DNA of 64,000 nt from Carcharhinus longimanus (Eukaryota): the NCBI GenBank assembly GCA_030264375.1, contig JASCQW010000139.1, forward strand, positions 6,339,225-6,403,224, in the 5' to 3' direction. The notes under the pieces are model-generated. The model had not been told where the DNA came from, did no database searches, and saw only the letters and a program-made list of their open reading frames with translations. Position 1 is the first letter of the stretch. The number at the start of each line of letters is the position of its first letter. Position numbers and translations under genes: made by a program. Shown here piece after piece: positions 1-64,000 of this stretch.

Positions 1-105
1 CCCTACGTACTGTATATTTGTGTAGCGCTCAAAGAACAATACTTTTCACTGTATCCCAATACATGTGACAATAATAAATCAAGTCAAAAATCAAATCAAA
101 TCAAA
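1..105 (+). mobile_element. 3' tail of a Rex1/Babar-like LINE
   Basis: aacaatacttttcactgtatcccaatacatgtgacaataataaatc plus (TCAAA)n tail; same tail at about 8850-9085 (+), 44450-44705 (-) and 60555-60625 (-). Confidence 0.6.
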
Positions 106-1724
106 CGAAGTTATTGATAATTCAATAGGTTTAGATTGGACAGTGCAGGTACTGATCATCACATACCAGGAAGTTCCAAAATTCAATATAGATTCCTTAC
201 AGGATAGACAACTATAGTTGGTCCTGACACCATTTGGCAAGGAAGGTTAGTGTGGGCCAGAAAGGAATGAGAGGGAGAAGTCTATGTCTCCAGTGAAAAG
301 AGCACATTGTTGAATATTGGGTCAGAATCAGTTGAGTTTCAGTGACCAGGCTGAGTCTAGGACTCAAAGCCAGTTCAGTTTTTACAGTAACCCTATCTCT
401 AAATAAGAAAATTCTGTCAGTATTAATCTTGATAAAAGCATGTCACATCCAAATTCCATAGAAAAGAAATTTGCATGAACTTGGCAGGCTATCATTTATT
501 ACAGCACCAGGCATTCCTTTTTCAGCTCAAACCTGTTCCATTGCTGATGTGGTTTCCGGCAAATTTCCATGTACCCATAACGGGTTGATGGTTATCATAT
601 TACTCAAACACGCACAGTCTTGCACAATGCAGCTACATATTCAAATGTTCAATCTCTGTCAACTCACATAAAAATATAATCAATACTGTATTTGATAAGG
701 ATTCTTCCATTTTATTAAAACCCTTTTAACCAGTTGCAATTTGTCATACCAACAGGTAGCCCTCCCTTTCATTGTGTCAGCTAGGAAAACTGTAACAGAT
801 CTCTTAGGAAAGTAACGTGTATGTTTAGGGAAATGCAAGGCACAGATCAAGGATCTCAGTTTAATACACAAGATTCACAAAACAAGCTTTTGCTCATTGA
901 TTGCCACGTTAAGGTGACGGGCTGCAATCTATAGTACAAGATGTCCGGTTTGGGAATGGGATACAAGAGATACATTAGTAAGCGGAAAATAGATGAGACA
1001 AACTTTGGTTTCAAAAGTTGACAGATTGCTGGAGGCAGAGAAGACTCAAGTGGGGGGTAAGTGGTATCACTGTTTAGAGGTTTTGCAAAAGAATGAGTTT
1101 GAGTAGGTGGTGTGATTGCTTGATTTCAAAAAACGCCCTGAAGTAAACAGGTTTGTCATGACTGCGAAATTAAAATGTTAAAATTCCAATGGCTTGAAAG
1201 GGGTATTGCACAGGTAGCAAATTCATGATTCATCCTCTTGATGAACTAACCTGCATTTATTACTGAGACATTTTGTGAATTTATAAAAAATAATTGAAGT
1301 AGCTTTTAATACTCATGGTGTCTTGAGCAAAGTTTTCTGTTTCGCCACCATTCTATTGCTTAATCTGCCTCTTGGGTTGGGCAAGAACAATTGATACAGT
1401 AGCCTTACAGGAGTAAGATTTGTGAGGTAGCACCAAGCTATTATTCCATTAGATTAGGCAACAGATGATGTGTACATTTACAAACAATATACATTCATAT
1501 AGTTATTTTGGCAATAAGACATGGGGCTTTTTTTTAACATGCAAAATGAAAGGAAATGAAGTTTGAGGGAGGATTAGGGAGATGTATGAGGTATCATAGA
1601 GGTAGACATTGATAATGATTTTGAAATAAGTTTGAGAGGTTTAAGATGAGAATGCTAGATTCCAGGATTGTGATAGCAAAAGAAATTGTCATCATTGGGG
1701 ATGTAGTACAGCCTCAATAACCAT

Positions 1725-2545
1725 GGAGGGAACTTTGAGCCCAAACTCTCCATGTGTGGGATTGCGGCATGGTTGTAAAATCTGGAGACAGAACTCGTGA
1801 ATCTCAATAGTGAGATCACAATTTCCAATTTTTAACTCTTCGTGGAACAATTTCAGGCAAGCTGCAGGAGCTCACGAACCCCATTTTAACATGAGCATAT
1901 CATTACCAAGCACTCACTCTAGATTTTCCCAAATATTCAGTGGGAGCTGTGCCATTAACAATAGATATGTATAAATGTAAACCTGGCACACTCCGAGGGG
2001 GATTTTGGAGGTAAGTGCTCAGGCATAACTTCTGCATGGGTGAAAGTCACTGAGCCATAGAGGAATGAGAGTCAGGTCTCTGGCAGGAATCCTTACAGCT
2101 CACTGTGGTGTTCTCATCTTTTCAGTGCATGGTTCTGGAGAATCATACAGTCAGTTGAGTTGGCATTTCTGCTCATTACAATGGAGCCATAGCAGAGACA
2201 CTGAACGTGGTCAGAACCTCTGGCCTCCACTAGAGCTGGGCCCACAGCAGTTGCGGGAGTGGCACCACAGATGGTGGAGCTTCATAGGAGACACTAACAG
2301 CCAAGGGTCTTCCAACATCAGTCATCTGCATACTCGCAGATGTCGAAGCTTCTGTGCTGTACTCAGAGGATGGGAGAGCAATTCTGCACTTCATGCAAGA
2401 GTTGGCACCTCTTAGAATGGGAGAACATCCAATGCCTTAAAGTTACCACCATTTTGAACTTCTATGCTAGTGGCTTGTTTCAGGGCAGCAGAGGACATCT
2501 CCGTGGCATCTCCCAATCAGCTGCACACAAATGCATCAGGGAGGA
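1725..2545 (+). mobile_element. PIF/Harbinger DNA transposon relic (HARBI1-like transposase fragment)
   Basis: ORF 2340..2645 contains KVTTILNFYASGLFQGSRGHLRGISQSAAHKCIRE, typical of the Harbinger transposase N-terminal HTH region; frameshifted and truncated; left boundary uncertain. Confidence 0.75.
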
Positions 2546-2850
2546 GAAATCCATAGGTGGTAAAGTCAAAACAGGTCTCGTCAGAGACAGTAAGGACAAT
2601 TTGCCTCTGTTTAAAAGAGAAACATATGAGGTAGGAGAGAGATAAGACAAATTTTACCCCTGCAAGACTACTGAATCAACTGTTTTTGCCCAACCCAAGA
2701 GACAGATTAAGAAATAGAATGGTGGCAAAACAGAAAACTTTGCTCAAGACACCATGAGAGATGAGAAACCTTAAATATTTTCATTGTAATAAACTTGGAT
2801 ATACAAAGTCAGTGTTAGTGACTTATGAAAAGTTCTAGGAAGACAGACGT

Positions 2851-3145
2851 GTGTGGCACAGTGGTGAGCACTGCTGCATCACGGTGCCAGGTTCAATACT
2901 GGCCTCAGGTGACTGCCTAACTCTCCCCATTCCTGTGTCAGTTTCCTCTGAGTGGTCCGGTTTCCTCCCGCACTCCAAAGGTGAGGGGGTTAAATTAATT
3001 GGCTATGCTAAATTGACCATTAATATCAGGGGCATTAGCAAGATAAACATGTGGGGCTACAGGGATAGAGTCTGGATGGATCTGTTGTCAGTGTAGGCTT
3101 GATGGGCCAAATGTCCTCTTTCATCATTGTAGGGATTCTATGATT
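2851..3145 (+). mobile_element. tRNA-derived SINE, HE1/V-SINE-like
   Basis: A-box tggcacagtggtgagc, B-box ggttcaatact, central gtttcctc...ggtttcctcccgcactccaaag, LINE-like tail gtagggattctatga. Confidence 0.8.
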
Positions 3146-3859
3146 AACAAAATTCCTCTTCTTGCTTCATTATTGGTCAATTGTTTCTACGTTTCTATAT
3201 TAGATATAGCTCTTAGGCTAAAGGGATCAAGGGATATTAGGGGAAGGGGGTATCAGGTTATTGAATTTGATGATCAGTCAGGATCATAATGAATGATGGA
3301 GCAGGCTCAAAGGGCCAAATGGCCTGCTTCTGTTTTCTATGTTTCTATGATTTGATTTGGCCTTCTGCTTCTAGTATCTATGTTTCTAAAACAGGATAAG
3401 CCAGAGGGATGGATTTGTTAAACTGGCAAAAGAATCCATGGTTGAAATTGAAGAGTTCAAAGAAATGCAAAGCCTATTCAGAGGGTGGTTGATATGCAAA
3501 GGTGTGATCTTACTGGCTCGGTGCGCCGGTCGATCAGCATGACGAGCCGGGAAAATAGCGAGAGACCAAAAATCCATTTGAGCCCGATCCCGTTTTATTG
3601 GTAAGAAATCCAATCAGATCAGGGATCCAATTTTACCTTAAGTATGGATAGCTTAGGAGTAAAGCAATTTAAATCAACTGCTTATCATCCAGAATCACCG
3701 GGAGTGTTAGAACAGTGGCATCAAACTTTATAGGCCCTCAACATGGTCTTTAGTCAGGATTAGCCAGATGATTGGGATAAATGGAATTCCATTTGTGCTC
3801 TTTGCATTTAGAGATGTGTCTAATGAATAAACTAAACCAAGTTCAGGCATCTTGAGGGG

Positions 3860-4100
3860 AATTGCTTGATAGAGCAGACGCAGCATGGTTTCGTTAAGGG
3901 GAAGTCGTGTCTGACAAATTTNNNNNNNNNNNNNNNNNNNNNNNNNNNNNNNNNNNNNNNNNNNNNNNNNNNNNNNNNNNNNNNNNNNNNNNNNNNNNNN
4001 NNNNNNNNNNNNNNNNNNNNNAGATCAGCCATGATCTTATTGAATGGCGGGGCAGGCTAGATGGCCTACTCCTGCTCCTATTTCTTATGTTCTTATGTCC
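3860..4100 (+). mobile_element. CR1/HER1-like LINE fragment spanning a gap
   Basis: QHGFVKGKSCLTNF, then 100 N, then the canonical 3' tail gatcagccatgatcttattgaatggcggggcaggc...cctactcctgctcctatttcttatgttcttatg. Confidence 0.85.
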
Positions 4101-5256
4101 ATTCAAAATGATTTTTAGGCCCGAGGTAAAAGGACCATTTACATTGATCAAGGAGAAATTGGTGAGTCAGTGTTCTGAGTCTACATTGTTGGAACATGTG
4201 ATGAACTTTAGGGAGAGATTAACTAGGACTGGTAAATTGGCTAGACAGCATTTGAAAGTGGAATAGCTTGTGATGAAAAAGAAGCAGTTAGGAGACCAAA
4301 AACTCGTAATTTTGTTAGTGGGGAGAAAGTAATAGTATTATTATCACTGGCAGATGAACCATTAAATCAAGGTATAACAGGCCTTATCAAATCAAAAGAA
4401 AATTAGAAATGAGATAGATGTAGGATGTTCCCGATGGTAGAGGAGTCCAGAAACGGGGGTCACAATCTGAAATGAAATGAATTGCAGCATTAGAGCTCAC
4501 TTATCATGATGGTACCAAAACCAAATGGTACACAATGATTATGTGTGGACTATAGAAAAGTCAATGCAGTTACAAAGTCAGATTCATTTCCTATTCCTCA
4601 ATTGGAAGAATGTATTGAAAAGGTGGGAGAAGTAAATTGTATCACCAAACTTTATTTGCTTATAGGATACCTTTGTCAGAAAGGGTGAAGGAAGTTTCAG
4701 CTTTTGTGACACCAGCTATCTGAAGAGTTGAAAGTCAGGCTTGCAGTGTGATTCACTTATGCTTATGCGCGGATCCCAGTCCTTTGCAGACAGAGGGACA
4801 GTGTCCATGCATTAGAACAAAAATAGGGGAGAATAGCCATTCTGATTCAATCCCAATAAGAGTCAACTTGCGTGGTTTGAATTGGGGGAGGGGCTTGGCA
4901 GTGAACTGTTCTCTGGTAGAGGTTTTACCCTGGAGCATGCATCAATCAGTTCTCTTGATCCTCTTTTTATGCAGTATAAATTGTTGTTCCCTTTGACATT
5001 TGGTATTCCGGCATTTCTCTTGTGGTGAGTGCAAGATGAAAAGCTTTTTTCAGCCATATGCCAAATATGAGGGAAGACATCAACTAGCTATTGCATCTGC
5101 ATCTGAGACCCCTGCCTATTGAGCCCAATTTATTCCATTCTTCCCAGTAGGAATTGCTGATCAGACATTTGCCTCTGTCTCCTCAATATATATTACATGC
5201 CACATTTACTAACAGAACTGTCAATGCTATTTCTGCAAGAGATTTTAAACAGAATG

Positions 5257-5772
5257 GACAGCACAATGGCACAGTGGTCAGCACTGATGCCTCCCAGCAC
5301 AAGGACCCAGGTTCAATTCCAGTTTCAGTTGATTGTGTGGCGTTTGCATCTCCTCCTCCGTCTGCGTGTGTTTCCTCCTGCTGTTCCAATTTCTTCCCAC
5401 GCTCAAAAAGATTTGTGGGTTATGTTAAATTGCCCATTAGTATCAGGGGGTTTATCAGAGAAAATATATGGGGTTATGGGGAGAGGCCAGAGTGGGTTTG
5501 TTGTCAGTGCAGGTTGATGGACTGAATGGCCTCTTTCTGCACTGTAGGGATTCTATGAAATGGTTTGTATCAATTTAATGTCATGCTGTTTGGAATGAAA
5601 AATCATAGACTCCCTACAGTGCAGAAGCAGGTTATTTGGCCCATCGAGTCTGCAGTGACTGACAGAATATCTTACCCAGACTCTATCCTCATAACCCCAC
5701 ATATTTACCTCACTAATTTATGTACACAGCTTGGGACGCTAAGGGGCAATTTAGCATGGCCAATCAACCTAA
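5257..5772. mobile_element. Two HE1/V-SINE-like copies (5257-5557 +, 5605-5772 -) inserted in the gypsy RT
   Basis: tRNA head ggcacagtggtcagcactgatgcctc...ggttcaattcc; second copy is a reverse tail catagactccctacagtgcagaag...ggggcaatttagcatggccaatc. Confidence 0.8.
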
Positions 5773-6379
5773 CAATATGCCAGCAACATTTCAAATCAAC
5801 AAAGTCATTTCTGGACTAAATAACTGTGCAATGTATATAGGTGACCTGATGGTTTTCGGTCAGATTGGAAGGAACATTTGGGACATTTAAAGGAATTGTT
5901 TATTCAACTACAGGACGCGGGCTTGGTAGTAAACTTGGCTAAAAGTGAATTTGCAAATGCCCAAGTCACCACCTTAGCACATACAATTGGACATGGACAG
6001 ACAGTCGGTCCCATGCAATGTGAAAACAAGTTACTGGAGTTCTCAATACCATCAATGAGAAATGCTGAGATTCCTGGGCATGAGTGTTTTCTGTAGGAAT
6101 ATTGCGCCAAATTTTAGCTGTGTGGTTGCTCCATTGACTGAACTGCTGAAAAAGCACAGGAAATTTGAGTCTGACTGTCAGGAAGCAAGTGACAATGTGA
6201 AAACCAGTTTCAACAACAAATAATGCAAAAGCAATTCAAGGTGATTATTTATGTGAGTAATGTGGATGTTTGCCTTCCTGTAACAGTACAGTACCATGAA
6301 AGGACAGAAAATCCTATTTGTTACTTTTCCAGAAAACAAAGTATTTATCAAAAGAAATATTCAACCACGGAGGAGACAT

Positions 6380-7095
6380 TGGGTCCAATTTTACCATCGC
6401 ATTACCAAGTTTTCGCGCTGGAAAACGTGCAAAGTCAGGCATGAAGCAAGTAGCGGGATCCATGCCCACCTCCATACCAGTTCCTCTGAAAATGGCTACG
6501 ATCGGGACCACGCCCAAAACAAGCGCAATAGCAATTTGAAATGTATTTGCNNNNNNNNNNNNNNNNNNNNNNNNNNNNNNNNNNNNNNNNNNNNNNNNNN
6601 NNNNNNNNNNNNNNNNNNNNNNNNNNNNNNNNNNNNNNNNNNNNNNNNNNNNNNNNNNNNNNNNNNNNNNNNNNNNNNNNNNNNNNNNNNNNNNNNNNNN
6701 NNNNNNNNNNNNNNNNNNNNNNNNNNNNNNNNNNNNNNNNNNNNNNNNNNNNNNNNNNNNNNNNNNNNNNNNNNNNNNGAGGGGGCCGCAATCAGTCTGG
6801 GCACTGGGGGAGTGGGCAATGTCTGTGGGGGTCAGGGGGAGCCATTATTCAGCCTGGGAGCAACGTGGCGGGTAGCCAAATTCTAACTTCTCTTTCTGCA
6901 AATGCACAGTTGAAGGCGCTGATCGGAGCTGTAGGATTTTGGGCACATTAAGCCACGCCCACAGGCTTCTGCAGCACGATTCAGAATCACTGTTATTTTT
7001 GCAGGCAGAGTGCGTACGGGGGCACCTGAGGACACATCTAAAAGTCAGATCTGAAACACTCCCAGTTTCAAGTCCACACAGCACTTAGAACCAAA
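6380..7095. mobile_element. GC-rich non-autonomous DNA transposon (MITE-like) inserted in the gypsy RNase H
   Basis: Abrupt GC/CpG-rich block starting gggtccaattttacc and ending cttagaaccaaaat; RNase H coding resumes at 7096. Confidence 0.55.
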
Positions 7096-8394
7096 ATGAT
7101 ATTGGTATTGGCCTTGCAACATTTTAACTTTTATGTCGCAAACAATTCATCAGAGACAATTGTTTACACTGACCATAATCCAGTGAAGTTTCTGGAGAAG
7201 TTGAAAGATAAAAATGCAAGACTGTTTAGTTACAGCTTATTGTTACAGCCATGTAATTTGAAGATTTATACATGTGGCAGTAAAAGAGAAAGTGGCTGCA
7301 AATGCTTTATCATGACTTTGATATGTAAAAGGATGGAATGTTCAATGTTGAAAAAGAAAGACTGCACTGAACTATACTACTGTTTAAATTTGCATGCTTC
7401 GATGTTTCGATATACACACCTTACAAAGTACTAATAACGTGCAAAAACTAGAGGCTTTAGAAAAATGAAGCCATCTTTTCATATTGTTGATGCTTTTTTT
7501 TAAAAAGGGGGTGGTGTGATGATGATACAAATATATATTTTGGTTTTTATGTTTAAGGGGAATGTTTAAAAGTTCAGCTTTATTCTATAGGGAGTCAACA
7601 TATCTGGAGGAAATGCAACTGAGATTGTGGGAGACCATCACAGTACTTTGGGAAATCTCTCCTCCATGGACATTGGGAACCCCCCCNNNNNNNNNNNNNN
7701 NNNNNNNNNNNNNNNNNNNNNNNNNNNNNNNNNNNNNNNNNNNNNNNNNNNNNNNNNNNNNNNNNNNNNNNNNNNNNNNNNNNNNNNNNNNNNNNNNNNN
7801 NNNNNNNNNNNNNNNNNNNNNNNNNNNNNNNNNNNNNNNNNNNNNNNNNNNNNNNNNNNNNNNNNNNNNNNNNNNNNNNNNNNNNNNNNNNNNNNNNNNN
7901 NNNNNNNNNNNNNNNNNNNNNNNNNNNNNNNNNNNNNNNNNNNNNNNNNNNNNNNNNNNNNNNNNNNNNNNNNNNNNNNNNNNNNNNNNNNNNNNNNNNN
8001 NNNNNNNNCTGGGGGCTTCAATGGCCCCCAACTCCCTGGTGAGACCATCTCACCAAGTTTCTGCTTGTGCAGACCAGCAGTGATTTTCACTATTATCTCG
8101 CTGCACCTGAACACTGGAAAATGCCGTGCACTATGATTCAAATATTCCATGTGTATTTAAAATACTACTTTTAATTTGCTAGTCGGCCTCGCACCCTCTC
8201 TGGGAGGGAAGGGGGGGGGATCTTCTGGTTCGTACCATTAGAAAGAGGCTGGTAGAATCTCAAACCATTTGGCGTCAGGTGCAAAATCAATATCTCGACC
8301 CGCACACTATTTTCTGAGACCAGCACAATCTGTTAATGGTGCAGCGAGGTCAGAGAATTAACCCCATGGTATCAAATGGTGGAACAAGAGGCCA

Positions 8395-9280
8395 TGGGGA
8401 AGACAGTGTTATAATGATAATGTTACAGAACTAGTAATCCAGAGACCAAGTCTAATACTTTGGGGATATGGATTCAAATTCTAACATGGCAACTGGGGGA
8501 ATTTAAATTCAATACATGTGGAATCATCATACACTGCAGAAGAAAGCCATGTGGCCCAGTGAGTCTGCATTAACCACAATCCCACCTAGCCCTAGTCCCT
8601 ATCCCTATGCGTTTACCCTAGCTAGTCTCCCTGACACTAAGGGGCAATTTAGCATGGCCAATCCACCAAACCCACACATCTCTGAAGTGTGGGAAGAAAC
8701 TGGAGCATCCGGAGGAAACTCATGCAGACACAGGGAAATGTGCAAATTCCACACAGACAATGACATTGAAAACTAGCCCCAGCGATGGTGACCATGAAAC
8801 TATCATCAATTGTTGTAAAGATGCATCTCATTCACTAATATTGTTCCTGATAGAAAAGTCAGAGATCGTGTACCAACCAGCTTCTTCCCTGCTGCCATCA
8901 CGCTTATGAATATACCTAATATTAAGATGATCTTTCTCTATACCCTATGACTATAACACTACATTCTGCACCTTCGCCCCATGTACTCTGTGAATGGTAT
9001 GCTTTGTCTGTATCATGCACAGGAAACAATACTTTTTACTCCATACCGATAAGTGTGACAATACTAAATCAAACCAAACCAAAATGAAATTTAGGGATGG
9101 AAATCTGTCATCCCTCCCTGATCTGGCCTACATATGACTCTAGATCCCCAGCAATGTGACTGCTTCTTAACTGCCTACTGAAATGGCCTAGCAAGTCGCT
9201 GAGTTCAAGAACAACTGAGAAAGGGCAAGAAATACTAGCCTTGTCAATCACACTCACATCTCATGAAAGAATAAAAAACA
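8395..9280 (+). mobile_element. MetaSINE-like element interrupted by an HE1-like SINE (8520-8765, -) and a Rex/Babar LINE tail (8850-9085)
   Basis: tRNA-like head ...ctagtaatccagagacc...ggattcaaattc; catctcattcactaat | ttagggatggaaatctgtcatcc...ctggcctacatatgactc; tail cacatctcatgaaagaataaaaaa. Confidence 0.6.
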
Positions 9281-10444
9281 GTCAGAGGAATACAGGGAAC
9301 TTGGAGGTTTGTAGTTCAGGCAGAGATTAAACAGACGGGGAGGAGCAGGCCAGGAGATGATTTATACATGAGTTAAGAATTTTATAATTAAGACAATAGT
9401 GAACCAAGATTCAATGTAGGGCAGCAAGCATTTGGGCTATGATATAAACAGCAGAGCTCTGGAAGAGCTCATGTTTACAGAAGGTTATGGCCCGGAGAGA
9501 CGCCGTGTCTGAAAGTAACAAACACATAGAAGAAGCTCTCAGTTGTACCCACAATGATGATGCAATAGAGATGGGCAATGTGACAGGGGTACTGGGTGGT
9601 CTTTGTGATGAAGACTATACTGTCAGAAACTCAGCTTAAGATAAGAAATATGAAAGGGCAAAGTATAGATCCATGTGCAGGCAAGAGATGAGAAACACAA
9701 AAATAAACTTCTTGCTATTTGAACCAATAAAATATTATGCAATCCTAATGACCACAGGAGTTATCTGATCTCATCATATTTATAATAAAGTGCTTATATT
9801 CGTTCCCGTGGTGAAATATATTACATTATTTCCTTGTAATTGTACCCAGATATCCATTGTACTGTTTTTAATGTAGAACAGTGGGTATTGCTTGAGATCC
9901 CACCACGTTCCATTTAGGAACAAGAACAGTTAATTTGTCATGTCACTAGCTCTTCAACACACTGAGTCACTTGTAATTGTATCTCAAGATTGCATATCTA
10001 TTCTTGGCTGGCTCTGTAACCTATCATTTCTACGTTTTGTTGTTACGTGCAGTACAAAAGGTTGAAATCCATAAACTTGTCAGCAAACTTTTTTGATAAT
10101 GGTTACGAGGTATCTAAATTCTAAGCGAACACTGACTCAGAGATTCCATTAGGAAAACATTTCCTTCTCAGCAGCACATGAATGCAGTTATACAGATTTT
10201 TGTTTTGTTTAGTCAGTCAGTTCCCTCTTTTATAGGATCATAGCTTCCTCGAGCCTGCAACACCATTCAATTAGATGATGTAAGATCTGGACCTCAACCC
10301 CATTTACCCATCTTTGCGTTGTACCTCTCAAGATCTTTGCCTGACAAGAATCTATTAATCTTGGTCTAGTAAACTGTTTAGTATCCTTGTGTGAAAAAGT
10401 GCTTCCCATTTCACCTGAAATTTCTATCTATAATTTTAAGATTA

Positions 10445-10780
10445 TGCCCCATTGTTTTAGAGTCATAGAGGTTTACAGCATGGAAACAGGCCCTTCGGCC
10501 CAACTTGTCCATGCCGCCTTTTTTTTTAAAAACCCCTAAACTAATTCTAATTGCCCACATTTGGCCCATATCCCTCAATACCCATCGTACCCATGTAACT
10601 ATCTAAATGCTTTTTAAAAGATAAAATTGTACCCACCTCTACCACTACCTCTGGCAGCTTGTTCCAGACACTCACTACCTTCTGTGTGAAAAATTGCTCT
10701 TCTGGACACTTTTGTTTCTCTCCCACAACTTCTTTTCACACTCTGTGTGAAAAAATTGTCCCTCTGGACACTTTGAGAGT
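10445..10780 (-). mobile_element. CR1-type LINE 3' end
   Basis: tagagtcatagaggtttacagcatggaaacaggcccttcggcccaac...; near-identical ends at about 34005 and 57841. Confidence 0.8.
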
Positions 10781-13169
10781 TCGATTAGATGATTAGAAGT
10801 TCATTTTATTCATGTGCATTTCAAAAATGGCTCATGAGGCCTGCCCAATATGGATATTAGGCAAATTAGTGTGATGGAGACATTGGGGGCATAGAGGGGC
10901 ATTACGGGTATAGGGGCATGGGGAGTATGAGGGGGCATGGGAGATATCAGGGAGCATGGATGAGGCAGGGAAGGCATGAAATGGGTGGAAGCATGAGGGA
11001 GTGAGTGTCAGAGGGCCTAACAACCTGCTACACCAGTAGGCTGAAGTCTCAGAAAACTGAGATCTTTGAACCAGCCTCCTTCAGTATTTGCACTCCTTTG
11101 TAACTGCCTCTAAAAGCAGTGGACTTGACTCCATTCTACTGCCTCCCGGCCAAGAGCAAAAATATGACAGGCAGTAGTCCTTTTAAAGGAGAAGCGTCTG
11201 CTAAGTTAGCCCGTTTCCCGACTTGATCTTCCTGCATCCTCCTGGAAAATGTAATCCATTATGTCTATTGCTTTATCCTTGTCTATTACTTCTTTAAATG
11301 ATTCAATAAATCTCTTTTGAAATCCATGTGGATTATTTTTATTACGTTTTTGGTTTCTAGATTTACTCTATTGAATTTTTGAGTAAAAATATCTTTCTTT
11401 AAACCACAATAAGGTAGCTATTGTATCATTCCCTGGATTTGTTCTATCTCCTTTTGAAATATAGAGACAACTTTAGCTGTCTATCAGTCCTTATTCCCTT
11501 TACTAATTAATTGTTTTTCATGTGCAATAATGCCTCTGCTTTCTCTCCCACAACTTCTTTTAATATACAGTGATGCAATTTATCCGGACCAAGATTTTAT
11601 CCAGTCTAAGTTTGATTAATTTATCAATTATCTCCTCCATTCAATCTTAAATATCTTTTTATTTGTTTTAATCTCTTCTTAAATGATATGCTGACTATGT
11701 TACTTTCTTGGTATATTTTGAGGCAAAGTAGCTATTCAATAAATCTACTATTTTGCTGTTGCTACCTGTGTTTATCCCATACAATATTTGCTGACCTATC
11801 CTTGTTCAGGTTTCCCTTTTGTTAGTTATGTGTCCATCAAATGCTAAATTGTTTCTTTTCATATTCCTTGCTAATTTAATTTATTAGTTCTTTCTGCTTT
11901 CTTGATTTATTTACTTATTTCATAATCTCTTCTTATTCCCTTTTGTCATCCTCTCCTTTGTGGTCTATGTATCTGGTGTATGCATTTTTTCTTATCCATT
12001 CATTGGTGTTTCATTATTCGCTAGCTTGTTCTTGATTATTGGTGGAAATATTCCCCTAAGCTCTGCTGATCAGCTCAAGAAAGAGAGAAGTAGAGAGGCC
12101 AAGAGATTAATGGATTTATCAGAGTTTAGGACTATGGAGCTAGTAGTGTGGTCACCAATGATGGAGTGTTAAAATTTGGGAAATGCAAAAGGCCAGGCTT
12201 GGAGGAGTGCACAAAAATCATGAAGGCTGGCCAAGAGAGCATTGGAATAGTCAAAACACATTTTCAGATAAATTTTCTATTTATAGATTTTATTAATGTA
12301 ATGTGTCATGCTCTGGGCTGTATATTGCTCACAGCAGCAGAAAACACAGTTTCCTTAGTGATTTGAAATGCCTTCTCCTGGAACATATTCCACAGTTATA
12401 TATTGTCCTTGCTCAGCAAGTCTCTAATTGATTTAGTCATCTTTACGAGATTTGAAGAGAGTTCTCCTCATGCCAGTGTTCTTTGCTGACCTTCAAGAGA
12501 TGGTTCCATCTCATTGATAGTTTGTACCTTTTCAAGGTAATCCCTTCCTGATTTATGCTGTGTCTCAATGATTTGATTTAGGTTTGTGAGAGTTCACACA
12601 GCATTTAAAGCAATCCTAACTTCCTCTGTCAACTTTTCAGCACTAGATTTCTATTATGCGCAGCCTGAGTTTTGTCATTAATCATAACATTATACACAGT
12701 GTACACTATCTAGCAGTTAACTGCAAACTCCTTTGGAAATGTTTTGGTGAAGTAATCATGCAAATGGGAGCCTTGTGAAATAGGATTGAATAATATTGAA
12801 TAAAGCATTCCAAAAACAACTTTCAGCAAAGACAACTTACATAAGCACACCTCACATACAGGGAGAAGTCTTGGGGAATTTTACAATAAGTATAAAAATG
12901 ACATGTTGAAAACGTAGGAGAAGACATTGGGCATCTGAAGCCTGATGAACAGGAAGCTTTTGAGCTTTTGGAAAACAGGAAAGAAGTGGGAAGGTGAAGA
13001 GAATTGGGTACAGAATGAACAAGAGGTGAAGTGAAAGTAAGTGTTGCAGAAGTGGAGAATATTTGCAGGTTCCTAAGGGAATGGAGAGAGACCATAAAAA
13101 GATCTCAAAGTAAAGAAACAAACAAAAAACAAGACTTGAGACGAAGGGATAAAAGCAAAATACTGTGGG

Positions 13170-13770
13170 TNNNNNNNNNNNNNNNNNNNNNNNNNNNNNN
13201 NNNNNNNNNNNNNNNNNNNNNNNNNNNNNNNNNNNNNNNNNNNNNNNNNNNNNNNNNNNNNNNNNNNNNNTTTTCTGCACTCTTTCTAGTTTAATAATAT
13301 CCTTTCTATAATAGGGTGACCAGAATTGCACACAGTATTCCAAGTGTCGCCATACCAATGTCTTAGACAACTTCAACAAGACGTCCCAACTCCTTTATTC
13401 AATATTCTAACCAATGAAGCCAAGCATGCTGAATGCCTTCTTCACCACTCTGTCCACCTGTGACTCCACTTTCAAGAAGCTATGAACACATATCCCTAGT
13501 TCTCTTTGTTCTGTAACTCTCCCCAACGCCCTACCATTAACTGAGTAAATCCTGCCCTGGTTCAATCTACCAAAATACATTACCTCACATTTGTCAAAAT
13601 TAAACTCCATCTGCCATTCGTCACCCCACTGGTCCAATTGATCAAGATCCTGCTGCAATTGGAGATAACCTTCCTCACTGTCCATCACACCGCCAATCTT
13701 GGTGTCATCTGCAAACTTACTAACCATGCCCCCTATATTCTCATCCAAATCATTAGTATAAATGACAAAT
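13170..13770 (-). mobile_element. CR1 LINE RT fragment
   Basis: ORFs with SKFADDTKIGG..QLQQDLDQL..WQMEFNFDKCEV and LEYCVQFWSPYYRKDIIKLERVQK. Confidence 0.9.
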
Positions 13771-14159
13771 ACAGTATAAAGTCATAGAGGATAACAATAG
13801 AAAGTCATAGATTTCCCCACCAGAGAAAAAAATGTCTACCTTTTCCTTACAGGGATCCTTTTTGGAGAATGCTTTTACCAATATTGCCTCTCTCCGCTAC
13901 CATGCCCAAATAATTTTTTCCTTGCCAAGTCAAGTTCACGATTGTCAGTGATTGCCCCTTTTTTGTAGAGGTGGCGTACCAATCTAATTCTGCCCTCATT
14001 TGATACTTACCCACATTCCACTTCCCACAGTTTGGTGAAATGAATTTAAACTGAGCAGTAGTGGAAGTTTCAGTGAGGGAGGGGACAGAAGGAGCGGTGG
14101 TAAACCTGTAACATTTAACATGAAGGGGGGAGATTGCAAGATGCAGGGGCACAGACACT

Positions 14160-15508
14160 AATTTTCAAGTCTTTTCTGGCCACTGGAGAGGTGCCAAAGA
14201 ATTAGCTAACGTGGCAATATTATTCAAGAAGAATAAGGAAAATCCAGGTAATTACAGGCCAGTGAGAGAAATTATTGGAAAATTTTTTTGGGACAGAATT
14301 AATTGCCATTCGGAGAGGCACAAATTAATCAAGGATAGTCAACTTGGTTTTGTTAGGAGAACATGTCTAACAAATTTGATTGAATTTTTCAAAGAGGTGA
14401 CAAGGTGCCTAGATGAGGGCAATGCAGTTGATGTAGTCTACATTGACTTCAGTAAGATTTTTGAGAGTGATGGAAGCCTGTGTCCAGTGGTGTACTGCAG
14501 GGATCAGTGTTGGGTCTCTTGAGGTTTGTAATGTGCATTAATGATCTAATCATGGGGGGTATGACCAGTAAGTTTGAAGAAAACACAAACTTGGTGATGT
14601 AGTAAGTAGCAAGGAATAAGTCTTACATGACAGGACAATATAGATGGGCTGGTCAAATGGACAGAATAGTGGCAAATTTAACCCTGAAAAGTGAAAAATG
14701 CAGGTGATGCATTTTGGAAGGACTAACAAGGCTAGGGAATACACAATGAACAGTAGGATGCTAGGAAGTACAGAGGACCAGGGGGACCTTGGGATGCATG
14801 TCCAGATATCCTTGAAGGCAGAAGGACAGGTTGATAAGATGATTAAGACGGTTTATAGGATACTTGTCTTTATTAGCTGAGGCACAGAATATAAGAACAG
14901 GGAAGTTCTGATGGAGCTGCATTAAATGCTCATTAGCCTGCAGCTGGTGTGTGTAGTTCTGGTTGTCACACTACAGGAAGGATGTGTGGAATAGAAAGCA
15001 TGCAGAGGAGACTCACCAGGATGTTGCGTGGGCTGGAGTGTTTCAGCTATGAAGAGCAGCTGGTTAGCTTTGGTTTGGTTTCCTTAGAGCAGAGAAGCTG
15101 GGGCGGGACAGGGTGAGGAGAGGGGGTTGGTGGTGGTGGTGACGACCTAATTGAGATGTATAAAATTGTGACAGAAATAAAAAGGATAGATAGGAAATTA
15201 CCTTTCCCCTTAGAGGAGGGCGTCAATAGTCAAAAGGCATAAACTAAAGGTAAGGAACAGGAGATTTAGAGTGGATTTGAGGAAAATATTTCATCTGGAT
15301 GGGTGGGAATCTTAAACTCACTGCCAGAAAGGGTGGTAGAAGCAGGACCTTGACAATGTTTAAGCAGCATTTAAACCAGCAATTGAAACACCATAGCAAA
15401 CAAGGCTATGAATCAAGTCCTGAAAAATGAGAATAGAATAGGTAGATGCTTGATGGGTGGTGCAAAAATGATGAGCCAAAGGGCCTCTTGCTGTGCAATG
15501 AAACTCTA
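14160..15508 (+). mobile_element. Decayed CR1 LINE (RT to 3' end)
   Basis: NPGNYRPV..SQLGFVRRTCLTNLIEFF..VDVVYIDFSK; QVMHFGRTNKAREY; CR1 3' UTR. Confidence 0.9.
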
Positions 15509-15509
15509 C

Positions 15510-16549
15510 AGGGACGATCTTACCAAAATAATCCTACATGCTGAACGAGTGTGAAAAAGGGGAGAATCTCACAAATTTTTTGGGTGAGTTCCCAGGTGCT
15601 ATTTTATGGCACTTAAAAAAGGCAAAACATGATTCTTGCCACTAGGGGAAGTGGGTGGAGCCTCTTCATGCTATGAAGCTGGATATTGAGCCATAGGGGG
15701 GCTATTGTGCATGCGTCCCAATCTCTCAGTGCATTGTACAAGTGTACATGCTACAATGGAACATCTATTGCCCCCCCCGCCCCGCCCCCTCACCGATTGC
15801 TGGCCCAGAATCCTCCCTGGCCTATCACTGGCCCTGATATCCCCCTCCAGCCTATCACTGACTGCGAAGTCCTGCCCCCACCCGGCCGATCCCCAAAGCA
15901 GAGTACACCCCCTTGCCACTCTATCATGACCCCGCCCCTTCAGGCTCTGTCACTCCCCTTAGGCGCCATTCCCTTGGCACTGTCCAGGGTGTCAGGCTGG
16001 TGGTACCAATGTCCCAGGTTGGCACTGCCCTGACCACCCAAGGAGCTTCAATGGTCTCCAGTCCCACTGATGAGGCCACCAGTGAGGTCATGCTGCAACT
16101 GTACAGGGCACTGGTGAGGCCGCAGCTGGAGTACTGTGTGCAGTTTTGGTCGCCGCACTTNNNNNNNNNNNNNNNNNNNNNNNNNNNNNNNNNNNNNNNN
16201 NNNNNNNNNNNNNNNNNNNNNNNNNNNNNNNNNNNNNNNNNNNNNNNNNNNNNNNNNNNNTCTTATTGAATGGCGGGGCAGGCTCGAAGGGCTAGATGGC
16301 CTACTCCTGCTCCTATTTCTTATGTTCTTATGTCATTAAATGTGAGCTCGGACAATTGCACCTGATACTCACTAATGGTATTCAAATTACCTCAAAATAT
16401 TTATATCTGCCTTGCGCCCACTGGAAGAACGTGGCCAGTAACATCGCGGGAGGAAATAACCAGGCACAAGTGCAGTTTTTTGTCTTTTGCCTAATCTTAC
16501 TGTTCACCACGCTGATAAACCATCGTGGTGAGCCAGTAAGATCGCCCCC
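15510..16549. mobile_element. MITE with terminal inverted repeats, carrying a nested CR1 fragment (16081-16333)
   Basis: Left gggacgatcttac (15511-15523) vs right gtaagatcgcccc (16536-16548); GC-rich interior; nested LYRALVRPQLEYCVQFWSPH plus CR1 tail. Confidence 0.75.
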
Positions 16550-18639
16550 TTATGACCCTAACAAGATAACCAGTGCAATGTTAAGTTGACAGTGCTGACA
16601 AAGAGGAAGCTTTTCTTTCTGGAATCAATCACGCTGCTAAAGTTCATAGAAGTTTAATACCTAATAATCATAATATGGATTTCATCCTTGGTCCATCATC
16701 AGATCTCAGACAAAGTAAAGGAGAAACAGGTTTGTTCCTCCGCACTTCAATTCCCTTCATCCCAAAAGAAAGCATGAAATATCAACTGGATCATCAAGAA
16801 AGACACTGTACTAAGAATAGGGAGTTAACCAGAATAGGAAGGAATTATGTAGGGTTAAATACACTGTTCCAGTCATGCCAGTCTATTAATCTAAATTGCA
16901 GCTTTACAGTAAACATTTGCCAGTCATGTGGTTCATAGATAATGAACTGGAAAGTTTTCATTCATTTTAAACTACTCATTATCCTTTAGAGGATTATAAT
17001 TAAAAGCAAGTCTCCTACAACATAAGAACACCATTATTATAATGGTTGGTTCTGTGGGAATTGGCTTTTTTTTAAAAAGGTTCACCCAACTAGGACATTT
17101 TATCCCAGTGAAAATAAAGATAATGTTACATCCACGTGAAGCTCACTTCAGTGTTTCAGAACATCTTAAAAATCAAAACACAGAGACATGAGATTGGTAT
17201 GTGATAAGGATGCCATGAAGTTCACAGGCTGATTTCTCAATCGGTGAACACTATCATTGGCCTCTGCTTCACTCAGAGAAGGGAAAACACATTGACAAGC
17301 ACTTCCAGCTTTTCCACCATTGGTACAATGTCAGCTAGGTGAGGATCCAGGAATGAGGCAATAGTGACTGCCCTTGGCATCAAAATAACATCTGACCAAG
17401 TTGAGCATCAAGGAATCCTAGCAAAATTGTCAATGGAAATCAAGGGGTAATCTCTCAAAGGAAGATTGTTGAGGTTTTTGGAGGTCAATGATCTCAGCCC
17501 TGGGTCACTGCTGTAGGAGGCCCTCAGAGTAGTATCCTCGGCCCAATCATTTTCAGCTGCTTCATCAATGACCTTCTCTCCATCTAAATGTCAGAAGTGG
17601 GAATGTTCTGATGGTTGATCAGTACTATTTGTGACTTCTTAGTCACTGGGGATGAATTGCTGGTCCCAATAGCCCCAAGTGCAAATTACGCTGTGACAGT
17701 GAATTTGTAGAGGGGCCTAAAACAGGATTTGTGCTGACTGTAAACCAGTTTCCAATGCTTCCATCTGTTAAAGGTGACATGATCTGGATCTCACCCAGAA
17801 AGGGCAAGAACCTTATCTGACCTAATCAGCATCTGTTTTAACCTCATTAGTTAGACTATCGTATGTTAACTATGTTCTGTCCACAGATGCTGCCAGATCC
17901 GCTGAGATTTTCCAGTATTTTCTGTTTTTGAGCAAGGATTAATTTTTTTTATATACAGTGCTTCATAGTCCATTAACTCTGAAGTGCTTCCAGGAAGGTA
18001 CAGCTGTTCAGTCCTAACTCATTTCTTTTAAGAGGGCGCATTTTTGCTACTTCTTATGCCCTAACAGCCTGGAGGCTGCTTTCTGCCATACAAGCAACTG
18101 GCACCACTTAGACATTAAACTGCAAGAGTTTCACAACAAGGACCTTCTTGCAGCCATTGTTGAATTCTCTGATATGACGACCACATTGAGGGGTTCAAGA
18201 GTCCATTGTAGCCCCCAGGTGATCAGGAAAATGACTTGACAGTGCCCTGGTGCTGCAAATATGGCAGTGCCAGACTGGTACTGGCATGAATTGGGGCCTG
18301 AAGGAGNNNNNNNNNNNNNNNNNNNNNNNNNNNNNNNNNNNNNNNNNNNNNNNNNNNNNNNNNNNNNNNNNNNNNNNNNNNNNNNNNNNNNNNNNNNNNN
18401 NNNNNNGAATGCAGGTGTCGCTGGCTAGACCAGCATTTATTGTCTAGCCACAGTTGCCCTTGAATAAGTGATGGTGAGCTGTCTCCTTGAACCACTGGAG
18501 TCCATGGGGAAATACAACTAATTAGGAGTCTAATATTGTTTGAGATACTTGCTCCTTGGAATTTGCACTTTTGTTAAAGAAAGAACCAACTAGCCTCATT
18601 TCCAGGGATAAATTCTTGATCATTTAAGACAAATGAGAA

Positions 18640-19690
18640 TTTTTATTTTCTGAGGAATTCTCTTCCCCAGTGGAGGCATGGTCCTGGGTATCTTTAAGGC
18701 TGAGTTACATATTCTTAATTGATTTTGTTGTTAATGATGATAGGGAGTAGACAGGAAAGCATAGTTTAGGCCACAATCAGCCAAATGGTGCAGCAGGATC
18801 AAGGGGCTGAATGACCTTGTTCTGCTCCTAATTTGTATGTTCACATTGGCAAAGGAACTTAAGTTTGTATAACTGAGACCAAAGCCAATCAGTGGATGAT
18901 ATGGTGGAGGTTGTACGGTTTAATGCATGTTTTGATTAAAAAATTGTGACAAATTGCAAAAGAAGCAAATGTGATGTGAGAAAAAGCTTTTTCACACAGC
19001 AACTGGTTTGGGTCTGGAATTCACCACACAAAGTGTTGTGGAGGCAATTCCATTGAGACATTCAGGAGGGCATTAGATGATGATTTGAATAGAAGCAATG
19101 TACAAGAGTAAAGGGAAAAGGAAGCAAAATGGTACTAAGTCATGATGCTCATTTGGAGAACCAGTGCAGACACGATGGAATGAATGGTCTCCTTCTCCTT
19201 TCAGATGTGAGGTTATCCACTTTGGAAGAAATAATAGTAGGATAGAATATTATTTAAATGGTGAAAAGTTGCAGCATGCTACTGTGCAGAGGGACTTGGG
19301 GGTCCTTGTGCACGAATCACAAAAACTCAGTCTGTAGATGCAGCAGGTGATCAAGAAGGTGAATGGAATGTTGGCCTTTATAACAAAGGGGATAGAAAAT
19401 AAAAGAACATAAGAACATAAGAAATAGGAGCAGGAGTAGGCCATCTGGCCCGTCGAGCCTGCCCCGCCATTCAATAAGANNNNNNNNNNNNNNNNNNNNN
19501 NNNNNNNNNNNNNNNNNNNNNNNNNNNNNNNNNNNNNNNNNNNNNNNNNNNNNNNNNNNNNNNNNNNNNNNNNNNNNNNATACCTCCTCAGAACATACCT
19601 CCAACGGCACACAATATTCCAGGTGTGGTGTCACCAAGGCTCTGTATAATTGCAATAAGACATTCTAGCCCCTGTACTTGAATCCTCAAT
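18640..19690. mobile_element. Cluster of CR1 LINE fragments in both orientations
   Basis: 3' UTR remnants 18640-18845 and 18950-19200; RT piece CEVIHFGRNN..VQRDLGVLVH 19200-19400; reverse tail and LYRALVTPHLEYCV 19405-19685. Confidence 0.8.
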
Positions 19691-20145
19691 TTAATTGAAG
19701 TGTTTGAAATGGTAAAAGAATTAAATAAACTGCTTGCAGAAAAGCTATTACCTCCTTTGGAGGATCCAAAACTATGGGATATAATCTTAAATTTAAAGTT
19801 TGATACAATTGAATGGCTGAATAGGCAAGCAGGGAAGAATCAACTATTTCTGTTCCAATGCCAAAAAGGGAAAGACATATAAAATGGGACAAGTCTTTTT
19901 CTACAAGTGTATCATACACAAATTGCATGTATCTAGTATGAAGATGAAAGTCAAATGTAAAAGAGCCAACTGATGACACAAGTAGCAAAAATGGAAAGGT
20001 AATACATGCGCAAACATATTGTCTGGTTATTCCTTGGATCAGAAATTCAAGTTTGGATTAAGGTTTTCATAAAGAATTAGAAACAGTTGAAGACACGATG
20101 TACAAATGATAACAGACTCCTCCAAATAACAGCTCTGCTGTAGGT

Positions 20146-20151
20146 TTTATT
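20146..20151 (-). terminator. Candidate pri-miR-21 / VMP1-miR-21 read-through poly(A) signal
   Basis: AATAAA on the minus strand about 420 nt past the hairpin, followed by GU/U-rich sequence (ctgttatttgg...tgttatcatttgt...gtgtctt). Confidence 0.45.
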
Positions 20152-20565
20152 GGATATTCTGCACAGCATGATATGGTTAATTTAGATAGTAGGCATCAAA
20201 TGTACTACCACCATAGGGTGGAATCAATCTGTTACTAATGTGATCTTGATAGAATTATTGAACTTCAAGGAAGCCCAATACAGGAAGAGATTATCCTACT
20301 TAGGACATAGCATAATACTATACAAGACCTATGGCACAGTAATAACTTGTGAACACTGAATGCAAGAAAATAATGTGCAAATAATTTGATATTTAAGGCA
20401 GAAAATCATTTACTATAGATTATTTGGAATCCTTGCCCTACAACTGGTAAGGGGGATGAGTTTCTGAAAAGGACTATTCACAAAGGACAAACAATGAGTG
20501 CTACAATGAAGATGCAATGGCAGAACAAAACAAAATGAAATGCTGATCAGATGGAAGACACCACA

Positions 20566-20638
20566 TCGTCAGATAGCCTACCAACTGTTGTCGCCAAATG
20601 AGCTAACAGCCAACACCAGTCTGATAAGCTATCTCACA
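20566..20638 (-). ncRNA. MIR21: microRNA-21 precursor hairpin (5p mature 20609-20631; 3p about 20571-20593)
   Basis: Minus strand UAGCUUAUCAGACUGGUGUUGGC (fish-type miR-21-5p), loop UGUUAGCUCAUUUGG, 3p arm CGACAACAGUUGGUAGGCUAUCU; the arms base-pair; same strand and downstream of VMP1 as in other vertebrates. Confidence 0.98.
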
Positions 20639-21753
20639 GAATGGCAAAATGATGGAGAAGCTGGATGTGACAGAAAATCTATACCTGGTACCAGAGGGTG
20701 AAAATGAAATCATGAGAACCTTACCTCATTCTAAATTACCATGAACACCTTTTGAGCACAAAATATTGGCTTGTAGTTTGGAAAAAAACTAATATCTACA
20801 AGAATGAAATTCTGTTACATATCTAATGTATTTTCTTATTTGGACAAAAGCACCAGTAATAGAATTCCAGTTTGCTGTGCCAGGAAGTCACAGGTTTAAA
20901 TCCTACACTTTTCAGAGATTCAAATTCTCAAGCCCTCATTGTACAAGTTTGCTTAGTTGTTGGTCAGGCTGTAGCAATGCAGCGTGGTGGTTGGTCCCAC
21001 TGTATGGAGCATATTGTTAGCTGATCTGAGAGCGCAACAATGATCATTAATCCAGTCTCGCTGGAGAGAGACGATTAACGTGGTCAAGATTGTGCACAGG
21101 CATCCAAAAAGTGTTAAAGAGATAAATCCAACTTTGTGCAACAGAGTACTGAAAATCCCTCATTTGCAGTTTTTAATTTTCACAAAATGTACTTTTGGCT
21201 TTCCAAGGATTCAAATCACTTACCTAACACCCCAGGCACTAGAAAACATTGTGAAATAATTCTCCAATTGGAATTATTGGAATAGAATAAGACACAAGAT
21301 CTGTACAGGCCACTTACATCTCCTCATGTGATTTTAATGAGGTACACCTTTATCATGAATAGCTATGCATAAACACTCATATTTTTCCTTAATGGACCAA
21401 TTCCCCAAACTCCAATGGAAATGCTTGATGGAAAGATGGTAGAGTTACAGATCCTGTCAAAATGACTCTGTGGGCCAACCATCTGTGGAATGCTGAGCTG
21501 TGTTACCAGAGTTGGAAATTGCTTTGGACGTATTAGTTTCTTTGACTTGACATCATTGGTCCACTGTGTGCTGAATGTCAGTGCCAAAACACTATTGATG
21601 GAAAAGCCCACATGCAGATCAATCATGACTGAAATTGTAATCTGGAATCACCAGTGCACTGGTAAAACAGTACCCTGGAATCATATCAATTCATATTAGT
21701 TAAATTCATTTACTTTGATGAAAATCCTAAAAAGATAATACCTTAGTTCCAAT

Positions 21754-21878
21754 TTTATTCTGGTTAGGAAATTCAATAATTAAGATAGAATCTGAGTTTC
21801 TTTAGTTCAAACAGTTCCTACAGAGAAGTTTCTGAATTGTCGCTTTCATGCAACATACTTTCATGTGAATAATTTATT
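21754..21878 (-). terminator. Candidate VMP1 polyadenylation signals (two AATAAA)
   Basis: + strand tttatt at 21873-21878 and 21754-21759; first canonical hexamers I found after the stop codon, upstream of the miR-21 hairpin. Confidence 0.5.
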
Positions 21879-23403
21879 ATACTCTACAGCCTAAAACAAA
21901 GACAAATTTGTTTGTGTATTTCATTCTTGATAACTTATTGATATAATAGAACATATTACTTTATGAATGGTACTATATAAATTACTAATAGGATCAACAT
22001 CATTTGAGTTTATACATAATGGGCAGATGTAGTTTTTGAAATATACACAATCATGACATTCCCCACAAAAAGTGACAAAGACACAGACTGAATTCAGTCC
22101 GTGGAATGATTGAACGTAGTTTTATAAAGTCATTAAATGTTAAAATTTACAGAGCAAAATGTTACGTTACTTTTCATATATACAGTTGGAGATGGACCAG
22201 TTCCATAACTTCAAATACCTTTTCTTTCACCATCATTGTGTAAAATACAAGCAGAGATGAGCAATATAGGTTTAATGGTTTTTTGCCATGTAGGGCACAA
22301 AACACATGGCCTCATTAAGAGATAGATAAGATACAGACAATTGAGATAATAAATACCTACAGTTTTTGAAAAAATCTATTTATCTCTTTGAGATAATCTA
22401 CACATACTGCTGTTTCACTTTCCACTTCTATCCTCCATTAGTAAGTGTGAGTGGAACAGAATGGTACTTATCAACATCAATGCTTTCTCTTTTCAACTAA
22501 GATGAAGTATACTTTCTGAAGATGATGGCCTGATCTTTAGTACCTCAGCTAATCATTGGATGTTGCAATACTGATGGGACTCTATTATATGAAACTTGCA
22601 GCAACAAATTATAGTTCAAATTGTTGCTGGAGTATGAAATCCTCACAACAATGGCAATGTTACTTGGCAGGGTGTTGTGGAAGGAGGGATAATGGAGGTA
22701 AAAAGATGCAAGAAAGTGGGAAAAAGAAGTTTAAAATGTTACCATTTTACAATTCCAAGCTCCAAAAAAAGAGTAACTATTATTTTCAATCAGTCCCTAA
22801 TGGGTTAAAAGTTAATGAAACATTGTCAGCTCATTAAACACAATTGTGACAATATGATCAACCACTATGCCAAGAAGGGCCAAATTTTGCTAGTCAGAGG
22901 ATTCCAATTCAAAAAAAGGCACAAGTGAATACACTTGCTCCTCAAGCAACTGACAATGCTAGCATTCAACAAGCTAATGCAGTTGTGCTTTCCACAAACC
23001 ACGTCAAGATCAGTACTGTGTCCAAAGTAATTTGGAGCAAGTTAAGCTCATTGCTTTCAAGTGGGTTCCATGCCTAATATTTACATCTATCCTGCAATTT
23101 CCTTTATGCCATTTAACACCATTCATCACTAAAACGGCCTCAACTGAAACTAAGATACATTCAAAAAATAGGAGACAACAAATAGGCAAGAATCCAAAAA
23201 AGTGGACTCCAAGCTGGAGTGCCTGTGCTAATAAAGATGTTTTTTTCAGAACTTGTAAATGCAGAAACTTATAATACTCTCCCTACGCTTCCTTACACTA
23301 ATTCCAGTTTGTGGAACCAAGAAGCAGCAGATGGTTTTCATGAATCACTATCTAACCTGGGCCTTGTGCGGTCCCTTCTTTATGAATAAAAAGAGTTACT
23401 TTT

Positions 23404-23547
23404 TCATTTCATTTTCTCTTCAGTGTATTTCTGTGACTGAATCCGTTTGGCGTAGCTCTGAGCCATGGAATTAATGATGGAAAGAATGAAGTAGCACACC
23501 ATGATGATGACTACTTTTTCAAAGATCCAAGACAACCAATTTTCACT
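23404..23547 (-). CDS. VMP1: VMP1 last coding exon (exon 12, 144 bp including TGA); final TM helix and C-terminal tail
   Basis: cccccattag|AGT...; translates [47 protein letters not shown], matching the recalled VMP1 C-terminus (GENWLSWMFEK...[23 protein letters not shown]). Confidence 0.97.
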
Positions 23548-25459
23548 CTAATGGGGGTGGGATTTCAGGGAAGAAAGAGAAAAACAACATAAAAAGTATT
23601 TATTAAAGACTGTTTAATCTGAAATCAATAGCAGACTGCTAGCAGCTTAATTGGACTAACATGCACAGTTAGGAACAATTCCTTTTTTTGTTGTAAAATC
23701 AAAGAACCGAAGGATGGAGAAGTATGTGTGCATCGGGAGCAGAGATTGGGGTGTTGCCTGGATGGGGAAGGATTGAAGGACTCTCCACAGATTAAACACG
23801 TGTGTAGGAGGAATAAAGCAGGGGAAATATGTTTCTATTCATATTCAGTGTCAAAAACTATGCTTTATTAACCTAGCAAATGGCATAAAAGTGCCCTCCA
23901 GATACTCTTAATTCACATATCCAATTAACCAAAATTCCAATTGTTTAATTTAATATTTGATCAAAGGACGGATTTGTTGCTGCAATTTGAGATGAACAGG
24001 GTATAATGTTACTAAAATATTAGCTACAGATCTAGCTGGCTGTTGGACAAATCAAGCACATCAATATAGACACAAGCATAAAATTAATTTGTGCTACGAA
24101 TTGCAATAAATTACATCAGTCCTGAGTCATTGAAACCTTCTCTCCACATTTCTAATCTCTCTGCTTAATTCTGTTTAGTTGGTATTGATGATTTCCTGAG
24201 GCAGGGTAAATTCATTTTGGGAATTGAAACAAGTTTCTTATTTTATGGTTCCCAACAGAAGTTTGGTCAAAGATTTTTTTTTATATTTGTTCACAGTGGT
24301 GCCTCTGGCCAGGTCAACTTTTATTGTTCATCCCTAATTGCCCTTGAGACTGTATTAATGAGCCAATAGTTGATGCTCAGGATAGCTTTTTAAAGCTGGC
24401 AACAAGGTGACAATCTATTGGCCAGTACTGGAAATTTATGTGTCTTTTTAACAAAGACAAAAAAGACATTGGAAGCCAGTGCAGCTACAGGAACTAGATC
24501 CTCACTGTTTTACTAATGTTAAGTGTGTTCTTTCACTCCACCGAGGCCATTAAAAGTGAGCAAACTAAAATCTGGCAAATCTGACAGTGCAGTGGGGATC
24601 CCCACTCAGGAAGAAACAGATGGGGATTTAGTTCACCACCTGCTCTTTCAGGCACGCATATAGCACTTCCCGTCGCTGGTCAACTTAGCCTGTATTGGCA
24701 ATGCTGAGGTGTCTACTGATCTGCCTGCCAGCTGTTCCATCTGGAAATTTTAAAAAGCATGAAAAGCCAGAAAATAGTCTGAATCAAAAAGAGAGAAAAT
24801 CTTTCAACAACTCAATTAAACTGACACACACACGCCTACACATGCAATCCTTCTGTACTAATCTGGCACCAGGATCACCATTTTGCTATAGCATTAAGAG
24901 TTTGATTTAGATATTCTGCATCTACGTCAGTGCTGAAGCAATGGCTTTGAGCCAAACCAAAGTACTCTTGTTAAGATACTAGTGNNNNCTTGTTTGATAT
25001 GGGCTTAACAAAAAAGATAAAGCTTTTGTGCATTTTGAAATAGTTTGTCAGATACTGGAAAATACCGTAATTATTTAAAGAGGGAAGGAAAATGTCTTTT
25101 CTGAAGTCTTTTTCATATTTAAATTCCATTTATTAATATCTTCAGAGAGGGTAAGTATGTGAATATTAACAAACACTTGGCTTTACTTTTCATCTGGATC
25201 ACCAGCAGATTCAAATCACCAGTATTTTCAGCACAAACAGCAGAAAAGCTTTTTATATTTAAAACCTGATTAAATGTATTACAATAATTAATAAAATAAC
25301 TGGAAACTGATCCTTCCAGTTTTAACCTTCAGACCTCTAACAGGGTCTTTTATTTTCATTGTTCAAAAATTAAATTGGTCAAAGAGTAAAATTCACAGAA
25401 TACTTTTACATCAGCTTTCACATAGCGTGCAAACTGTGTTGTAGAATCCTGTGTCTATG

Positions 25460-25555
25460 GCAGCGTGACGCAAATTGCTGTTCCACCAGGAGGAAGTACT
25501 TCTTTTTAACAAAGTTGCACAAGCGTTTGGTGACTGTTACATCCACGTCATCACA
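25460..25555. promoter_or_regulatory. bZIP/ETS motif cluster in VMP1 intron 11 (candidate enhancer or secondary pri-miR-21 promoter)
   Basis: TGACGCAA 25466-25473, AGGAAGT 25491-25497, TTGCACAA 25515-25522, GATGACGTGG (minus) 25543-25552; CpG-containing motifs retained in CpG-poor DNA. Confidence 0.5.
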
Positions 25556-26377
25556 ATTATATACCAGGAACTAAGTCTTTTTTGAATTGGAGTGGGGAGA
25601 GGGCTGGAAATGGGAGTTTGAGTATCTTTCTGGACAACATATTTAGGAGAGAATAAAAATAATGGATAATTATTACTGTCTTGGTATAAATTAAGATTAG
25701 AAAGATTATACCACATTAAAAATTAAGAAGTATTTTTGTTTCTTCCTCCCGGATACAAGGCATATGTTTCAAATCTGTCACAGTGTTAAAACTATTCCTA
25801 AAAAAATTGTTAATTGAATTTGGAGGTTTACTATTTCCATAACTGATTTAATTGACTATTGAAAAGATGTTCTTCAAGGCTTTAATATCTGCAATAGTAC
25901 AAGGCCCTGATTTAGTCATATATTTAGGATCTGGAGACATCATTTAAGACCACACTCATCATTGCACCCTACATGAAGATTATGTTGTTTAAGCTTTTGC
26001 TTCAAATAAAACTTCATTAATAGATGGCATAAAAAATTGCCAAGGATCTCTGCCAGGAATGGCCACCTCACCGTGATGCACTCTTCTTGATCACGGCTTA
26101 TTTGAGATAACTCAAATACGCTGAAGTTCAGACAAGTCACTTTACTTCCAGTTCTTTTTTCTAAGCAGACCCTTGACCACATTTTCTAGTTTCTAAATTA
26201 TAGCAGGCCTCAGTTTCTGGCCACTGGACCTTTGGCCAATTTGAGATCTCAAATTTCAATAACTGAAAGGTCTCCTAATTACTAGCATTTGACATCATGT
26301 TCACACAGAATGACACACACAAACCAACAAACATTTTAATGTAAAAAGTAGATAAGTTACATTCAGGGTATTCTTAC

Positions 26378-26480
26378 CGCTTCTACTGCATCTCCAGACT
26401 TGTGGTGAAGCTTGGCTTTCTGGGCCTCCAGGTATTCTCTGAAGGGTTTCTGAAGTGAAGGGCCTAAGCTTGGAATTGCC
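26378..26480 (-). CDS. VMP1: VMP1 coding exon (exon 11, 103 bp)
   Basis: cacacag|G GCA...GCG|gtaag; translates [34 protein letters not shown] (visible inside ORF 26363..26560); phase 2/0. Confidence 0.97.
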
Positions 26481-26694
26481 CTGTGTGGGTGAATTCCAAT
26501 TCCACGAGTATATTTGGGAGGAGGGAAAAACACAAAGGTAACACAGTTAATTTTACTCACCTATCGAAGCGCTGCATAAACTTAAAACAAAAGTTAAAAA
26601 GTAGTTAAAGTTGGTGCAACTGGTGCCGCTGCTCATCATGATTAAGGTAGGAGCAGGAGTATGAACTCAAAGCACTGCGCTGGTAGACCACAGT

Positions 26695-26920
26695 ATCTCA
26701 AATGAATGATTCTCACAAGCTGGCCCCATATATCACCGTCAGTTCCTGTAAAAACTGGTTTGAACTGATCAATAAGGAAGTGAGTCGGTGTTGTGTCATT
26801 GCCAGCTAAGAAAGAAACTACACTCCCACCCCATTTATGACTCGCCCCCGCAGCTCCTGGAAGGGTGGCCACTTCCGAATATACCGGGCCTTATAAGGAA
26901 ATACAGCATGTCATTTTTTT
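26695..26920 (-). promoter_or_regulatory. Intronic pri-miR-21 promoter (miPPR-21-like) at the 3' end of VMP1 intron 10
   Basis: CArG box CCTTATAAGG 26889-26898; ETS CGGAAGT about 26871-26877; AP-1-like TGACTC 26838-26843 and TGACACA 26792-26798; ETS GGAAGT 26776-26781; STAT-like TTACAGGAA 26743-26751; TATA-like GATATAT 26728-26734; Inr-like TCATTC about 26704-26709. Position and sequence resemble the recalled human miPPR-21. Confidence 0.85.
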
Positions 26921-27639
26921 TTTACTGTTAAGAACCCACTAGCAATTTTCATAGTACCCCTGCCTCCTTTTGCATCTCCTCCTTCCACCATCCCCACCAG
27001 CACCCCCCACCTCCCAATACGACTCAGCAGTTGGTGATTAACCAAGAAACAAACAAGGTACTATGAACCTTATTGTAAGATTAGTTCACATTTATTTCCC
27101 CTATGGCACAATATACTCTTATTGAAATGAGAGGGAGTGTAAGCCGCACCTACTGCACTCGGCATACAAAACTCTTGAATCATGCAATGACACCAGATAC
27201 TGCGTATTTTATTAAGTTCTTGTACTCTCAGTGCAAAAGTTAGTTGCAATAGGAAAGGTGTAAAACTGGGTAATGGGGAAGGAAAGAAAAAGGAGGGGAT
27301 CCCAAGGAGATAGCAAATTTAGGTTAACACAAAAATCTATTTTATTTTGCTATAAACCATGAGTTAGCACTTCTAACGAATGACTTTATATTGGCACTGG
27401 AAGGAATACACTTTGAAACATATCTCTATAAAGTGATTCATTTACTGAGATACCACGCTAATGGTTAAAAGATCTTTCAAAATAGATCTGAACAAATTTT
27501 CTTCTCACCTATAAATGCAAGTAGGATCTTAAAAGCTAATAGATAATAGAAATAGATTAATACCTTCAGATAGTTCATGGAATTTCCAATTCGTACAAGG
27601 CAGGTTAACTACTGACTGCTTTAATAAAAATGTGGTCAG

Positions 27640-29135
27640 CTTCATGCCCTCAGGTCCTACACTTTTCCATGAGTGGAAGCATCCTCCCAACATTTATCCT
27701 GTCTAACCTCTTAAGAATATTATATGCTTCAATCATATCACCCCTCGTTCTTCTGAGCATCCAAGGATTACAGACCCCAACTGTTTAATCTTTCCCCAAA
27801 TGGCAGCTCCTCCATACTTGGGATCATCCGAGTAAACCTTCTCTGTACTGCCTCCAATTATAATATATCCTTCCTGAAATAAGGGGACCAAAACTGTGCA
27901 CAATATTCTAAATGTGGCTTTACTAGTATCTTGTAAAGAGGCAACACCTCTTTACTTTTATACTCCAGCCCTCTTAAATAAAAGCCAGCATTCCATTTGC
28001 CTTCCCGATTAATTCTGCACCTGTATTCTGGCTTTCATGAACCAGGACACCCACTCCCCATGTGTGTTTGTGCTATAGCTTTCTGCAGTGTCTCTCCATT
28101 TAAATAATTATCTGCCTTCCCACATTAAATTCAATTTGTCAATTTTCTGTCCTCTCACTTAACCTGTCAATATTTCTCAGTGAACTATTTGTGGTCCCTT
28201 CATCCAAATCATTGATGTAGATTGTAAATAGTTGAGGCCCCAGAACCGATCCCTGTTGGCACTCCACTAGTTATACCTTACCAACCTGAAAAAGACTCAT
28301 TTATCACAATTCTCTGCTTGTTAACTAACCAATCCTTCATCCATGTTAATATTTTGCCCCCACACCATGTTCTCTTACCTTAGATGGAGCACATTATCAA
28401 ATGCCTTCTGAAATTCAAGTACAATATATCTACAGTTTACCCTTTATCCATCTTGTTTGTTACTTCCCCAAATCAAATGGGTTAAACATGATTTCCCTTT
28501 CAGAAAGTCATTTTGACTCTGCCTGATCATATTATGATTTTCTGAGTAGTCTGTTGTAACCTTCTTATTAATGGATTCGAGCAATTTCCCTATGACAGGT
28601 GTTAGGTTAACTAGCCTGTAGTTTCCTGCTTTCTGTCTCCCTCTTCTTGTGAATAAAGATGTTACCTAACCCATTTTCCAATCCACTGGGACTTTGCAGA
28701 ATGCAAATGTTGGAAGATTATATCCAATGCATCTATCTCTGCATGCACTTCTTTTAAGACCCTAGGATGCAGGCCATCTGGTTTTAGGGATTTGTCAGCC
28801 TTTAGGTCTAATAGTTTTCCCAGCACTAGGGGTTTTTCCAGAACTAGAAGTCATAGTTTGAGGATAAGGGGTAAACCTTTTTCAACTGAGGTGAAGAGAA
28901 ATTTCTTCACCCAGAGAATGGCAAATGTGTGGAATTCACTATCATAGAATGCAGTTAAGACCACAATGTNNNNNNNNNNATTCAAGAAGAAATTAGATAT
29001 AGCTCTTGGGACTAAAGGGATCATGGAATTTGGGAGGAAGGGGAGGATCAGGATATTGAATTTGATGATCAAAATGAATGGCAGAGGAGGTTGGAAGGGC
29101 CGAATGACCTATGCCTGCTTCTAGTCTCTATGTTT
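27640..29135. mobile_element. Old CR1 LINE (27640-28830, -) abutting a CR1 3' end (28830-29135, +)
   Basis: Reverse RT motifs (ggggaccaaaactgtgcacaatattc; atcaaatgccttctgaaattc; aactagcctgtagtttcctg) and CR1 tail. Confidence 0.8.
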
Positions 29136-29329
29136 GTATTTCCTGCCCCCACAACTCCTATTCAGCCAAGAGCGATGCATCCTTCTCAAAAACTCTTCCT
29201 TTCTCACTGGGATAAATCTTTGCTGACAGTTACTAACAGTTCCAACTATTGTTCATCTGACTGCGCAGACCTTTCCAGTAACTGACCAAAACTTTTCAGT
29301 TTTGGCAAATTTACCACATTGTCAAAGTG

Positions 29330-29600
29330 ATACAATGGCACAGTAACTAGCACTGCTGCCTCACGGCACCAAGGACTCGGGTTCGATTCTGGCCTTGGGT
29401 AATCGTGGAGTTTTCACATTCTCCCAGTCTGTGTGGGTTTCCTCCAGGTGCTCCAGTTTTCTCCCACAGCCCAAAGATGTGCAAGTTAGGTGGATTAGCC
29501 AAGCTAAATTGCCCCTTAGTGTCCAAAGATGCTTAGGTTAGGTGGATTAGCTTGAGTGAGATGCTCTTTTAGAGAATCTGTGTAGACTTGATTGGCCAGA
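29330..29600 (+). mobile_element. HE1/V-SINE-like SINE
   Basis: ggcacagtaactagcactgctgcctcacggcaccaaggactcgggttcgattc...gtgggtttcctccaggtgctccagttttctcccacagcccaaagatgtg. Confidence 0.85.
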
Positions 29601-31089
29601 TAGAACCATAGAATCGTACAGGGCGGAAAGAGGCTATGTGTGGCCTGCCCACTGTATTGGCAGAAGGATAAACCATAGAATTAACTATGGACAATACTGT
29701 ACCCTGACCAGCATGTAGATGAATTTGTTATGGAAACAGCATGAACAGTTTTGCTCTGCTTGCCAGGGTGGCAATCTTGTTTAATATTAGTTGATATACC
29801 AATTATTGATCTAACTGCTTAAAAAAAAACTTACCCCAACTGTGACATGCATAATACTGACTGGATGATAAGCACCTAATATCCAATCTGCTCATAATTC
29901 TTAAGGGATTCACAGCTGAGTCACACTCCAGTTCAAGACAAAAGCTCAAAAGTTGCCCAAATGGATACACTAAGGATGTTAGAGATTTAAGCATGACTTA
30001 TATTGTTTTTCACATCACTAATTATGTTTCCAAATAAGCAAAAGAAATCTAGAGGTACAGTATCATGACTGCACGGACTTATCTTTTCTGACCCTTGAAT
30101 GTGACACTCATCGAAATTCTGGAAAAAATATATTGTCACTAAATTAATCAAAATTTTGAGGTGATTACCACAGAGGGACATTGGAAAGCTTATAAGACTG
30201 CATATTGAGATTGTCAAAAGCCTTTGATAACGTATTGTGCAAAAGGCTTTTAAATAGGATTCCATCTTGTGGGATTGTTGCTCAGATCGTGGATTGGACA
30301 ATAAATTGATTGCTTTCATAAAGGAAATTCTTAATAGCAGTGACTGCATTGGCTCTTGACATTGGCCGAGTCCTGCTGGGAGCAATATTTGGGCTGTTCC
30401 TCACATCACATTTATTAATAGGCTGGGTGAAGGTATCAAAGTAATAGTTTACATGTTAGCAGAAAACAAAAAATATTGGTAAGCAATATCTTCAAAAAAA
30501 GTTTATTGTCTACAGATTTGTGGAAGAATTCTATCAATTTGGACAAAAGCAGCAAGTTGAACAGGGTAATTCAATCATGTGTAAACCATGTACAACTGCA
30601 CACAATAGGGAGGGAGAGGGAGAAGAATCTATGCTTGCAGTTAATGAATCATCAAAGTTCCATGAAAATAATGTGTTTAAATTTGTGGCTAGGAAAATTT
30701 GGTAGAAAACCAGAACAGCATTCTGAGATTGTGAAAGGCACTACATAAATTCATGTTCTTTCTTTTTGTTAATCTCCAGAGAGTGGCATGAGATCCAAAA
30801 AGGCAGTGCAATTTTTATTGTGGTAAAAAGCACTTAGTAGAACCAAGATGTAGTTGTGAATTGACATGGTATCCATGTATATCTTCATTGAGCAGTGAGA
30901 ATCTGAACGGAATGAGATGCATTCATGCCAACGGATCTGAAGACAGCAATTAATTGAGGCTTGGCTTCTTGATTTACAAAACTGAAACCATCTTTTGGAT
31001 AAATTTTGTCTGCATGAAACAATTAACTTGTGCATGAATGTATTGGGAGAGCCAGCTCAACGTAGACTGTCAATACATTGTTAAGACTA

Positions 31090-31320
31090 CAGAACCATAG
31101 AATCCCGACAATGCAAAAGGCAGGCATTTGGCCCATTGAGTCTGCACTGACTCTATGGAAGAGCATCATTCTCTGATGAAGGATCATCTAGACTCGAAAC
31201 ATTGGCTCTGTTCTCTCTCTATAGATGCTGTCTGACACGCTGAGATTTCACAACATTTTTTGGACACATCTTTGGATTGTGGGAGGAAACTGGTGCACCC
31301 GGACGAAACCCACACAGATA
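31090..31320. mobile_element. HE1-like SINE (-) interrupted by a Penelope-like fragment (31170-31262)
   Basis: Insert ctctgatgaaggatcatctagactcgaaacattggctctgttctctctctatagatgctgtctgac between SINE tail and body. Confidence 0.65.
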
Positions 31321-32379
31321 CAGAGATGTTTCCAGTGATGTCTACATCCCATGAAAGAATTAAAAAAGGTTAAATGTGAAACATTACTACGGTAAAGATG
31401 CTACAGCAGTGCAAATTGTTGTTGTTGTCATCACGCACATTTAAAGAAATCTCTATAGTTCACTATAAACAGTATTTTAATAATCATTTCCTATATTTGT
31501 TTGCCAAGTACCATTTCCTTTTATTTTTATAGCAATATGATACCTTATTTGATAGTCCTTCTCTCCATTAAATTAGTTTTCAAAGACAAAATAGATTTCT
31601 GGAAGTCACATGTATTAAGATATCCAAACATTTTTCAATCCCATCTGAGAAAGTCAAATGCTAGGAAAGTACATGGTGCAAAATCCTCCAGTAACCCAAC
31701 CTCCATATGTCTTATGGTCATATAAGTGGCTATTTGGAGGATATCAAACTCCAGTCTCTTCCCAACTTGATAGCTCAATGCTTTTTCCAACAGAGATCAC
31801 ATCATTCAGGAATTGGAACTGTCCCTAGACTAAGGCTACTGAAGCCGATTGATACTCTAGGTGGCTTCGGCAAAATTAGACTGGACCAGGGTTTGAACCA
31901 GTGACCTTTTGGCTTAAGGCTATCAAAAGATCCAATTTTCTATCCATTACATTGGATGTCAATGAATGAATTTACCAGGAATAGATACAGGCCAAAATTA
32001 TAATTTAGACTGAAAATCTGAACTGCTCTATTCAAGAGCTAATTCTTCTTATGAATTGTTACCTCCTATTTTTCTAGGCCCTCCAAACAGCATTAGAAGG
32101 GAACAAAAATACCAGGAATCTAAGTTACGTGGAAATGTTTGGGGAGCTGGAATTGTTTTATTTGTAGGAGAGATTTTTAATATCTAAATGAAGTTCTCAA
32201 GATAGTAAAGCTGATTGAGGCAACTGTTGACTATGCAGAGAAGTTCAAAAACAGGCAACATGAATTTTAAGACAGAGGTTTCAAGTAGGAAGTAACAAGA
32301 GCTGTGTTAGGTGGACAGGCGATTAAATAGTAAAATGTACACAAACAGCAAGAAATAAAAATGATACGTAGAACAAGGT

Positions 32380-32845
32380 TNNNNNNNNNNNNNNNNNNNN
32401 NNNNNNNNNNNNNNNNNNNNNNNNNNNNNNNNNNNNNNNNNNNNNNNNNNNNNNNNNNNNNNNNNNNNNNNNNNNNNNNNNNNNNNNNNNNNNNNNNNNN
32501 NNNNNNNNNNNNNNNNNNNNNNNNNNNNNNNNNNNNNNNNNNNNNNNNNNNNNNNNNNNNNNNNNNNNNNNNNNNNNNNNNNNNNNNNNNNNNNNNNNNN
32601 NNNNNNNNNNNNNNNNNNNNNNNNNNNNNNNNNNNNNNNNNNNNNNNNNNNNNNNNNNNNNNNNNNNNNNNTCTAGTTTAATAATATCCTTTCTATAATA
32701 GGGTGACCAGAACTGTACACAGTATTCCAAGTATGGCCTTACTAATGTGTCGATCAACTTCAACAAGACGCTCCAACTCCTGTAGTCAATGTTCTGACCA
32801 ATGAAACCAAGCATGCCAAATGCCTTGTTCACCATCCTGTCTAAA
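32380..32845 (-). mobile_element. CR1 LINE RT C-terminal fragment with gap
   Basis: KAFGMLGFIGQNIDYRSWSVLLKLIDTLVRPYLEYCVQFWSPYYRKDIIKL. Confidence 0.9.
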
Positions 32846-33999
32846 TGGTTTCCTTTTGCACTGTAAAAATTTCTGTGATTTCTTTTCTGTGAAGATGCCT
32901 TTTTGGAAAGAGCAAGCATTGAGGAGTTTGCTAAAAAGATAAGAAAGTAGAACAGAAATTTTTCCCTTTAAAAAGGAAAAACACAGGACAATTCCATTGA
33001 TCCCCATTCCAAAACATCCTTACATTCATCATGTCTAGAGCAAGTTGGCTATATTCCCCAACACAGATCAAGGAAACTAAAGAAGTAAGAGAGAGGGACA
33101 AACAATTTTGGGGTGGGGGCAAGGAATGGAAAGACGGGTTAGTAAAAGAATTGTTAGGACAAAAAGAGGTCTATGTGAGCTAACAACAATCTAAAGGCTG
33201 TTCTGTGGTTTACTGTGCAGCTGGAATCAAAGAACAATAACAAAAAAGAGATTTTGTGCTAGATTTACTATTTGAACCAAGAGAATTGGCAACTCTGCAA
33301 CACCAATAAAAAGAACCTCCAGTTTCAGATGATATTAAACATTTAGTGCTGGTCAACTTGCATAACATTGCTGGATTATTTTAGGTTTAGCTTTTCGTCA
33401 ATGAACCACAGGGAAAAGATTCCTCTGAGGTTTGTAAGTTGATGGCTCAGCATCCTATTGTGATCCCCTTGCATCATTCTAAGCTGAGAGCTGGCAGCAA
33501 ATCTGTTTGGCCTTGCTTAAAGGAAAATTTTCAGTGACCAGTTTACAGCCAATCATGTTTGCTGCCTATGCAGAATCTCACATTCAAGTCTCCAAAATTA
33601 CTTTATAAGGCCACTTCCAAGAAGTCTCAACTTTGTAGCTAGCATCGTACTGCCAATTCAGTTGACTCCACAAGACAAAGTGTTCACTCAGTGTACTGCA
33701 CATGAAGGTTATGGGGTCTAGACAAAGTTCTGCTGAAGAGCTAGTCATTCCCTTTGCTAGTGCAGCATTTGCCTTGGTTTCTAGCAGACAATGCTGAAAA
33801 TTCTCCAGGTGTATCCTAACTACAAAATCTATCCTGTCAATTAATACTTTATTAGCCTGCTCCTAATCATCAATAAAATAATGGAAGGAGTCACAAATGA
33901 AATCAAGCAACATTGATTCACCAATAGCCTGTTCACAAATACTCAACAGTTCCAGACCCCGTCACATCCTTGATCGCGACAATAAGCTGCCATCTTCAA

Positions 34000-36480
34000 T
34001 GTCATAGAATCATAGAGGTTTACAGCATGGAAACAGGCCCTTTGGCCATGCCTCCCAGTTTTTAACACTAAGCTAATCCGAATTGCCCGTGTTGGGTCCA
34101 TATCCCTCACCCAATTGATCAAGATCCCTAGATAACTTTTTTTTTTAAACTGTCCACTGTGCCAACAATCATGGTGTTATCTGCAAATTTATTAATCATG
34201 CCTCCTAAATTCTTATTCAAATCATTAATATAAATAACAAATAACAGTGGACCCAGTGATCGATGAGGCACACCACTGGATACAGGTCACCAGTTTGAAA
34301 AAACTTCTCTCATCAAGCCAATTTTATATCCATTTGGCTACCTCCATCTTGGATCCCATGTGATGTAACCTTGTGCAATCTACCTTGGTACCTTGTCAAA
34401 AGCCTTGCTAAAGTCCATGTAGACAACGTTGACTGCACTGCCTTCAACTACCTTTTTAGTTACCCCTTCAAAAAACTCCTGTGACATAATTTTCCACTCT
34501 CAAAGCCATGCTGACTGTCCTTAATCAGTCCTTGCCTCTCTAAATGCCTGTAGATCCTGTCTCTCAAAGACTTCTAACAACTTCCCCACTGCAGATGTTA
34601 GGTTCACCAGTCTGAGTTCCTAGGCTTTCCCTGCAGCTCTTCTTAAACAAAAAGCTAACATGTGCCACCCTCCAATCTTCAGACATCTCAGCTGTGGCTA
34701 TCAATGATTCAAATATTTCTGCTAGGGGACCCGCANNNNNNNNNNNNNNNNNNNNNNNNNNNNNNNNNNNNNNNNNNNNNNNNNNNNNNNNNNNNNNNNN
34801 NNNNNNNNNNNNNNNNNNNNNNNNNNNNNNNNNNNNNNNNNNNNNNNNNNNNNNNNNNNNNNNNNNNNNNNNNNNNNNNNNNNNNNNNNNNNNNNNNNNN
34901 NNNNNNNNNNNNNNNNNNNNNNNNNNNNNNNNNNNNNNNNNNNNNNNNNNNNNNNNNNNNNNNNNNNNNNNNNNNNNNNNNNNNNNNNNNNNNNNNNNNN
35001 NNNNNNNNNNNNNNNNNNNNNNNNNNNNNNNNNNNNNNNNNNNNNNNNNNNNNNNNNNNNNNNNNNNNNNNNNNNNNNNNNNNNNNNNNNNNNNNNNNNN
35101 NNNNNNNNNNNNNNNNNNNNNNNNNNNNNNNNNNNNNNNNNNNNNNNNNNNNNNNNNNNNNNNNNNNNNNNNNNNNNNNNNNNNNNNNNNNNNNNNNNNN
35201 NNNNNNNNNNNNNNNNNNNNNNNNNNNNNNNNNNNNNNNNNNNNNNNNNNNNNNNNNNNNNNNNNNNNNNNNNNNNNNNNNNNNNNNNNNNNNNNNNNNN
35301 NNNNNNNNNNNNNNNNNNNNNNNNNNNNNNNNNNNNNNNNNNNNNNNNNNNNNNNNNNNNNNNNNNNNNNNNNNNNNNNNNNNNNNNNNNNNNNNNNNNN
35401 NNNNNNNNNNNNNNNNNNNNNNNNNNNNNNNNNNNNNNNNNNNNNNNNNNNNNNNNNNNNNNNNNNNNNNNNNNNNNNNNNNNNNNNNNNNNNNNNNNNN
35501 NNNNNNNNNNNNNNNNNNNNNNNNNNNNNNNNNNNNNNNNNNNNNNNNNNNNNNNNNNNNNNNNNNNNNNNNNNNNNTTCCTAATGTCCATGCTTTTCTC
35601 AACAGTAAATACCGATGAGAAATATTAATTTAGGATCTCACCCATCTCTTGTGGGTCCACACATAGATGATTTGTTGATCCTAAGAGGTCCTACTCTCTC
35701 CTCAGTTACTCTTTTGCTCTTTATGTGTTTTTAGAAGCTCTTGGATTCTCCTTTGCCTTGTTTGCCAAAGCAATTGCATGTCCCTTTTTTTGCCCTCCCA
35801 ATTTCTCTTTTAACTCTACTCCAACAGCCTCTATACTCTTCAAGGGATCTACTTGCTTCCTCCTCCTTTTTGATCCAGGTTCCCTACTTGTTCCAGACTT
35901 GCGCTTCACTCTGAAAGAAACGTGCTTAGCCTGAACGCTGGTTAACACATTTTTGAAAGCCTCCCACTTACCAGCCATCCCTTTGCCTGCCAACAGATTC
36001 CCCCAATCAACTTTTCAAAGTTCCTGTCTAATACCATCAAAATTGGCCTTGCCCCAATTTAGATTTTTAACTTTTAGGCCAGACCTATCATTCCCCATAG
36101 CTATCTTAAAACTAATGAATTATGGTCGTTGATCCCAAAGAGATCCTTCATTAACATTTCTGTCACCTGCCCTTCCTTATTTCCAAGAGGAGGTCAAGTT
36201 TTACCCCCTCTCTAGCCAGCCCATCCACATACTGAATGAGAAATTCCTCTTGAATACACTCAGCAAATTTCTCCCCATCCATGCCCTTAATGCTATGGCT
36301 ATCCTGGTCAATGTTGGGAAAGTTAAAGCCCCCAACCATTACCACTTTTCTTTTCTTGCAGATATTTGTAATCTCCTTACACATTTGCTCCTCAATTTCC
36401 TAATGACTATTTGGGGACCTGTAGTACAATCCTATCAAAGTGATCCCTCCCTTCTTATTTTTCAGTTCTACTCATATAGA
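34000..36480 (-). mobile_element. Long decayed CR1 LINE (APE endonuclease plus RT) spanning a gap
   Basis: VVMVGGFNFPNID..FAECIQEEFLIQYV..LDLLL (endonuclease), KWEAFKNVLTSVQAKHV, RT motifs and 3' tail at about 34005. Confidence 0.9.
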
Positions 36481-37579
36481 CTCATTGGGCAAACCATCAG
36501 TTGTATCAGGGTGATATTTAATACAGTATATCACCAAGTAGTCTTAGAAAACCTGAAACCCATAAAAGTGAAAAGAAAATTCTCTCAATAGCTAAAGAAA
36601 TGGCTAAGATGGATGTGACTGCCGAAGATGTGACATCACATTTCCATCTCATTATTACAGGGTTTTGGAACTCTCTTCTTGAAAAGACAGTGGAAGCAGG
36701 GTCTTTGAATATTTTTAAGACAGTGGTAGATAGATTATTGGTAAGCATTGGGGTGATAGTTTATTGAGGGTGAGGGGGAATGTGGAATTGAGGTTTAAAT
36801 CAGATCAGCCACGATCTCATTGAAAGGGGGAGTAGGTTGGAGGGGCCAAGTGGTCTATCCCTGGCTCCTAACTCATATGTTCATATACACTCAAACAAGT
36901 GAGAGCCCAGCTACCTATCTACAACCTCTCAAACTACATGACTACTAGAGTGGGACAGTGACTGGGAATTTAAGATAAGCAGTTCACCTCTTTCCCATGA
37001 TAGCCTATCTAGTATCTACAAGGCTCAAATAAAGGATGTAAAAAAATACTCACCACTTGCCTGGAAAGGTGCAATGATTCAGTTGGCTTGACTGGTTACT
37101 TTAACAACATCTTCATCCCTGCAACATCTACTATCAAAAACAAGAGCAACAACATTCTTGGAGCATCATCTCCAAGCCATATACCATCCTGACTTGGACA
37201 TACACTGAGGTTTCATTATTATTGCTAAGTCAGAGTCCTCAAATTATTTATCTAACATCATCTGGGGAAGTATCACTACAATGACTGCAGGAGTTCAGGA
37301 AGAAGACCTACCAACGTCTTCTTAGGATAACAAGGTGAGATAAGAAATACAGCCTTGCCTGTATTGCCTTCAGTCAAAGGATAAATTCATAAAATGGAAA
37401 TGAGATCCCACCTGGATGATCAGGTTTAATTCTGGCATTAGATTCTGTACAGTTTGGTGGGGAAAAAATCTTCAGGAATCCAGGAGAGGAGGAAGCTCAA
37501 GGTTTTGCTTTTTTTTTGGAAAACAGATTTTGAGGTTTTAATTGAAGAACAAGATTAATATTGTGAAGTTGCAAATAAA

Positions 37580-38500
37580 ACTAGGAGCAGGAGTAGGCCA
37601 TTTGGCTCCCGGGCCTGCTCTGCCATTCAATAAGATCATGGCTGATCTTTTCGTGATTTTAGCTCCACTTATCTGCCCGCTCATCATAACCCTCAACTCC
37701 TTTTCTGTTCAAAAATCTATCATTGCCTTAAAAACATTCAATGAAGGAGACTCAACTGCTTCACTAGGCAGGGAATGCCACAGATTTACAACCTTTTGGA
37801 TGAAGAAGTTCCTCCTCAACTCCGTCCAAAATCTGCTCCCCTTTATTTTGAGACTATGCCCCCTAGTTCTGGTTTCACCTGCCAGTGGAAATAACCTCCC
37901 TGCTTCTATCTCATCTATTCCCTTCATAATTTTATAAGATCCTCCCTCACTCTTCTAAATTCCAATGAGTATAGCCCCAGTGTACTCAGTCTCTCCTCAT
38001 AAGCCAACCCTCTCAACTCCTGAAATCAACCTTGTGAATCTCTTCTGCACCCCTCCAGCACCAGTATATCCTTTCTCAAGTAAGGAAAATAAAACTCTAC
38101 ACAGTACTCCAGGTGTGGCCCCACCAGCATCTTATACAACTGCAACATAATGTCCCTGTTTTTAACCTCCATCCCTCGAGCAATGAAGGACAAAATACCA
38201 TTTGCCTTCTTAATTGCCAGCTGCCCTTGTGTTGTGATACATGCACAAGGATACCCAAGTCCCCGGCAAGCTACAATTTTTTTTTACCATTTAATTAATA
38301 GTCATTTTGCTGTTACTCCTTTCAAAATGGATGACCTCACATTTACCAACATTGTGCTCCATCTGCCAGACCTTTGCCACTATCTATATCCCTTTGCAGA
38401 CTTTGTGGCCTCAGCACACTTTGCTCTACCACTCATCTTAGTGTGTCATCTGTGAACTTTGACACACTACACGTGGTCCCCAACTTCAAATTATCTCTGT
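37580..38500 (-). mobile_element. CR1/HER1-like LINE 3' portion
   Basis: MKGIDEIEAGRLFPLAGETRTRGHSLKIKGSRFWTELRRNFFIQKVVNLWHSLP; tail aggagcaggagtaggccat. Confidence 0.9.
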
Positions 38501-38559
38501 AAATTTACATAGCAATACCAATAGCAGGAAACAACTAAAAATTAGGAAGCTAGGATTAA

Positions 38560-38828
38560 AGTTAAACTTTAAATATTAGTTACAAGTAAGGCTTACATTA
38601 ACACTACAATGAAGTTACTGTGAAATTCCCCTAATCGCCACAGTCCAGCGCCTGTTCAGGTCAATGCACCTAACCAGCACGTCTTTCAGAATGTGGGAGG
38701 AAACCGGAGCACCCAGAGGAATCCCAAGCAGACGCAGGGAACACATGCAAACTCCACACAGTGGCCCACGTCAGGAATCGAACCCGGGTCCCTGGTGCTG
38801 TGAAGTGGTAGTGCTAACCACTGTGCCT
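38560..38828 (-). mobile_element. V-SINE-like SINE with alternative tail
   Basis: ggaatcgaacccgggtccctgg...gtgctaaccactgtgcc (reverse tRNA head); tail cattaacactacaatgaagttactgtgaaattcccctaatcgccaca; same family at 52060-52285, 52470-52765 and 63855-64000. Confidence 0.8.
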
Positions 38829-41279
38829 AAGGGACATCAATGGAACTTTTAGAAGTCAAAAAGTTATAGGAATGACTGCTGAGACAGATATCATATTTCT
38901 CTACCCAACTGAGATTCATTTCAAAAGTACTAATTGCTGTAAAGCATTTTGGGATGTCTGGAGGTCATGAAAGGCACCATATAAATACTCATTCTATTGG
39001 AAATGTGCTCACAAAACATTTAAGATTTTCAGCTAAGTAAGGATGCAGATATACAGTGGTAACAGGGATATTGGATCTAATAAAAAACATGCTTTCTTTG
39101 TGCTTTAGTGCCTTTTCCTATTCCAAGATATTTACAAGATCAGCTCCCCCTGCCCCCGCCCCCCAAATTCTTGTGAACAAAAGTATGCTTTATGGTAAAC
39201 ACCCATCAGGAATTTGAAGACTCGCCCTAAAAAGGAGGAATATGAACACAATATTATCCATCATCTGATTAGCAGGACCAGCTAAAATCACAGAACCACA
39301 AGATGTTCAAGCAAGTTTTCTCACTGTCGTGAGCAGCATCATCCAACTTTTTAAAAGCCATAACAGATTAAAATCTAAAACTCCAGGAGGGGAAAGTAAA
39401 GGGAAAATGTGATGTGATGTCAACACACTGGTATGCTTTATAAGCCTGGACTCTGTGGTTAAATGATTAGTCTCGTGATAATGCAGAAGCAGGAGAAACC
39501 AGACTGAATCTGTGCCAGCAATATACAGATGACTAAAGAGGTGAGACAAGGAGAAAGAACAAGAGATCTTATGTGTCTGAACTTGCTGGCAGAGGAGAAA
39601 GAAGATCAAAGAATGAAAGAAAAGGCAGAAGACAGAAAAATAGCAACCCAAATAGAGTTACTCAAAAGCAATTGCAAACAAGGAACTTAAACATTCTACC
39701 ACAGAATGCAAATCCACACCTTTTTTGACATTAACATTACCTGCCCACACCTCATCTCAAAAATCTAATGCACATCAACTTGAGGCTTGGTTTCTTCAAA
39801 AAGCATTGTATTCCAACCCATAAACTTCAACTTATTCAAAACTCTCATATACATCCATACAAGCATATGCAAGTTTAGTGTCCTAATCACTCTGATCTTC
39901 AATAAGCTCTCTTCCCTAGTGAATTAACTTCAGGACCTCGGTCCTTGCTTTTTAATTCCTTCACAGCCTTATCAGAGCAAACTCTTCCAATTATTCATCC
40001 CTGCATATACCTACCACTCCTCAGCCAAAAATACACTGTTCCCTTTCAATTCCATTTGCTTCATTAATTTTTCTAAAATAAAATGTGTTCTTATATAATT
40101 GACACTGGCAAGGCTATGTCTAATTCTCATTCAGAGTTGGTGTTTGTACAAGCCAATGGTGTTTTGTGCAAGTCAATGTCACGAGTACACTTCAGATGGC
40201 ATTGAGAATCAATAATATCACGTGATGGTGGTGGGGCCCTCCCTCAGGGGAATTAGTGAACAAGTAGCAGCACTTTCCCTGATGTTAACCCAAACATAAC
40301 CTCATTAATTCAATTTTGTATGACAGGATTTGAACTTGTGCCAAGTGGAATCCTAGTTCAGTACAATACAATTACTAGATTTCTAAAACTGACTTGTTTT
40401 CTGAATTTTTATTCTTAATTCTGCAACTCTAACCAGAATTAAGTTGTTATATTTATTAAGTCACAACAATTACATTGTTGTTTCAGGTTGTAGAGGGTTA
40501 ATAGCAGTCAAGTTCCATAACTATAATTAGCATGCATCTGTTACCTATTGCCCTACAGTGTATATAACAAGATCAGATTTTCCACACAGTGGAAACAGCT
40601 TTTTCTTAGAATACTGGAACTTGTTCCCCACCCACCTCCAGCATACTCGAGTCTAAAGGCAATATACAAGCACAACACTCATTCCCAATAACAAATAAAA
40701 TGCCCTGATTGTTTGAGGATGTGATCAGATGAATGCTACTTTACTACATGGCAGCATAGTGTCCAGTCAATGATTATCAGTCAGGCATTAGGACATCTAC
40801 ATCAGAGTTTTGCTAAGTGATTAGAAGGTGCAACAACTTGGCCAAAAAGCTTTTTTAAGATTACAGTCTGATATGTGGCAATAATAGGTGGAAATACACT
40901 TCAATGGACCTTTGAAATAAAAACTCATCATGAGACCATGAGGTCTCTTAATCTAAATAACTTTTTCAGGTGCTGAAAGATGTGAATTTCTTGTTCCCTT
41001 GAACTTTCTCATTCTCTTCCAATCTTCAGGCCTGTAAAATACTATTACACTAATTTCCAATCATGTGTTCCCTGTGTCAAGAGTTTTGGCCTTCAAGTTT
41101 GATTGCTGCGTGAAAATGGTTGGTTCCTCCAACAATGCAAGTAGGTCTTCTACCTGGACAGGGGAGTTAGATGGTTTGAACAGATTTAATTGCATTCCTA
41201 CCTTCTTTCATGCTGTGATTCAGGTAGCATTTCTTGCAAAGTTATAGAGCTTCATTTAGTATATCAGAATTCGATTCAA

Positions 41280-44200
41280 TCTTTTCTATTTTAATGGCAG
41301 ATTTGAAGAACAAATTTGCAAGAAAGGTACCAAAAATTATAGAACAGCTATAAACTGAATAGTGGTAATAGTGCTGGAGTGCTTGGGGCTGGGGACGGAG
41401 GAGGAGAAGGAAGAGGTTTCCAAGTGCTTCTAGGAGAATTTTCTACATCAATATGTTTCCCGTCTGATGAAGAAGGAAGCATGCTGGATTTTGTTCTAGA
41501 GAATAATGTTGGTCAAATGGATCAAATGTGTCGTTAAGGGAACATTAAGGGTACAGTGATGTTAGTATCATATAGATAAGGTTAGCCCTGGAAAAAGACA
41601 AAGAGCTATCCAGAATAAAAATAATTTATTGGGGGAGGGCCAATTTCAATAGAAGGAGAACAGGTCAGGCTCAGATGAATGGAATCAAAGATTGGAAGGC
41701 AAGACTGTATTTGAACAATGGGCTGTTTAAGAGACAGTTCAAATACTGTTGAGGTACATTCCTGCAAGGAAGACAAATCCAGATGAAAGAAAGAGGATAA
41801 AATGAAGCAGAAAAAGAAGTTTGTAACGCACCTCACAAAAGGTACCTCACAAGAGGTTATTGCAGAAGGTAAGGGGGCATGGAGTTGGGGTAGGGTGTTA
41901 GCGTGGATAGAGGATNNNNNNNNNNNNNNNNNNNNNNNNNNNNNNNNNNNNNNNNNNNNNNNNNNNNNNNNNNNNNNNNNNNNNNNNNNNNNNNNNNNNN
42001 NNNNNNNNNNNNNNNGCCATGATCCTATTGAATGGCGGGGCAGGCTCGAAGGGCTAGATGGCCTACTCCTGCTCCTATTTCTTATGTTCTTAGATGTCTT
42101 GATTGGTAACACAAGTGAGATACCAAACTAAAAAGTTCAGAGGAAAAGTGAAAAAAAAGTTAAAAAAGAAGCAGTGATGACACTGACAGCTAACATAAAA
42201 GGGAATCTAAAGACATTCAATAGGGATATAAGAGAGTGGTAAACTGAGTAGAACCAATTAAGGACCAAAAAAGGAGTATAGAAGCAGGTGGTACAGCTAA
42301 GATACTAAATTATTATTTGTATCTATCCTTACTATAAAGTGCTGCACTATGTCATAGTGAAAGGGAAGATAGCTGTGACATTGGATGGGCTGAAAATTGA
42401 TAGAGGTATTAGAAAGGCTGACTGTACTTAAAGTTGATAAGTCACTAGAACCAGAAGAGCTGCATCTGAGAATAGCGAGGAAAGTAAAGGTGGAAATTAT
42501 AGAGGCACCTGCCATACTCTTACAAATCTTCCTTAGATAGAGGTATCCACTCACCTGGTGAAGGAGCAGCGTCCCAAAAGCTCGTGATACCAAATAAACT
42601 TGTTGGACTTTAACTTTGTGTTGTGAGATTACTTCCTGTGCCCACCCAGTCCAACACTGGCATCTCCACATCAAACTAAAAGTGCAAATCCAGGCCAGTC
42701 AGTTTAACCTCGATGGAGGGAACGGTTTTAGAAACAATAATCGAGGACAAAATTGTCACTCAGACAAATTTGGATTAATTAAGGAAAGCCAGCATGGATT
42801 GTTACAGGCAAATTGTGTTTTGCTAGGTTAAGAAAGATGTGGTAGGTTTGCGGTACAAATACTTCAATGTTGGATCTAGCATTTATATTTTTAGATAGAA
42901 TTATAGAATGTTCAGCACGGAGACAGGTCCAAACTGGTCCATGTTGACCAAAAAGCCCATTTAAGCTAACCTCCTTTGCCTGATAATTTCAGAGTTCATT
43001 TGAATATCAAAGATCAGTCAGAGGTCACCAAAGACATTTTGCAAGAGTTCCATGGGTAAACAGAAGAGGGTATATTACATTTTATTAACCTACAAACAGT
43101 GATCAGAAACAAAAGATTTTATATTTGGAAGGATTTGCGTTTCAAAGAGGTGTGTGAACAATGGGACCTGATGTGAAAAGGAGAAACAGGTATTTTAGAG
43201 TTAGCGTAGAGAGCTTACCTGTTGTCTCTATAAGGAAGATCTCTGAGAAACAGCTCTGGACTGGGAGAAGGGAAGTTTGAATCAGACTCCAGTCAAACCA
43301 GAAAGGTTTTGGGCTGCAAAAAGCAGTCTTTTCCTGACATCTTGGATTTCCACAGCAGAGTGTTGAGTTTCAGAGTTCATGTGGAATACCTTTATTAAAT
43401 CTACAGCAGTTTGCCTTGGTTATTATTATTAGATTTTTATAGTTAAACATCTATAAGGGAATGTTGCCCAGAAGGTGTTTATTTTTGGATCTGACCAAAT
43501 CGGGAGTCTTCTGAAGGGAATGTTTAGTAAGACTAATTTTAATTATGGAACTGTATCTTTTGTCTGCTTCAATTTTCCTTTATTTTGTTAATAAACCTTT
43601 TATTTTTAATGTTTAAAATTCCAAAAGTGCTACTGAACTTCTTTTTGATCAGTACTTTTCTTCATGTTTTTCAGAATTTGTAAAAGAGGATATGGTCTAT
43701 AAGACAGGTTTCCCTGGGATTTGTTATTTTTAGTTCATTTATGGGATGTGGGCATCACTGGATAGGTCAGAATTCATTGCCCATCCCAAGCTGCCCTTAA
43801 CAGCACATAATACTGAGGGTTGATTAGAATAATGCAGCTTATGATATGTGCATGGATTTCCAAAAAGCATTTGATAAAGTGCCACATAAGAAGCCTGTCA
43901 GCAAAGTTGAATTCCATGGAATAAAAGCGACAAGGGTAACATGAGTAGTGTTTGTTTAGTTACAGGAAATGGAGAGAGATGAATGATTATTTTTGCATTG
44001 GCAGGAGTACATGCTGGAGATCCCCAGGTGTAGATATTAGTCCTTTCTTGATCTCCATTAATAATTCTGATTTGGATGTGCAGTGCAGGGCAAAATTTAA
44101 AATTTTCACCAATTGTTGAAGGTGCTGGACAGATTGAGAAAGTGGTTAAGTTCCAGGATTTTGAACCAGCAACATCGAAGGAATGGTGATATAGTTCCAA

Positions 44201-45690
44201 GTCAAGGTGGTAAATAAGGTATAGTGAATCCTGGGCTTTTTAAATAGGGACATAGAATACAAAAGCAAGCAATTTAAGTGAACCTTTATAGCTTTTCGGT
44301 CTCAACAGGACTATTGTGTCCAATTCTGCACACCACACTTGAAGCCGAATGTGAAAACATTGGAGACGATGCAAAAGGATTTACAAGAATGGTTCCGGGG
44401 ATGAGAGTATTCAACGACAAGGATAGATTGATGAAGCTGGGGCTGTTTATTTCTAATTATTTGATATATTATTGGCACATGCATTAGTAGACAGTGAAAT
44501 GTATTATTGCTTGCACGCAGACAAAGCATACCATACATAGAGAAGGAAAGGGTAAAGAATGTAGAGTTACAGTCATAACTAGGGTGTAGAGAAAATCAAC
44601 TTAATATAAGGTAGGTCCATTCAAAAGTCTGATGGCAGCAGCGAAGAAGCTGTTCTTGAATCAGTTGGTATGTGACCTCAGATGTTTGTATCTTTTTCCC
44701 AATGAAGAGAAAATCAAGAGGAGATTTAATAGAAATGTTCAAAATCATGAGATGTTTGAACAGAGTAGAAAGGGAGAAACTATTCCTATTGATGGAAGAA
44801 TCAAGAACCAAAGGACAGCAATTTAAGGTGTTTGACAAAAGGGATGTGATCATTTCAAACAAATTCTAAGTGCCGAACAAGCAAGAAAACAGAAGAGAAT
44901 GGTGTTGGTTTTCTCAGTGAGCCACAAGTCGCACTCTTAGGGCACTCGATGAAAAAAAAAGAGCCTGGATGCAATTCTCGCCAGTAGGTTGTGTGTGTGT
45001 GTGGAGCCTAAGCTCACCGGTGATGCTGGCTGCAGAGTGCTTGGGTGCCACTGTGCATTGGGGCCACTGCCAGGCCATGCTCCCAGCCACCTGTGGGCTT
45101 CAATTGCCTCCGATTTCCACCCTTCCCCCATGAGGTCATCAAGTCTGGTACCCCTTGGCGGGGACCATGAGCATTTCTCAACGGCGAGGCCTCTTGCTGA
45201 CGAGGGGGAGGATTCCTGGGAGACAGAAATGGCTGTGCTGGCCTCGTTAACGCCATTTAGATGATGACTTAATATTTGAATTTGGGCACGAAGCTGACTG
45301 CGCCGGCAAAACAGGGCCATGAGATGGCTTTCAGCGTGGGACTATTTTGTGCCTGGTGTGAAAATCTTGCATGCTATCTTCCCAGCTCTTTGTGCCAATC
45401 AAGCAGCATGGCAGGCAAAATGATCACGCCCAAGAAGTAACAAAGACATGAGGGAAAACTGTTTTTTTAAACTCAATAAGTGGTTATGATCTGGAATGCA
45501 TTGCCTAAGAATGTGGTGGAGGCAGATTCAGTTGTGGTTTTCAAAGGGACATGGTAATTACCTGAAGAGAAAAAAACTGCAGAGCTACAGGAAAAAGGCA
45601 GGGATTGGGATTAACTGAGTGGCTCTTACAGAGAGCTGGCAATGACATGATAGGTCTAATAGTCTCCTCTGTCTATGGTACAATCATTCT
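41280..45690 (+). mobile_element. Old CR1 LINE fragmented by younger insertions (CR1 tail, Penelope-like piece, LTR-like block, Rex tail, MITE)
   Basis: Endonuclease-like 41300-41600; ..GLIKESQHGL.. about 42770; MDFQKAFDKVPH about 43851; DLIEMFKIM..EKLFLL about 44720; 3' UTR 45432-45690. Confidence 0.75.
44842..45431. mobile_element. Harbinger-type MITE with 14-bp TIRs and 3-bp target-site duplication
   Basis: aag|ggatgtgatcattt ... aaatgatcacgccc|aag; interrupts a CR1 3' end that resumes after the insertion. Confidence 0.8.
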
Positions 45691-47256
45691 AATTTATAGT
45701 AAAATGGAAAATTTAAATCAAAGGAGACCAGTTAGTACACCACATTTGTGCTGGCCTTAAAAGGGCCATTGAGGCAAATCGCACTTTCCAGCTCTTGTTC
45801 TGTAGCCCTGTATGTTACTGCATTTCAAGTGCACATCCAAATACCTCTTCAATGCAACGAGGGTGGCCTCTACCATCCTTTCAGGCGACAAGTTCCAGAC
45901 CCCCACTGGAAAAAGATTCCCCTCTAAATTTCTGCCAATTACTTTCATTGTATGCCTCCTGGTTACGCTTCTAAGGAAAACAGGTCCTTCCTATCATCTA
46001 TCTAGGCCCCTCATAGTTTTATGGACTTTAATTGATCTCCCTTCTGACTTCTCTACTCAAAGAAATGTTCAGTGTACATGAGAGCAAAGCTCATGCATTT
46101 ATTGATGCCATTCTAACCTGGACACTAATTACAGCCTGATTACTCACTGCCAATCAACAATAACCTTTTATATATACTATTATCGACAAGATGAAATCTA
46201 TTCTTATGAAGTAGACCATAAATTATATGATCATGGTTATTGCACCATCAGTGTAAGATAATCTATCTGTATGATTGAGAAAGTACAATGACTTATTTTG
46301 TGTTATGTCCTAAAGATGTATAATGGAATGGCATGTCAAATTGTAACAACTTTGCTTTAGTCATCAAGAATTAGCACCAGCATATCACCTGATATGCAGC
46401 CTAATATAAATAATACCTTAACCCACTTTAAATTTTCTGCATTCATCAAGGTGAGGGATCTTAGTTCTACTGACTGGAACTCTTACCATTTCAGGCAGCT
46501 AGTTTCAATATGAAGCACATGTCAATGGCACAGCTAGATGCAGAGTAAAGATCCCCTTGATTACAATAACATGCCTCAACTACAAATTCACAAGAGCACC
46601 CTCCCACTGCACCAAACTACAAAACTAACAACAATTTTGTGGTTCTCTTATAAACCGGGCTGAGATTGCACAAGGACTCTTCAGCAAAAGTGGCACACTA
46701 AAATTATTTTTGCAAGTGGGGGAAAGAATAGTTCAGTCTAAGTAAAACTCTGTGGATGGGCCGCAGAAAGACAAATTCTTTTGCATTCTCTATTCTGCTC
46801 CAGGTTTCCTCCTCTATTCATCAAGTTGGTTACTTCTGTCCAGAATTTATTTCTTTCCAGACCTAAAACAAGATTAAAATCTGCAGACTTCCATGTGGAA
46901 GAACTTTGTACACCAAGTAAACAAATGCGCAGGTGCCTTTTTATGCTGATTTAAATGATCAAAAGTATGGGGATCAATTTTCAAAGAAAAATTAAAGTGG
47001 GCTTTTATTGATCTGGTATATCATCTGGTATTGATGACCCAAATTCCAGTAAAGATTAAACTTCTGGCACAAGGCGGGCAAACTTTGCTCCTAGAGTAAA
47101 GTCTTTAAAATGAATTAACCGCCATCGCAGGTGGATTAGGTCTCAAGGAGGATGTAACGATATATTCATTTCAATTAACCCTTGCTTGGGCAATTCCACC
47201 CACCAAGCTTTCCATTTTGACACACAAACGTGAAAATCAGTAGATAAATTACTCAC

Positions 47257-47318
47257 CCTATCAAGGACACCATCTGTTCCACTATGTGCTTGCTGAACAT
47301 TATAATAACAAACAGTTT
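47257..47318 (-). CDS. VMP1: VMP1 coding exon (exon 10, 62 bp)
   Basis: cccacag|AAA...GG|gtgagt; translates KLFVIIMFSKHIVEQMVSLIG; phase 0/2, in frame with the neighbouring exons. Confidence 0.96.
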
Positions 47319-48239
47319 CTGTGGGTTTAAAAAAAAGACTAGTTAATTGGAGAGAAATTAGCTTGGGATAAAAAAGGCATCCAAAGAATTAAGTTATTTA
47401 GAGGAACGAGAAGAGATTTGCTCATTCAATATACCCATCGAACCTAAGTAAATAAAATCTGAGACATTTATTTTGTGTAACAAAAACAGAAAATGCCAAA
47501 GAGTCATTCAGATTCAAAATGTTCGCTTTGCGTTCTCTCCATGGATACTATCAGACCTGCTGAGATTTTCAGCATTTTCTGTTTGTGCTTCAGATTCCAG
47601 TATCCGCAGAAATTTGCTTTCATCTTAGTATTTATTTTGTGCAAACTGGAAAGATGCAAGTGATTTATTTTAGAAACTGCTTTGAAATATGCCATGGAAT
47701 ACAAAGCATGGTAGGTGAGCAGCATTTTCTCATCCACCGAAGCGTTTTGGAGAAAGGCAAAACCACAGTACAGGTGACCAAGGTCGAAAAATGTGGGGGA
47801 GAAGACTAGCTGAATGCCAATCTTGGCTTGTCGATTGTAGATGGAATGACTGCGGTAGAAGAAGAGATCCACAGCTTCCAGCTTCAGGGGAAGAATGAAT
47901 TAGATTACACGGCAGTTTGAAAAGCCCCAATTTGATCAGAGCAAGGGTGGAGGAGGAAGGAAGAGGTTTCAGACAGCAGATATGGAGGTTCAAAGCAAAA
48001 AGAAAGGAAAGTTCTGATAAACATTGAACACAGCAACATCTATCAGGAAACAAGAGGGTTTGAAGGAGAAGGAAATGCCATTTGTCAGAAATCAGCAAGT
48101 TTACACTATAGTATAGTGCTAGTTTGAGGGAGAGTGTTAGTTTACCATTACTGACCTGCATCTTCCATTGATATTTTATTAATCATCAAGCATTACCCTG
48201 CATTATTCTTAGTAACTTGGGTTACTGCATAAACAAACA

Positions 48240-48980
48240 TACGAGTTAAGAGCAGGATCACTTTACCCTTCAAGCTTGCTCCATCATTTAATAAGATGAT
48301 GATTGATTGGATTGTAACCTCCATTCCACATTCCCTCCTATCCACAATAACCTTTCACCCCTTGCTTATCAAGAATCAATCAGCCTCTAACTTAAAAATA
48401 CTCAACAACTCTGCTTCCACTACCTTTTGGGGAAAAGAGTTCCAAAGACACAACCCTCCAAGAAACGAATTCTCCTAATCTGTGTTCAAAATAGGTGACT
48501 CATTTTTAAACAGTGTCTCTCAAACTAGATTCTCCCACAAAAGGAAACATCTTTTCCACATCCACCCTGTCAAAACCCCTCAGGATCTTGTAGCTTTTAA
48601 TCAAATCTTATTCTTCTAAACTTTAGCAGATACAAGCCTAGTCTGTCCAACTTTTCCTCATAAAATAACCTGCCCAATCTTCTCTGAACTGCTTCCAATG
48701 CATTTACATGTTGCCTTAAATAAGGAAACCAATACTCTATACAGTACCCCAAATGTTGTCTTTCCAATGCTCTTTATACCAGAACTACAACCTCCCTACT
48801 TTTGTATTCAATTCTCCTCACTATAAATGCTCTATTAGCTTTCCAAGGTACTTGGCATACCTGCATACTAGCCTTTCCAATTCATGCACTAGAACCCCTA
48901 GGTCCCTCTGTATCTTTAAAATATCTCACCATTTAGATAACATGATCTTTTAAAATCTTTCCTGCCAAACCTATTTTCCT
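48240..48980 (-). mobile_element. Decayed CR1 LINE 3' portion
   Basis: Reverse CR1 tail (ccatcatttaataagatgatg...) and RT C-terminal motifs (aaataaggaaaccaatactctatacagtac). Confidence 0.8.
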
Positions 48981-49489
48981 GGGTATGCTTAATCTCCATA
49001 ACTTAACTCTGGATCAAAGAGATAATGGATTTAGGTCAAATATTTGAAAACAAAATGATTTTGCAAGGCTCCATCTCTGCTTCAGGAACATTCTAAACTT
49101 TTTGATAAGGCTATTGCTCAAACACTCCCACTTATCCACCAGTATTTATATATGCTAATCGACAGCAATTCAACCCACAGGATACCTACATCGCGTTGCA
49201 GTGCTTATTATGGTTTGCTGGGATTACATACTGGAAGATTCCAGATATCCTCCTCAGAGATAAAATTATATTGGTTTAAAAGAACCAAACAGAAGAATTT
49301 TTACTGTGCAGTAGCAATAAACAAAAGCATGATTATGTTGGACCTTAGTGACTAGAGGTCAACTCACCCTTGGCGGGCTAGCCAATTCTTTTTTGGTTGC
49401 ATTTTCCCATTTGTTTCTAGTCTGTCGGTAATCCAAATCACATTGACAGCTATGGCTGTCAACTTGGCTTAGTATTGAGAAGAACTTTG

Positions 49490-49995
49490 AATGGTGGCAC
49501 AGGAACAAGTGCATATATGAGGATCACATCTGAAAGATGACAGCTTTGACAATGCTCCCTCAATACTGCAGTGTTAGACTAGAGTGTGTGCTGAAGTTTT
49601 GGAGTGAGTCTTAAACTCATTGCTAGTACTGCTGACAGAGGTGCTATTTTCTGATTAGATATTACATCAAGACTGATTCAGATAGATGCAGAAAATCCCA
49701 TGGCACTATACGAAGAGAGGAGTTCTCCTGGTGCCTCAGCTCCTCATATGCAGAGCTTGCCATTCTTGCTCATGTTGCCATCACATATGGACAGTCAGCA
49801 ACTAGAGACTATCCACCAACCAACACTTCGAAAACCGAATAATTAGTTGTTTGAGATTATAGTGCAAAATAGCTACCCGGTTTACCAACATTACAACAGC
49901 AACTCCAAAATATTTCACATCCAATGCAGTACTCTTGAAATGAACATCTGGAAATAATGTGGAATGTGTTGCCTAAATGTGCGCTCTTTCTTGCG
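49490..49995. mobile_element. Old SacSINE1/DeuSINE-like fragments
   Basis: aaaatcccatggcactatacgaagagaggagttctcctggtg...acattacaacagcaactccaaaa; related pieces at 58370-58755 and 38915-38995. Confidence 0.6.
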
Positions 49996-50314
49996 ATTAA
50001 TTACATGTAGAATTTCTTTTTGTTCTCGTAGTGTCACACACCAGTTTCTGGTTGTGAAGTCAGTTAATGTTTGTCAGTGGCAATCAAACTGACTGTGGTA
50101 ATTCTCATTTGCCATTCTTGCCTGTAGGAAAGTTACTGCTAGCTGTCCATATGTGATGGAAACATAAGCAAGAATAGCAAGCTGAGGTGTTTAATGTACA
50201 TTGGGTGGGTGTGGGNNNNNNNNNNNNNNNNNNNNNNNNNNNNNNNNNNNNNNNNNNNNNNNNNNNNNNNNNNNNNNNNNNNNNNNNNNNNNNNNNNNNN
50301 NNNNNNNNNNNNNN

Positions 50315-51156
50315 NGGGGGGGGTGGGGGGGCCAGGGGTTGGTCCTCCCAAAAGTGCTGCATTGGTGGGAGAACTGTTTCAGATCACGACTGTTTTCTCA
50401 GTTCAGCTTCACACTCGAATCTCCCCACTATGAGCACTGTAGAGGTCCCAAATGTGAATCTCATTAAAAACCTGGGGGCCAGTCGTGCTGAGTTCGACAG
50501 TTCTGGAACTCTGAGCACGTGCAGTGGTTCCGCTTGGTCAGATCCCTGTTTGTTGGCCAGCCTGGGACCCTCACAGTGCTGCCCTTCCAGCACCCCTCCC
50601 CCCAACACCCCACAACAATTCCTGGGCTAGCCCTGATCCCCCTGCCCCGCCCAAGATAGGCCTCACTCTCTTGGCACTGTATGATGCCTGGTGGGCAGTG
50701 TCAAGATGCCCTCTTGGCATGGACACTTTGCCCCATGGGCAGTACCCCAGGGCACAGGCTGACACTGCCAGGGTGTCCATGCCTGGGGGCACCATGCACT
50801 CTGCTGCCTGATCCCCTGGGGGACCCCCGATTGTCCCTCCTTCATTCCAGCTAGGTCTCCCGTTAATTCTCCGAATATGGGGAGTAATTCTAAACCCTGT
50901 TGGAATGAAGTACTCCTGGCAGAGTGGGAGATTCAATCGGGACCAGCAAGTTCCCGATAATGAAATGCTAAACATATTTAAACTATATTAAAAAAGATTC
51001 AAATGACTTGCATGCCTTCCCGCTGGCTTCCAACGTGATCTGGACTCCAGCTGTTCTCCGGCTTTAGTGCATATGCAAATGTCAGAAAAGGGCCAACGAT
51101 ACGCATCTCCCAGCCTGACCTGCCAGAAAAGTTGTGGGTCATGGGAGAATTGCCCT
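50315..51156. mobile_element. GC-rich MITE-like element related to 15510-16549
   Basis: Shared motifs (ccctcttggcatggacac, cactgccagggtg, atttaaa/atgctaa block); end gggagaattgccc. Confidence 0.6.
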
Positions 51157-52059
51157 CCACAGACTACTGCAGTACCAGCAGAGGAAATTCAGGACAGATC
51201 TCATTTGCCTGTTGTAGGCTAACCAGTGTAAGCTGGGTAGTATAATGGCTTAAGGGACTTCTTTAATGTCTGGCATTTAGGCACATCTAAGCAAACAAAG
51301 TTCCAACTCTTCTTTTCCTACACAAAAGCAGAGATGGTTAAGGGAGGAGCTAATTGAATTCAAATCCGTAATTCAAAATTAGGAAAGGATTTCAGAGGTT
51401 AATACGGAAAAATATTTACATTGATTAACAAATCAGTGACATGAAACATAAATTCTTGGTCAAATGAAAGACTATTATTTGCATTTAACATGAAATCTTA
51501 ATTGTTTCCAGTTTTCTCAATCACCAACCCTCCTCAAACTGCCCACCCCATAACATTCATGCAAAGAAATATCTGTGGAAATACATGTCACATTTAATAG
51601 ATAGGAAAACTGGAATGTAACTAGTGATGATATCTTGGGAGGTCTCATGATGCCATAATCAACTAAGAAACTAAGATCATGGAGACAAGTTTGCAACACA
51701 AAACATTAAACTAGCAGAATGGAACAGCTGGCATATTTTACAATGGTCATTTTGATTTATTCTACACTTAAATATCACAATCTTATTCATAAAAGTTATT
51801 CACAATGAGTGTTCTTATGGGTGCAGCTGTAATGTCAGATTTATTTCACTAGGAGAATTTTACTTTAAAGACCAGTCGAAAGTGGGGGTGGCAGTTAAAA
51901 AGAAAAAAATAGGCTCTTTTCACAGGAATGGTGAGATACAAAAGCAAGGATAGTCATTCCAGGTTATTCATGCAGAACCTGGAGCAGCAATTTATAAATA
52001 GCACCATAGAAGCCCACAAACAGACCCAAGTCATCAGCTCAAGAGGACCTCTTGACACA

Positions 52060-52765
52060 GAACTGTCACTGTCTGTGTAGAATTTGCACATTCTCCCCAT
52101 GTTTGCATGGGTTTCTTCTGGGTGCTCCAGTTTCCTCCCACAGTCCAAAGATGTGGTTAGGTGGATTGGCCATGCTATTTCTCCCTCAGTGTATCTGAAC
52201 AAGCACCGGAGTGTGGTAACTAGGGGATTTTCACTGTAACTTCATTGCAGCTTGAATGTAAGACTACTAATAAATAAATCTTAATTTTTTTTAAAAAGAA
52301 CAAAAGTTTCACTACCCAGCTGCCCAAGCCATTCCCTCTGTTGGATGCTGGGTTATCAAGAAGTAAAGTTTAAAAAAGAAAATCTGTTAATGCTAACCAA
52401 AAACAAGTTTTTGGGTGGATAATGAGAGCCTTGCTAATACTTCTACAATCCTCAATTATTCAGTTTACTGTTAAAGTTAAAAGTTGAAGTTTATTTATTA
52501 GTCACAAGGCTTTAACATTAACACTGCATTGAAGTTGCTGTGAAATTCCACTAGTCACTACAGTCCACTGCCTGTTTGGGTCAATGCACCTAACCAGCAT
52601 GTCTTTCATGATGTTTGAGGAAACCAGAGCACCCGGAGGAAACCCACGCAGACACGGGAAGAACGTGCAAACTCCACATTGACAGTGGCCCAAGCTGGGA
52701 ATTGAACCCAGGCCCCTGGTGCCGTGAAGCAACAAGGCTAACTACTGTGCTACCATGCCGCCCCA
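52060..52765. mobile_element. Tail-to-tail pair of V-SINE-like SINEs (52060-52285 +; 52470-52765 -)
   Basis: gtcactgtctgtgtagaatttgcacattctcccc...ctaggggattttcactgtaacttcattgcag and its reverse complement about 190 bp further on. Confidence 0.85.
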
Positions 52766-53249
52766 TGTGCTGTTAATAGTAAAGCAAAAAGGATTTTCAA
52801 ATTTAGAGAGAAAGCAACTTCCTAAACTTTTTTTAAGCTTTATTCAAACGTATGTTTTTTTAAAAAATGGAACCATCCCTCTTCTAATTCTGCAATGTGA
52901 TCTGTGACCACTTATGACTTATCCTGGGATTTTCCAACCACTATACCACACTTTGACTGCCCTGTAATCTTAACTGAGCAGGTCAAAATTACAATCAACC
53001 CATTGAACAGTTCATATTCCATCCTGTAAATAACTGCTCTTTAAAAAGTAATTCACCTTTCTACAAGTTAGAAAATGCAATGTGATTCAGTCTCATTTCA
53101 AACTAAAATAACCTGCGACTACTACATAAACTAATGCGAAAGCTAGTGCACAATATTCATCTCCAGGCAAGAACATATTGAATGATTCAGAAATAAGAAA
53201 TATAATAGAAACAAGCTGAACAATGCCAAGCAGCCATTTTGGAAACACA

Positions 53250-53492
53250 AGATAGAATTTTACATCCTCTATTAGCATGTTTAAAAATGTTGGAGCTCAT
53301 TAAATTTCCCGAGTGACCTTTCCACCATTCTCCTGCCCAATTCCCAATCCATCTCCATTTTAGGTGGGCAGGAGGAAGGTCGCCTTTGCTCCATTGAGGC
53401 CCTTCCCGCCCAAGCTTCAATTTTGAGGCTGACGAGAGACGTTCAGGGTTGGGGCAAAATGCTCAACAAGTCACCTTGTTTAGTCCTCAAGC

Positions 53493-53531
<39 letters not shown>

Positions 53532-55190
53532 CCCACACAAAAGTTCCTTTTCCACATTGGGTGCCCAGTCCCCACTGCCTCCCACTGATGCCACGACCGA
53601 CCCCTCCCTCCCCCCCCCAACCACCACCACCACCATCAAGCTTCACCACCTTTCCCTGCCATGAGACCCTCTGCGCTTACCCAGTCCTGGATCTAGAACT
53701 TTGAATTTAAGGATTGCTTGACCACTGCTGCCTATGGGCCTGCTGGCACCACAGAGTTGCCAGCCACTCTGAGGTGGGGCCTCCACTCAGAAAGCTCATC
53801 TCAATCCAATTAACATTCCCCAGAGCATTAACTGGCTGTAGGGCTGATGTGATTGGTGGGGATGCTTTCTCCACGGATTCTTCAGGTGGTAGGGCAGGAA
53901 ACCTGATCATCAGAAAAATCCCAAATACTGGACTCTACAATCAGCCAATCATTCAAGGTTTGGCCATACAAACAGGAGAAGGTGGCATTTACCCACTAAA
54001 GATATACTAAATTGTACTCTACTTATGTAATTATAATTATTTTTTCTAAAGCATATTTCTCTAAAATCACTTAATACTTGTACTCACAATAATTATACAA
54101 CTATATCTAGATGTTTTTGCTTTAAAAATAAACATGAGCTCAGTCTAGAGCAAGTTACTAAATAACAATTCCCTTCTGGGTGCGGTTTTATCTTTCAATG
54201 TGCAATTATTTAGTACTAAAAAGCCATAGTTGAAAGTCAAGAGCCAAAACCAACTCAATCTTCTTTGGATCAAATATCTGACGAGCCCACTTTCTCAGGA
54301 ACAAATAATAGTGCACTGAGAATTACATTATCACCAGGGTGAGTCAAGATAGTCAACTTTGACCTACTTTAGTACGGAACCCATCTACTTCCCTTCTACG
54401 TGACACATCATCTTTTAACCCTCGAGTGCAGAGAGTACTGATGGATATTATAAAAACAGGGTTGCAAAATAGTAAATACTGTATTCAATTCATAATCTTC
54501 AAAGGATAAATGGTCTCTAAACTTTAGTGTGAAATCTTGTGAGCTTTCACAACTCCTCCTTTGTTCTCCAAATAAAAAATCATGGGTCTGAATTTTTCGG
54601 ATGACAGGATCCGACTTCCGGCCATCCAATGAGCCAGCAGGGAACATATCCCTGCCAACTCAGAGTGCCCTGCAGCCAATTTACGCTCCAATGAGTGATA
54701 AAGAGCTGCAGACTCCTACCCCTCACTCGGGAAGAGGTCCAGCCTTAGAGAGTTGCCAGCTGCAACTCTCCAGTCCTTGCAGTGACAGTGCTGCAGTGGA
54801 CAGAAGTAGTGCTGTAGGATGCCTGAGCCTAAGCCTAGAAACTGGATTTCAAGGTAAGTTCAAGGGATCTGTGTGAGGAGGGTAGGAAAGGATAAAGGGG
54901 GTGAATAAGGGGCAGCTAAGTCCAAAGTGGAGGGAGGTTTAGGAGCTTCTGATCGAGACACCTGCCTGAGATGCAACTTTGTTTTTTTTTACCTTCCCCA
55001 TGGAGGGTCAATCTTTCCACCTGCATAAAAATTGAGGCTGGGTAGGAAATGACCCTTAAGTGCCAAATTTATGGGCCTCATTGGGGCAAGAGTGGACCTT
55101 CTATCCAAGGTCTTGCCCGCTCCAATATAAAATCGCTGTGTGGTCAGGGCACGTGGGCACCTGAAGGGAATCCTATATATTAAATTTTGG
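53250..55190. mobile_element. Two diverged copies of one non-autonomous DNA transposon family in inverted orientation (53250-53925; 54583-55190)
   Basis: cctgatcatcagaaaaatccc vs ctgaatttttcggatgacagg; cattgaggcccttcccgcccaagcttcaatttt vs aaaattgaggctgggtaggaa...gggcctcattgg. Confidence 0.7.
53496..53529. repeat. (GT)17 microsatellite
   Basis: Perfect dinucleotide run. Confidence 0.95.
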
Positions 55191-56607
55191 CGGGGAAGCA
55201 TTAAATTTTGGCTATAGATCCACCAGAGCCATGTATGCTTTCCCAACCCAGGGTACAGGCAAGCAAGCTCATTTAACCAGCATAACATATGCTCCACTTT
55301 GTATATCTAAAGCACTTCTAAGGTTCAAGACTAAGCATATATTTCATTTTACTGCCCCTGCTCTCTACACCCTTCACATATTTTCAACTCTCATGAAAAC
55401 ATAGCTTCATGTAGGATACAAGTAGCATGTGCAGACTATTCATCCATGGATGTTCAGTCCTATCTTGATTCAGTCTTAACACACATATATTTTATAGGGG
55501 AGATCACTGATTCAGGAATAAGAAATCTACTTAGGAAGTTTTAGGCATATTGCAGCAAATCAACATTTGCCAATGCCAAAATCAGCCAATTTATTAAACT
55601 ATAGATTGAGATTGGACTCTCTTTCTGATACAAGTTATTTTCTAAGAACAGATCATATTATCAGTAAATTACATCGTCTTTCTAAACTGAAAACAAAAGT
55701 GTGCAATAAATTAAGATATATTGCGTGGGAGTACTCAGTAACATTGAATGAGATTAGTGAGAAAGTTGCTAGGATGCAATGTGAGCCTGAACATGTTTGC
55801 ATATTTCAAAATGGCTGAATGATTACACAATGCACTAAGTTTTTTTAACCCCTCAGGTGCTGAAAACCCTGGCACATTTTTGCTACAGAATATCTTCACT
55901 TATTATATCATCAAGATGCTGTCAACACCTAACCCATTTTGGTATAGCATAAGACTTCAGTTTTATGTAGCCCAGTCTCCAGGAACAATTGAAATAAGTA
56001 GAAAAAACACACAAAATATGGACTATCTTGGCAACTTGTCCCACACTCTTCACTGCCTATAACTCTTAAGTTTTCTGATGTTCCATGGAGAGGGCATGCT
56101 AATGGGATGGAATGAAAGTAGCAGCACTGGGGATGGTTCCCTGAAATGGAATTTCAGGCCAATGTTTAAAACTTACTTGGAATAATATGGATAAGTAGAT
56201 GACTAGCATTTACCTATAAAGTAAGGATCTTTTTTGGCCCATCTTTTAGCAACTGGCCCTCACTTTCTTTTCTAATTATTAACCGGTGTGAAAAAGAGAC
56301 TTGGGAGCAAAAAAAAACCTTCGCTGTGGACAAATCAATAGGTTATTCAAACTGAGGTAGAAATTGTAAACAACAGTCCTCCAGCATTTTGTACTAATTT
56401 TTTATGGCATGTTTATGATTAAAGGACATCATCCCTTGGTTTGTATTTATTGCAATGCTTAGTAGCTGAAATTGGACAAAATTGGAATTCCATCCATGTT
56501 AAAGGATATTACCAACACACCAGCTCAGGTCTAAACATCTTAAGGAAAGTGTACAGTTCAGTTGTCTCCAAGACAGGATAAAAACTCAGAAATATGCTGT
56601 TTGGCTA

Positions 56608-56748
<141 letters not shown>

Positions 56749-57840
56749 CTACAACACACCCAGGATAACATTTAATATAAAAGGTGAATGCGGAGGGAAA
56801 TGGATTGATCTCTGCAGAACTTAAATTCAATCACACTGTTGTAAAATATGAAAAACTACATTTTATGTCATGTACTACAACCAGTAAAATAAAGCTTTTA
56901 GGTATAATAAGCATCCATTTTGTACACTGGAAATGCTGCCTCTAGCCTAAGTGTCATTCATATTTTTTGAGCAGCTGCTCATTTTGTTTTGCTGTGAAAA
57001 GCAGTGTAAACATAGTTTCACAAGTACATTTAAACCATCGCCCTCCAAGTGAATGGTGAAATTTGAATCAATTGATCTGTTTTTAATGTCGTTTGCAGAG
57101 GGAGGAATGGAGGCCTTCCAGCTCTTAAAATATTTGATATAGGAATAGGCACACAAGGCCTTCAAGATCTCAATCTGGATGCAAGCACCTTCAACAATAC
57201 TGAATTCTCCCAGGTTTAGATGAAGAAGTGCTGGAGAGAGACCGCACCATAAGGTGCGGAACAAGCTTCAATCCAATGGTTTCCCACAATGATGTTTCCT
57301 ATTTTTGCCCGCAGTGGATACAAATCTAGAAAGTAAACATATTAACATAGAGACCTCAGAAAGTTTCTGTCCTGATCTCTCTCACTGTGGGGGTTGAGTG
57401 GTAAAGAGAGCATGCACTTAATTTTCTTAATTAGTTTTCTTACTGTACAATTAGTGAGGTAGAAATCTGCTCTAATTAAAGTCAGGTTGAAAAATTTAAT
57501 GTTTAGTTTTGAAGATTTTTCTTCAAGTCCTGAACTCCAGTGTACACAACAACGAGACCATCTGCAGGAACAGCTTTTTATAGAGTATGTTTATAACTAG
57601 AGTAAAATTTCCAGAAACAACATTTACAAACTATCACTCTTTCTACAATTTATTTTTAAAAATTAAACCAACACAATTACAAGCCCCATCATAAGATGCG
57701 ACAGGTCTTCAGGAATTGCATGATGAAAGAGACCAACTGACATTTCAAAATGAATTAACAAAATGAAATGTATGTGTCTTTGCTACCTGCTCCTCCAGCA
57801 CAGTGATCTGTGCCACAGAGTGAGAAATTCCAGGTCTCTG

Positions 57841-58335
57841 TAGAGTCATAGAGGTTTACAAACATGGAAACAGGCCCTTCGGCCCAACTTGTCAGGCCGC
57901 CCCTTTCTTTTTAAAACTCCTAAACAAATCCCAATTGCCTGCATTTGGTCCATATCTCTCTATATCCATCTTACCCACGTAACTGTCTAAATGCTTTTTA
58001 AAAGACAAAATTGTACTTGCCTCTACTACTACCTCTGGCGGCTTCACCACCCTCTGTGAAATAAATGCCCCTCTGGACATTTTGTATCTCTCCCGTCTCA
58101 TCTTAAACCTATGCCTTCTAGTTTTAGACTCCCCTCCGTTGGGAAAAGATATTGACTATCTAGGTGATCTGTGCCCCTCATTATNNNNNNNNNNNNNNNN
58201 NNNNNNNNNNNNNNNNNNNNNACACCCGAGAAAAAAAGGTCCCAGTCTATCCAGCCTCTCCTTATAATTCAAACCATCAAGTCCTGGTAGCATCCTAGCA
58301 AATCTTTTCTGCACTCTTTCTAGTTTAATAATATC
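57841..58335 (-). mobile_element. CR1 LINE 3' fragment in VMP1 intron 8
   Basis: Same tail as 10458; ends with ttttctgcactctttctagtttaataatatc (IIKLERVQK reversed). Confidence 0.85.
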
Positions 58336-58830
58336 TCTATGCTAAAATGTTTGTGGGAAGTCAGAGGACTGAAGCCTAATCTATCATTTTAAAGTGTAGT
58401 CTCACTCCAACACTTCACCATAATCTGAGAAAACATTTCAGTGCAGCACCAGGAGAATTTTGCATTGATGGTGTCACGTCCCAGATTGAGAAGTGGAAAG
58501 TCTTGGCTGCCAAATGTCAAACATTTTAAGAGCAGGACGTTCTCTCAAGCCACCTTTTCCTCTTCAACCAACAGCTTCAAAAATAAAACATCGAATCATT
58601 CATTTCATTCTTGTTTTTCGGGCTCTACTGTGTGTAAAGCGGTTGTTGTGCTCACTGACAAATGCTCGCTGAACTTCAAATAATTAGTTGGACGTGAAGC
58701 ATTCTGAAAATCCTGACACAGGATAAGAATCCATATAAAAATAATTTTGTTCTTTCACCGGAGTCACCTTTGTTTATTTCCCCTTCTGACTACGGTGCAC
58801 TGAGCTTATTAACTTTGGTCTTTTACTTAC

Positions 58831-58911
58831 TGAAGCACAGGCCAAGATTCCGAGGAACCCAACTCTTTGCACCAGCTTCTGAACAGCCAGCTTTGCTCGG
58901 GTAGGAAGGTC
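58831..58911 (-). CDS. VMP1: VMP1 coding exon (equivalent to human exon 8, 81 bp)
   Basis: Minus strand tttttccttcgtaag|GAC...TCA|gtaagt; translates [27 protein letters not shown], matching recalled vertebrate VMP1 ([27 protein letters not shown]); phase 0/0. Upstream exons were not found in the window. Confidence 0.96.
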
Positions 58912-61279
58912 CTTACGAAGGAAAAACAGAATAAATTTTCAGGAAAATCTTAAAACAGTGATCTCTAATGTTATAATGCTGTTATACTGTTTCAGTATTT
59001 TGGAGATCAGATTACAAACAGAGCTCTGAGTATGCTTTACCAAGTGATGTTGACAACCACCAACAGGTGTCAAGGTTTTACATCTGGAGTAATACAAATC
59101 TAGACCTTGTGGGTACATCATTTGATACTTGTTTAGGAGATTTTAATTTTGTGAAAAGTAGCAACTCCTTTGCCCTCAACCTTACATTAAATATTGTCTG
59201 GGAGTGGTGCTTTGCAATAATATTCAACGTGAATTTAAGAGCATTCTCCTCTCTGAAAAAAGGATGATACACAGCATGATGCAGCAAGTACTCTAACTTG
59301 GATTTAGCACTTTTACAATGCACACGAAGAAGACCAATGTCCATAGTAATACAAACAAAAAATGCTTGAAATACTCAGCAGGTCAGACAGCATCTGTGAA
59401 GAGAAAGAAAGTTAACATTTCAGAACCAGTGTCTATAGTACAGTGAGGGCTATACAATCTGCCAAAAAAAACAAGCTGGAGGTGCCAAATGTAACAATAT
59501 AATTGGCTTCATCCAAGTGAACACCTCAAACTAAGAATCTGCACAGGAATTCAATTACTATAGGTAATGACTTGTGGAAATTTACAAACTTATGTACGCA
59601 CTTTATACATGAGCTCAATGCAAATCAATTTCTTTCAGCAATGTGAGCGCAATACAGTCAGATGAAAATGCTAAAGCATTTTCTCAATGTGTCATGCTCC
59701 TCAATGGCCAGAGCTGACAATGAAGCACCCAGAAGAGGAAGGACCCGAGTATGAAGCTGCAGCCTGTGCGGAGTTAGACATCCTAAGTGCCCAGCTGAAG
59801 TCTAACTTGTGATTTATAAAAGTTCAGCATTTACCAATTAGCCATTTACCTTAAATAGTGGACTTGTCTTTTAAATATAGAATGAGAGGATAACAATAAT
59901 TTAACTTTTTTCCTTCTCTCGAGCACTCGCGTTCTGAGTTTCATAAACTTCTCACTATCATTACTTGAAGGATTTTCATTCTTCCCAATTTGTACATTTT
60001 TCATTTCTTTGGCTTAATCTATACTGAACGTTGGGATAAATTAATTGTAACCTCCAATATTCAATTGATTTAATAATCATAGAAACTCTATAGTATGGGA
60101 GGCTGCCATTTGGCCTATTAAATCTGCACCGACAACAATCCTACCCAGGCCCTATCCCCATAACTCCACATATTTACCCTGATAATCCCCTTGGCACAAA
60201 CGGACAATTTAGCATGGCCAATTAACGTAACCCACAAATCTTTGGATAACTATCTGGAATCTGAAAATTTTCTTCATAATATAGTTGAAAGTCTGCAAGG
60301 ATGTGCAACATTGTTGGCTATATTTTAGTACGAAATCTGGGCAACTAAAAGATAGTTTGTTGGGTTTTTGTTTTACAAAAAATTTCAAAGTTCAGGTTAT
60401 GCATTACTAGTATTGAACACACTAACATAGCATCAAACTAGCTGAAGAAATCGGAAAGGCAAATTTCTAACTGTCTTTTAGAAATTTCTACCTATCCTTA
60501 GAAAGTAACTGCTTTAAGGAAATAAAAATTTGTAATTCTAATGCTCACAAAAGTTCTGATTTGATTTATCACACATTAGTATACAATGAAAAGTATTGTT
60601 TCTTGCGCACTAAACAGACAAAAATTCACGAGAAACTTCTTTTTTGAAGGTTGAGACTCAGTGTCGATATCAGCAAGATTTGAGAGAATAATCAAGACAA
60701 TGGCATTAGTAAAGTGGTAGTGATCGAATAATATCAAACATTTGTTTTAAAAGTCTTTTAAAAAGATCACAGCTTTGGAAAGAGTTAGGTTTCATAATAG
60801 ATTTGTATCAGAATAGGAGGCTATGCAACACATCTTCCTCTCAACATAGTGAATTTTGTAGAGAGAGCAAAAACATGCAGAATGCTATTTCATCCTTGTA
60901 ATAAGTTATAAACTTAACCACAAAATACATTAGTATGTTACTATATTTGCTCTGTTGGCTGCCCACTGGGGACCAGTTCCAATATAGAACTCTGTTAATC
61001 CAAGAGTGCATTTTAAAAATATTATCTATTTTAGGAACCTTTTTAGAATTAAAATTGGCTTTTCATCCCCTGCTTGAACAGAGATCCATGGTTTTATTGA
61101 TGTGAAATCTCAGCTTTGTACATAAAAACCTCATTCTAAAGATCAACTGGTTCATTCAACATTTCTTCCTTTGCCACCCCATATGAAAATTAGTGATTAT
61201 GGGCACTAAAGTTTGGGACCAACAATTTTTAGCCAAACTTTGTGGAACTACTGAGAACAAGTACAACAACTTTTAAACA

Positions 61280-61500
61280 AGTCACGAGTGCGCACAAAAG
61301 CGGCTGAGCAAGGGGTGCACAAGGGAAGCTGAGTGAGGGAGCGTGCAACTGCGTGCAAGGGCAGCCAAGTGAGGGAGTGAACAGATGAGTGTCCCAGTGA
61401 GTGTGAGAGTGGCTAAGTGAAGGAGAGAACATAAGCATGGCTGTAGGAGTGACTGAGTGAGGGAGTAAGTGCATGGGTGGCTGTGTGAGTGAGTGAAGAT
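61280..61500. repeat. Degenerate GAGT/GAGG-rich simple repeat
   Basis: Recurring gagtgagggag(t/c)g and gtgcacaaggg units. Confidence 0.55.
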
Positions 61501-61809
61501 TGGTGGTCCAATGTCCTTGGAAAATGCAGTAGTTGGATTTTCAACTAAGATGGTCTGTTAACAGCATGATCCAATACATCTTGACAGAACTCAAATGTTG
61601 AACACCCATCGATATGGATTACTCACATTTTTACTATAAATGCCTAATTCAGATACCTGACTGACCTAATGGCTTATGTATCCAAATACAGGACCAATCA
61701 TTCTTCGAATGTTAATTGTAATCATGAACATTTGTGTGCATGTTTTTGGCGAGGTGACTGTATTGGAAGGTGAGAGGACAGTGTTTTCTTAAATTCATTC
61801 ATGGGATTC

Positions 61810-62360
61810 AAGAACATAAGAAAATAGGAGCAGGAGTAGGCCATCTAGCCCTTCGAGCCTGCCCCGCCATTCAATAAGATCATGGCNNNNNNNNNNNNNN
61901 NNNNNNNNNNNNNNNNNNNNNNNNNNNNNNNNNNNNNNNNNNNNNNNNNNNNNNNNNNNNNNNNNNNNNNNNNNNNNNNNNNNNNNNNNNNNNNNNNNNN
62001 NNNNNNNNNNNNNNNNNNNNNNNNNNNNNNNNNNNNNNNNNNNNNNNNNNNNNNNNNNNNNNNNNNNNNNNNNNNNNNNNNNNNNNNNNNNNNNNNNNNN
62101 NNNNNNNNNNNNNNNNNNNNNNNNNNNNNNNNNNNNNNNNNNNNNNNNNNNNNNNNNNNNNNNNNNNNNNNNNNNNNNNNNNNNNNNNNNNNNNNNNNNN
62201 NNNNNNNNNNNNNNNNNNNNNNNNAGGTGGGAGGTTTGTCAGGTAAGTGGGACAGAACTCCCACTTACCTGACGAAGGAGCCGTGCTCCAAAAGCTAGTG
62301 GCTTTCACTCCCAAATAAATCTGTTGGACTTTAACCTGGTGTTGTGGGACTTCTTACGGG
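61810..62360. mobile_element. Young CR1 tail (-), gap, then Penelope-like terminal fragment (about 62235-62360)
   Basis: agaacataagaaaataggagcaggagtaggcc; cctgacgaaggagccgtgctccaaaagctagtg...caaataaatctgttggactttaacctggtgttgtg (sister copy 42550-42675). Confidence 0.7.
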
Positions 62361-62769
62361 ATTCAAACCCACATCCCCAGAGCATTATTACTCTGGGTTT
62401 CTAGATTATTAGACTTGTGACAATACCACATCGCCACCACCTCCCGTGTGTCTGGTACAGGCAAGTGTGCGTGGGAGGGGGGAGAAAAAGAGATAGCGAG
62501 ACAGAGAGAGGGGTGAATGTGCATGTGAAAGAGAGCCTGTGTACGAGTGAGGAGTGGGGGAGGGAAGTGTGTGCATGCTTGCAAGAAGGATAGGGAGAGA
62601 GCAAGAGCAGGCAAGAGGGAATGTGCACCCTAGGACCGACTGAGCTGAACACACTCCAATGGTCATTTTTATTTCTTGTATATATTTTTTAATTACCAAT
62701 TTATTGTTGTGTCTTTTTTATTTTCCATACAGCAGCTATTTTTTGAAATTCAGGATAAATGTTCATAAA

Positions 62770-64000
62770 ATCGCTACAGTGCAGGAAGAGGCCACTTGGC
62801 CCATTGAGCCTGTACTGACAACAATCCCAATCTATCTCCATAACCCCACGTATTTACCCTGCTAATTCCGCTGACACATGACCAATCAACGTAATCTGCA
62901 CATCTTCGGACTGTAGGAAGAAACCTATGCGGGTATGGGAAGAACGTGCAAACTTCACAGTCACCCAAGGAATTGAACCCAGGTCCTCAGCACTCTGACA
63001 TTCAATCATGGCTGATAAATTTCTCAACCTTATTTTCCCACCCTCTCTCCATAACCTTTGAAATGGTTGGACAAGCCTGGACTAACCTGAAAGGTTTCAC
63101 AGATTAGTGTATAAATACCTTTGAAATTCATATCAGTTTTGCAAACTCACAACTGAAGGTGGGGCACAAAAGATTATATAGCAATAACCTAAAGCCACTA
63201 TAGTGCAGAGAACAGGTTTATTCCCCATTTTAACCCCACTGTTGTGATGGATTACTGTTGTCTTTGGGTCTAAGCGAGAGCAAAACAGGTGGGAGCCTAT
63301 TGCTTACGCTATGACCAAGGTATGCACATCAGCTACTTAGGTAATAAAACATAGGTATCTTGAGATTTCATTCTTTAGAATAAGACATGAAGCCTTGTGA
63401 GCCTGCTCTGTCATTTACTTAGATCTGCCCGNNNNNNNNNNNNNNNNNNNNNNNNNNNNNNNNNNNNNNNNNNNNNNNNNNNNNNNNNNNNNNNNNNNNN
63501 NNNNNNNNNNNNNNNNNNNNNNNNNNNNNNNGATAAGAGAGGGGATTAAGGGTTATGGGGAGAGGGCGGGAATGTGGAACTGAGTCACGACAGATCAGCC
63601 ATGATCTTTTTGAATGGCGGGGCAGGCTCAAAGGGCTAGATGGCCTACTCCTGCTCCTATTTCTTATGTTCTTAGATCGTGGCTAATCTGTGCTTCATCT
63701 CCATTAACCAACCTTGGGAAAACCATTTCCCTTGGTATCCTTACCCAAAGACAAAAAAAAACTATCAATAGTAGTATACTGAAAATTTCCAGCAGCCACA
63801 ACTTTTGCATGAAAAAATTCCATCTTTTTCCATCTAATTTGAGCATGATAAACTGTTTAAGTTAATTTATTAGTGTCACAAGGAGGCTTACATTAACTCT
63901 GCAATGAAGTTACAGTGAAAGTCCTCTAGTCCTACACTCCAGTGCCTGTTTGGGCGCACTGAGGGAGAATTTAGCATGACCAATGCACCTAACCGGCACA
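62770..64000. mobile_element. Terminal cluster: HE1-like SINE (62770-62995 -), CR1 tails around a gap (63380-63680), SINE tail (63855-64000 -)
   Basis: Recognisable SINE and CR1 3' motifs shared with copies elsewhere in the window. Confidence 0.75.

Follow-up and report, generated by a model that had tools for sequence, protein, structure and literature searches.

A strong splice donor below the miR-21 promoter in shark VMP1 is probably that of a non-coding pri-miR-21 first exon, likely sterically exclusive with exon 11

The window analysed here, a stretch of 64,000 nucleotides from the shark Carcharhinus longimanus, is the VMP1/miR-21 locus, and its minus strand carries the 3' part of VMP1; the features described below are all on that strand. 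Exon 10 of VMP1 (47257..47318, 62 nt) is the usual upstream partner of exon 11 (26378..26480, 103 nt; acceptor at 26481/26480). The coding part of exon 12 (23404..23547) contains 47 codons and a stop codon at 23406-23404, and its acceptor is also the one used by the donor at 26561 that is the subject of this work. The peptide encoded by exon 12 shows 100% identity with basking shark VMP1 and 94% with that of several other sharks and rays. The mir-21 hairpin (20567..20638; Rfam RF00658, 75.5 bits, E 4.7e-16) is located downstream of exon 12, as it should be for an orthologue of pri-miR-21. The stretch from the promoter to exon 11 gave a single match in a search of its own genome. Elsewhere in the locus, VMP1 exon 9 ends at 56632/56631 with the GC donor CAG/GCAAGT, and intron 9 looks to be of the GC-AG type; intron 11 contains at 24303-24349 a 45-nt repeat piece which is present in many unrelated contigs of four of the sequencing runs used below; and about 100 nt upstream of the hairpin (region 20748-20726) an AG accompanied by a pyrimidine run is located at 20748 and a motif resembling a donor near 20727.

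A conserved promoter block (26705..27068), the orthologue of miPPR-21, is located in intron 10, with a STAT3-type site at 26751 and a TATA-like element near 26737. Ten cow/human promoter motifs from supplementary table 1 of PMC6070548 were placed on the window. The five proximal motifs, whose spacing is conserved, each project the start (+1) to 26704, within intron 10, next to the putative start at about 26705 proposed in an initial annotation made from the sequence; the projected start gives a first exon of 144 nt. Three distal motifs are present in order, with offsets, the -247 motif matches several places, and the -118 motif was not found in the window. A search of metagenome contigs with the promoter pattern yielded 0 stretches. 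The first exon of pri-miR-21, likely non-coding, occupies 26561..26704 (144 nt), its 3' end being defined by joins to exon 12 in two runs (X1 and X2). The idea that it is a decayed duplicate of exon 10 was rejected, as the similarity was not significant (reached by 139 and 499 of 2000 shuffles). In both exon 10 (47273-47250) and the first exon (26577-26552) an ATG stands 17 nt before a near-identical donor context, in an alignment that is not significant.

The first exon ends in a strong 5' splice site, TAG/GTGAGT (26555..26563, exon end 26561), which is separated from the exon 11 acceptor by a gap of 80 nt. A consensus donor AG/GTGAGT with this exon end and at this distance had been reported in the initial annotation, and all of it was confirmed on the minus strand. 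Of the nine positions of the U1 consensus, the 26561 donor matches 7, and the donors of exons 10 and 11 each match 6. The motif AGGTRAGT occurs 7 times in 122,256 bases, both strands counted, corresponding to about 0.008 per 144 nt, so that the donor is above chance. Upstream of it there is a U-rich run (26581..26610) with an AG at 26582-26581, a possible acceptor of a 20-nt cassette.

Use of the donor was assessed in eight of 23 candidate runs, all in the form of Logan contigs and derived from five related organisms (A-E). The eight runs are presumed to be RNA, although they are not recorded as such, and exon-exon joins at exon 11 in all eight show splicing. Contigs drop rare variants, and the counts of joins given here represent contig sensitivity, in relatives of the window's species. 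Loose ends at 26481 were present in seven of the eight runs. The first exon was covered in five (X1, X2, X4, X10 and X16), with no cover in X3, X11 and X19. In X1, a joint with GT..AG ends runs from 26561 to 23547, the beginning of exon 12, skipping exon 11; this joint carries the flag 'between: not known'. In X2, a loose end at 26561 carries the start letters of exon 12. The two observations bear out the view of the initial annotation that the donor below the miR-21 promoter is a real splice site. The donor-to-exon 12 join, which is out of frame, was thus found in 2/8 runs, both from organism A and from one study. An unspliced contig extending across the donor into exon 11 was found in all five runs covering the first exon. 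By contig depth, a rough measure, the spliced form reached 9.5 and 12.8 versus 34.3 and 23.9 for the unspliced form. A join of 26561 to 26480, that is of the donor to exon 11, was present in 0/8 runs among the joins listed, at contig sensitivity.

The positions at which contigs break also bear on this point. With words of 31 letters, the unspliced contig is expected to start at 26452 if there is no path from the donor to exon 11 and at 26453 if there is such a path; the start was at 26452 in all five covering runs. Likewise, the branch at the donor is expected at 26561 when the partner is exon 12 and at 26560 when it is exon 11, and it was located at 26561 in X1, X2 and X16. Both breakpoints agree with the absence of a donor-exon 11 path. 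No branch at the donor was seen in X4. In X10 (organism D) a branch was located at 26558, three bases off the donor, perhaps reflecting either another acceptor with the same three first letters or a shifted donor. Within the sensitivity of contigs, the donor either splices to exon 12 or stays unused, and no listed join links the first exon with exon 11.

Further details of the contigs concern the ends and the variation of the first exon. Contig ends at 26694 (X4), 26697 (X10), 26702 (X16) and 26689 (X2), coming from four studies, fall 2-15 nt short of 26704 and are a weak hint at the transcript start, contigs being unable to show a start as such. Contigs of lower depth above the projected start (26694-26986) were observed in X1 and X2 and represent either a second upstream start or intron 10 pre-mRNA. 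By subtraction, about three or more substitutions in X16 (organism E) fall within 26562-26590, the 29 nt before the donor, a density above that elsewhere in the first exon. A recursive splice site at the AG/GT was considered and is not supported: no exon 10 loose end at 26561 was found among the rows listed, in contigs that may miss intermediates, and two nearer AGs stand behind the pyrimidine run.

The sequence of the 80-nt gap suggests why the donor and exon 11 are not joined. Among 19 adenosines scored in the gap, the one at 26547 is the best match to U2; it is the predicted distal branch point of exon 11 (26546..26550), at +14 from the donor and -67 from the acceptor, in agreement with the remark in the initial annotation that the likely branch point is very close to the donor. 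No branch motif with the conserved U at -2 was found between +23 and +70 of the gap. The predicted branch point is followed by a distal polypyrimidine tract (26516..26545), and an AG-free zone extends from +5 to the exon 11 acceptor. Next to the acceptor itself, pyrimidines make up 10 of 21 positions at exon 11 versus 15 of 21 at exons 10 and 12. RNA folding of the region, run with no shuffle control, gave nothing useful. A distance of about 50 nt is given as the steric limit for joint recruitment of U1 and U2 in mutually exclusive exons (PMC7969005, which refers for alpha-tropomyosin to Smith and Nadal-Ginard 1989; this and the other papers are cited for the parts of their text that were available). 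The donor-to-exon 11 join would be avoided because the predicted branch point is only 14 nt behind the donor, far below this limit. U1 bound to the donor could not act in one spliceosome with U2 bound at so close a branch point; the first exon and exon 11 would thus be sterically mutually exclusive, and the donor would go to exon 12.

Evidence for the age of this arrangement was obtained from a scan of a metagenome collection, which returned 80 loci. Only one of them, L003, reached a vertebrate intron 10 tail; another, L002, matched exon 12 and mir-21, without exon 11. L003 carries a mammal-type VMP1 end, near pangolin entry P0125, in which the intron 10 tail is unspliced and exon 11 is joined to exon 12. 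Its exon 11 is preceded at 73 nt by a strong donor, and it further has a U-run at the corresponding place, a single consensus branch motif, located at +19, a pyrimidine tract in distal position, and the motif CCCAAAT in common with the shark. In an alignment of the shark and L003 gaps, the score of the whole gaps was reached by 2 of 3000 shuffles and that of the cores without the splice-site ends by 84 of 3000, which is modest. Of the 28 distinct AG-ended segments compared, L003 is the one with a donor of such strength 50-120 nt before the homologue of exon 11; the remaining 27 are invertebrate-looking, and many of them are near duplicates. In L003 a stop interrupts the VMP1 frame three codons upstream of the donor; neither ATG nor CTG occurs in frame, and no start follows the stop at any length of the U-run. 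Its exon-12 frame ends in a stop one codon ahead of the donor, and in the shark, too, that frame is closed by a stop. As L003 keeps the signals yet closes the VMP1 frame, the RNA signals appear to be conserved and the coding head not, with deep conservation resting on one mammalian contig. A similar donor is presumably present in human.

Taken together, the donor at 26561 is probably an old, non-coding first-exon donor of pri-miR-21, likely sterically exclusive with exon 11. The miR-21 transcript would start in VMP1 intron 10 with a first exon of 144 nt that splices to exon 12 or remains unspliced. The donor has likely been retained for the U1-dependent support that a strong first 5' splice site near the promoter would give to transcription and to read-through as far as the hairpin, over 6 kb, and would thus act on RNA output and not on protein. 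The strength of the first 5' splice site drove expression in a screen of human reporters, with U1 as the likely agent (bioRxiv 10.64898/2026.09.28.754465). Fifteen AATAAA/ATTAAA hexamers are located between the start and the hairpin, so that protection of the transcript by U1 is plausible. Beyond this, we propose tentatively, and with more doubt than confidence, that a lock consisting of donor plus branch point, kept from shark to mammal, makes the nested miR-21 first exon exclusive with host exon 11, so that the inducible miR-21 promoter would gain a strong U1 site which would set the output of miR-21, and truncated VMP1 would be prevented.

A different role can be imagined for the donor, namely that it mainly regulates splicing of the host, either with U1 beside the branch point tuning the inclusion of exon 11 or with a 20-nt cassette (26580-26561) truncating VMP1, its use from the intronic promoter being a by-product. 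We regard this as unlikely. Distal branch points are known to go with exon skipping (PMC5378181), the stretch before the donor offers an AG as well as a pyrimidine run and branch motifs, and either product would terminate no later than in exon 12, without the tail, all of which would suit such a role. However, neither an exon 10-to-exon 12 join nor a branch at the cassette acceptor appeared among the rows listed for the eight runs, and specifically no contig branch was present at the 26582-26581 AG in any of the five covering runs. The length of the cassette differs in L003. Moreover, the spacing of exons 10 and 11 is plain in 94 of 108 long homologues, and an insert was found in 0/13 cartilaginous-fish entries inspected (P0026, P0028-P0038 and P0076).

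It is still less probable that the donor has no selected role at all. According to this reading it is a cryptic, low-level leak into exon 12, and shark and mammal share it by coincidence or merely because branch and pyrimidine elements are conserved. The comparison covers two vertebrate lineages, the similarity of the gap cores is modest, and the majority of promoter-derived contigs are unspliced at the donor, as a leak would have it. Nevertheless, a donor of this kind occurs in the window at a rate of about 0.005-0.007 per 41 nt and in 0/27 of the other upstream segments, yet it is found at -80 in the shark and at -73 in L003. The depth of the spliced form, by the rough measure given above, is also not negligible in comparison with that of the unspliced form.

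The initial annotation had raised the possibility that pri-miR-21 encodes an 87-aa C-terminal fragment of VMP1. Its ATG (26575..26577) has a weak context, with T at -3, and no counterpart in L003. When the first exon was joined in silico with exons 11 and 12, this ATG did give 87 aa with one hydrophobic segment, and an upstream ATG (26637..26639) in good context, with A at -3, opened an out-of-frame ORF of 31 aa on the same hypothetical form; as descriptions of the sequence, these statements were correct. The forms actually observed predict different products. The ATG at 26639 opens an out-of-frame ORF of 27-28 aa on these forms, the upstream ATGs give 26-27 aa when exon 12 is joined, and the ATG at 26577 yields 17 aa in that case and 6 aa when the gap is retained. 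On the exon-12 form all three ATG products are out of the VMP1 frame, the frame entering exon 12 stops at the donor itself, and an internal ATG of exon 12 could give 32 aa, behind three ATGs. In X4 (organism C) the ATG at 26639 is changed to ATA, and an adjacent ATG remains. An in-frame ATG is at chance level, being found in 20% of 5000 shuffles and in 565 of 2333 real 144-nt windows (20-24%). With every observed form outside the VMP1 frame, there is likely no 87-aa C-terminal VMP1 fragment. The initial annotation had itself named a lack of reads for the donor-to-exon 11 junction, or of conservation of the ATG or donor even in related sharks, as evidence against its proposal. The junction is lacking in all eight runs, a result at contig sensitivity and in relatives, and in mammal-type L003 the ATG and frame are absent and the donor is kept.

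Other sources of a coding head were also considered. Translation of the unspliced form from a GTG at 26560 was judged unlikely, since this near-cognate codon has T at -3, stands behind three ATGs and is closed in L003. In the retained gap (26560-26481) the VMP1 frame is open for 27 codons from the GTG into exon 11. F-rich open frames before exon 11 were seen in bird entries P0132 and P0140, in pangolin entry P0125 and in two similar entries. Judged from these sequences, such frames hint that the distal pyrimidine tract is widespread, and the open frame is likely a by-product of the AG-free tract. At least 145 VMP1-like proteins were retrieved by three protein searches (the third giving the best 120 of 272), and no head similar to the proposed one was found in 145 of them. 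A search with the read-through frame produced 1 hit, and a search with P0001 produced 25 hits, with unrelated heads. Entries P0001-P0007, P0081 and P0147 are teleost predictions comprising only VMP1 exons 11-12, with varied heads and some altered tails, and are possibly remnants of a second vmp1/mir-21 copy.

That a minor or induced share of transcripts joins the donor to exon 11, with ATG 26577 yielding an 87-aa membrane-anchored VMP1 fragment, is very improbable: although the ORF is intact in silico and includes a hydrophobic segment, rare joins can escape contigs, teleost predictions P0081 (exactly 87 aa), P0001 and P0004 carry heads of 5-6 residues on exons 11-12 and are the sole outside evidence in favour of a microprotein, and the tail is the reported Beclin-1-binding region of VMP1 (residues 386-406; PMC3542764), the junction is missing among the joins listed for all eight runs, the predicted branch point stands at +14, the chance-level ATG has a weak context and two ATGs upstream of it, L003 has a stop and neither ATG nor CTG in frame, none of the 145 retrieved proteins has a similar head, and the teleost heads are mutually unrelated, with P0081 and P0004 having cluster mates with other N-termini, as prediction artefacts would be expected to show. 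A C-terminal VMP1 fusion fragment has been reported to be non-functional for autophagy (PMC11011780), and one may speculate that this is a possible reason for keeping the frame closed.

If the proposed lock of donor and branch point is real, steric exon exclusion would insulate a nested microRNA gene from the reading frame of its host, and steric mutual exclusion would be extended to a pair of host gene and nested gene. A used and deeply conserved donor would represent a new cis-element for the output of miR-21, which is among the most studied microRNAs and whose primary transcript is reported to lack splicing at its 5' end, and would be a target for variants, for perturbation of U1 or LUC7, and for antisense oligos. 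The negative result suggests that the VMP1 microprotein is likely a reading artefact, of a kind perhaps common to gene predictors.

Human pri-miR-21 is described as unspliced (PMC3413119), and the two variants of cow pri-miR-21 differ in intron 11 only (PMC6070548). In the available text of these papers, mammalian pri-miR-21 with miPPR-21 resembles the shark transcript in promoter motifs, their spacing, the start in intron 10, and passage through exons 11 and 12 to the hairpin. Cow variant 2, which retains the intron 10 tail and has exon 11 spliced to exon 12 (PMC6070548), corresponds to L003 and likely to the main shark form. In contrast, the available parts of PMC3413119 and PMC6070548 make no mention of a first-exon donor skipping exon 11. 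A search of mostly open-access literature turned up no paper dealing with this donor or with a peptide from pri-miR-21, the available parts of PMC3134876, PMC4808046 and PMC7656758 contain nothing bearing on the donor, and GENCODE or RefSeq may already list a spliced form. A spliced first-exon donor at a locus described as unspliced may apparently have been overlooked, a suggestion we make with some hesitation. The product foreseen in the initial annotation would resemble miPEPs and the C-terminal VMP1 fragments of RPS6KB1-VMP1 fusions (PMC11011780, available text). Unlike in miPEPs and microproteins from alternative promoters, the required junction was seen in 0/8 runs and a conserved start was not found here. 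With intron-mediated enhancement and U1 action at the first 5' splice site, the locus has in common a strong major-class donor, here 144 nt from the start, in a U-rich neighbourhood; the reporters of that study, as far as its available text describes them, contain efficiently (fully) spliced introns in coding reporters, unlike this locus (bioRxiv 10.64898/2026.09.28.754465). The closest parallels in mechanism are exons 2/3 of alpha-tropomyosin and exons 4a/4b of OGDH, which, in the available text of PMC7969005, share with the shark gap a distal branch point, in the shark a predicted one, less than 50 nt behind a donor, a downstream pyrimidine tract and an AG-free zone. The donor-to-branch distance is 14 nt in shark and 19 nt in L003, both as predicted, versus 25-41 nt in OGDH (PMC7969005). 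In contrast to these exons, the upstream exon is here the first exon of a nested microRNA gene and not an internal coding exon, the pair is not frame-equivalent, there is no significant similarity to exon 10, and most promoter-derived contigs keep the gap unspliced. The first exon and exon 11 thus form a pair which would work like sterically exclusive exons but is not counted as a member of that family.
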